NCBI RefSeq assembly: GCF_000006765.1
Contig: NC_002516.2
Length of the DNA stretch: 64,000 bases
Strand: one strand, 5' to 3'
Source of the DNA: Pseudomonas aeruginosa PAO1
GTDB taxonomy: Bacteria; Pseudomonadota; Gammaproteobacteria; Pseudomonadales; Pseudomonadaceae
Part shown: positions 1-64,000 of the stretch, piece after piece
How positions within the stretch are numbered: the stretch's first letter is position 1
Layout of the letters: each line of letters starts with the position of its first letter
Notes under the pieces: generated by a model
The model's database searches: none
Seen by the model: only the letters and a program-made list of their open reading frames with translations
What the model was told of the DNA's origin: nothing
Made by a program: the position numbers and the translations under genes

Positions 1-336
1 AACACCGACGGCGTTCCCGGACTCTCCAGCCTCCCCGGCGTCGGCTCGCTGTTCCGCTACCAGAAGCGCTCGCGGACCAAGACCAACCTGATGGTCTTCC
101 TGCGTCCCTACATCGTCCGCGACGCCGCCGCCGGCCGCAGCATCACCCTCAACCGCTACGACTTCATCCGCCGCGCCCAGCAGCGCGTGCAGCCGCGCCA
201 CGACTGGAGCGTCGGCGACATGCAGGCTCCGGTGCTGCCGCCGGCGCAGCAGGGCATCCCGCAGGCCGCCTACGACTTGCGCCCGAGCCCGCGGCCGCTG
301 CGCGCGGTACCGTTGGGCGAGGCGGCGCCGCTATGA
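1..336 (+). CDS. hxcQ: Type II secretion secretin (GspD family), 3' part only
   Basis: Frame from base 1 reads NTDGVPGLSSLPGVGSLFRYQKRSRTKTNLMVFLRP, the conserved secretin C-terminal motif; directly upstream of GspE/GspF. Confidence 0.9.
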   Translation, partial: NTDGVPGLSSLPGVGSLFRYQKRSRTKTNLMVFLRPYIVRDAAAGRSITLNRYDFIRRAQQRVQPRHDWSVGDMQAPVLPPAQQGIPQAAYDLRPSPRPLRAVPLGEAAPL

Positions 337-1742
337 GCCTGCTGCCCTACGCCTGGGCCAAGGCGCAGCGCGCCTTGCTGCGGCCGGGCGAGCATGGCGC
401 GACCCTGCTGGTCAGCCCGCGGACGCCCGGCTGGGCGATCAGCGAGGTGCGCCAGCGGCATGCGCCGGCCAGCCTGGAGAGCGTCCGCGACGACGAGCTC
501 GACACCCTGCTGGCCAGCGCCTACTCCGATACCGGCAGCGCCGCGGCGGTGGTCGGCGCGGCGGAGAGCGAGGTCGACCTCGACCGCCTGATGGACGATA
601 TCCCCGAGGTTACCGACCTGCTCGACACCCAGGATGGCGCGCCAGTGATCCGCATGATCAACGCGCTGCTGACCCAGGCCGCGCGCGATGAGGCCAGCGA
701 CATCCACATCGAGCCCTTCGAGACCCATTCGGTGGTGCGCTACCGCGTCGACGGCGCCCTGCGCGACGTGGTCGCGCCGCGCAAGGCGCTGCACGCGGCG
801 CTGGTGTCGCGGATCAAGATCATGGCGCAGCTGGATATCGCCGAGAAACGCCTGCCCCAGGACGGCCGCATCGCCTTGCGGGTAGCCGGGCGGCCGATCG
901 ACATTCGCGTCTCCACCGTGCCCACCGGCCACGGCGAACGGGTGGTGATGCGCCTGCTGGACAAGCAGGCCGGACGCCTGAGGCTGGAGACCCTGGGCAT
1001 GGCTCCCGGCGTGCTGGCGCCGCTGGACAACCTGATCCGCCAGCCGCACGGCATCGTGCTGGTCACCGGGCCCACCGGCAGCGGCAAGACCACCACCCTC
1101 TACGCCGCCCTGGCGCGGCTCGACGCCAGCACCAGCAACATCCTCACCGTCGAGGACCCGGTGGAGTACGACCTGCCGGGGATCAGCCAGATCCAGGTCA
1201 ACGCGCGCATCGACATGACCTTCGCCGTAGCCCTGCGGGCGATCCTCCGGCAGGACCCGGACATCATCATGATCGGCGAGATCCGCGACCTGGAGACCGC
1301 GCAGATCGCCGTGCAGGCTTCGCTCACCGGGCACCTGGTGCTGGCCACGCTGCACACCAACGACGCGGTGTCGGCAGTGACGCGGCTGGTGGACATGGGG
1401 GTCGAGCCGTTCCTGCTCGCCTCGTCGATGCTTGGCGTACTCGCCCAGCGCCTGGTGCGGCGCCTGTGCACGCATTGCCGGGTCGAAGAGGACGGCGGCT
1501 GGCGCGCGGTCGGCTGCCCGGCTTGCAACCAGACCGGCTACAGCGGGCGCACCGGCATCCACGAACTGTTCGTGATCGACGACGAGATCCGCCGCCTGGT
1601 CCACCAGGGCCGCGCCGAGCAGGATCTCCGCGAAGCCGCCCGCGCGGCCGGCATGCGCAGCATGCGCGAGGACGGCGAGCGCTGGATCGCCAGCGGCTCC
1701 ACCACCCTGGAGGAAATCCTCCGCGTGACCCGGGACGCCTGA
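333..1742 (+). CDS. hxcR: Type II secretion ATPase (GspE family)
   Basis: Walker A GPTGSGKTT, TVEDPVEY, LRQDPDIIMIGEIRD, TGHLVLATLHTN, CxxC...CPAC zinc motif. Confidence 0.97.
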   Translation: MSLLPYAWAKAQRALLRPGEHGATLLVSPRTPGWAISEVRQRHAPASLESVRDDELDTLLASAYSDTGSAAAVVGAAESEVDLDRLMDDIPEVTDLLDTQDGAPVIRMINALLTQAARDEASDIHIEPFETHSVVRYRVDGALRDVVAPRKALHAALVSRIKIMAQLDIAEKRLPQDGRIALRVAGRPIDIRVSTVPTGHGERVVMRLLDKQAGRLRLETLGMAPGVLAPLDNLIRQPHGIVLVTGPTGSGKTTTLYAALARLDASTSNILTVEDPVEYDLPGISQIQVNARIDMTFAVALRAILRQDPDIIMIGEIRDLETAQIAVQASLTGHLVLATLHTNDAVSAVTRLVDMGVEPFLLASSMLGVLAQRLVRRLCTHCRVEEDGGWRAVGCPACNQTGYSGRTGIHELFVIDDEIRRLVHQGRAEQDLREAARAAGMRSMREDGERWIASGSTTLEEILRVTRDA

Positions 1743-2956
1743 TGCAGACCTTCCGTTACGAAGCCGCCGACGCCCAGGGCCGGATCGAGACCGGCACCCT
1801 GGAGGCGGACAGCCAGCGTGGCGCCCTCGGCCAACTGCGCGCCCGCGGCCTGACCCCGCTGGAGGTCCGCGAGCAGGCTGGCGGCGGGACCGGGCAAGGG
1901 GCGGGCGCGCTGTTCGCCCCGCGCCTGTCCGACGGCGACCTGGCCTGGGCCACCCGCCAGCTGGCCAGCCTGCTGGCCGCCAGCCTGCCGCTGGAGGCGG
2001 CGCTGAGCGCCACCCTCGACCAGGCCGAGCGCAAGCACATCGCCCAGACCCTGAGCGCCGTGCGCAGCGACGTGCGCGGCGGCATGCGCCTGGCCGACGC
2101 CCTTGCCGCACGGCCGCGGGACTTCCCGGAAATCTACCGGGCGCTGGTGGCTGCGGGCGAGGAGTCCGGCGACCTGGCCCAGGTGATGGAGCGCTTGGCC
2201 GACTACATCGAGGAACGCAACGCCCTGCGCGGCAAGATCCTCACCGCGTTCATCTACCCGGCGGTGGTCGGCGTGGTCTCCATCGGCATCGTCATTTTCC
2301 TCCTCGGCTACGTGGTGCCGCAGGTGGTCAGCGCCTTCTCCCAGGCGCGCCAGGACCTGCCGGCGCTGACCCGGGCGATGCTCCAGGCCAGCGACTTCGT
2401 GCGCGCCTGGGGCTGGCTCTGCGCCGGCGCCATCGGTAGCGCTTACTGGGGCTGGCGCTTGTACCTGCGCGACCCGCAGGCGCGGCTCGGCTGGCACCGG
2501 CGAGTGCTGCGCCTGCCTCTGCTCGGTCGCTTCGTGCTCGGGGTGAACACCGCGCGCTTCGCCTCCACCCTGGCGATCCTCGGCAGCGCCGGCGTACCGC
2601 TGCTGCGCGCGCTCGATGCGGCGCGCCAGACGCTGGCCAACGACTGCCTCGCGCAGGCGGTGGAGGAGGCCACCGCGCAGGTTCGCGAAGGTGTCTCGCT
2701 GGCCTCGGCGCTGCGCACGCGGCAGGTGTTCCCGCCGATCCTCACCCACCTGATCGCCAGCGGCGAGAAGACCGGTGCGCTGCCGCCGATGCTCGACCGC
2801 GCGGCGCAGACCCTGTCGCGCGACATCGAGCGCCGCGCCATGGGCATGACCGCGTTGCTCGAGCCGCTGATGATCGTGGTCATGGGCGGGGTGGTGCTGA
2901 CCATCGTGATGGCGGTGCTGATGCCGATCATCGAGATGAACCAACTGGTCCAGTAG
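1742..2956 (+). CDS. hxcS: Type II secretion inner-membrane platform protein (GspF family)
   Basis: ATG at 1742 overlaps hxcR TGA; MQTFRYEA start, GEESGDL, AFIYP, GEKTGAL, LLEP GspF motifs. Confidence 0.95.
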   Translation: MQTFRYEAADAQGRIETGTLEADSQRGALGQLRARGLTPLEVREQAGGGTGQGAGALFAPRLSDGDLAWATRQLASLLAASLPLEAALSATLDQAERKHIAQTLSAVRSDVRGGMRLADALAARPRDFPEIYRALVAAGEESGDLAQVMERLADYIEERNALRGKILTAFIYPAVVGVVSIGIVIFLLGYVVPQVVSAFSQARQDLPALTRAMLQASDFVRAWGWLCAGAIGSAYWGWRLYLRDPQARLGWHRRVLRLPLLGRFVLGVNTARFASTLAILGSAGVPLLRALDAARQTLANDCLAQAVEEATAQVREGVSLASALRTRQVFPPILTHLIASGEKTGALPPMLDRAAQTLSRDIERRAMGMTALLEPLMIVVMGGVVLTIVMAVLMPIIEMNQLVQ

Positions 2957-3056
2957 TCCGTACCTGAACAAGCCCTTCCCGTGCTGGGCGATTAACCGCT
3001 CGCGGCTATCCGCCGTGGGGATGGGGCGTCTCAGCAGTATTCCGAAGAGAGGTATC

Positions 3057-3090
3057 GGCGGATAACGCCGCTGGCGTAATCCGCCCTACG
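3057..3090. repeat. REP-like palindromic element
   Basis: GGCGGATAACGCC-GCT-GGCGTAATCCGCC-CTACG: imperfect 13-bp palindrome with a GTAG-type tail on the minus strand, intergenic. Confidence 0.6.
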
Positions 3091-3469
3091 GGAGGGGCCT
3101 GTGCAAGCAGGCCTTCCTCTCGCTGTCATCAACCCGTGTGGCCTCTCGCCAGGGCTCGGGTGCATGTTTCAGCGAGGTTGCCCCGAGGGCGCGCCATGGC
3201 CGTCGCGGGCCGGCCGCCGGGAGGCGCTCGCGGAACCTCGCAGGTCCCGCGAAAAGGCCCGGCGCAGAGCCTGCGAACACCCGAGGAAAGGCTGCGAAAA
3301 CAATTCGATGCTCCCGAGATTTTTTCCCCGATCTGTCACCGGAACTTGCGAGTTTTATCCCCAGCGGCCCCTTCGACCGGCTAGGGATGCAAAGCCCGGC
3401 AAGCACGGCGCCGCCTCATGCAAGACGACTTCCTCAACGTACCAACACCACGATGAAAGGAGATTCTTC

Positions 3470-4576
3470 ATGTTCAAGCGCTCTCTGATCGCTGCCTCGC
3501 TGAGCGTGGCCGCCCTCGTATCCGCCCAAGCCATGGCCGTCACCGGCGGTGGCGCTTCCCTGCCGGCCGAGCTGTACAAAGGCTCCGCCGACAGCATCCT
3601 GCCGGCCAACTTCAGCTATGCCGTGACCGGCAGCGGCACCGGCAAGAACGCTTTCCTGACCAACAACTCCTCGCTGTTCGGCACCACCGGTACCGTTCAC
3701 TATGCCGGTAGCGACTCGGTCCTCAGCGGTAGCGAACTGACCACCTACAACAGCAACTACAACGGCACCTACGGTCCGCTGATCCAGATCCCGTCGGTAG
3801 CCACCTCGGTCACCGTGCCCTATCGCAAGGACGGCAACACCACGCTCAACCTGACCAGCGCCCAACTCTGCGACGCCTTCTCCGGCGCCAAGACCACCTG
3901 GGGTCAACTGCTGGGCACCACCGACAGCACGCCGATCCGCATCGTCTATCGCACCGGTAGCAGCGGCACCACCGAACTGTTCACCCGCCACCTGAACTCG
4001 ATCTGCCCGACTCGCTTCGCCACCAACTCGACCTTTACCAACGCCCGTCTGCCGGCCGGCGGTACGTTGCCGAGCAACTGGGTTGGCGTCGCCGCCACTT
4101 CCACCGTGGTGTCGACCGTCAAGGCAACCAACGGCTCCCTCGGCTATGTCAGCCCGGATGCGGTGAACATCAACAGCAACGCCGAGGTTTCCCGTGTGAA
4201 CGGCAACCTGCCGACCCAGGCTAACGTTTCCACTGCCCTGGGCAGCGTGGCTCCGCCGGCCAACGCCGCCGACCGTGCGGACCCCAGCAAGTGGGTTCCG
4301 GTGTTCACCAATCCGAGCGCCGGCTACTCCATCGTCGGTTACACCAACTTCGTCTTCGGCCAGTGCTACAAGGACGCCAGCGTTTCCACCGACGTCCGCG
4401 CCTTCATCAACAAGCACTACGGTGGCACTACCACCAACGCCGCAGTTGCCGCCCATGGCTTCATCCCGCTGACTCCGGCCTGGAAGAGCGCCATCGTGAG
4501 CGCCTTCTACACCGGCACCAGCGAAAACCTGGCCATCGGCAACACCAACGTCTGCAACACCAAAGGCCGCCCGTAA
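3470..4576 (+). CDS. lapA: DING/PstS-family phosphate-binding protein, low-molecular-weight alkaline phosphatase LapA (Hxc substrate)
   Basis: AAGGAG RBS then MFKRSLIAASL signal peptide; VTGGGASLPA, GSGTGK, YAGSDS, RTGSSGTT PstS-like motifs; follows hxc genes. Confidence 0.92.
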   Translation: MFKRSLIAASLSVAALVSAQAMAVTGGGASLPAELYKGSADSILPANFSYAVTGSGTGKNAFLTNNSSLFGTTGTVHYAGSDSVLSGSELTTYNSNYNGTYGPLIQIPSVATSVTVPYRKDGNTTLNLTSAQLCDAFSGAKTTWGQLLGTTDSTPIRIVYRTGSSGTTELFTRHLNSICPTRFATNSTFTNARLPAGGTLPSNWVGVAATSTVVSTVKATNGSLGYVSPDAVNINSNAEVSRVNGNLPTQANVSTALGSVAPPANAADRADPSKWVPVFTNPSAGYSIVGYTNFVFGQCYKDASVSTDVRAFINKHYGGTTTNAAVAAHGFIPLTPAWKSAIVSAFYTGTSENLAIGNTNVCNTKGRP

Positions 4577-4604
4577 GCGCTTCGCCTAGGCGAATCGATA
4601 CGAG

Positions 4605-4638
4605 GACCGGCAGCCCTATGGCTGCCGGTCTTTTTTCT
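4605..4638 (+). terminator. Intrinsic terminator between lapA and lapB
   Basis: GACCGGCAGCC-CTAT-GGCTGCCGGTC followed by TTTTTTCT. Confidence 0.9.
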
Positions 4639-4661
4639 TGTGGGGAACCCAGGAGGTTTTC

Positions 4662-5774
4662 ATGCTCAAGCCAATGTTTGGCGTCGTTGCTCTGACGCTC
4701 TTGACCAGTCATACAACGCTGGGCGCTACGGTGACCGGCGGTGGTGCTTCCATGCCGGCCAAGTTGTACAAAGGTTCTGCCGACAGCATCCTGCCAATCA
4801 ACTTCAGCTATGCCGCAAGCGGCAGCGGCATTGGCAAGACCGCTTTCCTGATGAATAACCCCATGCTGCTTGGCGCTACTACCGGCACCGTCCACTACAT
4901 TGGTAGTGACTCGATCTTGAGTAGCAGCGAACTGAGCGCCTATTCAACCAACTATAGAGGCGCATATGGTCCACTGATCCAGATTCCATTGGCGGGTACC
5001 GCAGTAACCATTCCTTACAAGAAGCCCGATATTACCGACCTGAACCTGACCAGTGCCCAGCTCTGCGATGCCTTTTCCGGCGCCAAGGTCACTTGGGGGC
5101 AACTATTGGGGAACCCCGCCGACCGTACGCCGATTCGTATCGTCTACCAGCGGGGCGGCAGTGGAGCCACCGAGTTGCTGACCCGCCACCTGAACTCGGT
5201 CTGCCCGACTCGCTTCGCCACCAACTCGATCTTCACGAACGCCCGTCTGCCGGCCGGCGGTGCGCTGCCGAGCAACTGGGTGGCAGTACAGCCTTATGAA
5301 AGTGTCAGGAATGCCGTCGACAATGTGTCAGGCTCGATCGGCTATGAGGGGCCTGATGGTGTGGACCTGAGCGACAATTCAAAGATCGCGCGAGTGAATG
5401 GCTTGCTCCCTACTCTAGCCAATCGCGTGATCGCTGTTCGTAGCGTGGCTCCGCCGGGTGTCGCTGCAGATCGCGCCGATCCGAGCAAGTGGATACCGGT
5501 CTTCGTCAACCCGAACGCAGGCTACTCCATCGTCGGCTATACCAACTTTGTCTTTGGCCAGTGCTACAAGGATGCCACTGTTGCCGCCGACCTGCGTGCC
5601 TTCCTTACCCAGCATTATGGCGGCACCACTACAAATAGAGCGGTAGCTGACCACCGTTTCGTACCCCTGGTCGCTTCCTGGAAGAGCGCCATCATGAGCG
5701 CCTTCATCACTGGTACCAGCGAAAACCTCGCGATCAACAATCCCTCCGTCTGCAACGGCAAAGGGCGTCCATGA
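4662..5774 (+). CDS. lapB: DING/PstS-family paralogue LapB
   Basis: AGGAGG RBS, ATG at 4662; colinear paralogue of lapA (VTGGGASMPA ... NGKGRP). Confidence 0.9.
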   Translation: MLKPMFGVVALTLLTSHTTLGATVTGGGASMPAKLYKGSADSILPINFSYAASGSGIGKTAFLMNNPMLLGATTGTVHYIGSDSILSSSELSAYSTNYRGAYGPLIQIPLAGTAVTIPYKKPDITDLNLTSAQLCDAFSGAKVTWGQLLGNPADRTPIRIVYQRGGSGATELLTRHLNSVCPTRFATNSIFTNARLPAGGALPSNWVAVQPYESVRNAVDNVSGSIGYEGPDGVDLSDNSKIARVNGLLPTLANRVIAVRSVAPPGVAADRADPSKWIPVFVNPNAGYSIVGYTNFVFGQCYKDATVAADLRAFLTQHYGGTTTNRAVADHRFVPLVASWKSAIMSAFITGTSENLAINNPSVCNGKGRP

Positions 5775-5843
5775 GTGACCTGTCATGACGGTGGCTGAAA
5801 TCCGGCTGCCGTCGTGTTTCCGTTCGCCCAGGCTCCTCGCTCC

Positions 5844-5896
5844 GCTCCATGAACTTTCCATGACAAGTCTTCGGCCCACCCTCCGCCAGGCCGTCT
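5844..5896 (+). promoter_or_regulatory. Pho-box-like repeat plus ECF-sigma-type promoter of pdtA
   Basis: GCTCCAT-GAAC-TTTCCAT-GACA (11-bp period), then TTCGG-N16-CCGTC; the same architecture recurs at 18632-18683. Confidence 0.65.
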
Positions 5897-5956
5897 ACCA
5901 GTAACGGGCGTCGTTGCGGGCGCCCGACCGACTTCATGCTCAAGGACCCCTTCGCC

Positions 5957-8900
5957 ATGCCGTCCCGTTCGCCGTCGTCCGCCCGTTCCTCCCGCGCGCT
6001 TTACGCGCCGCGCCTGAAGCCGCTGGCCCAGGCCATCGCCCTGCTGCTGGTCGCAGGGGGCGCCCAGGCCGCCGGGCAGCCGTTCAGCGCCGCCTGGTTC
6101 GCCGCCAAGGGCGCGGCTCAGGGCGGCGCTGCCGGGGCGCCGCGACCGGGAGCGCAGTTGCCGGGGGCGCCGCCGCCGCTGGCGCAGCAGCAGCGGGTCA
6201 ACCAGCAGTTGCAGCGTTCGATGGCCAACCTGAACAACACCGTCGCCGCCATTGCCGCCCAGCAGGCCGCCCAGGCCGCCGGACGCCAGGCGGCGCTGAA
6301 TCTCCCGCAGGATGTTCCGGACGGGCTCGGCGAGGGCGGCCTCAAGGTCGACGCCTCGCTGCCGTTCGAGCAGGCCTGGCAGAACGCCAAGGGACCGGTG
6401 CAGACCCAGGCCGCCGGCAAGACCACGGTGAGCATCGAGCAGACCGCCGACAAGGCGGTGCTCAACTGGGAGACCTTCAACGTCGGCCGCAACACCACCG
6501 TGGACTTCCAGCAGCACGCCGACTGGGCGCTGCTCAACCGGGTCAACGACCCCAGCGCGCGGCCCAGCCAGATCCAGGGGCAGATCAAGGCCGACGGCAC
6601 GGTGATGCTGGTCAACCGCAACGGCGTGGTGTTTTCCGGCAGCAGCCAGGTGGACGTGCGCAACCTGACGGTGGCGGCGGCGAACATCTCGGACGAACAG
6701 TTCCGTCAGCGCGGCCTCTACTACGACAACGCCGGCAGCCGTCCGACCTTCACCGACGCGGCCGGCGCCGTGCGCGTGGAGCAGGGCGCACAGTTGCGTA
6801 CGGCAGCGCCGTCCGGCTCGACCAGGGGCGGCGGCTACGTCCTGCTGCTCGGCAGCGAGGTGGACAACGCCGGCAGCATCGTCACACCGAAGGGGCAGAC
6901 GGTCCTGTCCGCCGGCGACAGCTTCGTCATCCGCCGTGGCCAGGGCACCGACGGCAACCTGACCTCCACCACCCGCGGTAACGAGGTGCTGCCGGGCTTC
7001 GCCGCCGACAGCAGTGCCGGCCGGGTGCGCAACAGCGGCCTGGTGCAGGCCGCCACCGGCGATATCAGCCTCAGCGGCCGCGAGGTGGAGCAGGCCGGCG
7101 TATTGCTTTCCAGCAGTTCGGTGGACAGCCGCGGCACCCTGCACCTGAAGGCCAGCGAGCGGATCACCCTGGCCGAAGGCGCCACCAGCGCCATCCTGGT
7201 GGATAGCAGCGGCAGCGCCGCCCTCGACAGCCAGCGCGAGGCCTTGCTCAAGCCGTTGAACGGCTCCAGTGCCGCCGTCAGTCGGGGCGACGACGACCGC
7301 CGCGACCTGTCGCGGGTGGAGATCGACTCCGCCGGCAGCGTCGATTTCCGCGACGGCTCCATCACCCTCGCCAGCGGTGGCCAGGTGGCGGTCAACGCTG
7401 GCCAGCGCGCGCTGCTGCGCGACGGCGCGGTGATCGATGTCTCCGGCGCGCAAGGCGTGCAGGTGGCGATGGAGACCAACAGCATCAAGGTCAACGTGCG
7501 CGGCAACGAGCAGCGCGACGCCTCGGTCAACCGCGAGGGCGGCGGTCTGAACAGCCAGGACGTGTGGGTCGACGTGCGCGACCTGGTACGGGTGCCTGCC
7601 GGCACCAACGGCTATGCCAGCGACCGCTGGTACACCGCTGGCGGCCTGCTGGAGGTCGGTGGCTACCTGGGCACCCAGGGCCACTCGGCGGGCGAGTGGA
7701 TGGCCCAGGGCGGCATCGTCAGTTTCACCGGCAACGACGTGGTGACCCAGGCCGGTTCACAGATCAACCTGTCCGGCGGAACCCTCGATGTGCAGGGCGG
7801 CTACATCCGCCAGACCTGGCTGAAGGGCTCGGACGGACGCCTCTACGAACTCGGCTCGGCGCCGGGTGACCTGCTCTACGACGGCATCTACCGCGGCTAC
7901 GAGGCACACAGCGAGCGCTGGGACCAGACCCGTTATTTCTACAATCCGCTGATCGCGCCGACCCAGCGCTACGAGAACGGCTACAGCGTTGGCCGCGACG
8001 CCGGCAGTCTGGTGATCGGCAGCGCCAATGCGCGGCTCGACGGCCAGGTGGTCGGCGATACCTATCGCGGCGAGCGGCAGACCGAAGCGCCACAGGCCGG
8101 CCTGGACGGCTACAACCAGTCGCAGAATGCCGTGGCGCGCGGCGCGCAGCTGGTCGTCGGGCGCTACACCCCCTACTACGTGAAGAGCAGCGGCCTGCTG
8201 GAGTACGCTCTCGGCGCCGATGCCGGCAGCCTCAAGCAGGTGGTCATCGGTACCGGCGAGGTGGCGGCCGAGGAGCCGACCCTGGACGCTCCGGTGGCCG
8301 CCGAGCGCCAGGGCCGCCTGAGCCTGGACAGCGAACTGCTCAACGGCTTCCAGCTGGGCGGCCTGAAGGTGGCGGCCGGCGAGAGCATCCGCGTCGACAG
8401 CGCGCTGACCCTGGCCAATGGCGGCGAGGCGATCCTGTTCGCCAACGACGTGGCGATCGACGCCGACATCACCGCTCATGGCGGCAGCCTGCAGGCCGGC
8501 AACGTACTGGCGCAGATTTCCCCGAACGGGACGATCGATGGTTTCGTCGATGCCGGCCGCGAAGCCGGCATCTTGCGCGTGGGCGATGGTGTACGACTGG
8601 ATGCCAGCGGCTTGTGGAGCAACCTGCTGCTGGCGCCGGAGGACAACGATACGTTGGCCTACCGCGACGGCGGACGGATTTCCCTGCGCAGCGGCGGCGA
8701 CCTGAGCCTGGGACAGGGCAGTCTGCTCGACGTGTCATCCGGGGCGGCGCTGCTGGCCGACGGCAAGCGACTGGGCGGACGCGGCGGCGACATCGCCTTG
8801 CACGCCAGTGCCGGGCTGGCGCAGGCCAGCGATGGCCAATTGCAGTTGGGCGGCACATTGAATGGTCTCGGCACGAGTGGCGCCGGCACGCTGTCGCTGC

Positions 8901-11900
8901 AGAGCGGCAAGGTGCGGATCGGCGGCGACGACCTCGGGGATGGCAGCCTGCAACTGGCCGAAGATTTCTTCCAGCAGGGCTTCGCCAGCTACCGGGTGGT
9001 CGGTCGCTCCGGATTGACGGTAGCCGAGGATGCCCAGGTGCGGGTCGCGCGGCCGGTCTACCGTTTCGCCAGCGGGGCCGGCGAGGTCGCGGCTGGCGAG
9101 GCGCCGCGAGAGGCGCTGGAGGCCTGGATACCGCCGCTGTACCTAGAGGATGCCTTGGCCGGACGCTTGGTCCAACGCGAAGGGGCGGACCTGTACCTGC
9201 AGGCAGGCGGCGACGGCAATATCCTCGGGCAGCTCGATCCCGCCAGCCAGACGCTGGAGCTGGGGCGCGGTTCGCTGGTCGAGGTCGATCCGGGGCGCGC
9301 CATCGTCCTGCGCGGTCCCGGACAGATCACCTTGGATGGCATTCTGAACGCTTGGGGCGGACGCATCGACGTGCGCCAGCAGCAGTTCGGCGCGCTCGAC
9401 GTTACCCAGGACAATCAGCCCAAGGCGCAAGGCCAGCCCCATGCTCGCTCCATCTGGATTGGAGAGCAGGCATTGCTGGATGTTGCCGGCCGCGCTGTCA
9501 CTGCCTTGGATGGGCGCGGTCGCCGCTATGGAGAAGTGCAGTCCGGCGGCAGCATCGTCATCGGCGGCGAGATCGATCCGGGCAAGGCGATCGCGACCTC
9601 GGCGGATGCGTTCGTCATCGTACGCCCCGGTGCACGACTGGAGGCCTCCGGCAGCCAGGCACAGCTGGATGTACCGGGACTGGGAAGGGTTTTGCTGGCC
9701 GGCGACGGCGGGCGCATCGCTCTCAGTTCCTACAATGGGCTGTATCTAGACGGCTCGTTGCGCGCCGCAGCCGGCGGCTCGGGAGCGGCGGGCGGCAGCC
9801 TGGAGATCATTGCGGACGCTCCCCTGTACCAAGGTTTTACTGTCGTGGATGACCGGGTATTGGCCATGCGTGAGCTGATCCTGACGGCAGGGCACGCCGA
9901 TTCGGGATTACCGACCTTGCTGCAACCGGGAATGGACGATTCGGCTCTGCGCTATGGCCAGAGCCGAGTTGGGACTCAGTCGCTGACGGGCGGCGGATTC
10001 GACCAACTTTCGTTGTTCAGCAACGGTCCGCTGTCGTTCGAGGGGAACATCGATCTTGCGATGGGGCGCAGCCTGAATCTGTACGCGGGGACGATAGCCG
10101 CCACAGGTGGTGGGCCGAGCGAGGTGAAGTTGCAGGCGCCCTATGTCCGCCTTTCCGGCATCGGGATGTATGGGCAGCAGGCCTCTGGCGAGTTTCGTCC
10201 GCGTCTCACGTACGGGCCGACCGCGACAGCGGAGCAGGTTCGCTTGCAGGTTTCTGCCGGGCGCCTGCTGGATATCGCCGGGCGCTTGTCATTCGGTAGC
10301 GACGGGGTGATCAATGGGGTCAACGCAGAGGCTGTCCGCTATCAGCGACCAGGTTTCGAGAAGGTAACGCTGCGCAGCGAGGGCGACCTGCGTTTCGCTG
10401 GCGACTATCCAGAGAATGGCGATCCGTCGGGGCGCTTGATAACCCACGGCGATCTGCAACTGACTGCGGCCCAACTCTATCCGGTGACGGGAGCGAGTTC
10501 GACCCTCTATGCCGGGTATGGACTGGATGAGGGGGGGCAGGCTGTCTTCGATGCCGAACGGCATTTGGCTATCGAACGTAGCGGCGAGTCCTTGCCGGAC
10601 ACTCCGCTGTCGGTATTCGGCAGTCTGGCGTTCATGGCATCGAATATCGAGCAGGGTGGCGTGGTGCGTGCGCCGCTGGGGCTCATCCAGTTCGGCAGCA
10701 ATCTGGATCGTGCCCCGGGCACGGTAAGGTTGTTGCCGGGTAGCCTGACCTCGGTTAGCGGCGCTGAGCTGGTCATGCCCTATGGAGGCACGACCGATGG
10801 GATCAACTATCTGGTCAACCAGGTCCCCATTCAACTGACCGGTGCCGGGGGCGCTCTCGCTGCTGGGACACTGGTTGCGGGAGTCGGCCTTTATGCCAGC
10901 GAGGTCGATGTGCAACAGGGCGCGCGGCTGGACCTGTCCGGCGGCGGCGAACTCGCGGGGGCTGGATTCATCTCCGGCAGAGGGGGTTCGACCGATGCGC
11001 GTTTTCATCCCCTGGTGCAGCAGGACAATGATGGGTTCCGTCTGCCGGAGCTGTCCAGCAACCCGGTGTATGCCATCGTGCCTGGACACCAGGCCGTTAG
11101 TGCGCCATTGGGCGGCGAGGCGGGCGCCATCCAGCCGTTGGTCGGGCAACAGGTCACCATCGGGGATGGCGTTCCCGGCCTGGCCGCCGGTACCTACACC
11201 TTGCTGCCTTCGACCTATGCCCTGTTGCCGGGCGCTTTCCGCGTCGAGATCAACGGTCTGGCGGGGCAAGGCGCGCCCATGGCGACGCAGGGGTTGCGCA
11301 ATGGCTCCTGGGCGACGTCCGGGCAGTTGTCGATTGCCGGCACGTCCATCCGCGACAGTCTGAGCCGTCAGGTCATCCTGTCTTCCGCCGATACGCTGCG
11401 CCGCTACTCGCAGTACAACGAAATGAGCTATGCGGATTTCATTCGCGCCGATGCCGCGCGCAAGAACATCCCCAGAGCGATGTTGCCAGTGGATGCCAGA
11501 TCCCTCTACCTGGGATTGCGCGCGGATGAGGAGCTTCGGGAAAACGCCCTGAGCTTCGAGGGGAAGGTCGACTTCACGCCGGAAGAAAGCGGATATGGCG
11601 GCAGCCTCATCGTGGATGCCGAGGCGGGCATCGAGATTCTGCCTGAAGGTGGGCTGCCCGACTCCGATTTCGCTGGCGTGTCGTTGGTTGCGGACGATCT
11701 GAATGCAATAGGCGCCAGCCGTATCGCCATTGGCACGCTGCCCTACGTCGAATACGGCGAGCAAGGAAACTTCGTCCAGTTCGGCGGGAGCAACCGGCTC
11801 TTTCCCGTTGTGCTGCGAAAGGGCGCGCACCTTTCCGCACCGGAGGTGATCATTGGCAGGGATATCACCCTTGAAGGCGGGAGTGGCATCAGCACTCTGG

Positions 11901-14900
11901 GGAAAGGCAAGACTGCATACGATTCGTCCGATGGTTTCATCTATCAACCCGGCGGCCGTAACCTGCTGCTCTTGTCCAACGGATGGCTGAACCTGCTGGC
12001 ACCCGCAGCGGATAGCTCGTTACCGGTTCGTCTCGGAGGTTGTGCGGAAGGGGCGGGCTGCGCCGACACCGAACTCTATTCGGAGGGCACTCTGGGTATC
12101 GCCACCAATGGTACGGTGACGTTTGGCGACAACGTTCGTTACGGGACACGCAATCTCAGCCTGGCGCTGAGTACGATCAATATCGGCTCCAGCCAGTCGC
12201 TGGCCGACGCGGCCGCTCGCGGCGTGTTGCCGAACGGCCTGGCGCTGGACCAGACGGTGCTCCAGCGCCTGCTGCGCGGCGAGCGCGGGGCGGGTATTCC
12301 GGCCCTGGAAAACCTGATCCTCAGTGCCCGCGATGCGGTCAACATATACGGTAGCGTCAGCCTCGACACCTACGACCCGGCCACCGGCAAATCCAGCCTG
12401 GCCAACCTGGTGCTGGGCACCCCGGCCATCTACGGCCATGGCACCGGCGAGGATGTTGCCAGCATTCGCACCGCCAGCCTGGTCTGGAGCGGCTCCAGCC
12501 AGCCGGCCGCGGCACCGGTCGCCGGCGGCGCCGGTAGTGGTAGCGGAACCCTGCGGGTGGATGCCGAGCGCATCACCCTGGGCTACGGCGCGAATACCCA
12601 GCCGGCCGGCGAGACCGACGAGGCACGCCTGGCGCTGGGCTTCGCCGAGGTGCAACTGAACGCCAGCGAGCGGATCAGCGCCAACCACAAGGGCAGCTTG
12701 CGGGTCTACCAGCGCCTGGACGGCTACGTCGCCGGCGAAGGCCTGCGCTACAGTGGCGGCGACCTGCGCCTGAGCACGCCGTTGCTGACCGGCGAGGCCG
12801 GCTCGCTGAGTCGGATCAGCAGCGGCGGTAGCCTCAGCCTGGCGGCGCCGGCGGGCGCTGCCGCGGTGACCTTCGACAGCGGCACCGCCGGGCTTGGTGC
12901 CGAGTTGTCCCTCAGCGCCCGCGAGATCCGCCTGGATAGCGCGGTCTCGCTACCCAGCGGCAAGCTGAGCCTGAGCGCCGAAGACGACCTGGAGCTGGGC
13001 GATGGCGCGCGCATTGACCTGGCCGGACGCAAGGCCAGTTTCAACGATGTGGATAAATACAGCTGGGGTGGCGACCTGCTGCTGAGCAGTCGCGCCGGCG
13101 ACATCCGCCAGGCCGCCGGTTCGCTGATCGACCTGTCGGCGCGCAACAACCGCGGCGGTACCCTGAGCGCCGTGGCGTTGGCCGAGGACGCCGGGGTGGT
13201 GGACCTGCAGGGCCGCATACTGGGTGGCGCCAGCGGCGACTACGATGCCGGCGGCACCCGCGTGCCGTTCCTCGGTGGCGAGCTGGAGATCCGCGCCCAG
13301 CGCCTGGGCGATGGCGGCAGCCTGAGCGAGCAGTTCACCGCCTTGAACCAGCGCCTGAACCAGGGCGAGGTCTTCGGCGCGCGGCGCTTCCAGCTCAAGC
13401 AAGGCGACCTGCAGATCGGCGACGGCCTGAAGGCGCATCGCATCGAGGTGTCCCTCGACAATGGCCAGCTCGGCGTGAGCGGAACGGTGGACGCCAGCGG
13501 CGCGCAGGTCGGCGAGATCCGCCTGGCCGGCGGCCGCGGCCTGAGCCTGGGTGGCAACGCGCTGCTGGATGCGCATGGAAGCCTGCTGCGGCGCGACAGC
13601 TACGGGCAGATCATCGACAGCCCGAACCGGGCGATGGTCGAGCTGAGTTCCGGCAGCGGCACCTTGGTCCTGGCCGGCGGCGCGCGCATCGACCTGCGCC
13701 ATGGCACCGCGGCGCCAGCGGAACAGGTTGATGGCGTCGCCCGTGGCACGTTGGAGTTGAACGCGCCACGCCTGGGCGGGGTCAGCGCCGGCGACATCGC
13801 CATCGATGCCAGCGGCGCGCTGGATATCCGCGGCGCCGGCAGCATCGCCCTGAACGCGATGCAGCGTTACGACGATGCGCCCTGGGGCAACGATCCGGCG
13901 GCCGGCGGGCGGTCCTACCAGGTGATCGACCAGGCTTACCTCGATGCGCGGCATGCCGAGAGCAGCGCGTTCATCGCCGCGGCGCTGGCCAACCGCGAGT
14001 TGCTCGACGGCAAGCTGGCCGGACTGACCAATGCCACCTACGCGGATGCTTTCCACCTGCGTCCAGGGGTGGAGATCGTCAGCGCAACGGCGGACGGCGA
14101 TCTGGTGGTGCAGGGCGATCTCGATCTGTCCGGCTACCGCTACGCCAGCCTCAATCCGAACACGCCGCTGACCGAGGTCTACGGTTCCGGCGAGGTCGGC
14201 GCGCTGGTGCTGCGCGCCGGCGGTGACCTGAACCTCTACGGCAGTATCAACGACGGCTTCGCGCCGCCGCCGGACTCGCCGGACGACAAGGGCTGGATCC
14301 TCACCCCGGGAGTGCAGCCGTTCGGTGGCGACCTGGTGGTTCCCGGCCCGGGCGTGGTGCTCGGCGACGGTACCGCGTTCCTCGGCGGCCGCACCCTCAA
14401 CTACGACCTGCCGATCAAGGGCACCACCCTGGCCGCCGGCACCCGTCTGGCCACCGAGGCGGTACTCGAGCAGCCCTATACCCTGGCCGCCGGCAGCGTG
14501 CTGGTAGCGGACATCCACGATGCCGCCGGCACCCTGCTGTACGCCGCGGGCAGCCTGCTGCGCGACGGGGTGACGCTGGAGGTCGGCAGCCGGCTGGGTG
14601 CCGGTACCCTGCTGGCGGCACCGGCCAGCGTGCAGGCGATGACCTGGCCTGCGGGCGTGCCCTTGCCGAGCATCCTGCGCGAGGGGCCCAGCAGACCCAA
14701 TGTCCTGCTGCTCAATGGAGAGCTGGCCTTGGCACGTGGTTCTCTGATCCCTTCGCAGACCGAGGTGGTACTGGCTGGCGATGCGCCTTTCATCGAGTTG
14801 CGGCCCAGCGACGGTGTCCGCCAGGGACGCAACTGGGCATTGGCCGAGATGCTGCCGGCCGGTAGCCAGTCCTGGTCCATGCGCCTGGTCGCCGGTGCCG

Positions 14901-17900
14901 ATCTCGCGGCTGCCGACAACCGTCTGGTGCGTCCGGACTCCTCGGCCAGCCTGAACCTGGCCGATACGCACTATCAGGCGAAGATCGAACAGAGCTCGGG
15001 AGGGCTGGTGTTCACCGATCAGGCTACCGACTGGGGGATCACCCCGGGAACTCCGGTCGACGAGAGCAATGAATGGATCTGCGGGCTGGGGCCGTATTGT
15101 GCCGAGCCTCCCCGCTGGACCTGGGCGCCCGGCAATTACCTGGGCATGCCTGCTGGTACGGCGATCGGCGAGGGCGATCTGTGGTGGTGCAGTGTCGATC
15201 CGTCCCTGTGTATCGAGAATCTCGGCAAAACCGTGGTCACACCGCAGAACCAGTTGTTCAGTGTGCTGCGCACCGGCACTGGCGATCTTGACCTGGCCAG
15301 TGCCGGTAACCTTACGCAATGGTCGCCGTACGGCGTCTATACCGCCGGAACGCAGGCCGCCGATGTCGCGACGGGATTCAATCAGCCTCGCGGTCTGTTC
15401 AATGGGTCGGTACTGGGCGCCGGTGGCGCGGATTACGAAGTGCTCTCAACCAGCCAGTACCAGGCCTGGTATCCGGAACATGGTGGCAACCTCGATATCG
15501 CCGTTGGCGGTGATGTGGTTGGCGATCAATGGGCCGAGAAACTGACAAGTAGCGATCCCATTCGCCCCTTGCCCCCCAGCGCTGCAGTCGGCAACTGGCT
15601 CTGGCGCCAGGGCAGCGCCGATAGGGAAGGAGTGCCGACGGCCTGGTGGGTCAATTTCGGCAGCTATGTGCGTGGCGCGGAGGGAGATGCTCCCTATCTG
15701 GTCGGCTTCACCGGTTTCGGCACTCTGGGAGGCGGCAATCTCAGCATGCGAACCGGAGGTGATGCCGGCAATATCGCGCCACGCGGAGATGGCTCGATAC
15801 CTTCGTCCGGTAACCTTAATCCGCGCAGCCAGGGACTGGTCTTGGCGGTTGCCGGCACTGGCCGGCTCACCTCCGACGGCGCGCTGCAACTTGGCGGCGG
15901 CGGTGACCTGAATGTGAGAATTGGCGGGGAGGTGAACCCGAGCCGGGAGGCGCGGGCTACCCAGACCTACTCGAGTTCGGGGTTTGACGGTCTTTACAGC
16001 GGCGGCACCATTCACGATCTGCAGGGGGCCCTCATCAATCTGCGCGGTTCCGCGAGCTTGTACAGTGGTGCGCTGGGAGGCATCGATCCTCGCTACGACA
16101 CTCTACTGCGGGACCCCGCCGAAGTGCGCAGCAGGGATGCGTTCAGCCCGACGCTGGCTAGCTCCACGGGCGGCCTCACCCTGGTGGCCGGAGATACTGG
16201 CATGCGTCTGGAAACCCGTGGCGACCTGGTCCTGGGCGGGGTGACTGATCCCGGTAGGGTGGGGGTGCCGAATACCGTTGGCTTCACGGCTCCCGATGGC
16301 AGCGTCTACCAAGGGGGCGGGATCGCTTGGTTCAGTCTCTGGACTGCACACACCTCGATCGATCTGTTTGCGGCGGGCGGCAACCTGACGCCCAGCACCC
16401 AATTGGTCGAGGCAACCAACGCTATTCCCATGGCAGGCCGAAACCTGTCGCCTAGCGATGGGCGATTCATCTATCCATCGATAGTACGTGCGGCGGCCCC
16501 GGAAGGAAGTATCTATCTCGGTCCTTCCAGCGGTGACATGGGAGGCGTGAGCCTGAATGTCTCGACCACTCCCTACTCCTTGTTACTGGCACCGTCGCTC
16601 AACGGTGAACTGGAGTTGCTGGCTGGAGACTCCATTTATGCCGGTGGCTATTCGGTGCAACGCTCAGGTGCCGATCCTGCGAACCTGCCATCGATCTGGA
16701 CGCCGGCATTTGCCGGCTACTCCGATGCCGCGCTGCTCAACCCGATAGCCGGCAACGGCAGTCCGGACGGGAATCCGGCCGTCATTGGCGGATTGCCTCT
16801 GTTCTACTTCGGCCCCGATAGCGCTGCGAGCCTGGCGCGCGATCTGCAACCGGCGCGTTTCTATGCGTTGACAGGAGATATCGTCGGGCTCAATAGCGGT
16901 GCGCAGATTCGTTTCGGCGAGCAGGCGGGGAACCGCGCCGGGCAAACCTGGTATGAAGGCGCCGGTCCCGTCTGGATGCGCGCCGGGCGCGACATCGTTG
17001 CCTCCGGAACCCCATTGGGACAGCGTATCAGCGCTCCCAGTCAGATCAGTACGGATGCCTCGTTCACCGGCAACCTCTTCGTCCACGACGACCCCAACGA
17101 CCTCTCGCTGGTCCAGGCCGGCCGCGACATCCTCTACGGCAACTTCAACGTCGCCGGCCCCGGTACCCTGGAGATCAGCGCCGGGCGCAACATCCTCATG
17201 GAGGACCGCGCGGCGATCACCAGTCTCGGTGCGGTGGTGCCGGGCGACAGCCGGCCGGGTGCCGATATCGTGCTCCAGGCCGGCGCGGCGGGGGCCGACT
17301 ATCAGGCCTTCCTCGAGCGCTACCTGGATCCGGCCAACCTGGCGCAGGCCGGCACCCCGCTGGCCGAGCAGCCGGGCAAGGTGGTCAGGACCTACGAAAG
17401 CGAGTTGGCCAAGTGGTTGAACGAGCGCTTCGGCTTCGCCGGCGACGCGGAACAGGCCCAGGCGTTCTTCGCTGGCCTGCCCGCCGAGCAGCAGCGGATC
17501 TTCGCCCGCCAGGTGTACTTCGCCGAACTCAGGGCCGGCGGCCGCGAGTACAACGAAGTCGGCGGGGTACGCCAGGGTAGCTACCTGCGCGGGCGCAACG
17601 CGATCGCCGCGCTGTTCCCCGAGCGCGATCCGGCGGGCAATCCGATCAGCTACGAAGGCGATATCGTCATGTATGGCGGTGCCGGCGTGCACACCGACTT
17701 CGGCGGCGACATCCAGTTGCTCAGCCCCGGCGGGCGCCAGGTGTTCGGTATCGAGGGCGAGGCGCCGCCGTCTACCGCAGGCATCGTCACCCAGGGCCAG
17801 GGCGATATCCAGGCCTACTCGCGGGACAGCATCCTGCTCGGCCAGAGCCGCATCATGACCACCTTCGGCGGCAGTATATTGGCCTGGTCGGCGGAAGGCG

Positions 17901-18499
17901 ACATCAACGCCGGTCGCGGTTCCCAGACCACCGTGGTGTACACCCCGCCGCGGCGCATCTACGACGCCTGGGGCAACGTCAGCCTGTCGCCGCAGGTGCC
18001 CAGCACCGGCGCCGGTATCGCCACCCTCAACCCGATTCCCGAAGTGGCGCCGGGCGACATCGACCTGATCGCCCCGCTCGGCACCATCGATGCCGGCGAG
18101 GCGGGCATCCGGGTCTCCGGCAACGTCAACGTGGCGGCGCTGCAGGTGGTCAACGCGGCGAACATCCAGACCCAGGGCCAGTCCAGCGGCATTCCGCTGG
18201 TGGCTTCGGTGAATACCGGTGCGTTGACCTCCGCCAGCGCCGCGGCGAGTTCCGCGACCCAGGCGGCGGAGGACGTCAGTCGCCAGCAGCAGGCCGCCGC
18301 GCGGCAGCGCATGCCGTCGGTGATCACGGTGCAGGTGCTCGGGTTCGGCAACGAGCGCCTGGAGCCTTCGCGCGACGGCGCCAGTCGTTCGCCGGGCTAC
18401 AACCCGGACAGCGCCGTGCAGGTGCTCGGCGCCGGAGCCCTCGGCGAACAGGCGCGCAGCCAATTGACCGATGAAGAGCGCGGCAACCTGATCCTGTAA
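5957..18499 (+). CDS. pdtA: Giant two-partner-secretion (filamentous haemagglutinin-like) exoprotein, 4180 aa
   Basis: AAGGA RBS before ATG 5957; TPS secretion domain (NWETFNVG...LNRVND...VNRNGVVF); beta-helix-type repeats; conserved C-terminus GDINAGRG...IDAGEAGIRVSGN. Confidence 0.92.
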   Translation: MPSRSPSSARSSRALYAPRLKPLAQAIALLLVAGGAQAAGQPFSAAWFAAKGAAQGGAAGAPRPGAQLPGAPPPLAQQQRVNQQLQRSMANLNNTVAAIAAQQAAQAAGRQAALNLPQDVPDGLGEGGLKVDASLPFEQAWQNAKGPVQTQAAGKTTVSIEQTADKAVLNWETFNVGRNTTVDFQQHADWALLNRVNDPSARPSQIQGQIKADGTVMLVNRNGVVFSGSSQVDVRNLTVAAANISDEQFRQRGLYYDNAGSRPTFTDAAGAVRVEQGAQLRTAAPSGSTRGGGYVLLLGSEVDNAGSIVTPKGQTVLSAGDSFVIRRGQGTDGNLTSTTRGNEVLPGFAADSSAGRVRNSGLVQAATGDISLSGREVEQAGVLLSSSSVDSRGTLHLKASERITLAEGATSAILVDSSGSAALDSQREALLKPLNGSSAAVSRGDDDRRDLSRVEIDSAGSVDFRDGSITLASGGQVAVNAGQRALLRDGAVIDVSGAQGVQVAMETNSIKVNVRGNEQRDASVNREGGGLNSQDVWVDVRDLVRVPAGTNGYASDRWYTAGGLLEVGGYLGTQGHSAGEWMAQGGIVSFTGNDVVTQAGSQINLSGGTLDVQGGYIRQTWLKGSDGRLYELGSAPGDLLYDGIYRGYEAHSERWDQTRYFYNPLIAPTQRYENGYSVGRDAGSLVIGSANARLDGQVVGDTYRGERQTEAPQAGLDGYNQSQNAVARGAQLVVGRYTPYYVKSSGLLEYALGADAGSLKQVVIGTGEVAAEEPTLDAPVAAERQGRLSLDSELLNGFQLGGLKVAAGESIRVDSALTLANGGEAILFANDVAIDADITAHGGSLQAGNVLAQISPNGTIDGFVDAGREAGILRVGDGVRLDASGLWSNLLLAPEDNDTLAYRDGGRISLRSGGDLSLGQGSLLDVSSGAALLADGKRLGGRGGDIALHASAGLAQASDGQLQLGGTLNGLGTSGAGTLSLQSGKVRIGGDDLGDGSLQLAEDFFQQGFASYRVVGRSGLTVAEDAQVRVARPVYRFASGAGEVAAGEAPREALEAWIPPLYLEDALAGRLVQREGADLYLQAGGDGNILGQLDPASQTLELGRGSLVEVDPGRAIVLRGPGQITLDGILNAWGGRIDVRQQQFGALDVTQDNQPKAQGQPHARSIWIGEQALLDVAGRAVTALDGRGRRYGEVQSGGSIVIGGEIDPGKAIATSADAFVIVRPGARLEASGSQAQLDVPGLGRVLLAGDGGRIALSSYNGLYLDGSLRAAAGGSGAAGGSLEIIADAPLYQGFTVVDDRVLAMRELILTAGHADSGLPTLLQPGMDDSALRYGQSRVGTQSLTGGGFDQLSLFSNGPLSFEGNIDLAMGRSLNLYAGTIAATGGGPSEVKLQAPYVRLSGIGMYGQQASGEFRPRLTYGPTATAEQVRLQVSAGRLLDIAGRLSFGSDGVINGVNAEAVRYQRPGFEKVTLRSEGDLRFAGDYPENGDPSGRLITHGDLQLTAAQLYPVTGASSTLYAGYGLDEGGQAVFDAERHLAIERSGESLPDTPLSVFGSLAFMASNIEQGGVVRAPLGLIQFGSNLDRAPGTVRLLPGSLTSVSGAELVMPYGGTTDGINYLVNQVPIQLTGAGGALAAGTLVAGVGLYASEVDVQQGARLDLSGGGELAGAGFISGRGGSTDARFHPLVQQDNDGFRLPELSSNPVYAIVPGHQAVSAPLGGEAGAIQPLVGQQVTIGDGVPGLAAGTYTLLPSTYALLPGAFRVEINGLAGQGAPMATQGLRNGSWATSGQLSIAGTSIRDSLSRQVILSSADTLRRYSQYNEMSYADFIRADAARKNIPRAMLPVDARSLYLGLRADEELRENALSFEGKVDFTPEESGYGGSLIVDAEAGIEILPEGGLPDSDFAGVSLVADDLNAIGASRIAIGTLPYVEYGEQGNFVQFGGSNRLFPVVLRKGAHLSAPEVIIGRDITLEGGSGISTLGKGKTAYDSSDGFIYQPGGRNLLLLSNGWLNLLAPAADSSLPVRLGGCAEGAGCADTELYSEGTLGIATNGTVTFGDNVRYGTRNLSLALSTINIGSSQSLADAAARGVLPNGLALDQTVLQRLLRGERGAGIPALENLILSARDAVNIYGSVSLDTYDPATGKSSLANLVLGTPAIYGHGTGEDVASIRTASLVWSGSSQPAAAPVAGGAGSGSGTLRVDAERITLGYGANTQPAGETDEARLALGFAEVQLNASERISANHKGSLRVYQRLDGYVAGEGLRYSGGDLRLSTPLLTGEAGSLSRISSGGSLSLAAPAGAAAVTFDSGTAGLGAELSLSAREIRLDSAVSLPSGKLSLSAEDDLELGDGARIDLAGRKASFNDVDKYSWGGDLLLSSRAGDIRQAAGSLIDLSARNNRGGTLSAVALAEDAGVVDLQGRILGGASGDYDAGGTRVPFLGGELEIRAQRLGDGGSLSEQFTALNQRLNQGEVFGARRFQLKQGDLQIGDGLKAHRIEVSLDNGQLGVSGTVDASGAQVGEIRLAGGRGLSLGGNALLDAHGSLLRRDSYGQIIDSPNRAMVELSSGSGTLVLAGGARIDLRHGTAAPAEQVDGVARGTLELNAPRLGGVSAGDIAIDASGALDIRGAGSIALNAMQRYDDAPWGNDPAAGGRSYQVIDQAYLDARHAESSAFIAAALANRELLDGKLAGLTNATYADAFHLRPGVEIVSATADGDLVVQGDLDLSGYRYASLNPNTPLTEVYGSGEVGALVLRAGGDLNLYGSINDGFAPPPDSPDDKGWILTPGVQPFGGDLVVPGPGVVLGDGTAFLGGRTLNYDLPIKGTTLAAGTRLATEAVLEQPYTLAAGSVLVADIHDAAGTLLYAAGSLLRDGVTLEVGSRLGAGTLLAAPASVQAMTWPAGVPLPSILREGPSRPNVLLLNGELALARGSLIPSQTEVVLAGDAPFIELRPSDGVRQGRNWALAEMLPAGSQSWSMRLVAGADLAAADNRLVRPDSSASLNLADTHYQAKIEQSSGGLVFTDQATDWGITPGTPVDESNEWICGLGPYCAEPPRWTWAPGNYLGMPAGTAIGEGDLWWCSVDPSLCIENLGKTVVTPQNQLFSVLRTGTGDLDLASAGNLTQWSPYGVYTAGTQAADVATGFNQPRGLFNGSVLGAGGADYEVLSTSQYQAWYPEHGGNLDIAVGGDVVGDQWAEKLTSSDPIRPLPPSAAVGNWLWRQGSADREGVPTAWWVNFGSYVRGAEGDAPYLVGFTGFGTLGGGNLSMRTGGDAGNIAPRGDGSIPSSGNLNPRSQGLVLAVAGTGRLTSDGALQLGGGGDLNVRIGGEVNPSREARATQTYSSSGFDGLYSGGTIHDLQGALINLRGSASLYSGALGGIDPRYDTLLRDPAEVRSRDAFSPTLASSTGGLTLVAGDTGMRLETRGDLVLGGVTDPGRVGVPNTVGFTAPDGSVYQGGGIAWFSLWTAHTSIDLFAAGGNLTPSTQLVEATNAIPMAGRNLSPSDGRFIYPSIVRAAAPEGSIYLGPSSGDMGGVSLNVSTTPYSLLLAPSLNGELELLAGDSIYAGGYSVQRSGADPANLPSIWTPAFAGYSDAALLNPIAGNGSPDGNPAVIGGLPLFYFGPDSAASLARDLQPARFYALTGDIVGLNSGAQIRFGEQAGNRAGQTWYEGAGPVWMRAGRDIVASGTPLGQRISAPSQISTDASFTGNLFVHDDPNDLSLVQAGRDILYGNFNVAGPGTLEISAGRNILMEDRAAITSLGAVVPGDSRPGADIVLQAGAAGADYQAFLERYLDPANLAQAGTPLAEQPGKVVRTYESELAKWLNERFGFAGDAEQAQAFFAGLPAEQQRIFARQVYFAELRAGGREYNEVGGVRQGSYLRGRNAIAALFPERDPAGNPISYEGDIVMYGGAGVHTDFGGDIQLLSPGGRQVFGIEGEAPPSTAGIVTQGQGDIQAYSRDSILLGQSRIMTTFGGSILAWSAEGDINAGRGSQTTVVYTPPRRIYDAWGNVSLSPQVPSTGAGIATLNPIPEVAPGDIDLIAPLGTIDAGEAGIRVSGNVNVAALQVVNAANIQTQGQSSGIPLVASVNTGALTSASAAASSATQAAEDVSRQQQAAARQRMPSVITVQVLGFGNERLEPSRDGASRSPGYNPDSAVQVLGAGALGEQARSQLTDEERGNLIL

Positions 18500-18528
18500 G
18501 GCACCGCCGCGGAGGCACGATACCCGCC

Positions 18529-18556
18529 AGGCCCTCCCCACGGAGGGCCTTTTTTT
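18529..18556 (+). terminator. Intrinsic terminator after pdtA
   Basis: AGGCCCTCC-CCAC-GGAGGGCCT followed by a T run. Confidence 0.9.
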
Positions 18557-18631
18557 CGGCGAACTTCCGAGGTGCTGGTCGATTCTCGGGTGAATGCCCG
18601 TTCGTCCCCGCCGGCGGCGCGCGAACGGCCG

Positions 18632-18683
18632 GTCGCATGAAGTTTTCATGACAAAAGTTCGGTGGTGCGGCGGGGTTGCCGTC
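18632..18683 (+). promoter_or_regulatory. Pho-box-like repeat plus ECF-sigma-type promoter of the phdA operon
   Basis: GTCGCAT-GAAG-TTTTCAT-GACA then TTCGG-N16-CCGTC, identical spacing to the pdtA promoter. Confidence 0.65.
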
Positions 18684-18890
18684 AAACAGGTGTGAATGAG
18701 GAAAACGGAATTCAGTGGTGAAAGGCAGGGACGGGAACGAAAGGAATCGGCCATTTCCCGGTTGCGCTGACCGGTTGCTGGAAATGAGCGTGTCGTTCGA
18801 GAAAGACGCGTTCCGCTCTGAAACAAGAGAACAGTATCCGCTAACGGCCGTGGTCACTCCGGTGAATACGGCGAAGGACGGTGAGTATTG

Positions 18891-19493
18891 ATGGAAAGTT
18901 ACTCGAAAGTCGGTATGCAGGAACTTGATCAGCGCCTATCGAAGATCGTCGAAGCCGCACGCAAGAAACCGGTATCGGTTTATCGATATGGGGCGCCATG
19001 GGTCTGGATAGTGTCCCAGGAAGATTGGCAGGGGGCGCTCAAGGAAGTGTCCAGCTATATACCGCCGGGACATTCCCTGGCGTTGCTGAAACCGCAAATA
19101 GAAAGTCTCCTTGGCGAAGAGGCTAAAGTCCTCTCGGCGCTCGCCCGCGAACATGGCATGCAGTTGGCCCCGGAGCCGCTGATCCACGCGCTGCTGCTGC
19201 AACTGCTGTACGCGATTCCCAGCGAGCAGCAGTTGTACGAGCAATTGAACTACAACCTGCTGTATCGCTGGTTCGTCGGCCTGGAAATGAAGCAGAAGAT
19301 CTGGAATTTTCCGGTTTTCGTCAGCGATATAACCGTCCTGCTGAACAGCGCGGAGGCGGTAAGGATAATAGGCAGGATTATCGGGGAAGTGATTTCCGGG
19401 GATCTCATGCAGATGCCGGAGTTCTCCCTGAACTTCGCCTTGTTGCATACATGGCAAGCGCGCCATGGCGGAGCGCGACGGCTGAATATCTAG
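18891..19493 (+). CDS. phdA: PhdA: Phd/YefM-like N-terminus fused to an IS5-transposase N-terminal (DUF772-like) domain
   Basis: N-terminal ELDQRLSKIVEAARKKPVSVYRYGAP (Phd-like); C-terminal PEPLIHALLLQLLYAIPSEQQLYEQLNYNLLYRWFVGL (DUF772-like). Confidence 0.8.
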   Translation: MESYSKVGMQELDQRLSKIVEAARKKPVSVYRYGAPWVWIVSQEDWQGALKEVSSYIPPGHSLALLKPQIESLLGEEAKVLSALAREHGMQLAPEPLIHALLLQLLYAIPSEQQLYEQLNYNLLYRWFVGLEMKQKIWNFPVFVSDITVLLNSAEAVRIIGRIIGEVISGDLMQMPEFSLNFALLHTWQARHGGARRLNI

Positions 19494-19656
19494 CACGAAA
19501 GTGAAAATAGAAAAGAACGAGATTTCATAAGGGCGGGCGCCGTTTTTAACAGGTTGTTCATGCGTCGCCGCTAGTTTGTTGTCTTTCACAGAACTGTTCG
19601 ATGAACGGACTTGTTGCATTAGAACAATAAGTCCCGATGGAACTTCGGGGGACCGT

Positions 19657-21291
19657 GTGAAGCGTTCGCTGTTCAATTGTGCGCACCCGTTTCGCCAGCG
19701 CTGGTCGATCGGTTGCCTGGCTGTCGCATTGTCGTGCGCTTCGCTGGCCGACGAGGCCCCTCCCGCCGCGGCGGGAGCCGAGCCCCAGCGTCTGGTGGAC
19801 ATCAACGAGTACGTGGTACGCGGCAACACCGTGCTGGACAACCGCGCCATCGAGGCGGCGGTGTATCCCTTCCTCGGACCGCAGCGCAGCCTGGGCGACA
19901 TCGAGGGGGCGCGCGATGCGCTGCAGGCCGCCTACCAGGAGAAGGGCTACCAGTCGGTCTACGTCGAGCTGCCGGAGCAGCAGGTGAGCGGCGGGGTGGT
20001 CTACCTGCAGGTCACCGAGACCACTATCGGTCGCGTCCGGGTGGTCGGCGCCAAGCACTATTCGCCGGTGGAGTTGCGCGAGGAAGTGCCGGCCCTGGAG
20101 GAGGGCAAGGTGCCCGACTTCGCCCAGGTCCAGCGCGAGCTGGCGCAGGTCAACCGCACCCCCGGCCGCCAGGTGCTGCCGATGGTGCGCGAGGGCCAGC
20201 GGCCCGGCACCATGGACGTCGACCTGCAGGTGGAAGACAAGAATCCCTGGCACGCCAGCATCGGCCTGAACAACGACTACAGCGCCGACACCCGTCACTT
20301 GCGCTCGGTGGTTTCGCTGGGCTACGACAACCTCTGGCAACTCGGCCACGCCATCTCGCTGACCTATTTCACCGCGCCGCAGGACCAGGACAACGCCAAG
20401 GTCTGGTCCGGCTCCTATACCGCGCCGCTGAGCCAGCGCTGGAGCGTGCAGTTGTCCGGCTACCAGTCCGACAGCGACGTGGCCACGGTGGGCAGCATGA
20501 ATGTGGTCGGCCAGGGCCACTCCTATGGCGTCGCGGCGATCTACAGCCTGCCGGTCACCGGCCTCTGGTCGCACTCGTTCTCCTTCGGCGTCGACTTCAA
20601 GGACTTCGAGGAACAGACCCGGATCGGCGGCAACAACGACAGGGTGCCGATCAAGTACGCCCCGCTGACCCTCGGCTACAACGGCTTCCGCTACACCGAA
20701 CGTTCCCAGTTGGCCCTTGGCCTGAGCCTGGTGGCCGGTACCGGCAGTCTCCTCGGCTACGGCGACGACGACGAGGAATTCGACCGCAAGCGTTATCGCG
20801 CCAAGTCCGGCTTCGGCGTGCTCAAGGGCGATCTCAACCACACCCTGACCTTCGGCGGCGACTGGCAGGTGGCGACCAAGGCGGCCTTCCAGCTCGCCTC
20901 CGGGCCGCTGATTTCCAACGAACAGTTCGCCGCCGGCGGTGCCACCAGCGTGCGTGGCTACCTGGCGGCGGAGAACACCGCCGACGACGGCTACCTGCTC
21001 TCCCAGGAATGGCGTACGCCGTCCCTCGGACGCTTCCTCGGCAAGCGCGCCGGCGGCTACGTCAACGACTGGCGCTTCTACGTGTTCGCCGAGGGCGCGC
21101 AACTGCGCCTGCAGGATGCGCTGCCCGAACAGGACGACGACTTCAGCCTGGCCAGCGTCGGCATCGGCACCCGCGCGCAACTCGCCGACTGGCTGTCCGG
21201 CAGCCTCGACTGGGCCTTCCCGCTGCTGGAAGGGACGAACACCGACAAACACGACTCGCGCCTGCATTTCAGCGTGCAGGCGAGCTTCTGA
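19657..21291 (+). CDS. pdtB: TpsB (ShlB/FhaC-family) outer-membrane transporter
   Basis: Signal peptide, POTRA segment (INEYVVRGNTVL...YQEKGY), loop-6 SVRGY motif, C-terminal F; GTG start chosen, exact start uncertain. Confidence 0.87.
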   Translation: MKRSLFNCAHPFRQRWSIGCLAVALSCASLADEAPPAAAGAEPQRLVDINEYVVRGNTVLDNRAIEAAVYPFLGPQRSLGDIEGARDALQAAYQEKGYQSVYVELPEQQVSGGVVYLQVTETTIGRVRVVGAKHYSPVELREEVPALEEGKVPDFAQVQRELAQVNRTPGRQVLPMVREGQRPGTMDVDLQVEDKNPWHASIGLNNDYSADTRHLRSVVSLGYDNLWQLGHAISLTYFTAPQDQDNAKVWSGSYTAPLSQRWSVQLSGYQSDSDVATVGSMNVVGQGHSYGVAAIYSLPVTGLWSHSFSFGVDFKDFEEQTRIGGNNDRVPIKYAPLTLGYNGFRYTERSQLALGLSLVAGTGSLLGYGDDDEEFDRKRYRAKSGFGVLKGDLNHTLTFGGDWQVATKAAFQLASGPLISNEQFAAGGATSVRGYLAAENTADDGYLLSQEWRTPSLGRFLGKRAGGYVNDWRFYVFAEGAQLRLQDALPEQDDDFSLASVGIGTRAQLADWLSGSLDWAFPLLEGTNTDKHDSRLHFSVQASF

Positions 21292-21314
21292 CGCTGACCC
21301 CGGAGTAATCCCAC

Positions 21315-23162
21315 ATGTATCGCTTATTGCTGACATCGCTGATCTGCCTGGGCCTGCTGGCCCCGGCCAGCGCCAGTGCCTGGTGGCAGGACGACTGGCA
21401 GTACCGCAAGCAGGTCTCGGTCGATACCACCCCGCAAGGTGCGGCGATCAACGACAGTCTCGGTCGCCTGCCGCTGCTGGTGCGCCTGCATACCGGCAAC
21501 TTCACCTTCGACGGGGTCAACGAGAACGGCTCGGACATCCGCTTCGTCGCCGCCGACGACAAGACCGTATTGCGCCACCAGGTCGAGAGCTTCGACCCGC
21601 TGATGGGCATGGCCCTGATCTGGGTCGACGTGCCGCGGGTGGAGGGTGGCCAGCGCCAGGACATCTGGATGTACTACGGCAACGCCAAGGCGCCGGAGAG
21701 CGGCAACGGCCAGTCGGTGTTCGACCCGGACTACACCCTGGTCTATCACTTCGACGGTGCGCCGGGCACTCCGCCGCGGGATTCCACTGCCTACGCCAAC
21801 AATGCGCAGACCGCCGCCGGCAGTCCGGTGGAGGGCGTCATCGGTCGCTCCGCGCAACTGCTGGGCCAGCCGCTGCTGCTGCCGGCCAGCCCATCGCTGG
21901 CGGTGAGCGCCGGTGGCACCTTCAGCTTCAGCGGCTGGGTGCGTCCCGACCAACTGGCCGGCGAACAGGTCCTGCTGTCGCGCCGCGAAGGCGGCAACGC
22001 CCTGTTGGTCGGCCTGGCCCAGGGCGCGCCCTTCGTCGAGCTGAACGGTCAGCGCGCTGCCGCCAGCCAGGCCCTGGCGCAGGGGCAATGGCAGCATCTG
22101 GCGCTGGTCGCCGACGGTACCCGGCTGGCGCTGTATCTCGGCGGTCGCGAAGTCGCCAGCCTGGCGGCGGCGCTGCCGGCGTTCAGCGGCGCGATCGCCA
22201 TCGGCGCGGAAGGCCAGGGCGCGCCTGCGGTCGCCACCGAAGCGGCAAGCGGGGAAGGTGAGGCGAGCGCCGCGGCGCCGACCCTGCAACCCTTCCAGGG
22301 CGCCATCGACGAGTTGCGCCTGTCGAAGATCGCCCGCCCGGCGGCGCTGCTCCTCGCCGACGCCACCGCCCAGGGCGCCGAGTCGCGCCTGGTGGCCTAC
22401 GGGGTCGACGAGAAGCAGTCCGGCTTCGGCTTCGGCAAGCTCGGCTTCCTGCTCAACGCAGTGCCGCTGGATGCCTGGGTGATCATCGCGATCCTGGCGC
22501 TGATGATGGTCCAGTCGTGGGTCATCATGTACCGCAAGAACCAGAACGTCGGCCGTGTCAGTCGCGCCAACGGGCTGTTCCGCGAGCGCTTCGCCGAGGT
22601 CGGCACGCGCCTGGAACTGCTCGCCGACGACCGCGAGCTGGCCGCCCGCCTGCAACACTCCTCGCTGTGGCGCCTGTACCAGGTGGCGGTGAAGGAGATC
22701 CGCACCCGCCGCGAGCAGGGCGCCGACACCTCTTCCGTCTCCGCGGCCACCATCGAGGCGATCCGCGCCTCCATGGACGGCGTGCGCACCAAGGAGAACC
22801 AGCAGCTCGGCTCGCGCCTGTCGAGCCTGTCCAACGCCATCGCCGGCGGCCCCTACATCGGCCTGCTCGGCACCGTGCTGGGGATCATGGTGGTGTTCCT
22901 CGGCACCGCCATGGCCGGCGACGTCAACATCAATGCCATCGCCCCGGGCATGGCCGCCGCCCTGCTGGCCACGGCCATGGGCCTGTTCGTCGCGATCCCC
23001 GCGTTGTTCGGCTACAACCGCCTGGTCACGCGGAACAAGGAAGTCAGCGCGGACATGCGGGTGTTCGTCGACGAGTTCGTCACCCGCCTCGCCGAGGTGC
23101 ATGGCGAAAGCCAGCTCAGCGAAGTGGCCCATCGTCGCAACGGCCAGCCGTTGCCGGCCTGA
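21315..23162 (+). CDS. exbB2: ExbB/MotA/TolQ proton-channel protein with N-terminal DUF2341 and LamG-like periplasmic domains
   Basis: WWQDDWQYRKQV...SDIRFVAAD (DUF2341-like), LamG-like WQHLALV...GAIDELRLS, C-terminal GPYIGLLGTVLGIM...ALLATAMGLFVAIPA. Confidence 0.9.
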   Translation: MYRLLLTSLICLGLLAPASASAWWQDDWQYRKQVSVDTTPQGAAINDSLGRLPLLVRLHTGNFTFDGVNENGSDIRFVAADDKTVLRHQVESFDPLMGMALIWVDVPRVEGGQRQDIWMYYGNAKAPESGNGQSVFDPDYTLVYHFDGAPGTPPRDSTAYANNAQTAAGSPVEGVIGRSAQLLGQPLLLPASPSLAVSAGGTFSFSGWVRPDQLAGEQVLLSRREGGNALLVGLAQGAPFVELNGQRAAASQALAQGQWQHLALVADGTRLALYLGGREVASLAAALPAFSGAIAIGAEGQGAPAVATEAASGEGEASAAAPTLQPFQGAIDELRLSKIARPAALLLADATAQGAESRLVAYGVDEKQSGFGFGKLGFLLNAVPLDAWVIIAILALMMVQSWVIMYRKNQNVGRVSRANGLFRERFAEVGTRLELLADDRELAARLQHSSLWRLYQVAVKEIRTRREQGADTSSVSAATIEAIRASMDGVRTKENQQLGSRLSSLSNAIAGGPYIGLLGTVLGIMVVFLGTAMAGDVNINAIAPGMAAALLATAMGLFVAIPALFGYNRLVTRNKEVSADMRVFVDEFVTRLAEVHGESQLSEVAHRRNGQPLPA

Positions 23163-23172
23163 GGAGAACGCC

Positions 23173-23592
23173 ATGGCTTCCGTGAACAGCAGCCACGACG
23201 ATGACGACGACGGCGCCGTCGACAGCATCAACATCACCCCGCTGGTGGACGTGCTGATGGTGGTGCTGGTGATGTTCATCCTCACCGCCACCGCCCAGGT
23301 CGCCGGGATCCAGATCAACCTGCCGAAGGCCAGTGCCACCGTGGCGCTGTCGCAGCCCAAGACCAAGGCGATCTCGGTGAACGACGCCGGCCAGGTGTTC
23401 CTCGACGCCTACCCGGTGACCCTGCCCGAGCTGGAGGACCGCCTGCGTACGGAGAAGGCCCTCAACCCCGACTTCCCGGTAGTGGTCCGCGGCGACGCCA
23501 CGGTGCAGTACCAGAAGGTCATCGAGGTCCTCGACCTGCTGCGCCGCCTGGAGCTGTCCCAGGTCGGCCTGGTCACCGGCAAACCGACCTGA
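23173..23592 (+). CDS. exbD2: ExbD/TolR biopolymer transport protein
   Basis: GAGGAG RBS; INITPLVDVLMVVLVMFILT and VVVRGDATVQYQKVIEVL motifs. Confidence 0.92.
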   Translation: MASVNSSHDDDDDGAVDSINITPLVDVLMVVLVMFILTATAQVAGIQINLPKASATVALSQPKTKAISVNDAGQVFLDAYPVTLPELEDRLRTEKALNPDFPVVVRGDATVQYQKVIEVLDLLRRLELSQVGLVTGKPT

Positions 23593-23600
23593 GGCCCGGG

Positions 23601-24347
23601 ATGAACATGTCCGCCGATCCCAAGCACACCCCCGAGCCGAAAAATGCCGCGCCGCTGTCCATCGACGGCCGCCCGGCGAACCCGACCCTGCGCTACCTCA
23701 AGTGGGGCCTCGGCGCGCTGCTGCTCGCCGGCCTCGCCTGGCTGGTCTGGGAGTGGGCCAACGACATGAGCGGCGTGCGCCGCGAGGCGCCCAAGGTGCC
23801 GGCGATCATCCCGCTGCCGCCACCGCCTCCGCCGCCGCCGGAAAAACCGCCGGAACCGGAGCAGCCGGTGGAAGAGGAAAAGATCGTCGAGCCGGAACCG
23901 CAACCCGAACTGGAGGAGGTCAAGCCGCAGGAGGAAGCGCCGCCGTCGCCGGCCGACGACCTGGCCGACCCGATGCAGATGGATGGCGACGCCCAGTCCG
24001 GCTCCGACGCTTTCAACATCGGCGCCGGCAAGGGCGGCGGGATGGCCGGTTCCGGCGGCGGTCGCGCCGGCAACGCCAGCTATAGCCAGTACCTGGCCTA
24101 CGCCTTCCAGCGCCTGCTGCGGGACAACCCGGAGCTGCGCAACCTGGCGTTCCGCCTGCAGGCGGAGATCTGGCTGAGTTCCTCGGGGGATATCACACGG
24201 GCCGAACTGACCCGCTCCAGCGGCGACCCCGAGACCGACCAGAAGGTGCTGGCCGCGCTGCGCGCCGCCGGCCGCCTGGAAGAACGCCCGCCGGCTTCGC
24301 TGACCCTGCCGGTGCGCATCGCCCTGCAGGGCAAGCGGCCGGGATGA
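23601..24347 (+). CDS. TonB-family energy transducer
   Basis: Single TM, Pro/Glu-rich linker (PLPPPPPPPPEKPPEPEQP), TonB_C-like C-terminus; follows exbBD. Confidence 0.85.
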   Translation: MNMSADPKHTPEPKNAAPLSIDGRPANPTLRYLKWGLGALLLAGLAWLVWEWANDMSGVRREAPKVPAIIPLPPPPPPPPEKPPEPEQPVEEEKIVEPEPQPELEEVKPQEEAPPSPADDLADPMQMDGDAQSGSDAFNIGAGKGGGMAGSGGGRAGNASYSQYLAYAFQRLLRDNPELRNLAFRLQAEIWLSSSGDITRAELTRSSGDPETDQKVLAALRAAGRLEERPPASLTLPVRIALQGKRPG

Positions 24348-24414
24348 GAAGACGCCAACCCAGAACGATTTCCGGCAGGCGACTGCCTTGAAGGACCTTA
24401 GGAGCCGTACACAG

Positions 24415-26121
24415 ATGAACGCGAAAGTGAACCGACTGGCGCTGGGGATGGGCGTCATGCTCGCCGCGCTGGCCGGCCAGGCGCAGGCCCAGCCGCCGGC
24501 GCCCTCGGAGAACGCCACGATCAACCTGATCCGCCTGCTGGTACAGCAGGGCGTGTTGAAGAAGGAACAGGCCGATGCGCTGGTCAGGCAGGCCGAGGCC
24601 GAGGCGCAGCAGGCCCAGCAGGCGCGCCAGGCCGTGGCGCCCGCGGCGGCCGTTGCCGCTGTCCCCGGGGAGGTCCGCGTACCCTATATCCCGCAGGTGG
24701 TGCGCGACCAGATCCGCGACGAAGTGAAGGCCGAGGTAATGACCCAGGCCAAGGCGGAGAATTGGGCGCAGCCCAACGCCTTCCCGGACTGGGCCTCGCG
24801 CATCAGCTTCGACGGCGACGTGCGCTTGCGCTACGAGTCGCGCTCCTTCGGCAACGGCAACAGCAACCAGATCACCGACTTCGCCGAACTCAACGACGAC
24901 GGTCCCTATGACGTCAACCCGAATACCAGCGCGGGCCTGCCGCCGCTGCTCAATACCCGCGAGGACCGCGACAGCCTGCTGCGCCTGCGCGCGCGCTTCG
25001 GTCTCAAGGCGGCGCTGTCGGAAAGCTGGAGCGCCGGCATCCGCATCGGCACCGGTTCGGACAACAACCCGGTGTCGACCACCCAGACCCTCGGCGGCGG
25101 CTTCGGCAAGAAGGACCTCTGGCTCGACCAGGGCTACCTGACCTGGAAGCCCAGCGAGCGCCTGAGCCTGACCGGCGGGCGGATCGCCAATCCGTTCCTG
25201 TCCACCGACCTGCTGTATTCCAACGACCTCAACTTCGACGGCGTGGCGGCGATCTTCAACCAGCCGCTGAGCCGCGATGTCGCGCTGTTCGGCACGGTCG
25301 GCGCGTTCCCCGTGGAATACAGCTCGGACACCGCCTCGTCGAACGGCTTCGACAAGGAAGACAGCGACAACAAGTGGCTCTACGGCGCGCAACTGGGCGC
25401 CACCTGGAAGATCAACCCGCAGCACAGCCTTACCGGCGCGCTGGCCTACTACCGCTTCGACGATATCGAAGGGCGGCGTTCCAGCCCTTGCCGGCCCTGG
25501 GCCGGAGATCCGGAGTGTGACACCGACGGCAGCCGTCCGACCTTCATGCAGAAGGGCAACACGGTGTTCCTCCTGCGCGACATCGTGCCCAACCCGGCCG
25601 ACCCGGCGAACACGCCGAACCCGCAGTACGTCGGCCTGGCCTCGGAGTTCAATCTGCTCGACCTGAACCTCGGCTGGGATGCCGAGCTACCCAACGACTT
25701 CAAGCTGCGGGTGGCCGGCAACTACGTGCACAACCTGGGCTACGACGAGGGCGACATGCGCAAGCGCGCCGGCGGTGTGGCGCAGATCGCCAACAACCTC
25801 GGCTCCGACGGCGACATCAAGAGCGGGGCGAACGCCTGGATGCTCCAGTTCACCCTGGGCAACGCCCTGGACATGCGCGACGCCGGCGACTGGCAGGTCT
25901 TCGCCGCCTACAAGTACATCCAGCCGGATGCCCTGCCGGACGGTTTCAACGATTCCACCTTCCACCTTGGCGGGACCAACGCCAAGGGCTACATCCTCGG
26001 CGCCAGCTATGGCTTCGACAAGCGCGTCTACGGTACCGCGCGCTGGCTCAGCTCCGACGAGGTCTACGGCGCACCGTTCTCCATCGACGTCCTGCAACTC
26101 GAGGTCAACACGCGCTTCTGA
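24415..26121 (+). CDS. Putative outer-membrane porin with N-terminal coiled-coil
   Basis: AGGAG RBS, signal peptide, beta-barrel-like alternating segments (FDGDVRLRYE, LRLRARFGL), C-terminal F. Confidence 0.75.
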   Translation: MNAKVNRLALGMGVMLAALAGQAQAQPPAPSENATINLIRLLVQQGVLKKEQADALVRQAEAEAQQAQQARQAVAPAAAVAAVPGEVRVPYIPQVVRDQIRDEVKAEVMTQAKAENWAQPNAFPDWASRISFDGDVRLRYESRSFGNGNSNQITDFAELNDDGPYDVNPNTSAGLPPLLNTREDRDSLLRLRARFGLKAALSESWSAGIRIGTGSDNNPVSTTQTLGGGFGKKDLWLDQGYLTWKPSERLSLTGGRIANPFLSTDLLYSNDLNFDGVAAIFNQPLSRDVALFGTVGAFPVEYSSDTASSNGFDKEDSDNKWLYGAQLGATWKINPQHSLTGALAYYRFDDIEGRRSSPCRPWAGDPECDTDGSRPTFMQKGNTVFLLRDIVPNPADPANTPNPQYVGLASEFNLLDLNLGWDAELPNDFKLRVAGNYVHNLGYDEGDMRKRAGGVAQIANNLGSDGDIKSGANAWMLQFTLGNALDMRDAGDWQVFAAYKYIQPDALPDGFNDSTFHLGGTNAKGYILGASYGFDKRVYGTARWLSSDEVYGAPFSIDVLQLEVNTRF

Positions 26122-26130
26122 GCGCTCCTC

Positions 26131-26160
26131 GAGGCAGACCATGAAGAGGCAGACCATGAA
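26131..26160 (+). repeat. 15-bp tandem duplication of an RBS+ATG module
   Basis: GAGGCAGACCATGAA x2, giving in-frame ATGs at 26141 and 26156. Confidence 0.9.
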
Positions 26161-26818
26161 CACGCGACCTTTCTCATTACCGATCTGGGCCCAGGCGCTG
26201 CTCGCCGGGGCCGCCTTCGCCGCCTACGCCAGCCAGGCGGCCTACGCCGACAGCCTGGAGGAACGCCTGCGCGCCCAGTTGCGCAGCACCACCCAGCAAC
26301 TCCAGGCGCTGCAGACCGAACAGGCCCAGGCCACCGCGGCGAAAGCCGCGCTGGAAAGCCAGCGCGATGCGGCGCTGGCCCAGGTCAAGCAACTGAGCGC
26401 CGAGCTGGCCCGGGCCAAGGGCCAGGCCGAGCAGCTCTCGGCCCAGCAACAGGGCTTGCACGACCGGGCGCGGCAGATGGTCGAGGCGAGCAACGAGCAA
26501 CTGGGCAAGTACAAGCAGGCCTACGACGAGTTGCTGGTCATGGCGCGAGCCAAGGAGGCCGAGCGGCAGAAGCTCGACCTGGCGTTCCGCGAGCACGACC
26601 AGCAGTTGCAGCAGTGCACCGCGAAGAATCGGGAGATGTATGGCGTGGCCAAGGAGATCCTCGGCGCCTACGAGAACGTCAGCGTCGCCGAGGTGATGAA
26701 GATCCGCCAACCGTTCGCCAGCGGTGCGCGGGTGAAATTCGAAGAGATGGCGCAGAAGCTCGGCGACGACCTCTACAAGACCCAGGTCGAGAACCGCCAG
26801 GCGGCGCTCGCCCAGTGA
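26141..26818 (+). CDS. Periplasmic coiled-coil protein of the pdtA export cluster
   Basis: Signal peptide then long Q/A/E heptad-rich helix (SLEERLRAQLRSTTQQLQALQ); start 26141 or 26156. Confidence 0.75.
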   Translation: MKRQTMNTRPFSLPIWAQALLAGAAFAAYASQAAYADSLEERLRAQLRSTTQQLQALQTEQAQATAAKAALESQRDAALAQVKQLSAELARAKGQAEQLSAQQQGLHDRARQMVEASNEQLGKYKQAYDELLVMARAKEAERQKLDLAFREHDQQLQQCTAKNREMYGVAKEILGAYENVSVAEVMKIRQPFASGARVKFEEMAQKLGDDLYKTQVENRQAALAQ

Positions 26819-26846
26819 AATCCGACAGCAAACCAGGAACCCGGAC

Positions 26847-27326
26847 ATGAACGACATCACCCTGATCGAACACCTTTCCGTCGACAGCCTGACCGAGGCC
26901 TTGCAGGACGCCGGCTACCGGGTCAACCGCAGCGAGCAGAACGGCGTCGTGCAACTGCTCAGCGCCAGCCAGGGAATCGGCTACGCGGTGCGCTTCGGCA
27001 ATCCGGCGGCGACGCCGGCGAGCTACCTCGACTTCACCTTCAGCTGCGCCCTGCGCGTGCAGGGCGAATTGCCCGCCGGGCTGACCGAGCGCTGGAATCT
27101 CAGCCGGCGTTTCGGCCGCCTGTCGCAGCAGGGCGAGTTCCTGGTGATGGAAATGGACGTGATCGTCGCCGGCGGCGTCAGCCCGGCCAACCTGCGTAGC
27201 CATATCGAACTGTGGGATCGCCTGCTGCAGGAGTTCATCGCCTACCTGCGCGACTACAGCCGCCTGGCCGCGGAGCAGCAGGGCATGGCGCAGGATGCCG
27301 GTCAACCCGTCGATGGCGAGGCCTGA
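26847..27326 (+). CDS. YbjN-domain (T3SS-chaperone-like fold) protein
   Basis: 159 aa, WNLSRRFGRL...LVMEMDVIVAGGV...LWDRLL pattern typical of YbjN. Confidence 0.72.
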   Translation: MNDITLIEHLSVDSLTEALQDAGYRVNRSEQNGVVQLLSASQGIGYAVRFGNPAATPASYLDFTFSCALRVQGELPAGLTERWNLSRRFGRLSQQGEFLVMEMDVIVAGGVSPANLRSHIELWDRLLQEFIAYLRDYSRLAAEQQGMAQDAGQPVDGEA

Positions 27327-27330
27327 GCCG

Positions 27331-28275
27331 ATGCGGCCGGCATTTCGTTGCGGCATCCTGGCGTTCGCGCTTGCCGTTCTCGCCGGCTGTGGCCAGCGCG
27401 AGGACGGCGGCGCGGGCCAGGCCCAGGCCGCGCTTGCCAAGCCATCTGCCAGCGCCGCCGCGGAGCCCGCGGTGGCCCGCCTCGGTGCCTTGCAGGTGGC
27501 GCCGGACGAACTGAAGGCGCTGCTGGCCGAGGTGCCGGCGGAAACCCGCGCGCAGTTGAGCGAGAACCGCGACGCGATGGAACGCTGGATGCGTGCGCGA
27601 CTGGCCGAGAAGGCGCTCTACGAACAGGCCAGCGCCCAGGACTGGCAACAGCGTCCGCAGGTGAAGACGCTGATCGATGCGGCGGCGCGGCAGATCGTCC
27701 TGCGTACCTACCTGGAGTCGGTGAGCACGGTGCCCGAGGACTACCCCAGCGATGCCGAACTGCAGGCCGCCTACCAGGCGAACAAGGCGCAACTGGCTGT
27801 ACCGGCGCTGTACCGGGTCAGCCAGATCTTCATCGCCGCCTCTGCGGCCGGCGGGCTTGCCGAAGCGCGCAAGCGCGCCCAGGAACTCTACCGGCAGGCC
27901 GCGGACGGCGACTTCGCCGAACTGGCGCGCAAGCATTCCGACGACCCGCAGACCGCCCGCAACGGCGGCGACATCGGTGGGTTACTGGCGCAGGCGCAAC
28001 TGCTGCCGGCGATCCGTCCGGCGCTGGAACGGCTAAAGGTCGGCGCGGTGTCCGAGCCGATCCAGGGCGCCAACGGTTTCCACCTGGTCAAGCTGACCGA
28101 GCGTCGCGACGCCCGCCTCGCCACCCTCGACGAGGTCCGTGGTCGCCTGCGCGAAAGCCTGCGCGCGCAACGCCAGGAGCAGATAGCCAAGGCCTACCTG
28201 GATGGCCTGGTGAACAACGCTACCCTGAGCATCGACGGCGCGTTGCTCGGCAAGACCCTGGCGGAACTGCACTGA
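27331..28275 (+). CDS. PpiC/parvulin-type peptidyl-prolyl isomerase, lipoprotein
   Basis: Lipobox LAGC; YRVSQIFI, FAELARKHSDD, GGDIG, GFHLVKL parvulin motifs. Confidence 0.88.
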   Translation: MRPAFRCGILAFALAVLAGCGQREDGGAGQAQAALAKPSASAAAEPAVARLGALQVAPDELKALLAEVPAETRAQLSENRDAMERWMRARLAEKALYEQASAQDWQQRPQVKTLIDAAARQIVLRTYLESVSTVPEDYPSDAELQAAYQANKAQLAVPALYRVSQIFIAASAAGGLAEARKRAQELYRQAADGDFAELARKHSDDPQTARNGGDIGGLLAQAQLLPAIRPALERLKVGAVSEPIQGANGFHLVKLTERRDARLATLDEVRGRLRESLRAQRQEQIAKAYLDGLVNNATLSIDGALLGKTLAELH

Positions 28276-28700
28276 TGGACGGCATCCCGGAGGCCAGGCG
28301 TGGGCCGCGCGCGAGCCGCTGGCGGCACCTGCGCAGCTGGCTGTTCGGCGAGCCCGAGCGGTTCCGCGACGAACGCCAGCGGCTCTGGGGCGCCTATGCC
28401 GCATGGCTCGGCGAGCAGGTCCAGCAGCGCCTGGGCGAAGACGCCGAAACCGCGCCGCGGCTGCTGGCCTTCCTGGAGTCGCGGCGCGCGGCGGGGCAGT
28501 TGCCGAATACCGACATCGACCTGCGGGTCTGGCTCGACGAACGCGGCTGGATCGTCCGTCTCGCCTGCCTGCGCAGCGACGCCGAGCCGATCGAGAATGA
28601 ACTGCGGCGCGCGCTGATGGACCGTTCGTTGCGCCTGCCGCCGCCGGAACACATGCCGCAGCCGATCGAACTGCGGATTCGCCTCATGCCTGGACGCTAG
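28275..28700 (+). CDS. Hypothetical protein with TonB-C-terminal-like fold
   Basis: ATG overlaps the previous TGA; C-terminus LRLPPPEHMPQPIELRI resembles the TonB C-terminal domain of 23601-24347. Confidence 0.65.
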   Translation: MDGIPEARRGPRASRWRHLRSWLFGEPERFRDERQRLWGAYAAWLGEQVQQRLGEDAETAPRLLAFLESRRAAGQLPNTDIDLRVWLDERGWIVRLACLRSDAEPIENELRRALMDRSLRLPPPEHMPQPIELRIRLMPGR

Positions 28701-28709
28701 CGAGGAAGC

Positions 28710-29696
28710 ATGGCCCTATCGGAGTCCGCCGGGCAGCGCCCGGCACTGCTCAGGCCCGCGCAGGGACGCGACGACCGTGCCTATTGGCACGAGCTGTTCG
28801 GTTCTTTGGAGGTGGTGCATTTCTTCCTGGTCACTGCCCGTTGCGGCTGTTTCATGCAGGCTGCGCGCAGCCTGGACGTCAAGCCGACACTGCTGCGCAA
28901 GACCCTGGCCCGGCTCGAGGAGCGCCTCGGCCTGCATCTGTTCGTGCATGAGGGCAACGCCCTCTCGCTGACCCGCGAGGGCCGCATCGTCCAGGCCGCC
29001 GGGCAGCGCCTGGTCGAGGACAGCCAGAGCCACGCCGATCTTCACCGGCAACAGCCGCTGGTGCGCCTGGCGGTGGCCGAAAGCGTCCTGCACGATGTGC
29101 TCAGTCGCGAGCTGTGGGGCTACCTGCGCAAGAACGCCAACCTGCGCGTAGCCCTCGCCGAGTTGCGCGAGGGCTGGCCGGAAAGCGCAGGGCCGGCGGA
29201 GATCGCCATCTGGATCGCCGATCCGGGGCAGCCGCATCCGGCGATGGAAGGCCACTTCGCCGCACCGGCGCGCATCGCCGAGCTGGAGTACCAGCCGCAC
29301 ATCGGCAAGCGCTATTCGCGCGAGCGCACGCGGCCGGCCAGCGAGGACGAGCTGGACGACTACCTGCTGGCGCAGCTCCATGGTCACGCCGCCAGCGCCG
29401 CCCTGGCGCCCTGGAACCGGCGGGTGGCGGCTCGCCAGTCGGGAGTGATCGAGGTGCAGAGCCACGACCTGCTGCTACAGGCGATCCTCTGGGGCGCCTG
29501 CATCGGCCTGCTGCCGCATTACGCCGGACGCCTGGAGCGCAACCTGGCGGCGTTGCCGCAGGTCTTCGACGAGCCGATGCGGCGGGAAGTCTGGATGAGC
29601 GTGCAGCCGGAAGCGGAGAACCGCGTGGAGGTGCGTGCCTTGCTCGATCTGATCGAGCACGCCTTCGACGATCGGCGCGACTGGTTCGGACGCTGA
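28710..29696 (+). CDS. LysR-family transcriptional regulator
   Basis: N-terminal HTH FLVTARCGCFMQAARSL...LEERLGLHLF and substrate-binding domain. Confidence 0.85.
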   Translation: MALSESAGQRPALLRPAQGRDDRAYWHELFGSLEVVHFFLVTARCGCFMQAARSLDVKPTLLRKTLARLEERLGLHLFVHEGNALSLTREGRIVQAAGQRLVEDSQSHADLHRQQPLVRLAVAESVLHDVLSRELWGYLRKNANLRVALAELREGWPESAGPAEIAIWIADPGQPHPAMEGHFAAPARIAELEYQPHIGKRYSRERTRPASEDELDDYLLAQLHGHAASAALAPWNRRVAARQSGVIEVQSHDLLLQAILWGACIGLLPHYAGRLERNLAALPQVFDEPMRREVWMSVQPEAENRVEVRALLDLIEHAFDDRRDWFGR

Positions 29697-29767
29697 CCTT
29701 GCGGGCTTGACGGCGGTCGCCATAGCCGACACCGTTTCGCCACGGAACGGTTGACGGAAGGTACGCG

Positions 29768-30433
29768 ATGACGGAGCGGCATTGGCAGGGCGAGGTCTGG
29801 CTGGCGCGGGACCACGCGCTGTTCGCCGGGGTCAACGGCGATACCCGCGAGCACGCGCACTATGCCCACCAGTTGCTGCTGGCGGAGACGCCGCTGCGGG
29901 TGCGCGTCGCTGGCCAGGTACTGGAGGCCCGGCGCTTGCTGGTGCCCTCGCTGCAAGCCCATCGCGTCGACGCGTCGCAGCCGTTGCTGGCGCTGTACGC
30001 CGAGCCGCTGGCGTTCGACAGCGACGACCTGCGTCAGCTTCTCGAGGACGCTCCCGGCGAGCCCGAGGCGTTGCTGGGGCGGCTTGCGCGGCTGCCTCGT
30101 CGACGGCTCGACCGCCGCGTCGAAAAGGCCCTGGCGGCGCTCGACGAGCAACTCGCGGCGCGGGTCGAGGCGGAAAGACTGGCGCGCAGCGCCAGTCTTT
30201 CGCTGAGCCAACTGGAGCGGCTGTTCGCCGTCCAGGTCGGCCTGTCGGTACGCCGCCTGGTGCTCTGGCGCCGCCTGTACCTGGCCTTCGCCCTGGCCTT
30301 GCAGGGGCGCAGCCTGACCGAGGCGGCCCATCACGCCGGCTTCGCCGACGCCGCGCACCTGTCGCGCAGCGTACGCAGCCTGCTCGGTATCCGCGCCGGC
30401 CTGTCGCTGCCGCACCTACGCCTGGCCGGCTGA
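29768..30433 (+). CDS. AraC-family transcriptional regulator
   Basis: LSLSQLERLF...SLTEAAHHAGFADAAHLSRSVR double HTH. Confidence 0.88.
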   Translation: MTERHWQGEVWLARDHALFAGVNGDTREHAHYAHQLLLAETPLRVRVAGQVLEARRLLVPSLQAHRVDASQPLLALYAEPLAFDSDDLRQLLEDAPGEPEALLGRLARLPRRRLDRRVEKALAALDEQLAARVEAERLARSASLSLSQLERLFAVQVGLSVRRLVLWRRLYLAFALALQGRSLTEAAHHAGFADAAHLSRSVRSLLGIRAGLSLPHLRLAG

Positions 30434-31321
30434 ACGCCCCAATCCTTCCGGCGGCTGTGGGACGTGCCTGCTGCGTGGCAGGTCGCGGAATGGCGCGAGC
30501 AACTGGCCGGCATAGTCGCGGGGATAGTCAGGCTGGTCGCCGATGCCCATGTCGGTGCTGTCCAGGCGGTAGTCGGGACGATGGAGGGCGGTGCCGAGCA
30601 GGCGGTCCCAGACGCTGAAGAACAGCGCGAAGTTGACGTCGCCGGCGCGCCCGTAGCGGATGTGGTGCAGGCGATGCAGCGGTGCCCAGGCGAACACATG
30701 GCGTAACCCGCCGATGCGCATGTCGACGTTGCTGTGTTGCAGCAGCAACTGGATGCCGATGGCGAAGGCGAGCAGCGCGGCGACCGTCTGCGGCACGCCG
30801 AGCAGCAACAGCGGCAGGGTGCCGCCGAGCGCTTCCAGGCCCAGGTGCAGGGGATGCTTCATCAGCCCGTTGAAACCGTACAGGCGCTGCACGCTATGGT
30901 GCACCGCGTGCAGCCGCCAAAGCAGCGCCGAACGGTGGCTGGCGTAGTGCACCAGGGTGATGCCGAGATCGGCCAGGACGATCGCCAGCAGCAGTTGCAG
31001 CCACAGCGGCCAGGCCTGCGGCCATACCGGCCAGAAGCCCAGGACTCCGGCCAGCAGTGGCAGGGCGAGGATGCCAAGTGCGTTCAGGCTTTCGTTGACC
31101 GACGCGTGCAGGACATCGCGCAGGCGGTCGGCGTGCGGCCGGTTCCAGCGTGGCTGGTAGGGCAGTCGTCGTTCGGCGAGAAAGGACAGGCCGAGCGCCC
31201 CGAGGAACAGGGCGACCAGCCAGGCGTGGGAAGCCTGGCGATAGCCGACCTGCCAGGTCGCCAGGCCGATGAAGCCGGACCAGAAGAGGGGCGCGTAGGC
31301 GTAGCGCAGGAAGAACTGCAT
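30416..31321 (-). CDS. Sterol desaturase / fatty-acid hydroxylase family protein
   Basis: His boxes HYASH, LHAVHHS, KHPLH, HRLHH; several TM segments. Confidence 0.88.
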   Translation of the reverse strand: MQFFLRYAYAPLFWSGFIGLATWQVGYRQASHAWLVALFLGALGLSFLAERRLPYQPRWNRPHADRLRDVLHASVNESLNALGILALPLLAGVLGFWPVWPQAWPLWLQLLLAIVLADLGITLVHYASHRSALLWRLHAVHHSVQRLYGFNGLMKHPLHLGLEALGGTLPLLLLGVPQTVAALLAFAIGIQLLLQHSNVDMRIGGLRHVFAWAPLHRLHHIRYGRAGDVNFALFFSVWDRLLGTALHRPDYRLDSTDMGIGDQPDYPRDYAGQLLAPFRDLPRSRHVPQPPEGLGRSAGQA

Positions 31322-31399
31322 GGTGGGACCTCCGGATGAATGAGGTCCCCAGCGTCGCCCGCGACAGGCCGGCGGCGCTTGAACGAACCGCGCAAGTTC

Positions 31400-32716
31400 T
31401 CAGTCGCGCAGCACCAGCGGCGCGCCTTCCATGTCCCCGCGACCCGGCCAGGTCTCGCGGGCCAGCCAGGCCCCAACCAGGCAGACCAGGTTGGCCAGCA
31501 GCAGGTAGCCCAGCGGCGACAGCGGATTGCCGGTGACGCCGATCAGCCAGGTCACCACGATCTGCGCGGTGCCGCCGAACGCGGCGACGCCGGTCGCATA
31601 GACCAGGGAAAAACCGGTGGAGCGCAGCGCCCGGGGGAAGCTTTCTACCAGCAGCACGATCAGCGCCGCGCCGCTCATGCCATGCAGGGCCGAGAGCAGG
31701 GCGAGGACGGCGAGGAAGACTGCCGGCTCGGGGTGACGGGTCATTGCCTGCAGTGCCGGGAACAGCACCGCGAGCAGCGCCAGGCGCGGCAGGATCAGCA
31801 CGGCGCGGCGCCCGTAGCGGTCGCAGAGCACGCCGCCGAGCAACGCCGAGAGCGCCAGTGCGGCGCCGGCGACCAGCGTCGAGAGCATCGCGATGCCCGC
31901 CGGCAGGTGTAGCTCGGTAAGGGCGAAGGTGGTCATGTAGTTGAGGAAGTACTGGGTGATGGTGCTTCCGGAGAGGATCAGCAGGCCGAGCAGCAGGGCC
32001 CGCCGATGATTGCCGAACAACTCGCCGAGCAGGTTCCGGGTGCTGGCCTGGCGGCCGCGTCCGGAAAAGGTCTCGGCCAGGTTGAGGCGGATGTACAGGC
32101 CGATCGGCAGGACCAGCAGGCCGGCCGCGAAGGGAATCCGCCAGCCCCATTCCTGCAGTTGGCGCTCGTCGAGCCAGAGGGTGAGCAGGTAGCCCATCAG
32201 CCCGGCGGCGACCGCCGCGATGCCTTGCGCCACGACCTGCCAGCAGGCGTAGGTGCCGCGCTTGTGCGGCGGTGCCGCCTCGAGGATGTAGGTGGTCGCC
32301 GGCCCGGCCTCGCCGCCCCAGGCCAGGCCTTGCAGCAGGCGGGTCAGCACCAGCAGCAGCGGCGCGGCCGGGCCGATGCTGTCGTAGCCGGGGAGCACCG
32401 CGATGCCGCCGGTGCCCAGCGCCATCAGGAACAGGGTAAGGAGCATCGCCGGCTTGCGCCCGGCGCGGTCGGCGTAGGCGCCGATAAGGACCGCGCCGAG
32501 GGGGCGGATGACGAAGCCGACGCCGAACGCGGTGACCGACAGGAGCAGGCTGACGAAGGCGCTGTCGGAGGGGAAGAAAGTCCGTCCGATCATCACCGCG
32601 AAGGTGGCATAGACCCCGAAGTCGAAGAATTCCACGGCGTTGCCGAGGACCACGGCAAAGACGCTGCGGCGGCTGGCCGGATCGGCGGCCGCCGGGGGAC
32701 GGGTGGGGGAGCGCAT
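31400..32716 (-). CDS. MFS transporter (metabolite:H+ symporter family)
   Basis: GNAVEFFDFGVY, GAYADRAGRK, RLLQGLAWGGE, WGWRIPF motifs. Confidence 0.92.
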   Translation of the reverse strand: MRSPTRPPAAADPASRRSVFAVVLGNAVEFFDFGVYATFAVMIGRTFFPSDSAFVSLLLSVTAFGVGFVIRPLGAVLIGAYADRAGRKPAMLLTLFLMALGTGGIAVLPGYDSIGPAAPLLLVLTRLLQGLAWGGEAGPATTYILEAAPPHKRGTYACWQVVAQGIAAVAAGLMGYLLTLWLDERQLQEWGWRIPFAAGLLVLPIGLYIRLNLAETFSGRGRQASTRNLLGELFGNHRRALLLGLLILSGSTITQYFLNYMTTFALTELHLPAGIAMLSTLVAGAALALSALLGGVLCDRYGRRAVLILPRLALLAVLFPALQAMTRHPEPAVFLAVLALLSALHGMSGAALIVLLVESFPRALRSTGFSLVYATGVAAFGGTAQIVVTWLIGVTGNPLSPLGYLLLANLVCLVGAWLARETWPGRGDMEGAPLVLRD

Positions 32717-32786
32717 GGCGAAGGCCCTCTCGGAGTGACGACTGAAACACTCAGGCCTGGAGCCGAGCGACGAGCGGCTGCCGGCT

Positions 32787-34181
32787 TCAGTCAGCCGGCG
32801 GCCGTGGCCAGCCGTGGATCGGACCGCGCCAGCCTTCGTAGGTCTTGCCGATGCGCAACAGCCAGGTATCGGCGAAGCGCGGCGCGACCAGTTGCAGGCC
32901 GATCGGCATGCCGGCGGCCGTGAAGCCGCAGTTTATCGAGAGCGCGGGCTGTTCGCCCATATTCCACGGCACGGTGAAGACGATGTGCTCGAATGGTCGC
33001 TGCGGGTCGTTCAGCGGCGAGGCCCAGTCGGCGGGGAAGGCCTCGACCTGGTTGGTCGGCGTCAGCAGCAGGTCGATCTCGCCGAACAGCCGGGCGGCGC
33101 GCCGGCGCATCTCGAAGGTCTGGTTGAAACCGCGCACCGCATCGACCCCGCTGACCCGTGCGCCGCCCTCGGCCCAGGCGTGGACATAGGGCAGCACCCT
33201 GGCCCGCCGCGTCTCGTCGAGGAGCAGCAGTTCGCTCCACAGGCGGGCGCGCCAGAAGTCGTTCAGGCCGTCGAGCAGGCTCCGGTCCATCAGCGGTTCG
33301 ACGATCCTGAGCTGGGCGCCGTGCTCCTCGAACAGCCGCGCCGCGGCCTCGATCGCGGCGCGGATTTCCGCGTCGGGCTGCAGGCCGCAGCCGGGGTCGA
33401 GTTGCAGGCCGACCCTCAGGCCGCGCACCGACAGCGGCTCGGCGCTCCAGTCCAGCACTTCCGGCGGCAGGCTGGTGGCGTCGCGGGCGTCGGGCTGCGC
33501 GAGGTAGCGCATCAGCAGCAGGCAGTCGTCCATGCAGCGGGTCATCGGACCGGCGCAGCGACCGGTGTAGTAAGGGTCGATGGGGATCCGCCCGAGGCTT
33601 GGCTTGAAGCCCACCAGGCCGCACCAGCCCGCCGGCAGTCGCACCGAGCCGCCGATGTCGGTGCCCAGGTGCAGCGGTCCGTAGCCGGCGGTGGCCGCCG
33701 CTGCCGCGCCCGAACTGGAGCCGCCGGTATTGTTGGCCAGGTTCCAGGGATTGCGGGTGACTCCGTGGAAGCTGGAGAGGCCGGATGAAAGCATGCCGAA
33801 GTCTGGAACCGTAGTCTTGGCCAGGACGATCGCGCCGGCTTCGCGCAGCCGAGCGGCCGGCGGCGCGTCGCAGGGCGCGGGTTGCAGGGCGGTGGCGGCG
33901 CTGCCCAATGGGATAGGTTCGCCAGCGGTGGCGATCAGCTCCTTGATGGTTACCGGCAGCCCGTCCAGCGGGCCTTTGGGCTGTCCCTTGCGCCAGCGCT
34001 CGGTGGCCGCCGCGGCCTGTTCGCGAACCCGTTGCGGGTCGAAGCGATACAGCGCGTTGAGATGCGGTTCCCAGCGCTGGATGTGGGCCAGCAGATGCTC
34101 GTAGTACTCGCCAGGCGAGAGTTCCCGGCGGGCGAACAGTGCCAGCAGGCGGGTTCCCGGGAGGTCGTGCAGCGCGGTCAT
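32787..34181 (-). CDS. Amidase-signature family enzyme
   Basis: PVTIKEL, GGSSSGAAAA, GTDIGGSVRLPA catalytic motifs. Confidence 0.93.
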   Translation of the reverse strand: MTALHDLPGTRLLALFARRELSPGEYYEHLLAHIQRWEPHLNALYRFDPQRVREQAAAATERWRKGQPKGPLDGLPVTIKELIATAGEPIPLGSAATALQPAPCDAPPAARLREAGAIVLAKTTVPDFGMLSSGLSSFHGVTRNPWNLANNTGGSSSGAAAAATAGYGPLHLGTDIGGSVRLPAGWCGLVGFKPSLGRIPIDPYYTGRCAGPMTRCMDDCLLLMRYLAQPDARDATSLPPEVLDWSAEPLSVRGLRVGLQLDPGCGLQPDAEIRAAIEAAARLFEEHGAQLRIVEPLMDRSLLDGLNDFWRARLWSELLLLDETRRARVLPYVHAWAEGGARVSGVDAVRGFNQTFEMRRRAARLFGEIDLLLTPTNQVEAFPADWASPLNDPQRPFEHIVFTVPWNMGEQPALSINCGFTAAGMPIGLQLVAPRFADTWLLRIGKTYEGWRGPIHGWPRPPAD

Positions 34182-34308
34182 TCAAGCTCCCTCGAAGAAC
34201 GGCCGCGGGCGTCAAGCGGCCGGCCTACCCGTTGTCGGGCGGCGATTCGAAACCAAGGTGTATCGGGGAGGTATAGCCCATGCACGACGAATCTTCGCGG
34301 TGACGGAC

Positions 34309-35208
34309 TCAGCTCTCGTGATGGAGAAGGAAGCGCTTCAACCGGCGGAAGGTGGTGCGGTTCCACTGCCGCAGCGGCAGCGAGCGGAGCAGTTGCCAGG
34401 CATGCCGCTTGTCCGCGACCACGGCGTATTTCAGGGCCTTGTTGACCAGCTCCGTGCGGCCGCGCTCGTAGGCGGGATGCGACTGGTAGGGGGCGATGGT
34501 GCGCAGGTCGGCATCGAGCAGCACCTTGTAGCGCCGCGACAGGTTGTCGGGGTGGCGCCGGTAGCGGGTGACCAGTACCGGCAGCTTGTGGATCTGGTAG
34601 CCCTGGCTGGCGATGCGCAGGGTCATCTGGAAGTCCTGCACCTTGATCTCGGGATCGTAGAAGCCGGCTGCGCGCAGGGCCTCCATGCGGTACAGGGACA
34701 CCGGGGCGCCGCAGACGTAGGCGTTGCCGAGCAGGTAGTCGAAGTCCAGCTGGCGGATGCGATTGCCGTTCTGCCGCTTGGTTTCCTGGCCTTCGCTGTC
34801 GATGTAGATCACCAGGGCGCCGACGCAGCCGACTTCCGGGTGCTGGTCGAGGTACGCGGCGCGCACGCTCAACGAGTGCGGCAGCATGATGTCGTCCAGG
34901 TCCGGCGTGGCTACGTAGTCGCCGCGGGCGTGTCGCAGGCCGAAGTTCAGCGCTGCGCTGACGCCCTGGTTCTGCTGGCGGTAGAGCTGGAAACCGTGGA
35001 CTTTCTGCAACTGCTCCAGCATGGCGTAGCTGTTGTCGGTGGAACCGTCGTCGACGATGATCACTTCGAAATTCGGGTAGTCCTGCTCGTAGATGCTGCG
35101 CAGGGCTTCTTCCAGGTACTTTTCCGCGTTGAAGCAGGGCGCTACGACGGATACCAGCGGGGCGTCCGTCGTGCCTGAGTGCTTGCTGGAAGTGGCTTCT
35201 TCAATCAT
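34309..35208 (-). CDS. migA: GT2 glycosyltransferase (LPS core rhamnosyltransferase)
   Basis: VSVVAPCFN, VDDGSTD, PDLDD GT2 motifs; locus position. Confidence 0.9.
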   Translation of the reverse strand: MIEEATSSKHSGTTDAPLVSVVAPCFNAEKYLEEALRSIYEQDYPNFEVIIVDDGSTDNSYAMLEQLQKVHGFQLYRQQNQGVSAALNFGLRHARGDYVATPDLDDIMLPHSLSVRAAYLDQHPEVGCVGALVIYIDSEGQETKRQNGNRIRQLDFDYLLGNAYVCGAPVSLYRMEALRAAGFYDPEIKVQDFQMTLRIASQGYQIHKLPVLVTRYRRHPDNLSRRYKVLLDADLRTIAPYQSHPAYERGRTELVNKALKYAVVADKRHAWQLLRSLPLRQWNRTTFRRLKRFLLHHES

Positions 35209-35462
35209 GTGTCGTTCTTGTCACTCGTCTTGCCCGGTAGCCGTTCCAGGGGGCCGTCGGTCATGAAGTCCTGCGATCGTTCCGGCGATCGGTGCTCGGC
35301 GCGGGCTGTCGGAAACACAGCGTTTCGCTCCGCCGCTACGGTCGCTGGAGTGGCTCTGGCACGCATGCCTGGATGGCCAGGCATCGCGACAGTATACCGT
35401 CGGAAGCATAGAGGGTAGGCCATCGGGCCCGAGAAAAATCCTCGACCTCCTTCGTCCAACCG

Positions 35463-36101
35463 TCAGGCCGTGGCCTGGCGCTGTTTCCAGTGCCGGTACA
35501 AGGCGGGGATATCCCCAGTACACAGCAGTGGCATGGCTGCCTCGATATCGGCCAGTGGCCAGTCCCACCAGGCCATTTCCAGCAGGTTCTGGATATCGCC
35601 ATCGGAAAAGCGCTTACGAATGGTCCGGGCCGGGTTACCGCCGACGATGGCATAGGGCTCGACATCGCCGGTCACCAGCGCGCGGCTGCCGATGATGGCT
35701 CCGTGGCCGACCCGTACGCCGGGCATGAACATCGCCTCGGTACCGATCCAGACGTCATGGCCGATCAGCGTGTCGCCGGCTGGCTGATAGCCGTTCACGG
35801 CGCCGGCGAAGACAGGCTCTTCGTGCATGAAGTGGAAGGGGAAGGTCGACGCCCATTCGGCGCGGTGTCCCTGGTTGCCGGCCATGATGAAGGCGGCGCC
35901 ACTGCCGATCGAGCAGAAACTGCCGATGACCAGCTTGTCCACGTCGTCGCGGTCCGGCATCAGGTAGCGGGCGCAGTCGTCGAAGGAATGCCCGTGATAG
36001 TAGCCGGAGTAGTAGCTGTAGCGCCCCACCCGTATGTTCGGGTTGCTGACCTGTTCCGAGAGCAGCTTGCCCCTGAAGGGGCTCTCGAAATAGTTGCCCA
36101 T
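35463..36101 (-). CDS. catB7: Type B chloramphenicol (xenobiotic) acetyltransferase
   Basis: [36 protein letters not shown], hexapeptide repeats, WWDW. Confidence 0.95.
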
Positions 36102-36193
36102 GACCGTCGTCCCTGTCCGTCGAAACCGCCAAGGGTAGCGCCTGGCGGGATAGCGGGCCAGCCTGGCGTGACGGCTGGCAGCCGCGTCGGCGT

Positions 36194-36973
36194 TCAGCAG
36201 GCCGGACTGCTGAACGGCCAGGCCTGGAAAGGCTCCGAATAGTGCCTGCCGTGACGGAAGGCGAAGGGGAGTGCGTTGGCTTGTTGGTGCAGTTCCTCAT
36301 TGTCGACGTTGAGGCAAAGCATCTGGATGTCCTGTGCCACCAGCAGCCGGTTCAGGTACTCGATGCTCTTGCGCTGGCGCAGGTTACGCGTCAGCGGGCC
36401 GGGGGCAAGCAGGCGCGCGTCCAGGCCCAGGTAATCGCAGAGGCCGGCGTCGACCTCGGCGAAGCACTGGCGAGCGTCGGTATCGATGCGTTGCGGGTGC
36501 AGCGCGATGCGCACGCCGCTGTCGCGTAGCCGGGCGAGGGACGTCAGGTACTCCGCCGAGGCGGGTTCCTGCTCGTCGATGGCCAGCAGCAGGCAGAGTT
36601 CGACCTGGTGCTGCTGCAATTGCCTGGCCGAGGCCAGGATCCGCTCGCAGACCCCGGCGTTGCCCAGGCTGCTGGCATGCAGGGGAATGAAGTTCTTGCC
36701 GAGCAGTTCGAGGTCGGTGTTGTGCCGGTGCACGCACAGGAGGCGTGCCAGCAGGTGCTTGACCGCCGCCTCGGCAAGCAGCGGCGGTGCGCCGGAAAGG
36801 AAGGCCGACAGGTCGACGCGCTGGCGCCGTTCGCGCAGGGAGAGCTTGCTGCCGACCAACGCGCCGTTCCTCGCATAGATGCCATGGGCGAAGAGCTCGA
36901 ATCCGTCGTTCGCATCACGGTTGCCGAGGCAGAGCCATTTCAATGGCGGGGGCGTTCTGTCTGTCGCAGTCAT
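36194..36973 (-). CDS. toxR: Exotoxin A regulator RegA/ToxR (degenerate EAL-like fold)
   Basis: [31 protein letters not shown] recognised; 259 aa. Confidence 0.88.
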
Positions 36974-37258
36974 AAGTGATGGCTCTATGGGCAAATCTCG
37001 CCAAGGCGCTCGGGCATGGAGCCCGCACGCAGGGTTGAGGGGTATCTAGCGGAGACGACCCTACCTCCCACGAATCAAGGTCTTTCGTCGGAAAACCCAG
37101 GGGGCAGGTAGGGGATCGGCTCGGCAATCGGCCGCCGAGGGTACTTCCGGTGTCGCCGCCAGGCCTGGTTGGTGGCGGCTTTTTCTCTGGTCTGTGCAGT
37201 GGTTCCGCTGTTACCGATTTTTCCGAGTGCGTTTGTGTTGCGGCATCGTTCGTTGGCG

Positions 37259-38113
37259 TCAGTCGGCGCCGATGCTGTCGATGAAGCCCTGGATCAGCGG
37301 TGAGGCTTGCTGTTTGCGCCAGACGAAATGGATATCGCTGGAGTCCAGGCCGGCTACCGGTTCGGCATGGAAACCCCGTCGCGTGGAGGGCCTGCGTGCA
37401 ACGAAGCTCTCCGGCACGCAGGCGAAGCCGAGACCGGCCTCGATGCAGGCGAAGAGGCTCGGGTAGGACTCGATTTCCAGGGTTGCCCGCGGCTGGATAG
37501 CGCTCTCCGCCAGCCAGCGGTCGACCTGGCGGCGGTAGTGGCAAGTGTGGCCGAACACATAGAGTTCGAGGCCGGCGAGGTCCTCGGGAGTGGGTGCCGG
37601 CAGGTCGGCGGGAGTGACCCGCAACAGGCGCTCGCGGAAGGCCAGGCGGCTGGCCAGCAACGGGTGTTCGATGGGGCCGTCGGTAACGATCAGGTCCAGC
37701 TCTCCCTCCATCAGCAGACGCTCGAGCAGCAGCGAATGCTCCGGGCGGATGTGCAGTTCAACGCCCGGCGACTCGCGGCGGTAGCGGGCCAGGCGCTGTG
37801 GCAGGTGATTGGCCAGGGCCACGTCCAGTGCGCCGACCCGTAGCGCGCCGTGCGCCTGGTCGCCGGCGAACAGCGCGGCGGTCTCGTCGGCCAGCGCCAG
37901 CAGGCGCGTGGCGTGGCGGTACAGCAGGCGGCCCTCGGGGGTGACCAGCAGACGATTCCTTTCGCGATTGAACAGGGCTACGCCGAGTTGTCCTTCGAGT
38001 TCGCGCAAGCGGGTAGTGATGTTCGACGGCACGCAATGCAACTGTTCGGCCGCGGCTGCGATGGTGCCGCGTTCGACCACCGCGCAGAAGAATCCGAGTT
38101 GAGAGAGTTTCAC
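37259..38113 (-). CDS. LysR-family regulator, divergent from the glyoxal-detox genes
   Basis: MKLSQLGFFCAVVERGTIAAAAEQLHCVPSNITTRLRELE HTH. Confidence 0.92.
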   Translation of the reverse strand: MKLSQLGFFCAVVERGTIAAAAEQLHCVPSNITTRLRELEGQLGVALFNRERNRLLVTPEGRLLYRHATRLLALADETAALFAGDQAHGALRVGALDVALANHLPQRLARYRRESPGVELHIRPEHSLLLERLLMEGELDLIVTDGPIEHPLLASRLAFRERLLRVTPADLPAPTPEDLAGLELYVFGHTCHYRRQVDRWLAESAIQPRATLEIESYPSLFACIEAGLGFACVPESFVARRPSTRRGFHAEPVAGLDSSDIHFVWRKQQASPLIQGFIDSIGAD

Positions 38114-38150
38114 ATCATTCTCTTTAAGTGAGCGATTTGCTGATTATTGA

Positions 38151-38167
38151 TTACTTTTAATGAGTAA
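38151..38167. promoter_or_regulatory. Candidate LysR binding site
   Basis: TTACT-N7-AGTAA inverted repeat in the divergent intergenic region. Confidence 0.4.
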
Positions 38168-38228
38168 AAGGCCACCCTAGCATGGACCTCGCGATCGCTT
38201 CCAACCCCATTTCACGAGGAAAGATTCC

Positions 38229-38525
38229 ATGACCTACCACGTACTGGTTCAGTTCGACGTTCCCTCCGACAAGCGCGAAGCGTTCGCCGCGGCAGGCCTG
38301 TTCGATGCCAATGGCTCGTTGCAGAACGAACCGGGCACCCTGCGCTTCGAGGTGATCCGCGACGAGAACAACCGCAACCGCTTCTACCTCGACGAGGTGT
38401 ACGAAGACGAGGCGGCGTTCCTCCAGCATTGCCGCAACGAAACCATCGCGCGCTTCTACGAACTGATCGACAGCTACGCCTTCGGTCCGCTTTTCCTGTT
38501 CAAGGGCTACCGCGTCGAGGGTTGA
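38229..38525 (+). CDS. ABM (antibiotic biosynthesis monooxygenase)-domain protein
   Basis: NEPGTLRFEVIRD...FYLDEVYEDEAAFLQH ABM motif. Confidence 0.85.
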   Translation: MTYHVLVQFDVPSDKREAFAAAGLFDANGSLQNEPGTLRFEVIRDENNRNRFYLDEVYEDEAAFLQHCRNETIARFYELIDSYAFGPLFLFKGYRVEG

Positions 38526-38569
38526 TCCCCGCTCCGGCGGCTCGCCGCCGGACTCCACGGAGAGTTTCC

Positions 38570-38965
38570 ATGCGAATCCTGCACAGCATGCTCCGCGTGG
38601 CCGATCTCGAGGCCGCGCTGGAGTTCTACACCCGCGCCCTGGACATGCGCCTGCTGCGGCGCCGGGACTATCCCGAAGGCCGCTTCACCCTGGCCTTCGT
38701 CGGCTACCAGGACGAGCGCGCGGCCGCTGCCCTGGAGTTGACCCACAACTGGGACCGGGACGGCTACACCCAGGGCGACGGCTACGGCCACCTGGCCATC
38801 GAGGTCGAGGATGCCGCCGTCACCTGCGCCCGGGCCAGGGCGCTGGGCTATCGGGTCACCCGCGAGGCCGGGCTGATGCAGCACGGACGCAGCGTGATCG
38901 CCTTCCTCGAAGACCCGGACGGCTACAAGGTGGAACTGATCCAGAAGGGCACCCAGTTCGATTGA
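38570..38965 (+). CDS. gloA2: Lactoylglutathione lyase (glyoxalase I)
   Basis: MRILHSMLRVADLEAALEFY, LELTHNW, GYGHLAIEV, EDPDGYKVELI. Confidence 0.93.
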   Translation: MRILHSMLRVADLEAALEFYTRALDMRLLRRRDYPEGRFTLAFVGYQDERAAAALELTHNWDRDGYTQGDGYGHLAIEVEDAAVTCARARALGYRVTREAGLMQHGRSVIAFLEDPDGYKVELIQKGTQFD

Positions 38966-39008
38966 GCCCGCGACCAGGGGGCGACATAGCGGCTGCTGTC
39001 GTTCCGGC

Positions 39009-39515
39009 TCAGCCGCTGGCGTCGAATGCGGCGTGGAAGGCCACTATTCCTTGCGCCATGCGCCCGCTGAAGGACTGTGCCTGGAAGTATTCGGCGGGAA
39101 CGCCGGGCAACGCCAGGCCGCTTTCCACCCGAAAGCCGAAGCGCGAGTAGTAGGTCGGTTCGCCCAGTACCACGCAGCCACCCGCGGGCAGCAGTCGCAG
39201 CTCGGTGAGCAGGCGCCGGACCAACTGCGAACCGAGACCCTGGCGCTGTCGCCCGGGCGCCACCGATAGCGGCGCGAGGCCGTACCAGTCGCCCGCTTCG
39301 CCATCGATGGTCACTGGCGAGGCTGCGATATGGCCGATCACCTGGCCATTCGCTTCGGCCACCAGCGAAAGCGTCAGCGCGCCAGCACGGCGCAGGGCAT
39401 CGACGATGTACTGCTCGGTATGGCTGCTGTGCGTTTCGTTGCGGAACGCGGCTTCGGTCAGGTGGGCGATGGCGTCGATGTCGCCGGGCGTCTCCGCACG
39501 GATGGAAATATTCAT
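39009..39515 (-). CDS. GNAT N-acetyltransferase, YjhQ-like putative antitoxin
   Basis: LAPLSVAPGRQRQGLGSQL acetyl-CoA motif, VVLGEPTYYSRFGF; downstream of a YjhX-like gene. Confidence 0.85.
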   Translation of the reverse strand: MNISIRAETPGDIDAIAHLTEAAFRNETHSSHTEQYIVDALRRAGALTLSLVAEANGQVIGHIAASPVTIDGEAGDWYGLAPLSVAPGRQRQGLGSQLVRRLLTELRLLPAGGCVVLGEPTYYSRFGFRVESGLALPGVPAEYFQAQSFSGRMAQGIVAFHAAFDASG

Positions 39516-39575
39516 GCAAGCACTCCTCGGAACCCCCCCCCTTGTCCCGGCGGGGGCAATGGAAAAGGAAGGGGG

Positions 39576-39833
39576 TCAGCGATTGTCCGCCTGCGGGCGC
39601 ACGGCTTTCAGCCCGGCCATGGATATCCGGTAGGGCCTGCCCTGGCGGGAGTGGACCAGGCCCTTGTTCTTCAGCCTGGAGAACACCGCCAGGGTGCAGT
39701 CGAGCAGCAGGTGGCCGTCGCGGTTGTAGCACTCGACGCGGGTGATCTTGCCCGAAGCGTCGCGAAGGAAGGCGATATGGCCGCCCTGGGCCAAGGCGTG
39801 AAGCGTCCGTTGTTCCGGCTTGGAAACGTTCAT
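39576..39833 (-). CDS. YjhX/TopAI-family toxin (UPF0386), 85 aa
   Basis: [20 protein letters not shown]...[11 protein letters not shown]...[18 protein letters not shown] matches the family pattern; ATG at 39833. Confidence 0.8.
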
Positions 39834-39952
39834 GTCGGTAGAACCTGTAATCATCGGTGTGACAACGCGGCCGCACGGCGCGAAAAGGCGCGTGCGAGCC
39901 ATGGCGAAGGCAGATAACCGGCGACACCTCGTGCGGGATGACGAAGTGGCGG

Positions 39953-39979
39953 TTATCGGATGACTACTATCTCCAACAT
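39953..39979 (-). CDS. Candidate regulatory leader peptide MLEIVVIR
   Basis: GAGG-N5-ATG TTG GAG ATA GTA GTC ATC CGA TAA, 120 nt upstream of the toxin ATG, embedded in RNA stems. Confidence 0.65.
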
Positions 39980-40172
39980 GCAAGCCTCGGATCGGGGAGG
40001 GCGCAGCCACGAAAGCGTGCTGCGATGCGGCAGTCTAACGAAGCTGGCGAAGCGACGGCAAGGAACTGCCTGCGTCGCCATGCCGCTGTGCGACGCTTGC
40101 GGCTTTGTGAGGGAGTTCGCCTCGCCCCGCGGCGGTCCGCGCTTTCATTATCGGGGGAAGCGGGAGGTATCC

Positions 40173-40466
40173 ATGTTTCGCACGGCGCTGACGCTGTTCA
40201 TGTCTTCGTTGGCAATTCCTGCCGTCGCCTCGATGAGATGCGGCACGCACCTGGTGGACGAGGGCGACAGCGTCGAGCAAGTCCTGGAAAGGTGCGGGCA
40301 ACCGCTGAGCAGGATCGTCAACGAGCCTGCCCTGCGCAACAACGGCGTGCCCAAGTTGAATGCCGCACGCACCGAATTCTGGGTGTATGGCCCCAGTGGA
40401 GGCGTCTACCGACACTTGCGCTTCATCGATGGCAAGCTGGTCGAGATTCGGCTCGAGCGGAAGTGA
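40173..40466 (+). CDS. DUF2845-like secreted small protein
   Basis: GGGAGG RBS, signal peptide, MRCGTHLVDEGDSVEQVLERCGQP. Confidence 0.8.
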   Translation: MFRTALTLFMSSLAIPAVASMRCGTHLVDEGDSVEQVLERCGQPLSRIVNEPALRNNGVPKLNAARTEFWVYGPSGGVYRHLRFIDGKLVEIRLERK

Positions 40467-40697
40467 TACGAGGCTGTTGAGGAGTTATTCCTACAGATAA
40501 TTACTAATTTGCTGCGGGACACCGTGAAAGAGCGCTGAGAGAGAAGACGAGCCGGGTGCGGGCCTAGGTGGATGCGTCTTCCGTCGTGTAGGAATTGCCC
40601 GATATCGGGCGGCGGGGCGGAAGGTTGCGGGCCACCCTGATCGCATACCTGAAAAGTTGGCGGCGTAATCTCCGCGATTTTCAGGCGAGGACGCGTC

Positions 40698-41174
40698 GTG
40701 TTGAAGTTATTGGTCGTGGTTGCTTCCCTGTTCATCGGCGGAGGCATGGCCATGGGAGAGCCTGGGGGGGCGGATGGGTTTTCCGCTGTCGCAGCGGTCG
40801 ATCCGGGAGCGAACCCCGAAGCGCAACTGGACGAGGAGCCCCAGGAGGTCAGCGAAGCGCCGGCCTATCGCGTGGATGACCTCACCTTCCTGTACCTCAC
40901 CCATGAGGTCTATCTGGAACCCTACGTTTCCTGCCGTCCGAAAGTCCTGGGCGAACGTTCGTACGTCGCCTGCTGGAACGAAACCTATTCCGGCCGCTCC
41001 CCGCTGAATTTCTGGGAATACGACGGGGGCGACTTCCTCGCCCTCAACGACCCGGCACGTGTGTTGGCCGAGGGAAAGTTCGCCAGCGAGCAGCGCATCG
41101 GCGAAGCGCCCCTGCCGCTGCCCCTGGATATCGATCTGGACCAGTTGGAGCGGGCCTACTCGCTGATGATGTAA
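40698..41174 (+). CDS. Hypothetical exported protein
   Basis: GAGG before GTG, hydrophobic N-terminus, acidic body, host-like codon usage. Confidence 0.72.
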   Translation: MLKLLVVVASLFIGGGMAMGEPGGADGFSAVAAVDPGANPEAQLDEEPQEVSEAPAYRVDDLTFLYLTHEVYLEPYVSCRPKVLGERSYVACWNETYSGRSPLNFWEYDGGDFLALNDPARVLAEGKFASEQRIGEAPLPLPLDIDLDQLERAYSLMM

Positions 41175-41260
41175 AGGAGAGGAACCTTCCGGCTGCGTCT
41201 CCGCCGAAATCCATGGGGCGCTTCCGATCTTTCCCGGGCTTTACGCGGTAAAGCCTGAAA

Positions 41261-41299
41261 ACAGAAAGCCCCTGGCACTGGTTGGTGTCAGGGGCTTTT
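41261..41299 (-). terminator. Original host tRNA-Gly terminator displaced by the prophage (likely bidirectional)
   Basis: AAAGCCCCTGGCAC-N6-GTGTCAGGGGCTTT with A/T tracts on both sides, just left of attL. Confidence 0.8.
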
Positions 41300-41310
41300 G
41301 CATTGGGATC

Positions 41311-41337
41311 TGGAGCGGGCGAAGGGAATCGAACCCT
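41311..41337. repeat. attL (duplicate of the tRNA-Gly 3' end)
   Basis: TGGAGCGGGCGAAGGGAATCGAACCCT identical to 53721-53747. Confidence 0.97.
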
Positions 41338-41430
41338 TTAAAATAGGGTTTTGAAGCGTTCCTATACATTCTAATGCCACTGCCTTCGATTTTTAGGCGT
41401 CTTACTCCGTAGCTCTTCGTGTCATTGATT

Positions 41431-41447
41431 TCGACACATTTTCGACA
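41431..41447 (+). promoter_or_regulatory. Candidate integrase arm-type sites (left arm)
   Basis: TCGACA direct repeat with 11-bp period; the same pair occurs at 53637-53653. Confidence 0.55.
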
Positions 41448-41462
41448 GGTCCTGCATGAGGA

Positions 41463-41491
41463 TTGCATTTTTATCCTGGTTGCTTTATGAT
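41463..41491 (+). promoter_or_regulatory. Sigma70 promoter of the ncRNA-RT-effector operon
   Basis: TTGCAT-17bp-TATGAT; predicted +1 at about A41498. Confidence 0.8.
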
Positions 41492-41497
41492 CACCTT

Positions 41498-41570
41498 ATG
41501 CCAAGACTAGGAGCAGCTCCAGTCACAAATGGCCTCTACAGTCGTCTAGTCTCCTGTTTACGTTTGTGTT
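41498..41570 (+). ncRNA. phrD: PhrD sRNA / candidate retron msr
   Basis: Starts at the predicted +1; closed by AGACTAG(41504-10)/CTAGTCT(41546-52) stem with internal GGAG-CAG-CTCC hairpin; PhrD identity and 3' end recalled from the PAO1 annotation. Confidence 0.65.
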
Positions 41571-41623
41571 GCCCTTTAGGCTCGGCTCGGGCTCGATGCC
41601 TAAAGGGCTTCACAAATAGTAAA
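41557..41623 (+). other. Long msd-like hairpin
   Basis: TTTAC-G-TTTGTG-TT-GCCCTTTAGGC ... GCCTAAAGGGC-TT-CACAAA-TA-GTAAA (22 paired positions); no U-tract on either strand. Confidence 0.75.
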
Positions 41624-41624
41624 T

Positions 41625-41750
41625 CCCCGCTCCCCGCTCCCCGCTCCCCGCTCCCCGCTCCCCGCTCCCCGCTCCCCGCTCCCCGCTCCCCGCTCCCCGC
41701 TCCCCGCTCCCCGCTCCCCGCTCCCCGCTCCCCGCTCCCCGCTCCCCGCT
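41625..41750. repeat. Perfect heptamer tandem repeat (CCCCGCT)18
   Basis: 126 nt, 18 exact units plus CCC; complement (AGCGGGG)18. Confidence 0.98.
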
Positions 41751-41968
41751 CCCTCGATCTTTTACTCATCCCCTCTGCTCTGGGTCTACCGTTTTTCTCT
41801 ACTGGGACTATCACGCCTTTGCGTCCTTCTCCCTTCCATTGTACCTTCTATGCGCTGTGCTACGAGCTTTATGGTGAGTCTTGTTCGCACCAATGTACAT
41901 TTATTGCTGTTGGCTATCGACTGGGTTCCAATATACGATGGAACCATAGATTTCTCGGCAGATGAGAT

Positions 41969-42925
41969 ATGAAGAAGAGACCTTTAGAAGATCTTTTTTT
42001 TGCGATGTACAGAGGGAAGCAGAGTTTCGAACACTTTGCCAATTGCTCTGTCGAAGGTTTATATGAGCCGGTGATGGTGAATGGACGACTCGTATATAAA
42101 ACCGATAAGGATCTGCGTGCGTATCATCGGTTTCTAAATAAATTCTTGTTTGAAAGGCTTCCTGTTGTTGATGATGTTGTGTTTTCTTATCGTAAAGGTG
42201 TTAACGCCGTAGATGCTGTCGAAAAGCATGCAGGTAGTAAGTTTTATTTTCAAACTGATTTAAGGGATTTCTTCAGTAGTCTAACTAAGTCTGATGTTAG
42301 AAGAACTCTGGAATGGGCGAAAGATGTTTGTGTTATTTCAGACTTAGATGTTTGGGTTGAGAGAATTCTGAAGTTGGTTACTATTGGTGATTCTTTGCCG
42401 ATGGGGTTTTCGACTTCCCCTGCAATTAGCAATGCATGCTTATACTCTCTGGATGGGATATTAAAGACGCATTGTTTAAGTAATGGTGTTATATATACTC
42501 GTTATGCAGATGATCTGATTTTTTCCTCGTCGAACAAGCAGGCGCTTGATCCTTTGTTTGGGGTCGTGTGTCGTACCCTCCAATCTGAGTTTTCAGGGCG
42601 GATGGGAATAAATTCACAGAAGACAAAGTACCTAAGAAAGGGGGGGAAAATTAAGCTGCTGGGGCTTAATGTTCTTCCTAATGGAAGAGTTACTGTGGAT
42701 ATGCGGCATAAAAAAGAAATAGAGGTTCGTCTTTTTTATTACGTAAAAGACAGAGCTAGGTTTTTGAAGATCATGGGCGAGGTGGATGATGAAAAAGCTA
42801 TTAAGAAATTCTCTGGTTTAATAAACTACGTAAATACTGTTGATCCGGCTTATCTTGATAAGCTTCGCAAGAAGTATGGCTTAACGATTGTTGATATGTT
42901 TATTCATAAATCACCGAAGCTCTAG
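41969..42925 (+). CDS. Retron-type reverse transcriptase, 318 aa
   Basis: FSYRKG, TDLRDFFSSL, LPMGFSTSPAISN, YTRYADDLIFS, INSQKT, KLLGLNV; no maturase, endonuclease or fused domains. Confidence 0.92.
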   Translation: MKKRPLEDLFFAMYRGKQSFEHFANCSVEGLYEPVMVNGRLVYKTDKDLRAYHRFLNKFLFERLPVVDDVVFSYRKGVNAVDAVEKHAGSKFYFQTDLRDFFSSLTKSDVRRTLEWAKDVCVISDLDVWVERILKLVTIGDSLPMGFSTSPAISNACLYSLDGILKTHCLSNGVIYTRYADDLIFSSSNKQALDPLFGVVCRTLQSEFSGRMGINSQKTKYLRKGGKIKLLGLNVLPNGRVTVDMRHKKEIEVRLFYYVKDRARFLKIMGEVDDEKAIKKFSGLINYVNTVDPAYLDKLRKKYGLTIVDMFIHKSPKL

Positions 42926-42927
42926 GT

Positions 42928-44253
42928 ATGAATTTTCAGATAGTAATAAATAATATCCAACATATTGGTTACGCTGAGCTTGATGTTGATTTAAATGCTA
43001 GTGGAATTATCTGTATAGTCGGGAAGAATGGAGTAGGAAAGACTACTCTAATTAAGGCTATTTTAAATTTAAAGTCTGCCGACACATTTTCTAGAACCGC
43101 CTCGCCTGGTATTTTTAAGGCTAATAGCTCAATGCGCTGTACCTATGGAGAGAACTCATATGAATTCTCTTTTGATTCAGATATAAATGATCTAAATAGC
43201 CGATCCCCTATTCCTGAAGAGTTAAAGTCTGTCATAGACGTTGAGTTACCTATGCCCTTTGGGCAGCGATTTAATAACTATCAAAATATTATGAGCGCGG
43301 ATATGGATATAAGAACCGCGTTGATATTGGGTGAGTACGAGGTACCCGTAGAGCTGATTAGCTTCTTAAGTGATATTTATAAGACCAATAAATTTAATGG
43401 ATTGGTAGAGGTCTCTGCAAAGGGGGGAAGTTACTATTGTATCCCTTTAGATGATGATCGATATGTTCGCGAAGATCACCTCAGTTCTGGAGAATTTTTT
43501 TTAATTAGTTTGTATAGGAAGATTAAGGGGCGTAGTAAGTTTATTGTCATTGATGAAATTGATATTTCTCTAGATGCTGCGGCGCAGGCCCATTTAATTG
43601 GCTGGCTGCGGCGCTTTTGTACAACGGAACAGGTAAAGGTTGTTTTTACTACCCACTCGCTAGCATTGATGAGGACATTAAAAGACGGTGAGTTGTTCTA
43701 TATGGAAGAAAGTGAAGGGAAAGTTAGTGTAATTCCTTCGTCATATAATTATATTAAAAGTGTTTTGTTTGGGTTTAAAGGGTGGGATAGATATATTCTG
43801 ACAGAGGATGCGATGTTGAAGTCTTTGTTGGAGTATGTTTTGGCTAACTATTGTTCTGGTCTTTTTTTTTCTTATCAGATTATCCATGTCGGTGGCGGGA
43901 GTAATGTGGTTGATCTGATGCGCCAAAATTCCACCGAAGGGTTTTTCTCGACGCCCGAAAATGTCATTTCGGTGCTAGATGGGGACCAAGCGGAGTATCG
44001 GTATGCTAGACGGCCCAATGTTTATTGCATTCCATTCTTGAGCGTTGAGAAAGCAATTTTTGCAGAGTACAAGGCCGGAAGATTTTTGCCGGAATTGGCG
44101 CCTGATCCTCGATTTGATACGCCCAAGAATTTTTGTTCGGCAATAGGTCGCGACCGACATGCAACTGAAGCGGATATAATTAAGTATCTTTGTGATAGTT
44201 ATCCAACGGAAGTGCGTAGATTTGCGCAAACCCTTAGTGACTTCCTTAGTTGA
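42928..44253 (+). CDS. ABC-type ATPase fused to a TOPRIM domain (OLD-like retron effector)
   Basis: GKNGVGKTT, LSSGE, FIVIDEID, TTHS; then ILTED, HVGGGSNV, VLDGD (TOPRIM E...DxD) and SVEKAI; 2 nt after the RT stop. Confidence 0.85.
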   Translation: MNFQIVINNIQHIGYAELDVDLNASGIICIVGKNGVGKTTLIKAILNLKSADTFSRTASPGIFKANSSMRCTYGENSYEFSFDSDINDLNSRSPIPEELKSVIDVELPMPFGQRFNNYQNIMSADMDIRTALILGEYEVPVELISFLSDIYKTNKFNGLVEVSAKGGSYYCIPLDDDRYVREDHLSSGEFFLISLYRKIKGRSKFIVIDEIDISLDAAAQAHLIGWLRRFCTTEQVKVVFTTHSLALMRTLKDGELFYMEESEGKVSVIPSSYNYIKSVLFGFKGWDRYILTEDAMLKSLLEYVLANYCSGLFFSYQIIHVGGGSNVVDLMRQNSTEGFFSTPENVISVLDGDQAEYRYARRPNVYCIPFLSVEKAIFAEYKAGRFLPELAPDPRFDTPKNFCSAIGRDRHATEADIIKYLCDSYPTEVRRFAQTLSDFLS

Positions 44254-44541
44254 TGGCATATATTCTCGGGGCAGCATGTGTTTGTCGCAGCAATCGAACC
44301 CAATTTTCTACTTACGCCTAGAATGCGGAACTAATTTCTCAGTGCTGACCTGTGAGAGGTGATTGAGGGGTAAGGCGGGAGTCATCGCAATTCTCATGTT
44401 TTCTCGGAGTTTTTGGGGGGGGGCTTGACCAAGGAAGTTAAGGACAATCGTCGTCTATGAGATTACCGTATCCTTGTCAGCTTCATTTCTTGCCTTCCAT
44501 CCGTAGGGCATACCATCGCAATGCTACTTTTCTAGTGATCG

Positions 44542-44808
44542 CTATCCCGCGTTTTGATTGGACAAGTTTCGATTGGCTTCGTCATAGTCGGGGCTAGTTT
44601 GGCCGACTTCTGGGGCGATGGAACCGCTTGCAATCCATAATGCGTAATTAGGGAAAATTTTTACTAGGACGTCGATTTCTTCCGTGCTCACGCGAATCGC
44701 GCCTTTGCTGACGCTTTTCCATCTCTCGTAATCGCCCCCGTGAAGGCTGACCTTTTTGGGGCCGATTTTCTTGATTAATAGTCTTGCTCTATCGGCTGAC
44801 GTGCTCAT
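44542..44808 (-). CDS. pf4r: Pf repressor C (immunity regulator), 88 aa
   Basis: MSTSADRARLLIKKIG...YALWIASGSIAPEVGQTSPDYDEAN; divergent from the excisionase. Confidence 0.9.
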   Translation of the reverse strand: MSTSADRARLLIKKIGPKKVSLHGGDYERWKSVSKGAIRVSTEEIDVLVKIFPNYALWIASGSIAPEVGQTSPDYDEANRNLSNQNAG

Positions 44809-44885
44809 ATAGAAATTTATTCCGGGGAAATAGTTGCCCTGACGTGGCTTTGGGGAAATAATTTCTCCAGGGTAATTATTTCTCT
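44809..44885. promoter_or_regulatory. Array of pseudo-palindromic operators between pf4r and xisF4
   Basis: GGGGAAATAGTTGCCC (44824-39), GGGGAAATAATTTCTCC (44852-68), AGGGTAATTATTTCTCT (44869-85), weaker TAGAAATTTATTCC (44810-23). Confidence 0.6.
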
Positions 44886-44926
44886 AGCTGCGTATGGCTA
44901 ATGCCACGAATAGTGACGGAATGAGC

Positions 44927-45142
44927 ATGGAACTGGAAGAGCTTAGCCCCAGTGCCCTGATAGGGCCGCAACAGGATGTGGAGTCCATCGAACGGTGGGC
45001 GGAGCGCAACGGCATCAGCTACGGCACCGCTCGCGCCTGGGTTTACCGGGGTGTGCTGCCGTCGGTGAAGCTGGGGAAGCTGCGCATGGTGAATAGCGCG
45101 CTGCTGCGTACCTGGCTGTTGGAACAGGAATGGAGTGCCTGA
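44927..45142 (+). CDS. xisF4: Excisionase / HTH activator
   Basis: SIERWAERNGISYGTARAWVYRGVLPSVKLGKLRMV (MerR/Xis-like HTH); start 44921 or 44927. Confidence 0.88.
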   Translation: MELEELSPSALIGPQQDVESIERWAERNGISYGTARAWVYRGVLPSVKLGKLRMVNSALLRTWLLEQEWSA

Positions 45143-45143
45143 T

Positions 45144-45356
45144 ATGCGCTACCTCGTAGAGATTTGCACCTTCCACGGCCCGACACGGCAACGTCGCTGG
45201 CATCGCGTCCATCAGGGCGGTTCCCGCGTGGAATGCCAACGCTGGGTCGAAGAGTTGGTGGCTGTCTTCCCGACTGAAGAAGAAGCTCGCCGCTCCTTCG
45301 GCCTGACCCGCGAACGCGCTCGGCAGGTGTACCGCATCCGTGGGGTGAGGGCATGA
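45144..45356 (+). CDS. Pf phage hypothetical protein (PA0717-like), 70 aa
   Basis: GGAG RBS; ATG directly after the xis stop; conserved position in Pf genomes. Confidence 0.75.
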   Translation: MRYLVEICTFHGPTRQRRWHRVHQGGSRVECQRWVEELVAVFPTEEEARRSFGLTRERARQVYRIRGVRA

Positions 45357-45359
45357 ACC

Positions 45360-45650
45360 ATGGCCGCCAGTCCCTACTACCTACGCCAAACCCACGCCCC
45401 GGACTGCGCCTGCTCTGTGTGCTGGTCCGCAAGGCAGGTCATCCCATTGCACAGCCCGTCGCCGTGTCCAGACTGTCGGCCCCCTGGGCTGCCCTATCTG
45501 GAAGGTGGCCGCTGGCTCTGCCGTCCCCGTTCCTTCTGCGCGAAACACGACCCGTCCCGGCGTCCGCCGAAGTACTGGCACGTTGTGTACGACAGCGGGA
45601 AGCCCACGCCCTTTGTGCCCGTGCGCGAAGCATTCCAACTGGAGGGCTGA
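45360..45650 (+). CDS. Pf phage Cys-rich protein (PA0718-like)
   Basis: CACSVC, CPDC and C..FC..H putative zinc-binding motifs. Confidence 0.75.
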   Translation: MAASPYYLRQTHAPDCACSVCWSARQVIPLHSPSPCPDCRPPGLPYLEGGRWLCRPRSFCAKHDPSRRPPKYWHVVYDSGKPTPFVPVREAFQLEG

Positions 45651-45653
45651 ACC

Positions 45654-46031
45654 ATGCTTGCTAAGACCCTGAAAGCGCTGCTCCTGCTCTGCCTGATCCA
45701 GGCCGCCCGCACCGTGGCCGATCCGGTCAAGGGCCGCGCTCCCGGCTCGTCGGAACAGCCTCACCGTTCCGGCGAACGGAAGCACGGGCGGAGCGCACCC
45801 TTGAACGCCTCCCCCCTGAAACAGCCTCCGCTGGGGAGTGTGGGGCAGCTTCTCCGCCCCGCGCTCCCGAGCCCTCGGCGGCAAGAGCGGGATGACAAGG
45901 GCAGAGCCCTTGGTGTTGCTCTGCGGGTTCCAAGGGGAAGCGTTCCCCTTGGCCGTCGGAGACGACGTTGCGATAGGGATCGTTCCCCGAATGGGCCGAG
46001 ACGAACACCCGTGGTTGGCTTGGTTCGCTAG
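45654..46031 (+). CDS. Pf phage hypothetical ORF (PA0719-like), overlapping a hairpin-rich region
   Basis: GGAGG RBS and hydrophobic N-terminus, but the remainder coincides with dense DNA secondary structure. Confidence 0.5.
45727..45952. other. Hairpin cluster, candidate ssDNA origin / packaging signal
   Basis: TCAAGGG/CCCTTGA + GCGCTCC/GGAGCGC stem (45727-45804) enclosing CCGTTC/GAACGG; perfect CCAAGGGGAA-GCG-TTCCCCTTGG (45930-52). Confidence 0.5.
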
Positions 46032-46165
46032 CGAATAGAGCCCGGCCCGAAGGGATCGCCCGACAAATCACTTTCACCCAACACCGCTGAATGAAGGCGA
46101 AACAGCCGAATTTGCAGCAGCGGGACAACTCACGCCGAAAAAGGCGAATTGAAGGAGAAACACCG

Positions 46166-46600
46166 ATGAACATGTTTGCAACCCAAGGCGGCGTCGTCGA
46201 ACTGTGGGTCACCAAGACCGACACCTATACCTCGACCAAGACCGGGGAAATCTACGCCTCGGTCCAATCCATCGCCCCGATCCCGGAAGGTGCCCGTGGC
46301 AACGCCAAGGGATTCGAGATCAGCGAATACAACATCGAGCCGACCCTGCTGGACGCCATCGTCTTCGAAGGCCAGCCGGTGCTCTGCAAGTTCGCCAGCG
46401 TGGTCCGTCCGACCCAAGACCGTTTCGGCCGGATCACCAATACCCAGGTCCTAGTGGATCTGCTGGCCGTGGGCGGCAAGCCGATGGCGCCGACCGCCCA
46501 AGCCCCGGCCCGCCCGCAAGTGCAGGCCCAAGCCCCGCGCCCGGCCCAGCAGCCGCAGGGCCAGGACAAACAAGACAAGACCCCGGACGCCAAGGCGTAA
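46166..46600 (+). CDS. Inovirus single-stranded DNA-binding protein (gene V equivalent), 144 aa
   Basis: AAGGAG RBS; MNMFATQGGVVELWVTKTDTY... with Q/P-rich tail, as in Pf1 SSB. Confidence 0.9.
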   Translation: MNMFATQGGVVELWVTKTDTYTSTKTGEIYASVQSIAPIPEGARGNAKGFEISEYNIEPTLLDAIVFEGQPVLCKFASVVRPTQDRFGRITNTQVLVDLLAVGGKPMAPTAQAPARPQVQAQAPRPAQQPQGQDKQDKTPDAKA

Positions 46601-46616
46601 GCCCTAGGAGGCCGCG

Positions 46617-46709
46617 ATGCTCCGCTATCTCTCGCTGTTCGCGGTAGGTCTGGCCACCGGCTACGCCTGGGGCTGGATCGACGGCCTAGCGGCCTCCCTG
46701 GCTGTTTGA
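46617..46709 (+). CDS. pfsE: 30-aa membrane peptide PfsE (superinfection exclusion / minor virion protein)
   Basis: AGGAGG RBS; [30 protein letters not shown]; below the ORF-track cutoff. Confidence 0.85.
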
Positions 46710-46721
46710 GGACTGATCGCT

Positions 46722-46973
46722 ATGTCAGGCGTTGTCGCTGTGCAGGTGTGTACCGCGTGGACCTCGACCCCCGAGGGCTTCATGGCGTGTCGCGAACTCG
46801 CATGGCAACAGGCCTACCTGATTCCGCCAGAGGCCGCTGGATACGTGGACATCCTGGTCAACGGTGGTTTCTCCCCGGAAGCCTTCGGCATCGGTGCCGC
46901 TGGCGTCCTGGGATCGTTCGTGACGGGGCTTTTGATTGGCTGGGTCGCGTCACTTCTTCGTAAAGCCAAGTAG
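46722..46973 (+). CDS. Minor coat protein (PA0722-like)
   Basis: GAGGA RBS; C-terminal TM GIGAAGVLGSFVTGLLIGWVASLLRKAK. Confidence 0.8.
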   Translation: MSGVVAVQVCTAWTSTPEGFMACRELAWQQAYLIPPEAAGYVDILVNGGFSPEAFGIGAAGVLGSFVTGLLIGWVASLLRKAK

Positions 46974-46985
46974 AGAGGAAACACC

Positions 46986-47234
46986 ATGAAAGCAATGAAG
47001 CAACGCATCGCCAAGTTCAGCCCGGTCGCCTCGTTCCGCAACCTGTGCATCGCCGGTTCCGTCACTGCCGCGACTTCGCTGCCGGCCTTCGCCGGGGTGA
47101 TCGACACCAGCGCGGTGGAATCGGCGATCACCGATGGCCAGGGCGATATGAAGGCCATTGGCGGCTACATCGTCGGCGCCCTGGTGATCCTGGCCGTTGC
47201 CGGCCTGATCTACAGCATGTTGCGCAAGGCGTAA
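46986..47234 (+). CDS. coaB: Major coat protein precursor
   Basis: Mature GVIDTSAVESAITDGQGDMKAIGGYIVGALVILAVAGLIYSMLRKA = Pf1 coat. Confidence 0.97.
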   Translation: MKAMKQRIAKFSPVASFRNLCIAGSVTAATSLPAFAGVIDTSAVESAITDGQGDMKAIGGYIVGALVILAVAGLIYSMLRKA

Positions 47235-47237
47235 CGG

Positions 47238-47315
47238 GTGCTCTGGTCGGTGTGGTTGGGGGCGTTCTTCGCCGGCGCCTTCATCACCGGGTACCGGACC
47301 GGCGAATTCTTCTAA
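47238..47315 (+). CDS. Candidate 25-aa hydrophobic peptide
   Basis: GTG 3 nt after the coaB TAA; MLWSVWLGAFFAGAFITGYRTGEFF; ends just before the terminator. Confidence 0.5.
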   Translation: MLWSVWLGAFFAGAFITGYRTGEFF

Positions 47316-47333
47316 CCGAACAGACCGAGGCGG

Positions 47334-47369
47334 AAGCCCCCTCCGGAGTTTCCGGCAGGGGGCTTTTTT
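47334..47369 (+). terminator. Central inovirus terminator after coat genes
   Basis: AAGCCCCCT-CCGGA-GTT-TCCGG-C-AGGGGGCTT-TTTT. Confidence 0.88.
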
Positions 47370-48632
47370 GTGTGGGGTCTTACGATGAAGTTTGCGAGCC
47401 TGATTCTGATGCTTCTCTTTGCCACGGTGGCGAGGGCTGAGGATTACTACTGGAAAATTCAGTCACTGCCTGAACGCTTTTCTTCGCCCTCGGCAGCTTG
47501 CGCGGCGTGGGCCAAAGCCACGGGACGCCCTGGGGAGTTCACCTTCACCGGGTCTATGAAAGCCCGTGACCAGACCTCGTTTTGGTGCGAGTTCACGAAC
47601 AACGAAACCGGCAAGACTGCTGCCGGGTATGGTCCTGCCGGACGCTATGGCGATAGCTGTCCCGAGGGGACGGAATACGATAAGGCGACCGGGGTTTGTA
47701 AGTCGCCTCCGCAAGAATGCAAGGAAGGCGAACTGTTCCCGGCCAAAGGCCCGGACTCTCCCGTGGTTACCTCGGGAGGCCGTAACTATGTCGGTGACGG
47801 CGGCGCCCCGACCGCCTGCTATCAAAGCTGTGAGTATGGCGGCAATCCCAGCCCGGCCAGTTGCTATCTGGTCAAAGGCTCCACCACGACCGGCTTCTGC
47901 AATTACATCCTCAAGGGCACCGGACAGAATTGCGGTGCCGATTCCTACACCTTCTCCCAGACCGGCGATTCGCTGAACCCGCCCGACACTCCGAACACCG
48001 ATCCTTCCGACCCGAACGACCCCGGCTGCCCGCCCGGCTGGTCGTGGTCGGGAACTACCTGCGTCAAGGCCCCGACCGATCCCACGGATCCAACCGACCC
48101 GACCACGCCGGGCAGTGACGGCGGCGGCGATGGCAATGGCGGTGGAAACAATAACGGCGGCGGCAATGACGGCGGCACCGGCAATGGCGGCGACGGCAGC
48201 GGGGGAGGGGACGGCAACGGCGGGGGCGATGGTAGCGGCGACGGTGACGGCAGCGGCACGGGCGGCGATGGCAACGGCACCTGCGACCCGGCGAAAGAGA
48301 ACTGCTCCACCGGCCCCGAAGGCCCCGGCGGCGAACTCAAGGAGCCCACGCCCGGCACCTGGGATGACGCCATCGCCACCTGGGAAAAGAAGGTCGAGGA
48401 CGCCAAGCAAGAACTCAAGACCAAGGTGAAGGCCAACGTCGATCAGATGAAGGGCGCCTTCGACCTCAACCTGGCGGAAGGCGGCGGGCAACTGCCCTGC
48501 GAGTCCATGACCATTTGGGGCAAGTCCTACTCCCTCTGTATCTCCGACTACGCCGGCCAACTCTCCAGCCTGCGCGTGGCGCTGCTGCTGATGGCCGCGC
48601 TGATCGCCGCCCTCATTCTGCTGAAGGACTGA
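47370..48632 (+). CDS. coaA: Adsorption protein pIII
   Basis: Signal peptide, Cys-rich domains, PTDPTDP and GGDGNGGG linkers, C-terminal TM; start could be ATG 47385. Confidence 0.92.
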   Translation: MWGLTMKFASLILMLLFATVARAEDYYWKIQSLPERFSSPSAACAAWAKATGRPGEFTFTGSMKARDQTSFWCEFTNNETGKTAAGYGPAGRYGDSCPEGTEYDKATGVCKSPPQECKEGELFPAKGPDSPVVTSGGRNYVGDGGAPTACYQSCEYGGNPSPASCYLVKGSTTTGFCNYILKGTGQNCGADSYTFSQTGDSLNPPDTPNTDPSDPNDPGCPPGWSWSGTTCVKAPTDPTDPTDPTTPGSDGGGDGNGGGNNNGGGNDGGTGNGGDGSGGGDGNGGGDGSGDGDGSGTGGDGNGTCDPAKENCSTGPEGPGGELKEPTPGTWDDAIATWEKKVEDAKQELKTKVKANVDQMKGAFDLNLAEGGGQLPCESMTIWGKSYSLCISDYAGQLSSLRVALLLMAALIAALILLKD

Positions 48633-48636
48633 CCCT

Positions 48637-48993
48637 ATGGAATGGCTCTCCGGTTTTCTCGATCAGATCATCGCCTTCTTCCAGTGGATCTGGGACTTCT
48701 TCGCCCAAGGCATCTATGACTTCGTGCGCGACGGCCTGGTGGTCGCCACCAAGGCGTCGATGTACGCCGCGCTCCAGACCCTGATCCTGCTGATCGATGT
48801 CAGCTACACCGCCGCCCGCGAACTGATCGACAGCCTTGGCGTGCCGCAGATGATCCGCAGCATGTATGCCGCGCTGCCGGGTCCGATTGCGGCGGGGCTG
48901 GCCTTCTTCGGCGTGCCGCAGGCGCTGAACATCATCATGGTCGCGGCGGCGACGCGCTTCTGCATGCGCTTCGTGCCGTTCATTGGGAGGTGA
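48637..48993 (+). CDS. Minor coat protein pVI-like
   Basis: 118-aa hydrophobic protein between pIII and Zot. Confidence 0.82.
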   Translation: MEWLSGFLDQIIAFFQWIWDFFAQGIYDFVRDGLVVATKASMYAALQTLILLIDVSYTAARELIDSLGVPQMIRSMYAALPGPIAAGLAFFGVPQALNIIMVAAATRFCMRFVPFIGR

Positions 48994-48996
48994 TCC

Positions 48997-50271
48997 GTGT
49001 CGATCAAGATCCACCACGGCCCCAATGGCTCCTACAAGACCTCCGGCGCGATCCAGGATGACGCCGTGCCCGCGCTGAAAGACGGGCGGGTGATCATCAC
49101 CAACGTGCGCGGCTTCACCCTGGAGCGGGCCTATCAGGTCTTTCCGGACCTGCCCAACACGGCGGAAATCATCAACCTCGATCTGGAGTCGCTGGAAGAC
49201 CTCGAAAAGATGCGCACGTGGTTTCAGTGGGCGCCCCGCGGTGCCTTCCTGATCTTCGACGAAACCCAACTGCTGTTTCCCAAATCCTGGCGGGAAAAAG
49301 ACCTCGAGCGCTTCGACTACCCCGGTGGACCGGAAGCGGCCCACGCGGCCGACCGCCCCATGGGCTGGCTCGACGCCTGGACCCGGCATCGGCATTTCAA
49401 CTGGGACATTGTCCTCACCACGCCGAACATCTCCTACATCCGCGACGATATCCGCATGACCTGCGAGATGGCCTACAAGCATTCCAACCTCGCGGTGATC
49501 GGCATCCCTGGCCGCTACAAGGAGGCCCAGCATGACGCCCAACTCAACCGTCCGCCCGCCGATGGCACCATCATCGAGTACAAGCGGATCCGAAAGCAGA
49601 CCTTCGCCCTCTACCAGTCCACGGCCACCGGCAAGACCCAGGACACCAAGGCGGGCAAGAGCCTCTTCCGGTCGCCTAAGCTGGTTCTTCTACTGGCATT
49701 GCTGGCCGGCACTATTGGCTTTGTCTGGTATATGGGGCCTCTGCGCACGATTGGCGCTCCGGCTGCTGCGACACCTGCCGACGCTCCTGGCGACCCTGCT
49801 CAAGCCCCTGCTGCGCCCGCTGCTGTGGCTGCTCCAACGCGTCCTGCTGCGAATAGCTTTCTTCCTCCTGGGCTTGTACCTGATGGGCCTGCTGCTGCGC
49901 CTGTTGATCTGAACGCCCATCCCTTCGCCGATCGGCGGATCTCCATCCTTGCCCACGCCTACCGCAAGTCGCGGGGCGACATTTACATGTTCGCCCTGGA
50001 CGATCCCACGGGCCGGCGCCTGGAACTCACCAGTTGGCAACTGATCGGCTCCGGCTACCGGGTAACGCCCAAGGGCGAGTGCGTCGTAGAGCTTCGCTAT
50101 GAGGAGTGGAAACAGACCGTCACCTGTACCGGGAGGCAGCCCGGCGCGGTGGCCAGCATCGTTCCGGCAGCGCCTGTTGCCGCCTCCGCAGACGCACCGG
50201 CCAGGGGGCAGTCGCCGCTGACCATCGTCCCCGATTCCGAATACGCCTCGCGGCCCTGGAGGCAGAAATGA
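48997..50271 (+). CDS. Zot / pI morphogenesis ATPase
   Basis: [10 protein letters not shown] Walker A, LIFDETQ Walker [15 protein letters not shown]. Confidence 0.93.
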
Positions 50272-50369
50272 TCGATTGGGAATTCCTCGCCCCGGTGGCG
50301 ATGGGCTGGGCGCTGCATCACTGGTGGACGGTGATGACGGCGCTAGCGGCGGTAGGGGTGCCGCCATGA
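50268..50369 (+). CDS. Candidate 33-aa membrane peptide
   Basis: GGAGG RBS, ATGA overlap with the zot stop; [33 protein letters not shown]. Confidence 0.6.
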
Positions 50370-50456
50370 GGGGCGGGCCGCGCCGCCGGCCGGGAGCGCA
50401 AGGCATGAGCGATAGGCCGAAGGCGCGGCCGACGCCCCTGTAACACGTCAGATAAG
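50370..50456 (+). other. Candidate rolling-circle (double-strand) origin
   Basis: GGGGCG-GGCCGCGCC ... GGCGCGGCC-GA-CGCCCC stem (50370-50438) followed by TGTAACACGTCAGATAAG, directly upstream of rep. Confidence 0.5.
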
Positions 50457-50500
50457 CCACCTATTGCGGTTTCAATTCGTACCAATTTGGATCGTTAAAG

Positions 50501-51793
50501 ATGAAGAAAATCAGCCATCAAATTCGCGTCAGTATCGAGTCGGACGGTCAGGTCTTGGAAAGCCCGAAAGGGCGGTTGTTCTTCGACGACACCACGGCTC
50601 AATTCACCGACCTGTCAGGCGTGCGCATTCTGCGGTGCGGCGTGGATACGGTGCGGCAGTTGTACAACGGCAAACTCCGGCCGGAAGTCATGGCGCTGTT
50701 TGACCTCTCGGTGGATGTGGTCGAGTTCGCCGGCTACGAGTGGTCCAAGGGCCGCATCGGTCGCGACTCCGGCTATCAGTACCGCCTGCAGAACGCTGAA
50801 ATGGGTCTGATCCTGCTAATCAAGAATCACAACATCAAGGTCGACACCATTGGCTCGCACCTCAAGATCGAGGTATCGCCTCACGCCCTCGATGGCGCCG
50901 ATCCGCGCATCCTCCAGGGCGTGCTGGATGATTTGGCCGCTGCCGTGCTGAGTCACTGCGAAACCAACCAAGCCGCTGTGCATATCGCCTTGGACGTGCA
51001 GGGCTGGAAACCGCCTCGCGATCTGGTGGACCGCATGCATTGTCGCTCGCGTCGGGTGCGACAAATCAGTGGGATCGAGCGGATCGAATTCGACGGCAAC
51101 GCCTCGGTCTACGGGCGTGGCGAGACGTACATGTTCGGCTCGGCCAACGGCCTGCAACTGTCGATCTATAACAAGACCCTCCAGGCTCGGGCCACCGACA
51201 AGCTCGACTATTGGGAAAGCGTGTGGGCGACCCTGAACGGGGATCCGTTCGGCGATGGCGACCCGGCCTATAACCCCCTGGAAACGGTCTGGCGGCTCGA
51301 ATTCCGCTTCCATCACTCCATCGTCCAGCAGTTCTCCGAAGGCTCGCGCATGGCTTCGGGAGAGGTCATTGGCTGCCGCACCTATGAGGGGCTTTGCCCG
51401 CACCTGCAAGGACTGTGGAACTACGCCTGCGAAAGCTTCAAGCTGCTGAGCCGGACGGCGGTCTACGATCCGTTCTGGAGCCTGATCAGCCAGGACGCCC
51501 GCGTCCAGGTCGAGTGCGATCCGCTGATCGAGCGCACCGAGTATCGGCGCTATTACAAGACCGCCAAGGGCTTTAGCGGGCGTAACTGCGAGATGTTTCT
51601 CGGCCAGTTCGTGAGCCTGATCGCGCGGGAGCGTGTCCCGGCAAAAAAGGCTATTGAGTCCGCCCGTAAACTGGAGTTCTGGCACGTTATCGAAGACCAC
51701 TATCTCGCCAAGGGTTGGACTCGTCGCGATCTGGAAAGGCACATACACAAGCTGATGTGTGATCGGTATCTGCGGCGGGGGTATGCCGTCTAA
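50501..51793 (+). CDS. Phage replication initiation protein
   Basis: 430 aa; HIALDVQGW, GETYMFGS, QLSIYNKT, VWRLEFRF Rep_trans-like motifs. Confidence 0.9.
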   Translation: MKKISHQIRVSIESDGQVLESPKGRLFFDDTTAQFTDLSGVRILRCGVDTVRQLYNGKLRPEVMALFDLSVDVVEFAGYEWSKGRIGRDSGYQYRLQNAEMGLILLIKNHNIKVDTIGSHLKIEVSPHALDGADPRILQGVLDDLAAAVLSHCETNQAAVHIALDVQGWKPPRDLVDRMHCRSRRVRQISGIERIEFDGNASVYGRGETYMFGSANGLQLSIYNKTLQARATDKLDYWESVWATLNGDPFGDGDPAYNPLETVWRLEFRFHHSIVQQFSEGSRMASGEVIGCRTYEGLCPHLQGLWNYACESFKLLSRTAVYDPFWSLISQDARVQVECDPLIERTEYRRYYKTAKGFSGRNCEMFLGQFVSLIARERVPAKKAIESARKLEFWHVIEDHYLAKGWTRRDLERHIHKLMCDRYLRRGYAV

Positions 51794-52776
51794 TGTCGAT
51801 CACCAAGCTCCCCGATGGCCGTTGGTTCGTCGATGTAGAACCGATCAAGGGCAAGCGCTTTCGCAAGCGGTTCAAGACCAAGATGGAGGCGCAGCAATTC
51901 GAGGCCACCGCGCGTCAGAAGTGTGCGGAAAACCCCTGCTGGACGCTCAGGCCGAAGGACCGTCGGCGTCTCTCGGAGTTGGTCGAACTCTGGTATGAAC
52001 TGCACGGCCAGACCTTGAGCAACGGGCATCGTTGCGTGGCGATTCTGCGGTTGGTGGCAAAGGACCTGGGCGACCCGGTCGCTGTCTCCCTGGAGCCTGC
52101 GAAAGTGGCTCGGTTGCGTAGCCGACAGATAGCCAATGGCATGTCGGGCAAGACCGCGAACAACCGTCTTGGCTACCTCAAGTCCATGTACAACGAATTG
52201 CGCCAACTCGGCGTCATTGACTATGAGAATCCGGTAGGGCGCATGCGGCCGCTCAAGCTTCAGGAAAGACCGTTGTCGTACCTGACCAAGCATCAGGTGT
52301 CCGAACTGCTTACGGCCCTGGATGCGCGCACCACGTCGCCACATCCGAAGATGGTCGCTCGTATCTGCCTCGCGACAGGGGCTCGATGGGGTGAGGCTCA
52401 GGCGCTGACGCCGGAACGTCTGAAAGGTAATACGGTGATCTTTGCCAACACTAAGTCCAAGCGTGTGCGCTCGGTGCCGATCTCGGAAGAATTGGGCGCC
52501 GACCTTCGCCGGCATTGGCAGACCCACGGGCCGTTCACGAACTGCCTTGGCGTGTTCCGCCTGGTGCTGCTGTCGACCTCGATCAAGCTGCCGAAGGGGC
52601 AGGCCAGCCACGTACTGCGCCACACGTTCGCCAGTCACTTCATCATGAACGGCGGGCACATCGTGACCCTACAGCACATCCTGGGGCACGCCTCGTTGTC
52701 GATGACGATGCGATATGCGCACCTCTCCCAAGACCACCTATCTGAGGCTGTTCGATTCAACCCGCTCATAGGTTGA
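51793..52776 (+). CDS. intF4: Tyrosine integrase
   Basis: TGARWGE, KSKRVR, HVLRHTFASHF, ILGH, RYAH catalytic residues. Confidence 0.95.
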   Translation: MSITKLPDGRWFVDVEPIKGKRFRKRFKTKMEAQQFEATARQKCAENPCWTLRPKDRRRLSELVELWYELHGQTLSNGHRCVAILRLVAKDLGDPVAVSLEPAKVARLRSRQIANGMSGKTANNRLGYLKSMYNELRQLGVIDYENPVGRMRPLKLQERPLSYLTKHQVSELLTALDARTTSPHPKMVARICLATGARWGEAQALTPERLKGNTVIFANTKSKRVRSVPISEELGADLRRHWQTHGPFTNCLGVFRLVLLSTSIKLPKGQASHVLRHTFASHFIMNGGHIVTLQHILGHASLSMTMRYAHLSQDHLSEAVRFNPLIG

Positions 52777-52822
52777 AGGCTGCGGGGGTCGACAGAGGGA
52801 AAGAAAAATAGACTTGAGGTGG

Positions 52823-52852
52823 TTCAAATTCGGTCTGAATTCGGATTATGAT
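52823..52852 (+). promoter_or_regulatory. pfiAT promoter with overlapping palindromic operator
   Basis: TTCAAA-18bp-TATGAT overlapping AATTC-N5-GAATT (52827-41). Confidence 0.55.
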
Positions 52853-52959
52853 GTTGGAGCCGACGGTAGACAGACTGCCGACGCGCGAATCCCACTCGTC
52901 GCCTGGATATGGAGCGTGGTGGAGTTCGAACACCGTAGAACCTGAGTTCCAGGCCTTAA

Positions 52960-53598
<639 letters not shown>

Positions 53599-53636
53599 TG
53601 GCTTTCTACTCCTGAGCATGTAGCGCTGAATGCGCC

Positions 53637-53653
53637 TCGACACTTCTTCGACA
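53637..53653 (+). promoter_or_regulatory. Candidate integrase arm-type sites (right arm)
   Basis: TCGACAC-TTCT-TCGACA, 11-bp period, matching 41431-41447. Confidence 0.55.
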
Positions 53654-53667
53654 CCTTTCCTTCCCCC

Positions 53668-53708
53668 AAAAAGCAAAGCCCCCGAAACGCTAGGCATTTC
53701 AGGGGCTT
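53668..53708 (-). terminator. Phage-supplied terminator for tRNA-Gly
   Basis: Minus strand AAGCCCCTGAAA-N9-TTTCGGGGGCTT-TGCTTTTT. Confidence 0.75.
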
Positions 53709-53720
53709 GGCAGGGTGATT

Positions 53721-53747
53721 TGGAGCGGGCGAAGGGAATCGAACCCT
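53721..53747. repeat. attR
   Basis: 27-bp repeat identical to 41311-41337; comprises the tRNA T-arm and acceptor 3' end. Confidence 0.97.
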
Positions 53748-53794
53748 CGTCATGAGCTTGGGAAGCTCAGGTAATGCCATTATACGACGCCCGC
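53721..53794 (-). tRNA. tRNA-Gly(CCC)
   Basis: GCGGGCG...TGAGC-TTCCCAA-GCTCA...GGTTCGATTCC...CGCCCGC-TCCA; 74 nt with encoded CCA. Confidence 0.97.
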
Positions 53795-53821
53795 TCGGAC
53801 GGCTTTTGCGGCCAGGGCGCC

Positions 53822-53850
53822 TTTTTACCAGATGCGCGGCGGCAGGTGAA
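53822..53850 (-). promoter_or_regulatory. Sigma70 stable-RNA promoter of tRNA-Gly
   Basis: Minus strand TTCACC-17bp-TAAAAA followed by GC-rich discriminator GGCGCCC. Confidence 0.5.
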
Positions 53851-53924
53851 GCCCGGGGCGGGGTTTTTGTTGATTTCGCTGGGTTTTTCCGCCAGGGGAG
53901 CGGGGCTCCCCGTGGCGGTGGCGG

Positions 53925-54827
53925 TTAGCTGGCGAGGGCGGCGAGGGGGACGCTGGCGCCGTTGGGCTGGGGGCGGTAGATCGGGTTGAGCGGCTGCGTG
54001 CGCTGCGGGCGGAGGAAGGCCAGCAGGGCGTCCTGGGTCTGCTGCCAGGCGGCCTTGTGCTCGACGTCGATGAAGTGGCCGGCATTGCGGATGGTGTGGA
54101 ATTCCGCGCCGCGGATCAGTTGGCCGAACTGGCGGGCTTCGTGGGGCGTGGTGTAGATGTCCAGCTCGCCGTTCATGAACAGCATCGGGATCTCGATGCC
54201 GGCGAAGCTCTCGGTATAGCTATCGGCGTTCAGGCGCAGCACTTCGCGGATATGGAAGTGCATCTGGTGGTATTCGTGCTCGTCCAGGCTGCTGACGTGG
54301 CGGAAGTTGTAGCGCTTGAACAACTGTGGCAGGTAGCGGCCGATGGTTTCGTTGACCAGGTTGCCGATCTGGGTGCGATCGCAGGCGGCGAGGTAGTCGA
54401 GGCCGCGATGCAGGTAGTCGAGCATGGCCGGGTTGAGCTGAGGCGAGAATGAGTTGACCACCGCCCTGCGGATCCGTCCGGGACGTTGCGCCAGGGCCAG
54501 CAGGGTGGCGACGCCGCCCCACGAGAACGACATCACTACCTCGGCACGGAAGCGTTCGATCAGTTCCAGCAGGATCCTGGCCTCGCATTCCTTGCTGATC
54601 GGCGTGTGGTTTTCGTTATGGGGTTTGGACTGGCCGGCATACGGCTGGTCGTAGAGCACCACGTTGTAATGCGGCTGCAGGTACTTCACGGTCTGGGCGA
54701 AGGACGCTGTGGTCGACAGCGAGCCGTTGACCAGGATGATGGTTTGCTGCGCCGCGGGGTTGCCGTAGAACTCGGTGTGAATCCTGTATTGCCCGTGGAT
54801 CTCGATGATGGCTGTTTCCGGCCTCAT
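53925..54827 (-). CDS. phaG: (R)-3-hydroxyacyl-ACP:CoA transacylase / RhlA-like alpha-beta hydrolase, 300 aa
   Basis: MRPETAIIEIHGQYRIHTE, IILVNGSLSTTASF, MSFSWGG, GHFIDVE. Confidence 0.88.
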   Translation of the reverse strand: MRPETAIIEIHGQYRIHTEFYGNPAAQQTIILVNGSLSTTASFAQTVKYLQPHYNVVLYDQPYAGQSKPHNENHTPISKECEARILLELIERFRAEVVMSFSWGGVATLLALAQRPGRIRRAVVNSFSPQLNPAMLDYLHRGLDYLAACDRTQIGNLVNETIGRYLPQLFKRYNFRHVSSLDEHEYHQMHFHIREVLRLNADSYTESFAGIEIPMLFMNGELDIYTTPHEARQFGQLIRGAEFHTIRNAGHFIDVEHKAAWQQTQDALLAFLRPQRTQPLNPIYRPQPNGASVPLAALAS

Positions 54828-54919
54828 GTCGCTTCCTCCTGGAATCGTTCGATGGGAACGCGGCGACCTGCTTGTCGCGGCGAATACAAAATGCTCATGG
54901 GCAGATGAAAGCGCCTCCC

Positions 54920-54939
54920 AATGACAGTTGAATGTCATT
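54920..54939. promoter_or_regulatory. Inverted repeat upstream of phaG, candidate regulator site
   Basis: AATGACA-GTTGAA-TGTCATT. Confidence 0.4.
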
Positions 54940-55278
54940 CGGATGGATTTGATAAACTTTTGATTTTCAACGACTTACAGGCAAATAGAGAGCGTCCGAA
55001 ATCCTCTCGGATTTTGGCGAAGCGGCTATTGGCCGGGCAGGAAAGGCCGGCGCCTAAGCGCGGGCAGTCACGCGGGCTTTCTTGGAAGTCGTTTGTGACT
55101 TGTCAGTCACAACGTGAGCGTCAGTTAAGCAGCCGGCGTGCCGGGCTGCAAGCCCTGTTTCGCTTTTGGATGGGGGAAGGGGGGCTGGAATCCGACGAAA
55201 TGCCGCGAGGCAAGTACCGATGCTGCGATTTCGGGATGCCGGGAAGGAAAGGGACGGCGCGGCCGCCGCCCCGGCGGT

Positions 55279-56016
55279 TCATTTGAGCAGGCTGGCGATG
55301 ACTTCCGGCGTACGCGCCGCACGTGCCACGGCGCAGCTCTGCGGGGCGAGGAAGCGCGAGGTTTCCAGCCACTTCGGTTGCGGGTAATAGGCGAACACGT
55401 AGCTGCCGCGCTTGAGGGTGTTGATCAGCCGGGCCGCCACGGCCGGGCGTACCGCAGGGCAGCCCTGGCTGCGGCCCAGACGACCGAGCCCGGGAACCAC
55501 CCTGGGATCGGCGTAGGCAGCGGAATGCATGACGATGGCGCGTTCTTCGCTCTTGTCGTTGAAGCCCGGCTCCAGGCCAACCAGGCGCAGCGACTGACCA
55601 TGCTTGCCGGTATAGAGCTGGCCGGTCTGGAACAGCCCGATCGACGACTGGTAGCTGTTCGGCCGGTTGGAGAAGGAGGTGGCAAGGTCATCGCCGCTGT
55701 TCTTGCCGTGGGTCACCCACTCTTCGAAGAGCAGCTTGCGGGTCTTCAGGTCGAATACCCAGAGACGCTTGTCGCGCGACGGCCGCGAGTAGTCGATCAC
55801 CGTCAGCAGGCCGTTGTCGCCGCCCTGGCTGGCACTCGCGCAGGCATAGGCGGTAAGGGCCAGTTCGAGGGTTGGCAGGCTGGCCTGTGGAGCGAGTTTC
55901 TGCAGGTCCTTGGCGGAGGGAAGTGGCATGGCGAATACCGGCCCGCTGGCCAGTGCGCAAAGGGTGGCGCCCGCCAGGCTCAGCCTGCGCAGGGCGGCAC
56001 GGAGGAAGGTTGGCAT
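55279..56016 (-). CDS. YkuD_2-type murein L,D-transpeptidase catalytic-domain protein
   Basis: LTVIDYSRPS..KRLWVFDL, AIVMHSAAY, GRSQGCPAV. Confidence 0.87.
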   Translation of the reverse strand: MPTFLRAALRRLSLAGATLCALASGPVFAMPLPSAKDLQKLAPQASLPTLELALTAYACASASQGGDNGLLTVIDYSRPSRDKRLWVFDLKTRKLLFEEWVTHGKNSGDDLATSFSNRPNSYQSSIGLFQTGQLYTGKHGQSLRLVGLEPGFNDKSEERAIVMHSAAYADPRVVPGLGRLGRSQGCPAVRPAVAARLINTLKRGSYVFAYYPQPKWLETSRFLAPQSCAVARAARTPEVIASLLK

Positions 56017-56095
56017 ACGAGCAGTATTCCCATCGGTTCAGTGTGGTTTTTACCGGATGAGAGGCATTGTGCTCGATTTTTGAACAACTTGCCGA

Positions 56096-57139
56096 CTACT
56101 TTTTAAGCGATTTCGTCGGATTGTTCGGTGTTTCCGTGGCGATCACCGTGAAATCGGAGTCGCTGTGGGTGTCCCGGGTCGAGGCCCAGTCGGTGATCAC
56201 CAGGGTGCTGCCGACGTCCATGGCACCGAGCATTTCGCGGACGAAGGTCGGGTCCATGCGGATCTTGCCCAGTTGCTCGGAGGGTGTCAGGCCCTGTCCC
56301 GGGTTGCTCACCTGGACCACCGACCAGCGCAGGTTCGGCGAGGTCTCGCTGATTTCTTCCGGGGTCGGCTTTTCCAGCAGCGAGAACACCGCCATGCCGG
56401 TTTGCGGGCGTGCCGGCAACTGCACCGGTGCGGTGCCGATGCGCTGGCCGCCGCGATAGACATAGGCGCGCTGGTCGGCGCGGCTGATCAGCACCGACAA
56501 CGGACCGCGTTCCGCGCCGGGGTCGTTCCAGGCGATTTCTCCGGGCTCCACCGGCAGCGTCACCGGTCGCCCGTCCGCTACCGTCGGTGCCAGCAGGCCG
56601 GGGTGGTCGACTTCCTTCGGCGCGCTGCTGGCGTTGGAAATGATTACCGTGGTGGAGCTGAATCCGGTGATGCCGTAGAGCTTCTTGGCGAACGCCATGG
56701 GCAGGCGGATGCAGCCGTGGGAGGCGGGATAGCCGGGCAGGTTGCCGGCGTGCAGGGCGATGCCGTCCCAGGTCAGGCGCTGCATGTAGGGCATGGGCGC
56801 GCTGTTGTAGAGGTCGGACTTGTGGTCGACGCTCTTTTGCAGGATCGAGAACACTCCGGTCGGGGTCTCCCGGCCCTTCTTGCCGGAGCTGAGGGTGCTG
56901 ACCCCGATGGCGATACCGTTGCGGTAGATGTAGGCCTTCTGTTCGGTAAGGCTGACCACGATGGTCACTGGTCCCTGCGGGGAAACCTCAGGGTACCAGA
57001 GGTACTCGCCGGGCTTCATGCTCTTCAGCCGCGCCTTGATGTCGGCCGGCGGCAAAGGCGCGTTCGCTGGGCTGGCGGGCGCCGCGTGGAGGCTGCCGAC
57101 GGCGAAGGCCAGCAGCAGTACGGCAAGGGATCTTTTCAT
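56096..57139 (-). CDS. L,D-transpeptidase (YkuD family)
   Basis: Signal peptide; IVVSLTEQKAYIY, GIALHAG, ASHGCIRL. Confidence 0.9.
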   Translation of the reverse strand: MKRSLAVLLLAFAVGSLHAAPASPANAPLPPADIKARLKSMKPGEYLWYPEVSPQGPVTIVVSLTEQKAYIYRNGIAIGVSTLSSGKKGRETPTGVFSILQKSVDHKSDLYNSAPMPYMQRLTWDGIALHAGNLPGYPASHGCIRLPMAFAKKLYGITGFSSTTVIISNASSAPKEVDHPGLLAPTVADGRPVTLPVEPGEIAWNDPGAERGPLSVLISRADQRAYVYRGGQRIGTAPVQLPARPQTGMAVFSLLEKPTPEEISETSPNLRWSVVQVSNPGQGLTPSEQLGKIRMDPTFVREMLGAMDVGSTLVITDWASTRDTHSDSDFTVIATETPNNPTKSLKK

Positions 57140-57274
57140 TGGCGCTTTCTCTTGCTCCATGCGGGAAAGGCTGTCGCTCCGACAGATGCCATTCAGCTTA
57201 GCGTCGCTCGCGACGGCCGGCCAAACCCCTGCGGTCCGGCCTCTTTCGGTGGACAGGCGGCGGGCGGCGGGGTT

Positions 57275-57967
57275 TCACACCGAACAGATTTCTTCAGCAT
57301 TCAGGGGGCGCCAGGCACCCGGCGGCAACTGCGGGTCGAGACAAATATCGCCCATGCGCTCGCGGTGCAGGCGCAGCACCTTGTTGTCGAAGTGGCCGAA
57401 CATGCGCTTGACCTGGTGATAGCGGCCTTCGTGCAGGGTCAGGCGGGCGCAGCGTGGGCCGATCGGTTCGAGCTGCGCGGGGAGGGTGACCAGGTCTTCG
57501 AAGCGGAAGTGGAGGCCGGCGGCGAAGGCATCCACGTAGCGTTGGTCGATGGGCGCCTCGGTTTCCACGTAGTAGACCTTGTCGCGCCGGCTGCCCGGCA
57601 GGGTCAGGCGGCGCGACCACTGGCCATCGTTGGTCAGCAGCATCAGGCCGGTGGTGTTGTAGTCGAGACGACCGCCAATGTGTAGGTCGTCGCGCAGGTC
57701 TTCCGGGAACAGGTCGAGGACGGTCGGGTGTTGCGGGTCGCGGGTGGCGCTGACGCAGCCCATCGGTTTGTGCAGCATGTAGTAGCGCGCCGGCTTGCCA
57801 GCCTGGAGCAGCCGCTCGTCCAGTTCCACCCGGCTGAACACCCGCACCTCGTGGGTGCCGTCGCGCACCACCTGGCCGTCCACGCGCAAGTGTCCACCGG
57901 CGATCAGCATCTGCGCGTCGCGGCGGCTGAGTTCGGGCAGGTTGGCGAGGAAGCGGTCCAGGCGCAT
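57275..57967 (-). CDS. rsuA: RsuA-family 16S rRNA pseudouridine synthase
   Basis: MRLDRFL S4 domain, HKPMGCVSA, GRLDYNTTGL, EGRYHQVKRMF. Confidence 0.88.
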   Translation of the reverse strand: MRLDRFLANLPELSRRDAQMLIAGGHLRVDGQVVRDGTHEVRVFSRVELDERLLQAGKPARYYMLHKPMGCVSATRDPQHPTVLDLFPEDLRDDLHIGGRLDYNTTGLMLLTNDGQWSRRLTLPGSRRDKVYYVETEAPIDQRYVDAFAAGLHFRFEDLVTLPAQLEPIGPRCARLTLHEGRYHQVKRMFGHFDNKVLRLHRERMGDICLDPQLPPGAWRPLNAEEICSV

Positions 57968-58179
57968 CAGTCGTCGGCGTCGGGCGGCAGCAGTTGCGCG
58001 CAGCGTGGGCAGAGGCAGGCGCGGCGGCGCAGCTCGGCGGGAATCCGCTCCAGCACGGCCGCATCGATCTCCGTGGTGAAGCACCAGCAAGCCTGGGTGG
58101 CGCTAGTGGGATAGGCCAGGGTGCAGCGGTTGGATTGCTGGCACAGCGGGCAGCGGCCTGGATCGATTTCGCTGTTCAT
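57967..58179 (-). CDS. Small Cys-rich protein (CWC family-like), 70 aa
   Basis: CPLCQQSNRC, CWCF, CLCPRC; stop overlaps the rsuA start. Confidence 0.8.
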   Translation of the reverse strand: MNSEIDPGRCPLCQQSNRCTLAYPTSATQACWCFTTEIDAAVLERIPAELRRRACLCPRCAQLLPPDADD

Positions 58180-58259
58180 GGCGCGGTGGATGGCTGGCGG
58201 GTGCCCAGGGTGCAGGGCCCGGCGCGCGGATGCAAGCATCGTGCGCCAGGCGGGGCGTT

Positions 58260-59075
58260 TCAGCGGCGAACGGCGTTGGTGATCCAGGGCTCCAGGCGCT
58301 GGCCGAAGCTGAGGTGCAGTTCCAGCGGCGCTAGCCGGTAGTTTTGTTCGTCGACCTTGGCGAATACCGCGTGCCATTGTCGTGGCACGTTGATCGCGGC
58401 GAGGTCGGTACGGCTGATGTAGCCGCCGACCAGCGTCCTGCCTCCGTCGACCGCGGACCAGGGACGCACCCGGCCCTTGACGATGGCGTAGCGCTGGCGC
58501 TCGGGGTAGCGCTGGCGCAGGGCGGCCAGGTCGAGGCCGGTGTCGACGATGAACAGTCGGCTGGCCTCTCCCTGCTCATGCTTCAGTTGGTGGCGAGCGG
58601 CCTCCATCTGGCTGGACAGCATTTCGTCCTTGGGCAGGGCCTTGCTGCGGGCGCGGGCCTCGGCCAGGCGCTCCTCGGCCAGGCGTACTTCGCGGCGATA
58701 GGCCGGGCCGTCGAGCTCCAGGACCAGCAGCACCTGTTTTTCCTGTTGGCGGCGGTAGCGCCGTACGCTCTCTTCGTCGAGCGCGTCCGGGATGCTGAAA
58801 CCGAGGGCGCGCATCTGCTCGGGCGGCAGCGGGGGAGCGAGGTCACTGGGCGGCTCGCTGCTCGGCGAGCGAAGCTCCAGGCGCAGTTCGACGCCACTGT
58901 TCTCTTCGCTCCAGAAACCGTAGGACCAGTTGCGCTGGAGCTCGCGCTGGCTGAGCACCAGCTTGCTTTCGGCCTCGCCGGACCGGTTCCAGGCGACGCC
59001 ACCGAGGGCGGCCAGGTTCGCCGCCAGCAGCAGGAGGCTGCCGGCGATCAGGGCGTTGCGACGGTTGCGATTCAT
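58260..59075 (-). CDS. Hypothetical membrane-anchored protein (DUF4824-like)
   Basis: N-terminal TM, LVLSQRELQ and GQRLEPWI; coupled to the upstream gene. Confidence 0.72.
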   Translation of the reverse strand: MNRNRRNALIAGSLLLLAANLAALGGVAWNRSGEAESKLVLSQRELQRNWSYGFWSEENSGVELRLELRSPSSEPPSDLAPPLPPEQMRALGFSIPDALDEESVRRYRRQQEKQVLLVLELDGPAYRREVRLAEERLAEARARSKALPKDEMLSSQMEAARHQLKHEQGEASRLFIVDTGLDLAALRQRYPERQRYAIVKGRVRPWSAVDGGRTLVGGYISRTDLAAINVPRQWHAVFAKVDEQNYRLAPLELHLSFGQRLEPWITNAVRR

Positions 59076-60148
59076 GCGTCAGTCCTCGCGGCGATGCCCA
59101 GGGGCGTGCGCAGGCGGCGCAGGACCAGCAGGATCAGCAGGGCGCTGAGGCCGAGCACCAGGAAGAACAGGTACTTCGGCATCGCTTCCCACCACCAGTC
59201 GAAGAACTTGGTGTAGAGGAAGATGACGAAGAAGGTGATCCCGGTATTGCTCACGTCCGCCCAGTTGCGTCGCGCGCCGAGCCAGATCACAAGGGCGGCG
59301 GCGACGAAGCCGGCGACCTGGTAGAGCCCCTCGATGAGCGCCGACGGTAACGCCAGGTAGCTGCCTGAGCCCCAGTTGGCCAGCACCAGCATCGGCAGGA
59401 ACAGGCCGAGCAGGGCGAACACCCGGTAGATCACGGCGAAGCCGCTGAAGTTGCGCTGATCGAAGCACAGCGGCACGGCGAAGATCAGCGCGGCGGCGGG
59501 GAAGAAGTTCTCCGGTCGCTCGCCTACGCTCAGCCAGTAGCCGCCGCCCCAGGTGCCGACGCGCGCGGCGATGAAACCCATCACGCAGAGGATCGCCGCC
59601 GCCAGCAGCAGGCGGGCGTTGCACAGGTAGGCCAGGAGCAGGGCGTAGAGCGCCCAGGGCACCAGCGCCAGGTCGCTGGGGGTGACGTTGAATATCTGCC
59701 CGAGCATGGTCAGGTCGAGGACGAAGCAGGCGAACGCGACCATCGCCGCCAGCTTGCTGAAGTAGCCCGAGGCGTCCTTGGCCTGGACCCAGAGCGTGGC
59801 GAAGAACGCGGCGAAGGCGCTGCCGATCAGGATCGCCACCTGGGCGACGGTGGGGAACAGGCCCCAGAAGCGATAGAACAGCAGGAACACGCTGGCGGCG
59901 AAGGCCAGGGCGCCGAAGAACGAGGCTACCCGCATGCCCAGCGAAAGTTGCTGGCTGCGCAGGTCGTGGTCGATGTCGAAACGGTCGCGGTAGCTGTCCA
60001 GCAGGGCCAGGTGATAGTCGGCGAGTTGCCGGGCCTGGGCCGGTTCGAGGCGGAACGCCTGCTCCTGGTCGAGGCGTTGCAGCTCGCGCTGGAACACCAG
60101 GATGTCGTTGGCGCGCTGCTGTGCCTGGGCGCGGTCGATGGGTTGCAT
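59072..60148 (-). CDS. Multi-pass membrane protein (DUF2157-like)
   Basis: AGGAG RBS, about 9 TM segments, LGQIFNV motif. Confidence 0.78.
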   Translation of the reverse strand: MQPIDRAQAQQRANDILVFQRELQRLDQEQAFRLEPAQARQLADYHLALLDSYRDRFDIDHDLRSQQLSLGMRVASFFGALAFAASVFLLFYRFWGLFPTVAQVAILIGSAFAAFFATLWVQAKDASGYFSKLAAMVAFACFVLDLTMLGQIFNVTPSDLALVPWALYALLLAYLCNARLLLAAAILCVMGFIAARVGTWGGGYWLSVGERPENFFPAAALIFAVPLCFDQRNFSGFAVIYRVFALLGLFLPMLVLANWGSGSYLALPSALIEGLYQVAGFVAAALVIWLGARRNWADVSNTGITFFVIFLYTKFFDWWWEAMPKYLFFLVLGLSALLILLVLRRLRTPLGIAARTDA

Positions 60149-60386
60149 GCATGCTCCTTGAGCGGTTCCGGCGGGGCCGGCAGTCCTTGGTCCGCGCACT
60201 CTACCGAGAAACGCCGGCTGCGGTCACGTTCTGGAGGTCCGTGTCGTTGGTCGGATTCAGGGAATTTCCGTTTTTTCCTTCGGTCTCTATTGCAGCCGGG
60301 TTGCAACCGCCGCAACCGGCTTCCCGCTCCATCGGGATTTTGTCCAGGCGTGGTTCGGCTGCGTTCTGCGATGAAGGAGAATGCTG

Positions 60387-60560
60387 ATGGTCATGCGATT
60401 GTTCGGGCTGCTACTGGCGGCCTTCCTGATGAGCGGTTGCAGCGTTCGGGTGCCGGGCGCCTACGTCGAACTGGATCCGTTCGACGATGGCTACTACGGC
60501 TACGATCGCGGCGGCCCGCCCCATTGTCCTCCGGGCCACGCCAAGAAAGGCTGGTGCTGA
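60387..60560 (+). CDS. Small lipoprotein with CPPGHAKKGWC tail
   Basis: AAGGAG RBS; lipobox LMSG-C; below the ORF-track cutoff. Confidence 0.75.
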   Translation: MVMRLFGLLLAAFLMSGCSVRVPGAYVELDPFDDGYYGYDRGGPPHCPPGHAKKGWC

Positions 60561-60655
60561 GCCCACTTCCTTTTCCCGAGTCTTCACGTCGTATGCGCGC
60601 CTCGCGGCGTCGCCGGTCGTCCGGCCGGTCGGCAGCGGGGCCGCAGGAGGCTGCC

Positions 60656-61111
60656 ATGTGGCGCACATTCCTGAGAGTCCCGCTTCTTCTGCTTCTCGCC
60701 AGCCTGGGTGGCTGCGCGGTGTATGACTACGACTACGATGACGGCGATTGGCGCCACTATCGTGGCCAGCCCTACGGCTACGCCTACGAAGTGCCGCGCT
60801 ATCGCGTGTATGACGATGGCTGGCGCAGCGAACGGCGCTACTACTCGACGCGCTACTACGACCAACGCTACTACCCGGCGCCACGCCGCTACGATGGCCA
60901 CCGCGACTACCGGCGCGAGCAATATCGCTACCAGCAGCGCTACCACGAATCGCGCCCGGCCCATCGTGGCGAGCGGCATCCGGGCAACTGGCAGCGCGGC
61001 GGCCAGCCGCAATGGCGCGGGCATTCTCCGCAACGCTGGCAACAACACGGTCGGCAGGATCGTCCGGGACACCAGGGCCAGCAGGGCGGGACACCTCGCT
61101 GGCGCAACTGA
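60656..61111 (+). CDS. Lipoprotein with Tyr/Arg/Gln-rich low-complexity tail, 151 aa
   Basis: AGGAGG RBS; lipobox LGG-C; YYSTRYYDQRYYP...QQHGRQ. Confidence 0.8.
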   Translation: MWRTFLRVPLLLLLASLGGCAVYDYDYDDGDWRHYRGQPYGYAYEVPRYRVYDDGWRSERRYYSTRYYDQRYYPAPRRYDGHRDYRREQYRYQQRYHESRPAHRGERHPGNWQRGGQPQWRGHSPQRWQQHGRQDRPGHQGQQGGTPRWRN

Positions 61112-61227
61112 GGTGCGCAAGGAAAGGCGGCGCCTGCGGGCGCCGTCGTGCTTTCCAGTCGAAAGTGCGGACCCTCTTGGCGCATTTGCTCGGCACACTC
61201 TGCCGATACCGAAACGAGGAGGTTCCC

Positions 61228-61473
61228 ATGAGTCATTTTCTGTCGTTCGCCAAGGGCGCCCTGGCGATGTTCTGGCTCGTCGCGCTGGTCAACCTGGCCT
61301 ACCCGCTGGGCGAGTTGCATCGACCGATCCTGCTGTTGTCCGGCGTGCTGGTGCTGGTCCATGCCGCCGAGATCCTGCTGCTCAACGGGCGTCTCAAGGC
61401 GCGCCCGGCACCTTGGCTGGAGCGCCTCCAGGTGCTGCTGTTCGGCGTCCTGCACCTGCGTAGCCTCGGCTGA
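61228..61473 (+). CDS. Small membrane protein (DUF1145-like), 81 aa
   Basis: GAGGAGG RBS; three hydrophobic segments, VHAAE, LLFGVLH. Confidence 0.78.
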   Translation: MSHFLSFAKGALAMFWLVALVNLAYPLGELHRPILLLSGVLVLVHAAEILLLNGRLKARPAPWLERLQVLLFGVLHLRSLG

Positions 61474-61595
61474 TTTACACAGGCTTTACTCTCGCCGCGG
61501 GCACCGCCCGCGCGCCGCGCAGTCCGATGTGCAGGTTCCGGAACAGGCAATCCTCCCGCATCCGCAGGAGAGGCCGGAACCGCACAGGAGGCGCC

Positions 61596-61784
61596 ATGCG
61601 TCGTTTGCTTTCCCTGCTGATCCTCGTCCTGCCGCTGTCGGCCTGCGTGGTCTACGACCGCAACGACCACCGGCATCGTCCCGACTACCGCTACGAGCGC
61701 TATCACGACCGCGACCGTGACAACCGCGGGCGCGACTGGAACCGTTCCTGGCAGGAGCGCCGCGACGACGCTCGCTGGCGCTGA
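61596..61784 (+). CDS. Small lipoprotein with Arg/Asp-rich tail, 62 aa
   Basis: AGGAGG RBS; lipobox LSA-C; DRNDHRHRPDYRYERYHDRDRD. Confidence 0.75.
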   Translation: MRRLLSLLILVLPLSACVVYDRNDHRHRPDYRYERYHDRDRDNRGRDWNRSWQERRDDARWR

Positions 61785-61787
61785 GCC

Positions 61788-64000
<2,213 letters not shown>

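Follow-up and report, generated by a model that had tools for sequence, protein, structure and literature searches.

Type I-B1 retrons, which correspond to reverse transcriptase (RT) clade 1 of Mestre 2020 and whose effectors are Class 3B OLD proteins (Dot et al. 2023), combine an RT, an ATPase-Toprim protein and an upstream non-coding RNA (ncRNA). They are defined in Mestre 2020 Table 1 by the Toprim motifs EDxxL and DxD; the table lists no described I-B1 member, and in the literature we found no report of the msDNA of an I-B1 retron. The best available mechanistic analogue is Retron-Eco8, of type I-B2, which is known from cryo-EM, is activated by phage SSB and follows the same three-part logic of RT, ncRNA and OLD-family ATPase-Toprim nuclease. 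Type I-A retrons (Ec78/Eco7 and Ec83/Eco4) consist of an RT, a PtuA ATPase and a PtuB HNH protein, and their ncRNA comprises a ‘handle’ hairpin for the RT, a conserved single-stranded ‘clamp’, a termination sequence and, as template, a long hairpin. The Class 1 and 2 OLD nucleases (P2 Old, T. scotoductus OLD and Gabija GajA) have the same ABC-ATPase plus Toprim architecture and act alone or with GajB, with neither RT nor ncRNA.

The window analysed here is a stretch of 64,000 nt from contig NC_002516.2 of Pseudomonas aeruginosa PAO1. Just inside the attL of the Pf4 prophage it contains a cassette made up of an ncRNA promoter, a structured ncRNA, a heptamer array, an RT gene and an ATPase-Toprim gene, with a G+C content of 34–46% against 60–68% in the flanks. 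We consider, with a probability of about 0.78, that this cassette is a reverse-transcriptase defence module, namely a type I-B1 retron that the prophage bears as accessory cargo at its left end. A preliminary description of the sequence had listed most of its elements, and the open reading frames, promoter, repeat, attL and AT-richness were all re-derived and found where it had placed them. The features, in the coordinates of the window, are:

41311..41337, no strand: attL core, 27 nt identical to the 3' end of tRNA-Gly (CCC), left boundary of the Pf4 prophage
41463..41491, + strand: promoter of the ncRNA (phrD), with TTGCAT at 41463-41468, a 17-nt spacer and TATGAT at 41486-41491
41498..41628, + strand: conserved retron I-B1 ncRNA, the sole covariance-model match in the window (74.4 bits, E 2.4e-14)
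41498..41571, + strand: PhrD, the published 74-nt sRNA, placed as the 5' (msr-like) part of the ncRNA by the published primer (PMC6344545), covariation and per-column conservation
41556..41624, + strand: long msd-like hairpin of about 29 pairs, with a conserved base of UUAC paired with GUAA
41624..41753, + strand: C-rich heptamer tandem array, period 7, 18.6 copies, 100% matches, outside the conserved ncRNA
41906..41968, + strand: block just upstream of the RT start, kept in the three closest relatives
41969..42925, + strand: retron reverse transcriptase PA0715 (PfrT), 318 aa, with a YADD active site and LPMGFSTSP
42928..44253, + strand: effector PA0716, an ABC/SMC-type ATPase plus Toprim protein of OLD-family Class 3B, 441 aa, starting 2 nt past the RT gene

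The partner copy of the attL core lies at 53721-53747, within the tRNA-Gly gene (53721-53794). A megablast search of the phage GenBank collection did not find the cassette, its sole match being a 147-nt att-proximal stretch of another Pf phage. The promoter hexamers were absent from the list of a promoter scan because they match just 8 of the 12 consensus positions; their reading as a sigma70 promoter, first made on the sequence, is backed by -35/-10-like hexamers at the equivalent place in related loci and by the published ‘promoter-less’ phrD clone, whose primer (PMC6344545) starts at 41498, 7 nt past the -10. The block at 41906..41968 is a possible separate promoter and ribosome-binding region for the RT gene.

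Both proteins match PADLOC retron I-B models end to end, PA0715 the RT_I-B model (E 3.7e-140) and PA0716 the ATPase-Toprim_I-B model (PDLC02914, E 1.3e-197). In PA0716, Walker A surrounds K38 (G32..K38-T39), Walker B is D209-E210, and the Toprim residues are E293-D294..L297 (EDAML) and D351-G352-D353; Walker A, Walker B, EDxxL, DxD and also the ABC signature show no variation across 38 effector homologues. Because a sequence search of the PDB with the effector returned only generic ABC-transporter matches, fold comparison was needed to see its kinship with OLD and PtuA: the best Foldseek matches of the predicted model (pLDDT 86.5) are T. scotoductus OLD (6p74, the top match), PtuA of retron Eco7/Ec78, GajA and Septu PtuA. 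Sequence identity to the Class 1 and 2 OLD nucleases is just 12–16%. Type I-A retrons provide some of the closest solved RTs and ATPase folds, although their nuclease is a separate HNH protein whereas in PA0716 it is a fused Toprim domain.

It is because of the Toprim motifs EDxxL and DxD that we place the locus in subtype I-B1 and not in the I-B2 of Eco8. [quoted passage not shown] The second pair of PADLOC I-B models scores lower (E 8.5e-39 for the RT and 4.3e-09 for the effector), and the motif EDAML and the downstream position of the effector also depart from I-B2. The Eco8 RT belongs to clade 3 and matches PA0715 with E 7.5e-18, against 6.5e-23 for clade-1 relatives. The Eco8 effector lies on the other side of its RT, has EGxxE as Toprim motif IV and measures 743 aa instead of 441; it gives no sequence match with PA0716 and ranks 46th by fold, as befits a distant structural relative. 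The RT, the effector and the RNA occur together in 80 loci from Gamma-, Beta- and Epsilonproteobacteria and Bacteroidota. From other I-B1 retrons the Pf4 copy shows no essential difference; what sets it apart is its location in a filamentous prophage and an array of 18 heptamers downstream of the ncRNA. The earlier proposal that an RT, an upstream ncRNA and an ATPase/TOPRIM protein form a type I-B retron is thus borne out by the full-length PADLOC matches, the retron RTs of the PDB, the OLD/PtuA/GajA-like fold and the covarying ncRNA, while Retron-Eco8, which had been given as the example, is right for the type and wrong for the subtype.

The covariance model of the ncRNA finds one copy adjoining the RT in 81 of 83 sources, and among viral contigs it is present in 24 of the 25 with an RT of the family and in none of the five with distant RTs. 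The fold of 41498-41628 is far more stable than expected (z = -4.9; 0 of 200 shuffles as good). In the RNA alignment, which was fitted to the model so that the share of paired cells is inflated, 95.2% of cells pair, compared with 78.9% in shuffles and 28–42% in slid controls, and both-sided changes are found in 21 of 26 pairs. Helix P1 (41500-41503 with 41530-41533) encloses a near-invariant hairpin, P2 (41505-41524), and is followed by a conserved unpaired block (41534-41538). The body of the msd-like hairpin is variable and covarying, and the closest relatives have a loop 11 nt shorter. Short msr hairpins and a single long msd hairpin in an RT-adjacent ncRNA are what is expected of a retron, and the Pf4 ncRNA shows this layout. 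An Rfam search of 40000-46500 (E<=1) returned no retron or PhrD family, the sole match being a chance snoRNA inside the ATPase gene, and the alignment provides a family-wide RNA model for I-B1, a subtype without a biochemically described member. A new detail is that the first half of this conserved retron RNA is the published sRNA PhrD. The 3' end of PhrD sits within the 5' arm of the next hairpin, a position that would fit trimming by RNase H once cDNA has been made and, just as well, cutting of the long stem by RNase III. Pairing of the block after P1 with sequence 3' of the hairpin was seen only in some betaproteobacterial loci.

We found no inverted repeat that would enclose the msr-like part together with the msd-like part; the 5' end of the ncRNA pairs locally, in P1, which closes before the hairpin. 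The block after P1 was considered as an a1 strand pairing 3' of the hairpin and was rejected, its mean complementarity being 4.82/7 against 4.75 in shuffles. The G after the 5' strand of P1 (41505, RNA position 8) is 100% conserved and, counted along the RNA, matches in position the priming G8 of a solved type I-A retron, although the template geometry does not fit. The handle, clamp, termination sequence and template hairpin of type I-A all have plausible counterparts in the Pf4 ncRNA. We put forward as a speculation, to which we give rather low odds, that I-B1 retrons have a non-canonical RNA layout, in which an RT handle at the 5' end is closed by its own helix and the template hairpin lies outside it, with no enclosing repeat. 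If so, PhrD would represent this retron's msr after processing, and the RT, by stopping at the hairpin's foot, would do so at the point where the published genome-reduced Pf4 variants lose their left cargo, a shared stop point that would tie the retron RT mechanistically to the remodelling of the prophage genome. The hypervariable C-rich array would then tune the amounts of RT and nuclease.

Starting from three identified and co-inherited parts and from a defined RNA structure, a mechanism can be outlined by analogy with solved type I-A (Ec78/Ec83) and type I-B2 (Eco8) retrons. Transcription from its own promoter yields an RNA whose PhrD half, a short helix around a near-invariant hairpin, is probably the handle gripped by the RT. 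The 3' half consists of a long hairpin with a variable sequence, like those from which retron RTs make msDNA. We infer that cDNA would be synthesized from this hairpin and that the complex of RT, RNA and cDNA would restrain the PA0716 nuclease. Disturbance of this complex by a phage product would release the nuclease, which would then cut DNA and abort the infection.

Since the PAO1 locus already appears as ‘Retron-I-B’ in published DefenseFinder/PADLOC runs, the earlier presentation of the system as new or noteworthy is not supported, and our analysis bears out what had been annotated before and is not a discovery. The locus has also been published as the ‘5' retron element’ of Pf4, with the RT named PfrT. 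Removal of Retron-I-B from MPAO1, as part of a sequential deletion series, led to phage-specific rises in susceptibility, a defence phenotype that is weak and confounded by deletion order. It is conceivable, if on balance unlikely, that the RT and the RNA chiefly serve the life cycle of the phage by giving rise to genome-reduced, superinfective Pf4 in biofilms, with defence being secondary or absent. A link between the RT, PhrD and Pf4 genome reduction had been mentioned in the preliminary description, and correctly so, since according to Guo et al. 2024, as cited in PMC12328805 and PMC12395586, the RT drives this reduction. Deletions of the same kind appeared in an independent evolution experiment, and once the published coordinates are converted to those of the window, the left deletion end-point appears to fall at the 5' foot of the msd-like hairpin, the place at which one would expect a retron RT to halt. 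However, of the 80 loci that contain the trio just one lies near a Pf4r-like repressor; the family is therefore not bound to Pf phages, and a role in the phage life cycle would leave unexplained a conserved nuclease whose catalytic residues appear intact. The phage and defence roles are not mutually exclusive.

The placement of PhrD within a type I-B1 retron also bears on its reported function in quorum sensing. That PhrD is an independent, Hfq-dependent sRNA which activates rhlR and merely neighbours an unrelated RT operon seems improbable: its published effect on rhlR, E. coli included, agrees with such a role, but the PhrD sequence adjoins the RT in many genera that have no rhl system, and in 24 loci the orientation of the RNA relative to the RT is flipped yet the adjacency stays. 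This co-distribution largely refutes the independent sRNA as an exclusive explanation, and a moonlighting role of PhrD in PAO1 is possible. A single tripartite retron unites the work on PhrD as a quorum-sensing sRNA, on PA0715 as a ‘global regulator’ or PfrT and on the PAO1 ‘Retron-I-B’. The phenotypes of phrD and PA0715 mutants may need to be re-read, because disturbing one part of a retron can unleash or silence its nuclease.

The leader between the RNA start at 41498 and the ATG of the RT is 471 nt long. The earlier figure of ~470 nt is therefore accurate as a length, and its description as one structured RNA is not, since only the first ~130 nt are conserved: what had been taken for an unusually long msr-msd leader is really a ~130-nt ncRNA followed by a C-rich repeat, which is hypervariable, and by a spacer. 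We regard it as very unlikely that the whole leader, heptamer array included, is the msr-msd, in which case the cDNA would bear a G-rich repeat. A weak inverted repeat, tried as an a1/a2 pair, joins 41504-41516 and 41775-41787, and C-rich repeats after the ncRNA recur in four loci; yet the 5' arm of the inverted repeat is part of the near-invariant P2 and its 3' arm lies beyond the copy-variable array. Heptamer copy number among PAO1-like genomes is 7, 15, 17 or 18 in otherwise identical leaders, relatives have unrelated C/T-rich repeats in place of the array, and G-poor tracts are found in 22 of 57 loci with RNA and RT on one strand against 0 of 24 with the two on opposite strands. The array itself is a rapidly evolving C-rich sequence that separates the RNA gene from the RT gene and lies outside the functional RNA; it may dampen transcription that runs on into the RT, perhaps by serving as a Rho-loading tract. 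An open reading frame of 169 aa over the leader (41456..41965), with repeat-encoded SPLPAPR units, was not accepted as a gene, since its start precedes that of the RNA and its frame would shift between genomes because the differences in array units (17 or 7 against 18) are not multiples of three.

As for the RT itself, it has AVEKH in place of NAxxH and LLG in place of VTG when aligned to solved retron RTs, confirming that it departs from the signature motifs. These missing motifs and a score of 184 bits with its best NCBIfam RT match, retron_St85_RT, below the cut-off of 235, could suggest another defence RT (DRT, UG or Abi) or a group II intron remnant, but such an origin has a negligible chance of being correct, given that the 25 best PADLOC RT matches are all retron models, that 14 of 15 PDB sequence matches are retron RTs (Ec78, the St85 family and Ec83 being the closest) and the weakest is a group II intron maturase (E 2e-5), and that Drt2 and Drt3a score just E 1e-5 to 5e-8. 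Within the retron RTs, the deviating motifs had been seen as a possible sign of a divergent subtype; residues A83, V84, H87, L231 and G232 are invariant or nearly so across 25 RT homologues, so that the deviation is the norm for the whole clade and not a peculiarity of the Pf4 copy.

Our analysis shows that the cassette at the left end of the Pf4 prophage is a genuine, complete-looking type I-B1 retron, a finding that is in itself already known. The ~12.4-kb prophage is bracketed by two 27-nt copies of the 3' end of tRNA-Gly, and G+C drops from 60-68% to 34-46% directly inside the left repeat. The preliminary description had placed just inside attL an AT-rich cassette with a promoter, a structured RNA, a tandem repeat, a reverse transcriptase (RT) and, 2 nt further on, an ATPase-TOPRIM reading frame, and every particular of it was found:

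41311-41337, exact repeat of the 3' 27 nt of tRNA-Gly
41463-41491, promoter TTGCAT-17-TATGAT, as read in the sequence
41624-41753, perfect 7-nt tandem array, 18.6 copies
41969-42925, RT reading frame (PA0715, PfrT), 318 aa
42928-44253, effector reading frame (PA0716), 441 aa, 2 nt after that of the RT
44542-44808, minus strand, Pf4 repressor gene, downstream of the cassette
downstream of the cassette, with the Pf4 repressor gene, excisionase gene
53721-53794, one tRNA-Gly(CCC) gene

The RT carries an RVT_1 domain (E 1.1e-17) and, in the PADLOC comparison proposed in the preliminary description, matches the RT_I-B model PDLC02937 end to end (E 3.7e-140), the next 24 matches all being other retron RT models; the effector likewise matches ATPase-Toprim_I-B PDLC02914 over its whole length (E 1.3e-197). 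Retron RTs are the top 14 of 15 PDB matches, the weakest being a group II intron maturase (E 2.1e-05); closest is the unnamed entry 22et ('Retron'), followed by the Ec78/St85 family and Ec83, and then by Eco8, Ec86 and Ec67. The best NCBIfam model, retron_St85_RT, scores 184 bits, under its 235-bit cut-off, which is why the public name is only 'reverse transcriptase domain-containing protein'. The departure from canonical motifs noticed earlier is present, AVEKH aligning in the PDB alignments to the NAxxH of Ec78-like RTs and LLG to VTG, but it is not peculiar to this copy: these residues are invariant or nearly so in 25 homologues, and the deviation is therefore a trait of the clade.

The effector has AAA_21 and AAA_15 domains and ABC signatures, and by sequence its PDB matches are ABC transporters only. 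The fold of an AlphaFold2 model (alignment of 38 homologues, pLDDT 86.5) is closest to full-length OLD from T. scotoductus, then to the retron Eco7/Ec78 PtuA, GajA and Septu PtuA, with the Eco8 effector only at rank 46; TM-scores are low (~0.4), as expected with multi-domain proteins in differing conformations. The following residues, all invariant in the family, make the effector look catalytically competent:

Walker A, G32..K38-T39
ABC signature, S186..E189
Walker B, D209-E210
H-loop, H243
Toprim residues, E293-D294..L297 and D351-G352-D353

Mestre et al. 2020 define subtype I-B1 by a clade-1 RT with an EDxxL and DxD effector encoded downstream of it, an arrangement that also corresponds to Class 3B OLD. 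The reading of the cassette as a retron of type I-B thus stands, but its subtype is not that of Eco8, cited earlier as the example, which is I-B2. Another form of the effector, 329 aa long and representing 65 member sequences, matches the first 71% of PA0716 at 100% identity; it may be either an allele truncated in some strains or an artefact of a contig end.

The RNA was sought by comparison with 80 related loci from Gamma-, Beta- and Epsilonproteobacteria and Bacteroidota (one genome per species), with RTs 35-50% identical and, in 80 of 80, an effector homologue directly after the RT. In BLASTN searches only the first ~75 nt of the leader recur upstream of the RT, and 20 nt of it (41505-41524) are found with at most three differences at 71 of the 80 loci. 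The published primer for promoter-less phrD begins at 41498 and the sRNA is 74 nt long (PMC6344545); PhrD therefore spans 41498 to ~41571, which includes the conserved stretch. Where loci are set side by side, promoter-like hexamers lie just upstream of an RNA whose extreme 5' end builds a short helix enclosing a near-invariant hairpin (P2, 41505-41524), followed by a conserved unpaired block and a long hairpin whose base is conserved and whose body varies. The covariance model built on 30 sequences sharing this structure has exactly one match beside the RT in 81 of 83 sources and a single match in the window (41498-41628, 74 bits). Of 25 viral contigs encoding a family RT, 24 have a match; five contigs with more distant RTs have none.

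The conserved structure is secure. The alignment was fitted to the model, so that the pairing figures lean towards it (95.2% of cells pair, against 78.9% in shuffles and 28-42% with partners slid), but the margin is large and compensatory changes are visible by hand: both sides change in 21 of 26 pairs, with covariation in 5/5 pairs of the 5' helix and 13/13 of the long hairpin. The window RNA folds with z = -4.9. Per column, conservation is 100% at G41505, G41510, G41513 and G41522, and mostly 97-100% across P2; over the unpaired block 41534-41538 it ranges from 72 to 100%, with four of the five positions reaching 90% or more, and it is high at the base of the long hairpin (41558-41561, 41619-41621). 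The linker 41546-41552 can pair in the centroid structure with the 5' arm of P2 (41504-41510), both in the window and in its relatives from Pseudomonas; this possible alternative conformation is not conserved family-wide.

Short hairpins followed by one long variable hairpin is also the order in a textbook retron. Unlike the textbook case, no terminal inverted repeat enclosing both was found in the window RNA; its 5' end pairs instead with 41530-41533, ahead of the long hairpin. The conserved block after this helix finds a partner 3' of the long hairpin at chance level only (mean 4.82 vs 4.75 of 7), and in several lineages, unlike the window, linker and 3' flank pair to extend the long hairpin. 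The RT of the solved type I-A retron is closely related to that of the window. Its thumb grips a handle hairpin in an RNA that also has a 'clamp', which is conserved, a termination sequence and, at position 8, the priming G. By analogy, the invariant G41505, position 8 of our RNA and following the 5' strand of the terminal helix, would be the best candidate for the priming G, at odds with the position of the template. The PhrD 3' end falls 12-16 nt inside the 5' arm of the long hairpin, which would fit RNase H trimming after cDNA copying from the hairpin and, equally, an RNase III cut of the 29-pair stem.

The length, structure and repeat of the ~470-nt leader were described correctly, but it is not one long RNA: an RNA of ~130 nt is followed by a variable spacer, and the heptamer array starts at the end of the conserved RNA. 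Leaders of seven PAO1-like genomes are identical to the window except in the array, which has 18, 18, 15, 17 and 7 copies in five and is a run of Ns in the other two; short-read assemblies probably misreport it. A relative with an 88% identical RT has four copies, one with a 78% identical RT has other C/T-rich repeats at this position, and two distant loci have C-rich arrays of their own (6-mer x13, 9-mer x15). A 169-aa reading frame in the leader (41456-41965) was rejected as a gene: it begins upstream of the RNA start, its frame is unstable between strains, and it is open only because the array reads as a 7-residue repeat.

At 24 of the 80 loci, mostly betaproteobacterial (L010, L013, L018, L019, L023-L025, L027-L031, L035-L037, L041, L045, L046, L049, L051, L052, L056, L058, L064), the counterpart of 41505-41524 and the model match are on the other strand from the RT and 55-155 nt upstream of it; RNA and RT must there be separate transcripts, and the RT must have its own promoter. 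The RNA is followed by a G-poor tract (C content at least double that of G) at 22 of 57 loci with RNA and RT on one strand and at 0 of 24 divergent loci. Such a distribution suggests that the tracts play a part where transcription passes from the RNA gene into that of the RT, and speaks against a function within the RNA itself. Rho loads on C-rich, G-poor, unstructured tracts, and the heptamer tract may be a sequence of this type. The block 41906-41968, just before the RT start, is kept in close relatives and may hold a separate RT promoter.

Much of this system has been met before. Pf4 'encodes a 5' retron element' according to a 2023 PLoS Pathogens paper, and 'Retron-I-B' figures in two studies among the defence systems that PADLOC and DefenseFinder detect in PAO1/MPAO1; in one of the two, phage-specific rises in susceptibility were seen on its deletion. 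The link of RT and PhrD to Pf4 genome reduction, mentioned in the preliminary description, is borne out by papers citing Guo et al. 2024 (PMC12328805, PMC12395586), according to which PfrT and PhrD drive genome-reduced superinfective Pf4. The same region was lost in an independent evolution study, where the published left end of the deletion coincides, once the 744,000 offset between record and window coordinates is applied, with the 5' foot of the long hairpin; a link to the stopping point of the RT is possible, no more. PhrD has also been described as an rhlR-activating sRNA (PMC6344545), and PA0715 as a global regulator. Subject to Guo et al. 2024, our results may add three points: evidence from the whole family that the retron RNA has PhrD as its 5' half, the non-canonical closure of that RNA, and the copy-number-variable array.

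A Pf4r-like repressor lies near the gene pair at just one of the 80 loci; the module is therefore not bound to Pf phages. Family RTs occur on ~25 IMG/VR viral contigs of 6-48 kb, including a 12,385-bp contig with an RT 100% identical to that of the window; in a published survey, 2 of the 12 clinical-isolate Pf phages carried a retron. The window is a segment of a PAO1-like P. aeruginosa genome, and at loci with an identical RT, record coordinates equal window coordinates plus 744,000. To the left of attL, the chromosomal flank adjoining the prophage holds a YjhX_toxin-family gene (PF09857) and an acetyltransferase gene (39576-40010, minus strand; 608-865 in the PAO1-like locus L081). In place of this flank, an integrase and a ParE-type toxin gene precede the cassette in the complete genome L085, an arrangement that resembles two tandem Pf prophages or a Pf inserted at a different site. 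At L090, whose RT is the one of 78% identity, the opposite strand beyond the retron (3055-5110) encodes a further AAA_15/AAA_21 ATPase and a 235-aa protein, which may be a second defence pair and suggest a defence island.

Follow-up and report, generated by a model that had tools for sequence, protein, structure and literature searches.

The locus upstream of the retron reverse transcriptase (RT) gene in prophage Pf4 of Pseudomonas aeruginosa also encodes the small RNA PhrD, and it raises the question of whether PhrD is an RNA gene in its own right or a piece of the retron. A preliminary description of the sequence had raised the second possibility: PhrD was suggested as the msr half of the retron non-coding RNA (ncRNA), the adjacent hairpin as the msd, and a possible long-range a1/a2 pairing was pointed out that would give an RT-DNA of ~320 nt. 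The window, i.e., the whole stretch of 64,000 nucleotides that was analysed, is PAO1-like, and PAO1 coordinates are obtained by adding 744000 to the window coordinates used here. The features discussed below are listed in Table 1.

The attL repeat has a second copy at 53721-53747, a full tRNA-Gly being present on the minus strand at 53724-53794, and the two copies bracket an element of 12.4 kb. Judged by its size and attachment site, this element is prophage Pf4, of which attL is the left end. The retron takes up the first 3 kb of Pf4, as accessory cargo at the left end. A Pf1-like phage record matched positions 41304-41450 only. Elsewhere in the window, an Rfam match to the Pseudomonas sRNA P4 was observed on the minus strand (3255-3469, 262 bits).

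The RT matched the PADLOC profile RT_I-B over its full length (residues 1-316, E 3.7e-140) and Pfam RVT_1 (E 1.1e-17), and the catalytic YADD motif is present in its translation (RYADDL). Against other PADLOC profiles, the E values were 1.6e-51 (RT_II-A) and 5.3e-41 (RT_I-A). The effector ORF begins 3 nt past the RT stop codon, and its product matched ATPase-Toprim_I-B (E 1.3e-197, residues 1-441 of the 443-position profile) as well as Pfam AAA_21/AAA_15. As the OLD-like gene lies downstream of the RT and the RT is nearest to the I-A and II-A profiles, the subtype predicted under the classification of Mestre et al. is I-B1; the YADD-containing RT, a directly downstream ATPase-Toprim gene and an adjoining structured ncRNA are all present. 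PA0715-PA0716 and phrD are already called Retron I-B by PADLOC and DefenseFinder, Retron I-B in PAO1/MPAO1 has been recorded, and deleted, in other papers, and a 2024 paper already lists phrD as the RNA of this retron. The link between phrD and the retron is therefore not new. No relatives of the RT were found in the phage collection searched, and none at E 1e-80 among 34 species genomes of the genus.

Table 1. Positions of the features considered, in window coordinates or, for homologous loci, in the coordinates of the locus named
Feature	Sequence	Position	Strand	Description and basis
attL	window	41311..41337	.	27-bp direct repeat of the tRNA-Gly 3' end; longest common substring
ncRNA (PhrD) promoter, putative	window	41463..41491	+	-35 TTGCAT 41463-68, 17-nt spacer, -10 TATGAT 41486-91
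Type I-B1 retron ncRNA, predicted	window	41498..41623	+	P1 and P2, linker, long hairpin P3; covariance model R1
sRNA PhrD	window	41498..41569	+	5' 72 nt of the predicted retron ncRNA; primer mapping, PAO1 coordinates, P3 anatomy
P1	window	41500..41533	+	GCCA 41500-03 / UGGC 41530-33; encloses P2
P2	window	41505..41524	+	GACU-A-GGAG / CAG loop / CUCC-AGUC; bulged A, 3-nt loop
P3	window	41557..41623	+	67-nt hairpin; conserved base UUUAC 41557-61 / GUAAA 41619-23 (YUAC/GUAR)
Tandem array	window	41624..41753	+	18.6 copies of 7-nt TCCCCGC; TRF; variable spacer outside the conserved ncRNA
Candidate AGTCTTG (earlier a1/a2 partner)	window	41877..41883	+	exactly 7 bp, not extendable; judged a chance match
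Retron reverse transcriptase, PA0715-like	window	41969..42925	+	318 aa; PADLOC, Pfam, YADD
OLD-family ATPase-Toprim effector, PA0716-like	window	42928..44253	+	441 aa; PADLOC, Pfam
Array	L082	290-387
Array	L018	2252-2339		(CTCCAG)x14.5; begins 36 nt after the hairpin
Array	L061	2173-2313		(CACTCTCAG)x15.7; begins 3 nt after the hairpin
ncRNA divergent from RT	L011, L014, L019, L020, L024-L026, L028-L032, L036-L038, L042, L046, L047, L050, L052, L053, L057, L059, L065

The published forward primer PhrDF maps to 41498-41516, the published qRT-PCR and knock-out primers map inside 41512-41566, and sRNA-seq placed phrD at PAO1 785400-785600; the position given for PhrD in Table 1 follows from the primer mapping and the PAO1 coordinates of the sRNA-seq. 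Across 80 homologous loci, a TAnnnT box stands exactly 11 nt before the start of the RNA model described below in 67, with a TTG ~17 nt further upstream. Owing to the weak -35 element, a generic sigma-70 scan made no call at the putative promoter of Table 1. As the TAnnnT box keeps a fixed distance, the 5' end of PhrD corresponds to a conserved transcription start, and the ncRNA would be transcribed from a conserved promoter of its own. The +1 previously predicted at 41498 was borne out by the PhrDF primer, the sRNA-seq and the TAnnnT spacing.

Homologous RT genes were fetched from one genome per species, giving a locus set without the most similar RTs (identities of 88% and 78%). With 41498-41625 as the nhmmer query and the 650-nt upstream regions of 80 RT homologues as the target, the PhrD sequence was found upstream of many distant homologues, including those of Erwinia, Photorhabdus, Burkholderia and Thiodictyon, at a constant start position. 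The strict motif ACTAGGAG-NAN-CTCCAGT was present in 54 of the 82 upstream regions. A covariance model (R1), built from a MAFFT alignment of 34 sequences, gave one full-length match beside 80 of 81 RT homologues, which upholds the earlier proposal of a single retron ncRNA that comprises both PhrD and the hairpin beside it. The loci span Gamma- and Betaproteobacteria, Campylobacterota and Bacteroidota. In the parts of the window searched (1-41621 and 41754-64000), the single R1 match was at 41497-41621 (64 bits, E 7.5e-12). Nothing after the hairpin aligns, the closest Pseudomonas relatives included, and the alignments place the end of the conserved RNA at the base of P3.

The predicted fold of the ncRNA consists of a 5' domain, in which P1 encloses P2, followed by a conserved CCUCUAC linker and the long hairpin P3. 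The fold of 128 nt from 41498 had a z of -5.2, and none of 200 shuffles folded as well. In the 80-sequence alignment, which was fitted to R1 and hence leans towards the structure, 95.1% of cells were paired compared with 33-41% in slid controls, compensatory changes were present in 27 of 31 pairs, and the observed values were reached by none of 500 shuffles. Similarly, the independent MAFFT alignment of 34 sequences had 93% of cells paired (33-40% when slid) and both-side changes in 17 pairs, and again none of 500 shuffles reached the observed values. All five P1 pairs covary (one pair, for example, is GC in 54 sequences and AU in 20), with 98.7% of cells paired. The sequence of P2 is nearly invariant; 100% of its cells are paired, it is seen in MFE structures, and compensatory changes occur in four of its eight pairs, in distant members. 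For P3, both-side changes were found in 18/18 pairs. The hairpin arms recognised earlier within 41557-41623 are thus present and beyond chance, and covariation lends the hairpin strong support.

The preliminary description had closed the 5' domain differently, with AGACTAG (41504-10) against CTAGTCT (41546-52). This 7-bp pairing does exist; however, it competes with P2, is confined to a Pseudomonas subgroup of six members and shows no covariation. It is absent from both the MFE and the centroid structure of PhrD alone. As a separate observation, the linker segment GUCUAGUCUCC (41544-41554) is conserved in the six closest Pseudomonas loci only. As this segment complements GACUAG, which is invariant in P2, the two may form a lineage-specific alternative pairing.

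The region 41498-41623 is thus very probably the ncRNA of a type I-B1 retron that, with its RT and OLD-like effector, is cargo of Pf4; by conservation and covariation, PhrD would be the first 72 nt of this RNA and not a separate gene. One point against the assignment is that neither a conserved unpaired G nor an a1/a2 pairing was found, so that a defining retron feature lacks support.

It is most improbable that PhrD stands alone as an Hfq-type trans-acting sRNA gene with a retron as its chance neighbour. Such a gene would be expected to have its own promoter, as PhrD does, an intrinsic terminator ending in a U tail, and a conservation that does not depend on the genes beside it. The published regulation of rhlR includes reporter assays in E. 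coli, in which the RT is lacking (PMC6344545). However, no terminator of its own was found, and the PhrD sequence is confined to the vicinity of I-B1 RT genes, at 80 of 81 loci. It is also absent from PA14, whose Pf5 lacks the retron module (PMC3272035). Furthermore, the published over-expression fragment of 134 bp (41498-41631) spans the complete retron ncRNA, and the phrD::Gm knock-out, made in a background with both RT and OLD effector, replaces 41533-41538 and thereby cuts the ncRNA in two, separating the 5' domain from the hairpin. Over-expression or disruption of phrD thus also over-expresses or breaks the retron ncRNA in cells where its RT and nuclease effector are present, and the phenotypes therefore need to be re-read. 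Given the published effects on rhlR, PhrD may have a second role. An RNA known from the literature for regulating quorum sensing in a major opportunistic pathogen is very probably the RNA component of a prophage-borne anti-phage retron.

The 3' end of PhrD (41569) lies at the U69-U70/U09-U10 internal loop (2x2 U/U) between the lower and upper stems of P3, and no intrinsic terminator was found near it. As its end sits inside a loop of P3 with no intrinsic terminator nearby, PhrD must derive from the ncRNA by processing or truncation. Trimming by RNase H after partial reverse transcription and endonuclease cleavage at the loop fit this end equally well. Rfam holds no family for the PhrD RNA; between 41200 and 42100 it matched only the tRNA remnant at attL, by chance, as a tmRNA fragment.

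The first of these routes corresponds to a reduced version of what the preliminary description put forward, in which the RT would copy P3 only and stop at ~41570, and RNase H would leave the 72-nt PhrD as the stable msr remnant, possibly still joined to an msDNA of ~50 nt. It would explain why the 3' end falls within the 5' arm of so stable a hairpin, where there is no intrinsic terminator, and in a homologue the RT-DNA does start from the 3' base of this hairpin. The GUUUAC/GUUAC conserved immediately ahead of P3 also resembles the RT-termination linker of the Ec86/Eco7-type msr. For Eco7, the msr is reported to finish on its 3' side in an RNA-DNA hybrid of 6 bp. However, an identical end would result if RNase E or RNase III cut at the U/U internal loop, neither a branching G nor an a1/a2 was found, and the only I-B1 RT-DNA that has been sequenced continues through the PhrD-equivalent region to nt 3. 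On this balance, the remnant model is rather unlikely.

The RT-DNA evidence comes from a retron census preprint (10.1101/2024.01.25.577267, supplementary file 3), in which two I-B1 retrons were tested and both were scored '0 by PAGE'. For one of them, Mestre-308 of Pseudomonas hussainii, an RT-DNA of 116 nt was nevertheless sequenced, as what may be a minor product in the heterologous host E. coli with the effector absent. It is complementary to the ncRNA from GUCAGCG (its first G being the third nucleotide of an RNA that naturally begins AUG) as far as GUAAAAAA, which forms the 3' strand at the base of P3. The two ends of this DNA thus match those of the conserved element. The other construct, Mestre-314 of Burkholderia pseudomallei, began inside the linker and so was without P1 and P2, and no RT-DNA was obtained from it (10.1101/2024.01.25.577267).

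By analogy with this one homologue, the Pf4 RT would initiate at ~41623, the 3' base of P3 and the last position ahead of the array, and would first copy P3, which is probably the start of the reverse-transcription template. Synthesis could continue through the PhrD part, and the product would then be ~120 nt rather than 320 nt. The earlier identification of the hairpin as the msd accordingly holds for the point at which DNA synthesis starts; it does not hold for the extent of the template, since the DNA of the homologue also covers the PhrD-equivalent part. As synthesis on Mestre-308 ran on through that part, a clean split into an msr (PhrD) and an msd (the hairpin) finds no support.

The long-range a1/a2 pairing suggested previously, of CAAGACT (41502-08) with AGTCTTG (41877-83) and with G41510 as the candidate branching G, would define an ncRNA of ~386 nt (41498-41883) and place the array within the ~320-nt RT-DNA. 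A perfect 7-bp complement does exist, and the spacer between the hairpin and the RT in the window is unusually long (345 nt). The first 28 nt were matched for complementarity with the region from the hairpin to the RT start, and the top score was compared with that of dinucleotide shuffles. In the window, the best pairing (41504-16/41775-87) had p = 0.12, and the proposed pairing scored lower, within the range of the shuffles. Over 54 loci there was no excess of complementarity between the 5' end and the downstream region (median p 0.49, Fisher combined p 0.85), and none was found between the 50 nt upstream of the RNA and the 110 nt after the hairpin (Fisher 0.62). The pairing 41502-08/41877-83 is a chance match, its 5' bases being partly engaged locally in the covarying P1, and from these comparisons the I-B1 ncRNA appears to be one without a flanking a1/a2 repeat.

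The branching G fared no better, as G41510 is paired with C41520 in P2, a helix kept in every member. No conserved unpaired G was found; the invariant or nearly invariant G residues all lie in the P1 and P2 helices or at the base of P3. Several other candidates were considered and rejected. A pairing of 41504-16 with 41775-87 (12/13 pairs, counting G-U) has similar partners in some relatives; their registers and positions are inconsistent, and the shuffle test was negative. Pairing of the CCUCUAC linker or of the ACUA of P2 with the tail after P3 holds in some lineages only. The base stem of P3 was also considered as a1/a2 with G41562 as the branching G; family members differ at this position, having G, U or C.

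The arrangement of the homologous loci bears on the same proposal. The ncRNA is on the RT strand in 56 of 80 loci, where the spacer between the hairpin and the RT ranges from 8 to 398 nt, and is only 8-24 nt in six loci of Campylobacterota or Glaciecola. In the remaining 24, mostly of Betaproteobacteria (Table 1), the ncRNA is divergent from the RT, with 44-145 nt between its start and the start codon of the RT, which means that no single transcript can carry both there. With spacers of 8-24 nt or a divergent ncRNA, a downstream a2 ~250 nt away is not a feature of the family. Nothing downstream of the hairpin is conserved, the array length itself varies, and the RT-DNA of the homologue starts at the hairpin base. 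An ncRNA of ~386 nt with an array-containing RT-DNA can therefore be given very little credence.

The array belongs instead to the region between the ncRNA and the RT gene, where it is a C-rich, G-poor spacer of variable copy number. In L082, a Pf4-like contig from IMG/VR whose RT is 100% identical, there are 14 heptamer copies compared with 18 in the window; the flanks agree exactly, over the 200 nt immediately upstream of the array and over all 219 nt downstream. The array sequence is common to no homologue. With the Pf4 array included, C-rich, G-poor arrays of unrelated units (7, 6 and 9 nt, ~14-19 copies) directly follow the hairpin in three separate lineages (Table 1). In the first 40 nt after the hairpin, C minus G on the RNA strand is +0.14 in the 56 same-strand loci and +0.10 in the 24 divergent loci, compared with ~0 upstream. 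The recurrence of unrelated C-rich arrays at one position suggests a function, and from composition only the array may be a Rho-loading (rut-like) or otherwise expression-tuning tract.

A broader reading would make type I-B1 a non-canonical retron family altogether, and we hold it only tentatively, as improbable in its full form. It combines the lack of an a1/a2 with a template that comprises the whole conserved RNA, frequent divergence of ncRNA and RT, tuning by the array and PhrD phenotypes that stem partly from the retron. If it were true, the whole RNA including PhrD would serve as the template from the 3' base of P3, independently arisen arrays would tune, perhaps via Rho, the transcription that reaches the RT and OLD genes, and the quorum-sensing phenotypes of PhrD would result at least in part from perturbing a retron. 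As the ncRNA lacks the textbook a1/a2 frame and the census recorded no gel-visible RT-DNA for I-B1 (two tested), Pf4 in PAO1 offers a convenient native system for the study of how DNA synthesis is primed.

With respect to known systems, the RNA described as the quorum-sensing sRNA PhrD (Malgaonkar and Nair 2019) has the same locus and 5' end; it was reported as 72-74 nt with two stem-loops, and the retron was not mentioned. Retron-Eco1 (Ec86, II-A) and Retron-Eco7 (Ec78, I-A) share with Pf4 a related RT clade, a structured 5' RNA followed by a template hairpin, and a start of DNA synthesis on the 3' side of that hairpin. They feature an a1:a2 stem ending in a branching G opposite a G, and an RT that stops at a defined msr linker and leaves an msr of ~40-80 nt, whereas in the Pf4 ncRNA the 5' end pairs locally in P1, no a2 follows the hairpin, and the homologous RT-DNA extends to nt 3. 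Retron-Eco8 (I-B2, OLD class 3A) is similar in that an OLD-family ATPase-Toprim accompanies an RT and an ncRNA in phage defence. However, its RT is of clade 3 (that of Pf4 is of clade 1), its effector lies upstream of the RT, its ncRNA belongs to another family, and its effector is longer, the 623-position profile matching the Pf4 effector only at E 4.3e-09. Retron-Kva1, described as having a 'non-canonical ncRNA', was considered as a parallel and set aside as not relevant, being of type II-A1. The likeness is to type I-B1 (Mestre et al. 2020; OLD class 3B; ncRNA family 'IB1'), a family that itself looks non-canonical, with no a1/a2 or conserved unpaired G found, divergence in 24 of 80 loci and no gel-visible RT-DNA in the census. 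The Pf4 retron shares with it an RT of clade 1, an ATPase-Toprim gene directly downstream and a structured ncRNA beside the RT, and nothing sets it outside this family.

Follow-up and report, generated by a model that had tools for sequence, protein, structure and literature searches.

The (CCCCGCT)18 array at positions 41625-41750 of the window (the whole 64-kb stretch of Pseudomonas aeruginosa PAO1 DNA analysed here) is a true variable-number tandem repeat (VNTR) in the leader of a type I-B1 retron, and it is best explained as an expanded version of a C-rich, G-poor element that follows the msd hairpin in the long-spacer retrons of this branch. Its anatomy is, in our judgement, very probably that of a VNTR in a spacer that does not serve as template. 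With regard to its function we are more tentative, and we propose, with a probability of about 0.4, that this slippage-prone microsatellite in an untranslated spacer acts as a Rho-loading attenuator whose copy number might serve as a tuning knob. What is new in this picture is the recurrent, C-rich and repeat-prone spacer in the type I-B1 retron family.

The array within its prophage and retron cassette

The att repeats at 41311-41337 and 53721-53747 enclose 12,437 bp, and by its size and its tRNA-Gly site this element is a Pf4-type filamentous prophage. The features of the prophage edges and of the cassette are the following.

41311-41337, no strand assigned: attL, the left prophage edge, where 27 bp of the tRNA-Gly 3' end stand as a direct repeat, identical to 53721-53747.
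41463-41491, plus strand: ncRNA (phrD) promoter, with TTGCAT at 41463-41468, a 17-nt spacer and TATGAT at 41486-41491, read by eye; inferred transcription start at about 41498.
41498-41623, plus strand: retron ncRNA module, the 5' part of which is the sRNA PhrD (PA0714.1); helix P1 at 41500-41503/41530-41533, SL1 at 41505-41524 and a long hairpin at 41557-41623.
41625-41750, plus strand: (CCCCGCT)18 array, a VNTR whose RNA is predicted to be unstructured and whose complement, (AGCGGGG)18, is prone to form G-quadruplexes (G4).
41751-41850, plus strand: remaining pyrimidine-rich, G-poor spacer, delimited by composition per 40 nt; the relatives L008 and L010 are alike in character here and different in sequence.
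41900-41968, plus strand: second conserved block 5' of the RT start, kept in the window, L008 and L010, with differing sequence between the two blocks.
41969-42925, plus strand: retron reverse transcriptase (RT) PA0715 ('PfrT'), 318 aa, intact (Pfam RVT_1, 1e-17; PADLOC RT_I-B, 3.7e-140, full length).
42928-44253, plus strand: ATPase-Toprim (OLD-like) effector PA0716, 441 aa, intact (PADLOC ATPase-Toprim_I-B, 1.3e-197, full length; Pfam AAA_21 and AAA_15).
53721-53794, minus strand: tRNA-Gly(ccc) with attR, the right prophage edge (ARAGORN, Rfam, att repeat).

The cassette is a type I-B retron of the I-B1 branch in the Mestre classification, a branch that had no experimentally validated member in 2020 (PMC7736814). 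Residues 1-316 of the RT align with positions 1-315 of the 316 positions of the PADLOC model RT_I-B (464.7 bits), and the effector gene, which begins 3 nt past the RT stop, encodes a protein that scores 655.4 bits against ATPase-Toprim_I-B. A sequence-only reading of the window, made before this analysis, had already placed the array in the leader of a retron cassette, and these scores bear it out. Defence-finder tools list 'Retron I-B' for PAO1 as well (PMC11878078). Since the RT and effector genes (41969-44253) have a G+C content of 39-40%, as compared with 63% in the phage core (45000-52000) and in the host flank, the cassette appears to be a recent foreign insert; the array nonetheless has a G+C content of 86%.

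All 18 heptamers of the array are perfect. Tandem Repeats Finder delimits it at 41624-41753 (period 7, 18.6 copies, 100% matches, score 260), and the runner-up in the window reaches a score of 107 and is imperfect, so that, as had been claimed from the letters, the array is the sole case of a long and perfect microsatellite in the 64 kb. It starts 2 nt past the 3' base of the long hairpin at 41623 and is situated between the ncRNA promoter and the RT start codon at 41969. Over its 126 nt it contains 71% C and 14% G, and considering both strands it is the 78-nt stretch of the window with the most extreme excess of C over G (56 C and 11 G; (C-G)/78 of 0.58 vs 0.38 for the next best, z = 6). This extremity and the perfection of the array are far beyond chance. 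The RNA of the array is unpaired in the centroid fold, with a predicted free energy of -9 kcal/mol for 126 nt. The quadruplex potential of the complementary strand is real: its 18 G4 tracts with 3-nt loops amount to four non-overlapping motifs on the minus strand, and these are the only (G>=4)x4 quadruplex motifs in the window. The earlier description of a C-rich transcript with a G4-prone complement thus holds. Among INPHARED phage records the sole match to the query was partial (147 nt) and lay outside the array, and no mention of the heptamer or of a VNTR near PA0715 was found in the literature searched, to which Guo et al. (Cell Rep 2024;43:114883) did not belong.

Upstream of the array, three ncRNA helices are supported by covariation. 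The module common to the relatives consists of P1, a near-invariant hairpin of the form GACUAGGAG-NNN-CUCCAGUC, a linker and a long hairpin closed by UUAC/GUAA. In 36 diverse relatives, 88% of the cells are paired vs 32-41% when the partners are slid, 14 pairs have changed on both sides, and none of 500 shuffles matches the observed score. The conserved structure stops at the base of the long hairpin (67 nt, 41557-41623), which is presumably the msd template and whose base would then mark the 3' limit of the template. The search of the leader against Rfam gave no family match at gathering score or at E<=10. The ncRNA promoter was not called by a simple promoter scan; both of its hexamers are kept in L008 and L010 with a variable spacer between them, and a -10-like box lies 7-10 nt 5' of the first helix in every relative inspected. 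The second conserved block, at 41900-41968, may hold a separate RT promoter (TTGGCT ... TATACG, read by eye) together with translation signals.

The sRNA PhrD has been described as an RNA of 72-74 nt (PMC3272035, PMC6344545). Counted from the start at about 41498, such an RNA ends within the 5' arm of the long hairpin, and by analogy with Retron Ec78 this length might be that of the remnant expected once the reverse-transcribed hairpin template has been removed. The much-cited PhrD coincides with the 5' part of the retron ncRNA, which bears on the reading of the PhrD phenotypes and of the role reported for the RT in Pf4 genome reduction.

Several smaller details of the leader may be recorded here. 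A 5-nt inverted repeat (41459-41463 with 41473-41477) straddles the -35 and is found at the same place, with other letters, in L008 and L010; it could be the operator of a dimeric regulator or a hairpin in single-stranded phage DNA. Two copies of TTCGACA, separated by 4 nt (41430-41436 and 41441-41447), precede the -35 by about 20 nt. L008 has the pair unchanged; L010 has an unaltered first copy, and an extra T in the gap shifts its second; possibly the pair is a regulator binding site. The loop of the long hairpin (41579-41597) holds about three copies of GGCTCG, and the corresponding loops of L008 and L010 are shorter and non-repetitive, which indicates that slippage has acted inside the presumed template too. 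In the 18-copy allele, an ORF from the 5'-terminal AUG extends to 4 nt before the RT start; a leader peptide or phase-variable translational coupling was rejected because this ORF is not conserved and stops within the ncRNA in L008, L010 and other relatives.

Copy number and spacer composition among relatives

The unit number was compared across assemblies, and the length variability suspected by the sequence-only reading proved to be real. Assemblies with the same cassette carry 2, 3, 6, 7, 9, 14, 15, 17 or 18 copies between the same flanks, some of these numbers being taken from short-read assemblies that are broken or possibly collapsed at the array. Chromosomes of 6.26 Mb with an identical RT have 18, 18, 15, 17 and 7 copies, four of them sharing the locus coordinate, and in two further chromosomes with an identical RT the array is masked with N. 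An IMG/VR prophage has 14 copies. Two other RT variants of P. aeruginosa have 7, 3, 6, 7 and 9 copies and 2, 18 and 9 copies, respectively, and the sister species Pseudomonas sp. PDM19 (RT 88% identical) has 4, while a metagenomic relative (RT 78% identical) shows other C/T-rich 9-mers in place of the array. Some alleles have no more than 2-3 copies, so the locus can do without a long array.

The array also has a practical consequence for genome assembly. The RT was found only on contigs of less than 5 kb in 2,206 of 2,514 index blocks, and several short-read contigs (L232, L233, L240) begin within the array; the array therefore breaks short-read assemblies, which explains why, in the majority of P. 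aeruginosa genomes assembled from short reads, the cassette lands on contigs of 2-5 kb, and for the same reason the longest alleles can be trusted from long reads only. A second Pf copy probably breaks the assemblies on the other side. With its variable copy number the array is usable as a strain and subline marker. One chromosome with 17 copies (CP050054; L005, positions 1-2230) has genes for a phage integrase and a ParE-type toxin immediately 5' of its retron leader, an arrangement that suggests tandem prophage copies or joined prophage ends.

Relatives of the retron were gathered by protein search, exact-protein look-ups, a genome scan and two motif scans. The RT protein search gave 447 relatives at E<=1e-20, and the family set comprises 120 distinct ncRNA sequences for which the RT start could be identified. 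Across these 120 distinct relatives the RT starts between 8 and 398 nt past the hairpin base (median 128), and in the compact relatives the RT ORF begins only 8-30 nt past it. Because its length varies over this range, the spacer is dispensable for the core mechanism.

Where the spacer is long, its composition changes along its length. In the 46 relatives whose spacer is 150 nt or longer, the 50 nt that follow the hairpin contain on average 35% C and 13% G, and close to the RT these values have become 19% and 21%, respectively. C exceeds G in the first 60 nt past the hairpin in 44 of the 46 loci. The mean skew there is 0.22, and over the final 60 nt of the spacer it is -0.02 (paired p = 3e-8); with the array-bearing loci removed the proximal skew is 0.20 (p = 6e-7); both probabilities are optimistic, since the loci are related and yet were treated as independent.

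Tandem arrays are concentrated in the same place, and those that begin within 50 nt of the hairpin are found in eight lineages. In the 9.8 kb of proximal spacer 8 arrays were counted, where the same 706 kb of loci would lead one to expect 0.81 (P = 2e-6, again optimistic because related loci were counted as independent), which corresponds to a density of 0.81 per kb of proximal spacer vs 0.09 per kb elsewhere in the same loci, or about nine times as much. The units in relatives include CTCCAG (14.5 copies, in P. azerbaijanoccidentalis), CACTCTCAG (15.7 copies, in a Shewanella locus adjoining a P2-type replication gene), CCGCCTCTA (3.2 copies) and CTACAG (4 copies). They are mutually unrelated, and the arrays have therefore arisen independently. 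All recurrent arrays are C-rich and G-poor on the sense strand, whereas a G4-prone complement is found for the Pf4 unit only, the complements (CTGGAG)n and (CTGAGAGTG)n having no G-tracts. The sequence-only reading had named a general lack of the array in homologous cassettes as one point that would count against a role for it; most relatives do lack (CCCCGCT)n, but the same position repeatedly carries other arrays. In the locus L027, the CTCCAG unit equals the 3' arm of SL1. The reading that the units are decoys mimicking msr motifs was rejected, with 1.59 shared 6-mers vs 1.50 in shuffled sequences over the 46 loci.

Proposed attenuation and competing explanations

Retrons need much ncRNA and msDNA and little of the RT and of the toxic effector. 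We propose that transcripts starting at the strong ncRNA promoter would continue for about 126 nt as unstructured and untranslated RNA, 71% of it C, that this C-rich RNA would be an ideal loading site for Rho, and that most transcripts would end before or early in the RT gene, leaving the cell with much ncRNA and little RT and toxic effector. A weak promoter of the RT's own might contribute in addition. Replication slippage, by adding or removing 7-nt units, would shift the strength of this insulator and provide a tuning that is both heritable and reversible. If this is true, a C-rich insulator, found in most long-spacer I-B1 retrons and assembled again and again through the expansion of microsatellites, would explain the retron ratio in a simple way that is open to test, and the strength of defence would be a quickly mutable trait.

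The proposal draws on the property that the family shares, namely C-rich, G-poor, predicted unpaired and untranslated RNA 3' of a small-RNA promoter and without an intrinsic terminator; a simple scan of the leader called no such terminator. The features by which Rho loads at rut sites are those of C-rich, G-poor, unstructured and untranslated RNA. The array supplies a C-rich, G-poor stretch of the length looked for (about 80 nt or more), and its RNA is predicted to be both unstructured and untranslated, the leader ORF not being conserved in relatives. Nevertheless, Rho loading, attenuation and a dependence of expression on copy number are read here from sequence features, and we regard the Rho mechanism taken alone as possible rather than probable. 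Among the roles suggested by the sequence-only reading, a VNTR that tunes the expression of the cassette fits best; the variation in copy number is observed, while the tuning itself is something we infer.

The chief competitor of the attenuator is a neutral microsatellite, grown in a tolerant spacer where the adjacent stable hairpin promotes slippage, and with no effect on retron or phage. We consider it rather unlikely, even if much is in keeping with it: the copy number runs from 2 to 18 with an identical RT and effector, compact relatives do without any spacer, the array units differ among lineages, and the hairpin loop has undergone an expansion of its own, (GGCTCG)3, which is absent from L008 and L010. 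However, slippage leaves unexplained why 44 of 46 long spacers have more C than G exactly at the hairpin-proximal end, in array-free loci as well, and why C is abundant and G scarce on the transcribed sense strand of each of the recurrent arrays.

The same bias of the sense strand weighs against a roadblock at the level of DNA, in which the G-rich template strand would fold into up to four tandem G-quadruplexes and stall RNA polymerase or the replication fork, so attenuating expression or destabilising the locus. The window's only four-tetrad G4 motifs, four in number and with 3-nt loops, do lie on the minus strand of the array, and with G4 terms the predicted stability of this strand is -130 kcal/mol vs -25 kcal/mol without them (RNA parameters). 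Yet the arrays of relatives have no G-tracts in their complements, and what the family shares is an excess of C over G in the RNA, not a G4. Furthermore, filamentous phages package the gene-sense strand in the course of their replication; assuming that this also holds for Pf4, the packaged strand is the C-rich one and the G-rich strand is never a free single strand. A roadblock of this kind appears improbable to us.

Little weight is attached to the idea that the retron itself makes the site directly 3' of the msd hairpin a birthplace of C-rich microsatellites throughout the family, either because the RT would, at least on occasion, start in the repeat and yield msDNA with a variable G-rich 5' tail (in Pf4 a quadruplex-forming one), or because slipped cDNA would re-anneal with the locus it came from and write expansions into the genome. 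In that case the retron would itself have produced, in the array, a heritable record and a regulator of its activity.

An array-containing msDNA is harder still to credit. The sequence-only reading had put forward an unusually long RT-DNA whose G4 fold includes the array, with the RT starting downstream of it and a variable G-rich quadruplex 5' extension acting on the effector. The canonical a2 has not been placed, and the template start is thus not formally fixed; moreover, a weak pair of 13 nt with 77% complementarity (41504-41516 with 41775-41787) flanks the ncRNA and the array. As an a1/a2 candidate this pair was rejected, since it is absent from the closest relative, L008. Canonical terminal a1/a2 repeats and a branching G were not found in the type I-B1 relatives searched, where the search returned only the 5'-terminal helix P1, which closes the first hairpin and is followed by an invariant G, and in a family-wide search for a distal complement to the ncRNA 5' end the best duplex measured 6.00 nt vs 6.14 nt in shuffles. 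The array probably lies outside the reverse-transcribed template, because the conserved structure ends 2 nt before it, because compact relatives, with their RT ORF 8-30 nt past the hairpin, have no room for a template beyond it, because no sequence further downstream complements the RNA 5' end beyond chance, and because the copy number varies ninefold with identical proteins, which would be hard to square with a DNA that scaffolds the effector. The unrelated units in relatives likewise speak against an array-containing msDNA.

Finally, the array had been suspected of seeding the large deletions in the Pf4 accessory region. The deletion variants described in the literature have lost part of phrD together with the RT, the ATPase and the repressor, and hence the array, and their formation reportedly depends on both phrD and the RT (PMC12328805, PMC12395586, PMC11307329). 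It is nonetheless very unlikely that the array triggers these deletions, as the left part that is kept has been described as 'the remaining part of phrD', driven by the phrD promoter, with the junction inside phrD and upstream of the array (PMC11307329, PMC12395586), as a direct-repeat search of the leader against the region upstream of the excisionase gene found none involving the array, and as arrays also occur in non-filamentous contexts, e.g., in L070, which adjoins a P2-type replication gene. The array is a cargo of the published deletions, not their visible edge.

Comparison with known systems and further repeats

In common with type I-B retrons such as Retron-Eco8 (I-B2; PMC7736814), the cassette has an RT followed by an ATPase-Toprim protein and a structured ncRNA directly upstream on the same strand, and it is a prophage-borne defence cassette. 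Unlike Retron-Eco8, it belongs to I-B1, and its 441-aa effector matches PDLC02914, not the 623-position PDLC02915; unlike the known type I-B retrons, no terminal a1/a2 pair was found here, and a long, variable, C-rich VNTR spacer separates ncRNA and RT. Retron Ec78 (type I-A, of the same RT clade 1) has small msr hairpins, one long template stem-loop and removal by RNase H (PMC12819146). The order of small hairpin(s) and then a long stem-loop is the same in our module, and the 72-74 nt of PhrD would fit the remnant. However, the inverted repeats that flank the Ec78 RNA are 8 nt long, and there are four stem-loops within its 144 nt, whereas the module described here has P1, one small and one long hairpin, and no flanking repeats were found.

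As in the contingency loci of Haemophilus, Neisseria and Campylobacter, a perfect array of short units occupies a regulatory position and differs in copy number among near-identical strains. In contrast to these loci, there is no on/off frame logic, since the sole ORF that runs through the array is not conserved, the array lies after and not within the promoter, and it belongs to a phage defence cassette and not to a surface-antigen gene. Likewise, the array resembles Rho-dependent attenuators in its 71% C and 14% G over 126 nt, predicted to be unpaired and untranslated and without an intrinsic terminator, whereas natural rut sites are not normally perfect microsatellites. A theme of RT-associated repeats is shared with DRT2 and DRT9, which produce concatemers and homopolymers, respectively, by repetition created during the reverse transcription of a non-repetitive template; the repeat described here, in contrast, is already present in the genome, probably beyond the limits of the template.

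Some further observations concern repeats and RNAs elsewhere in the window. Eight nucleotides of the array recur as their reverse complement, GGAGCGGG, in the att core, the tRNA-Gly acceptor end (41312-41319 and 53722-53729); the chance expectation of such an 8-nt match in the 27-bp att core is about 0.01, for a match that was noticed post hoc. Partial array units of 10-12 nt occur in host DNA at 38526, 40994 and 53895. A nine-G run at 44415-44423, between the effector gene and the repressor-side ORF, is a further slippage-prone tract. The Rfam family RF01681 (Pseudomonas sRNA P4) has a full-length hit of 262 bits at 3255-3469 on the minus strand, which is unrelated to the array. Within the 420-aa ORF of the phage core (47370-48632), an imperfect GGCGGCGA-type repeat with periods of 6 to 36 spans 48186-48278 and may encode a glycine-rich stretch.
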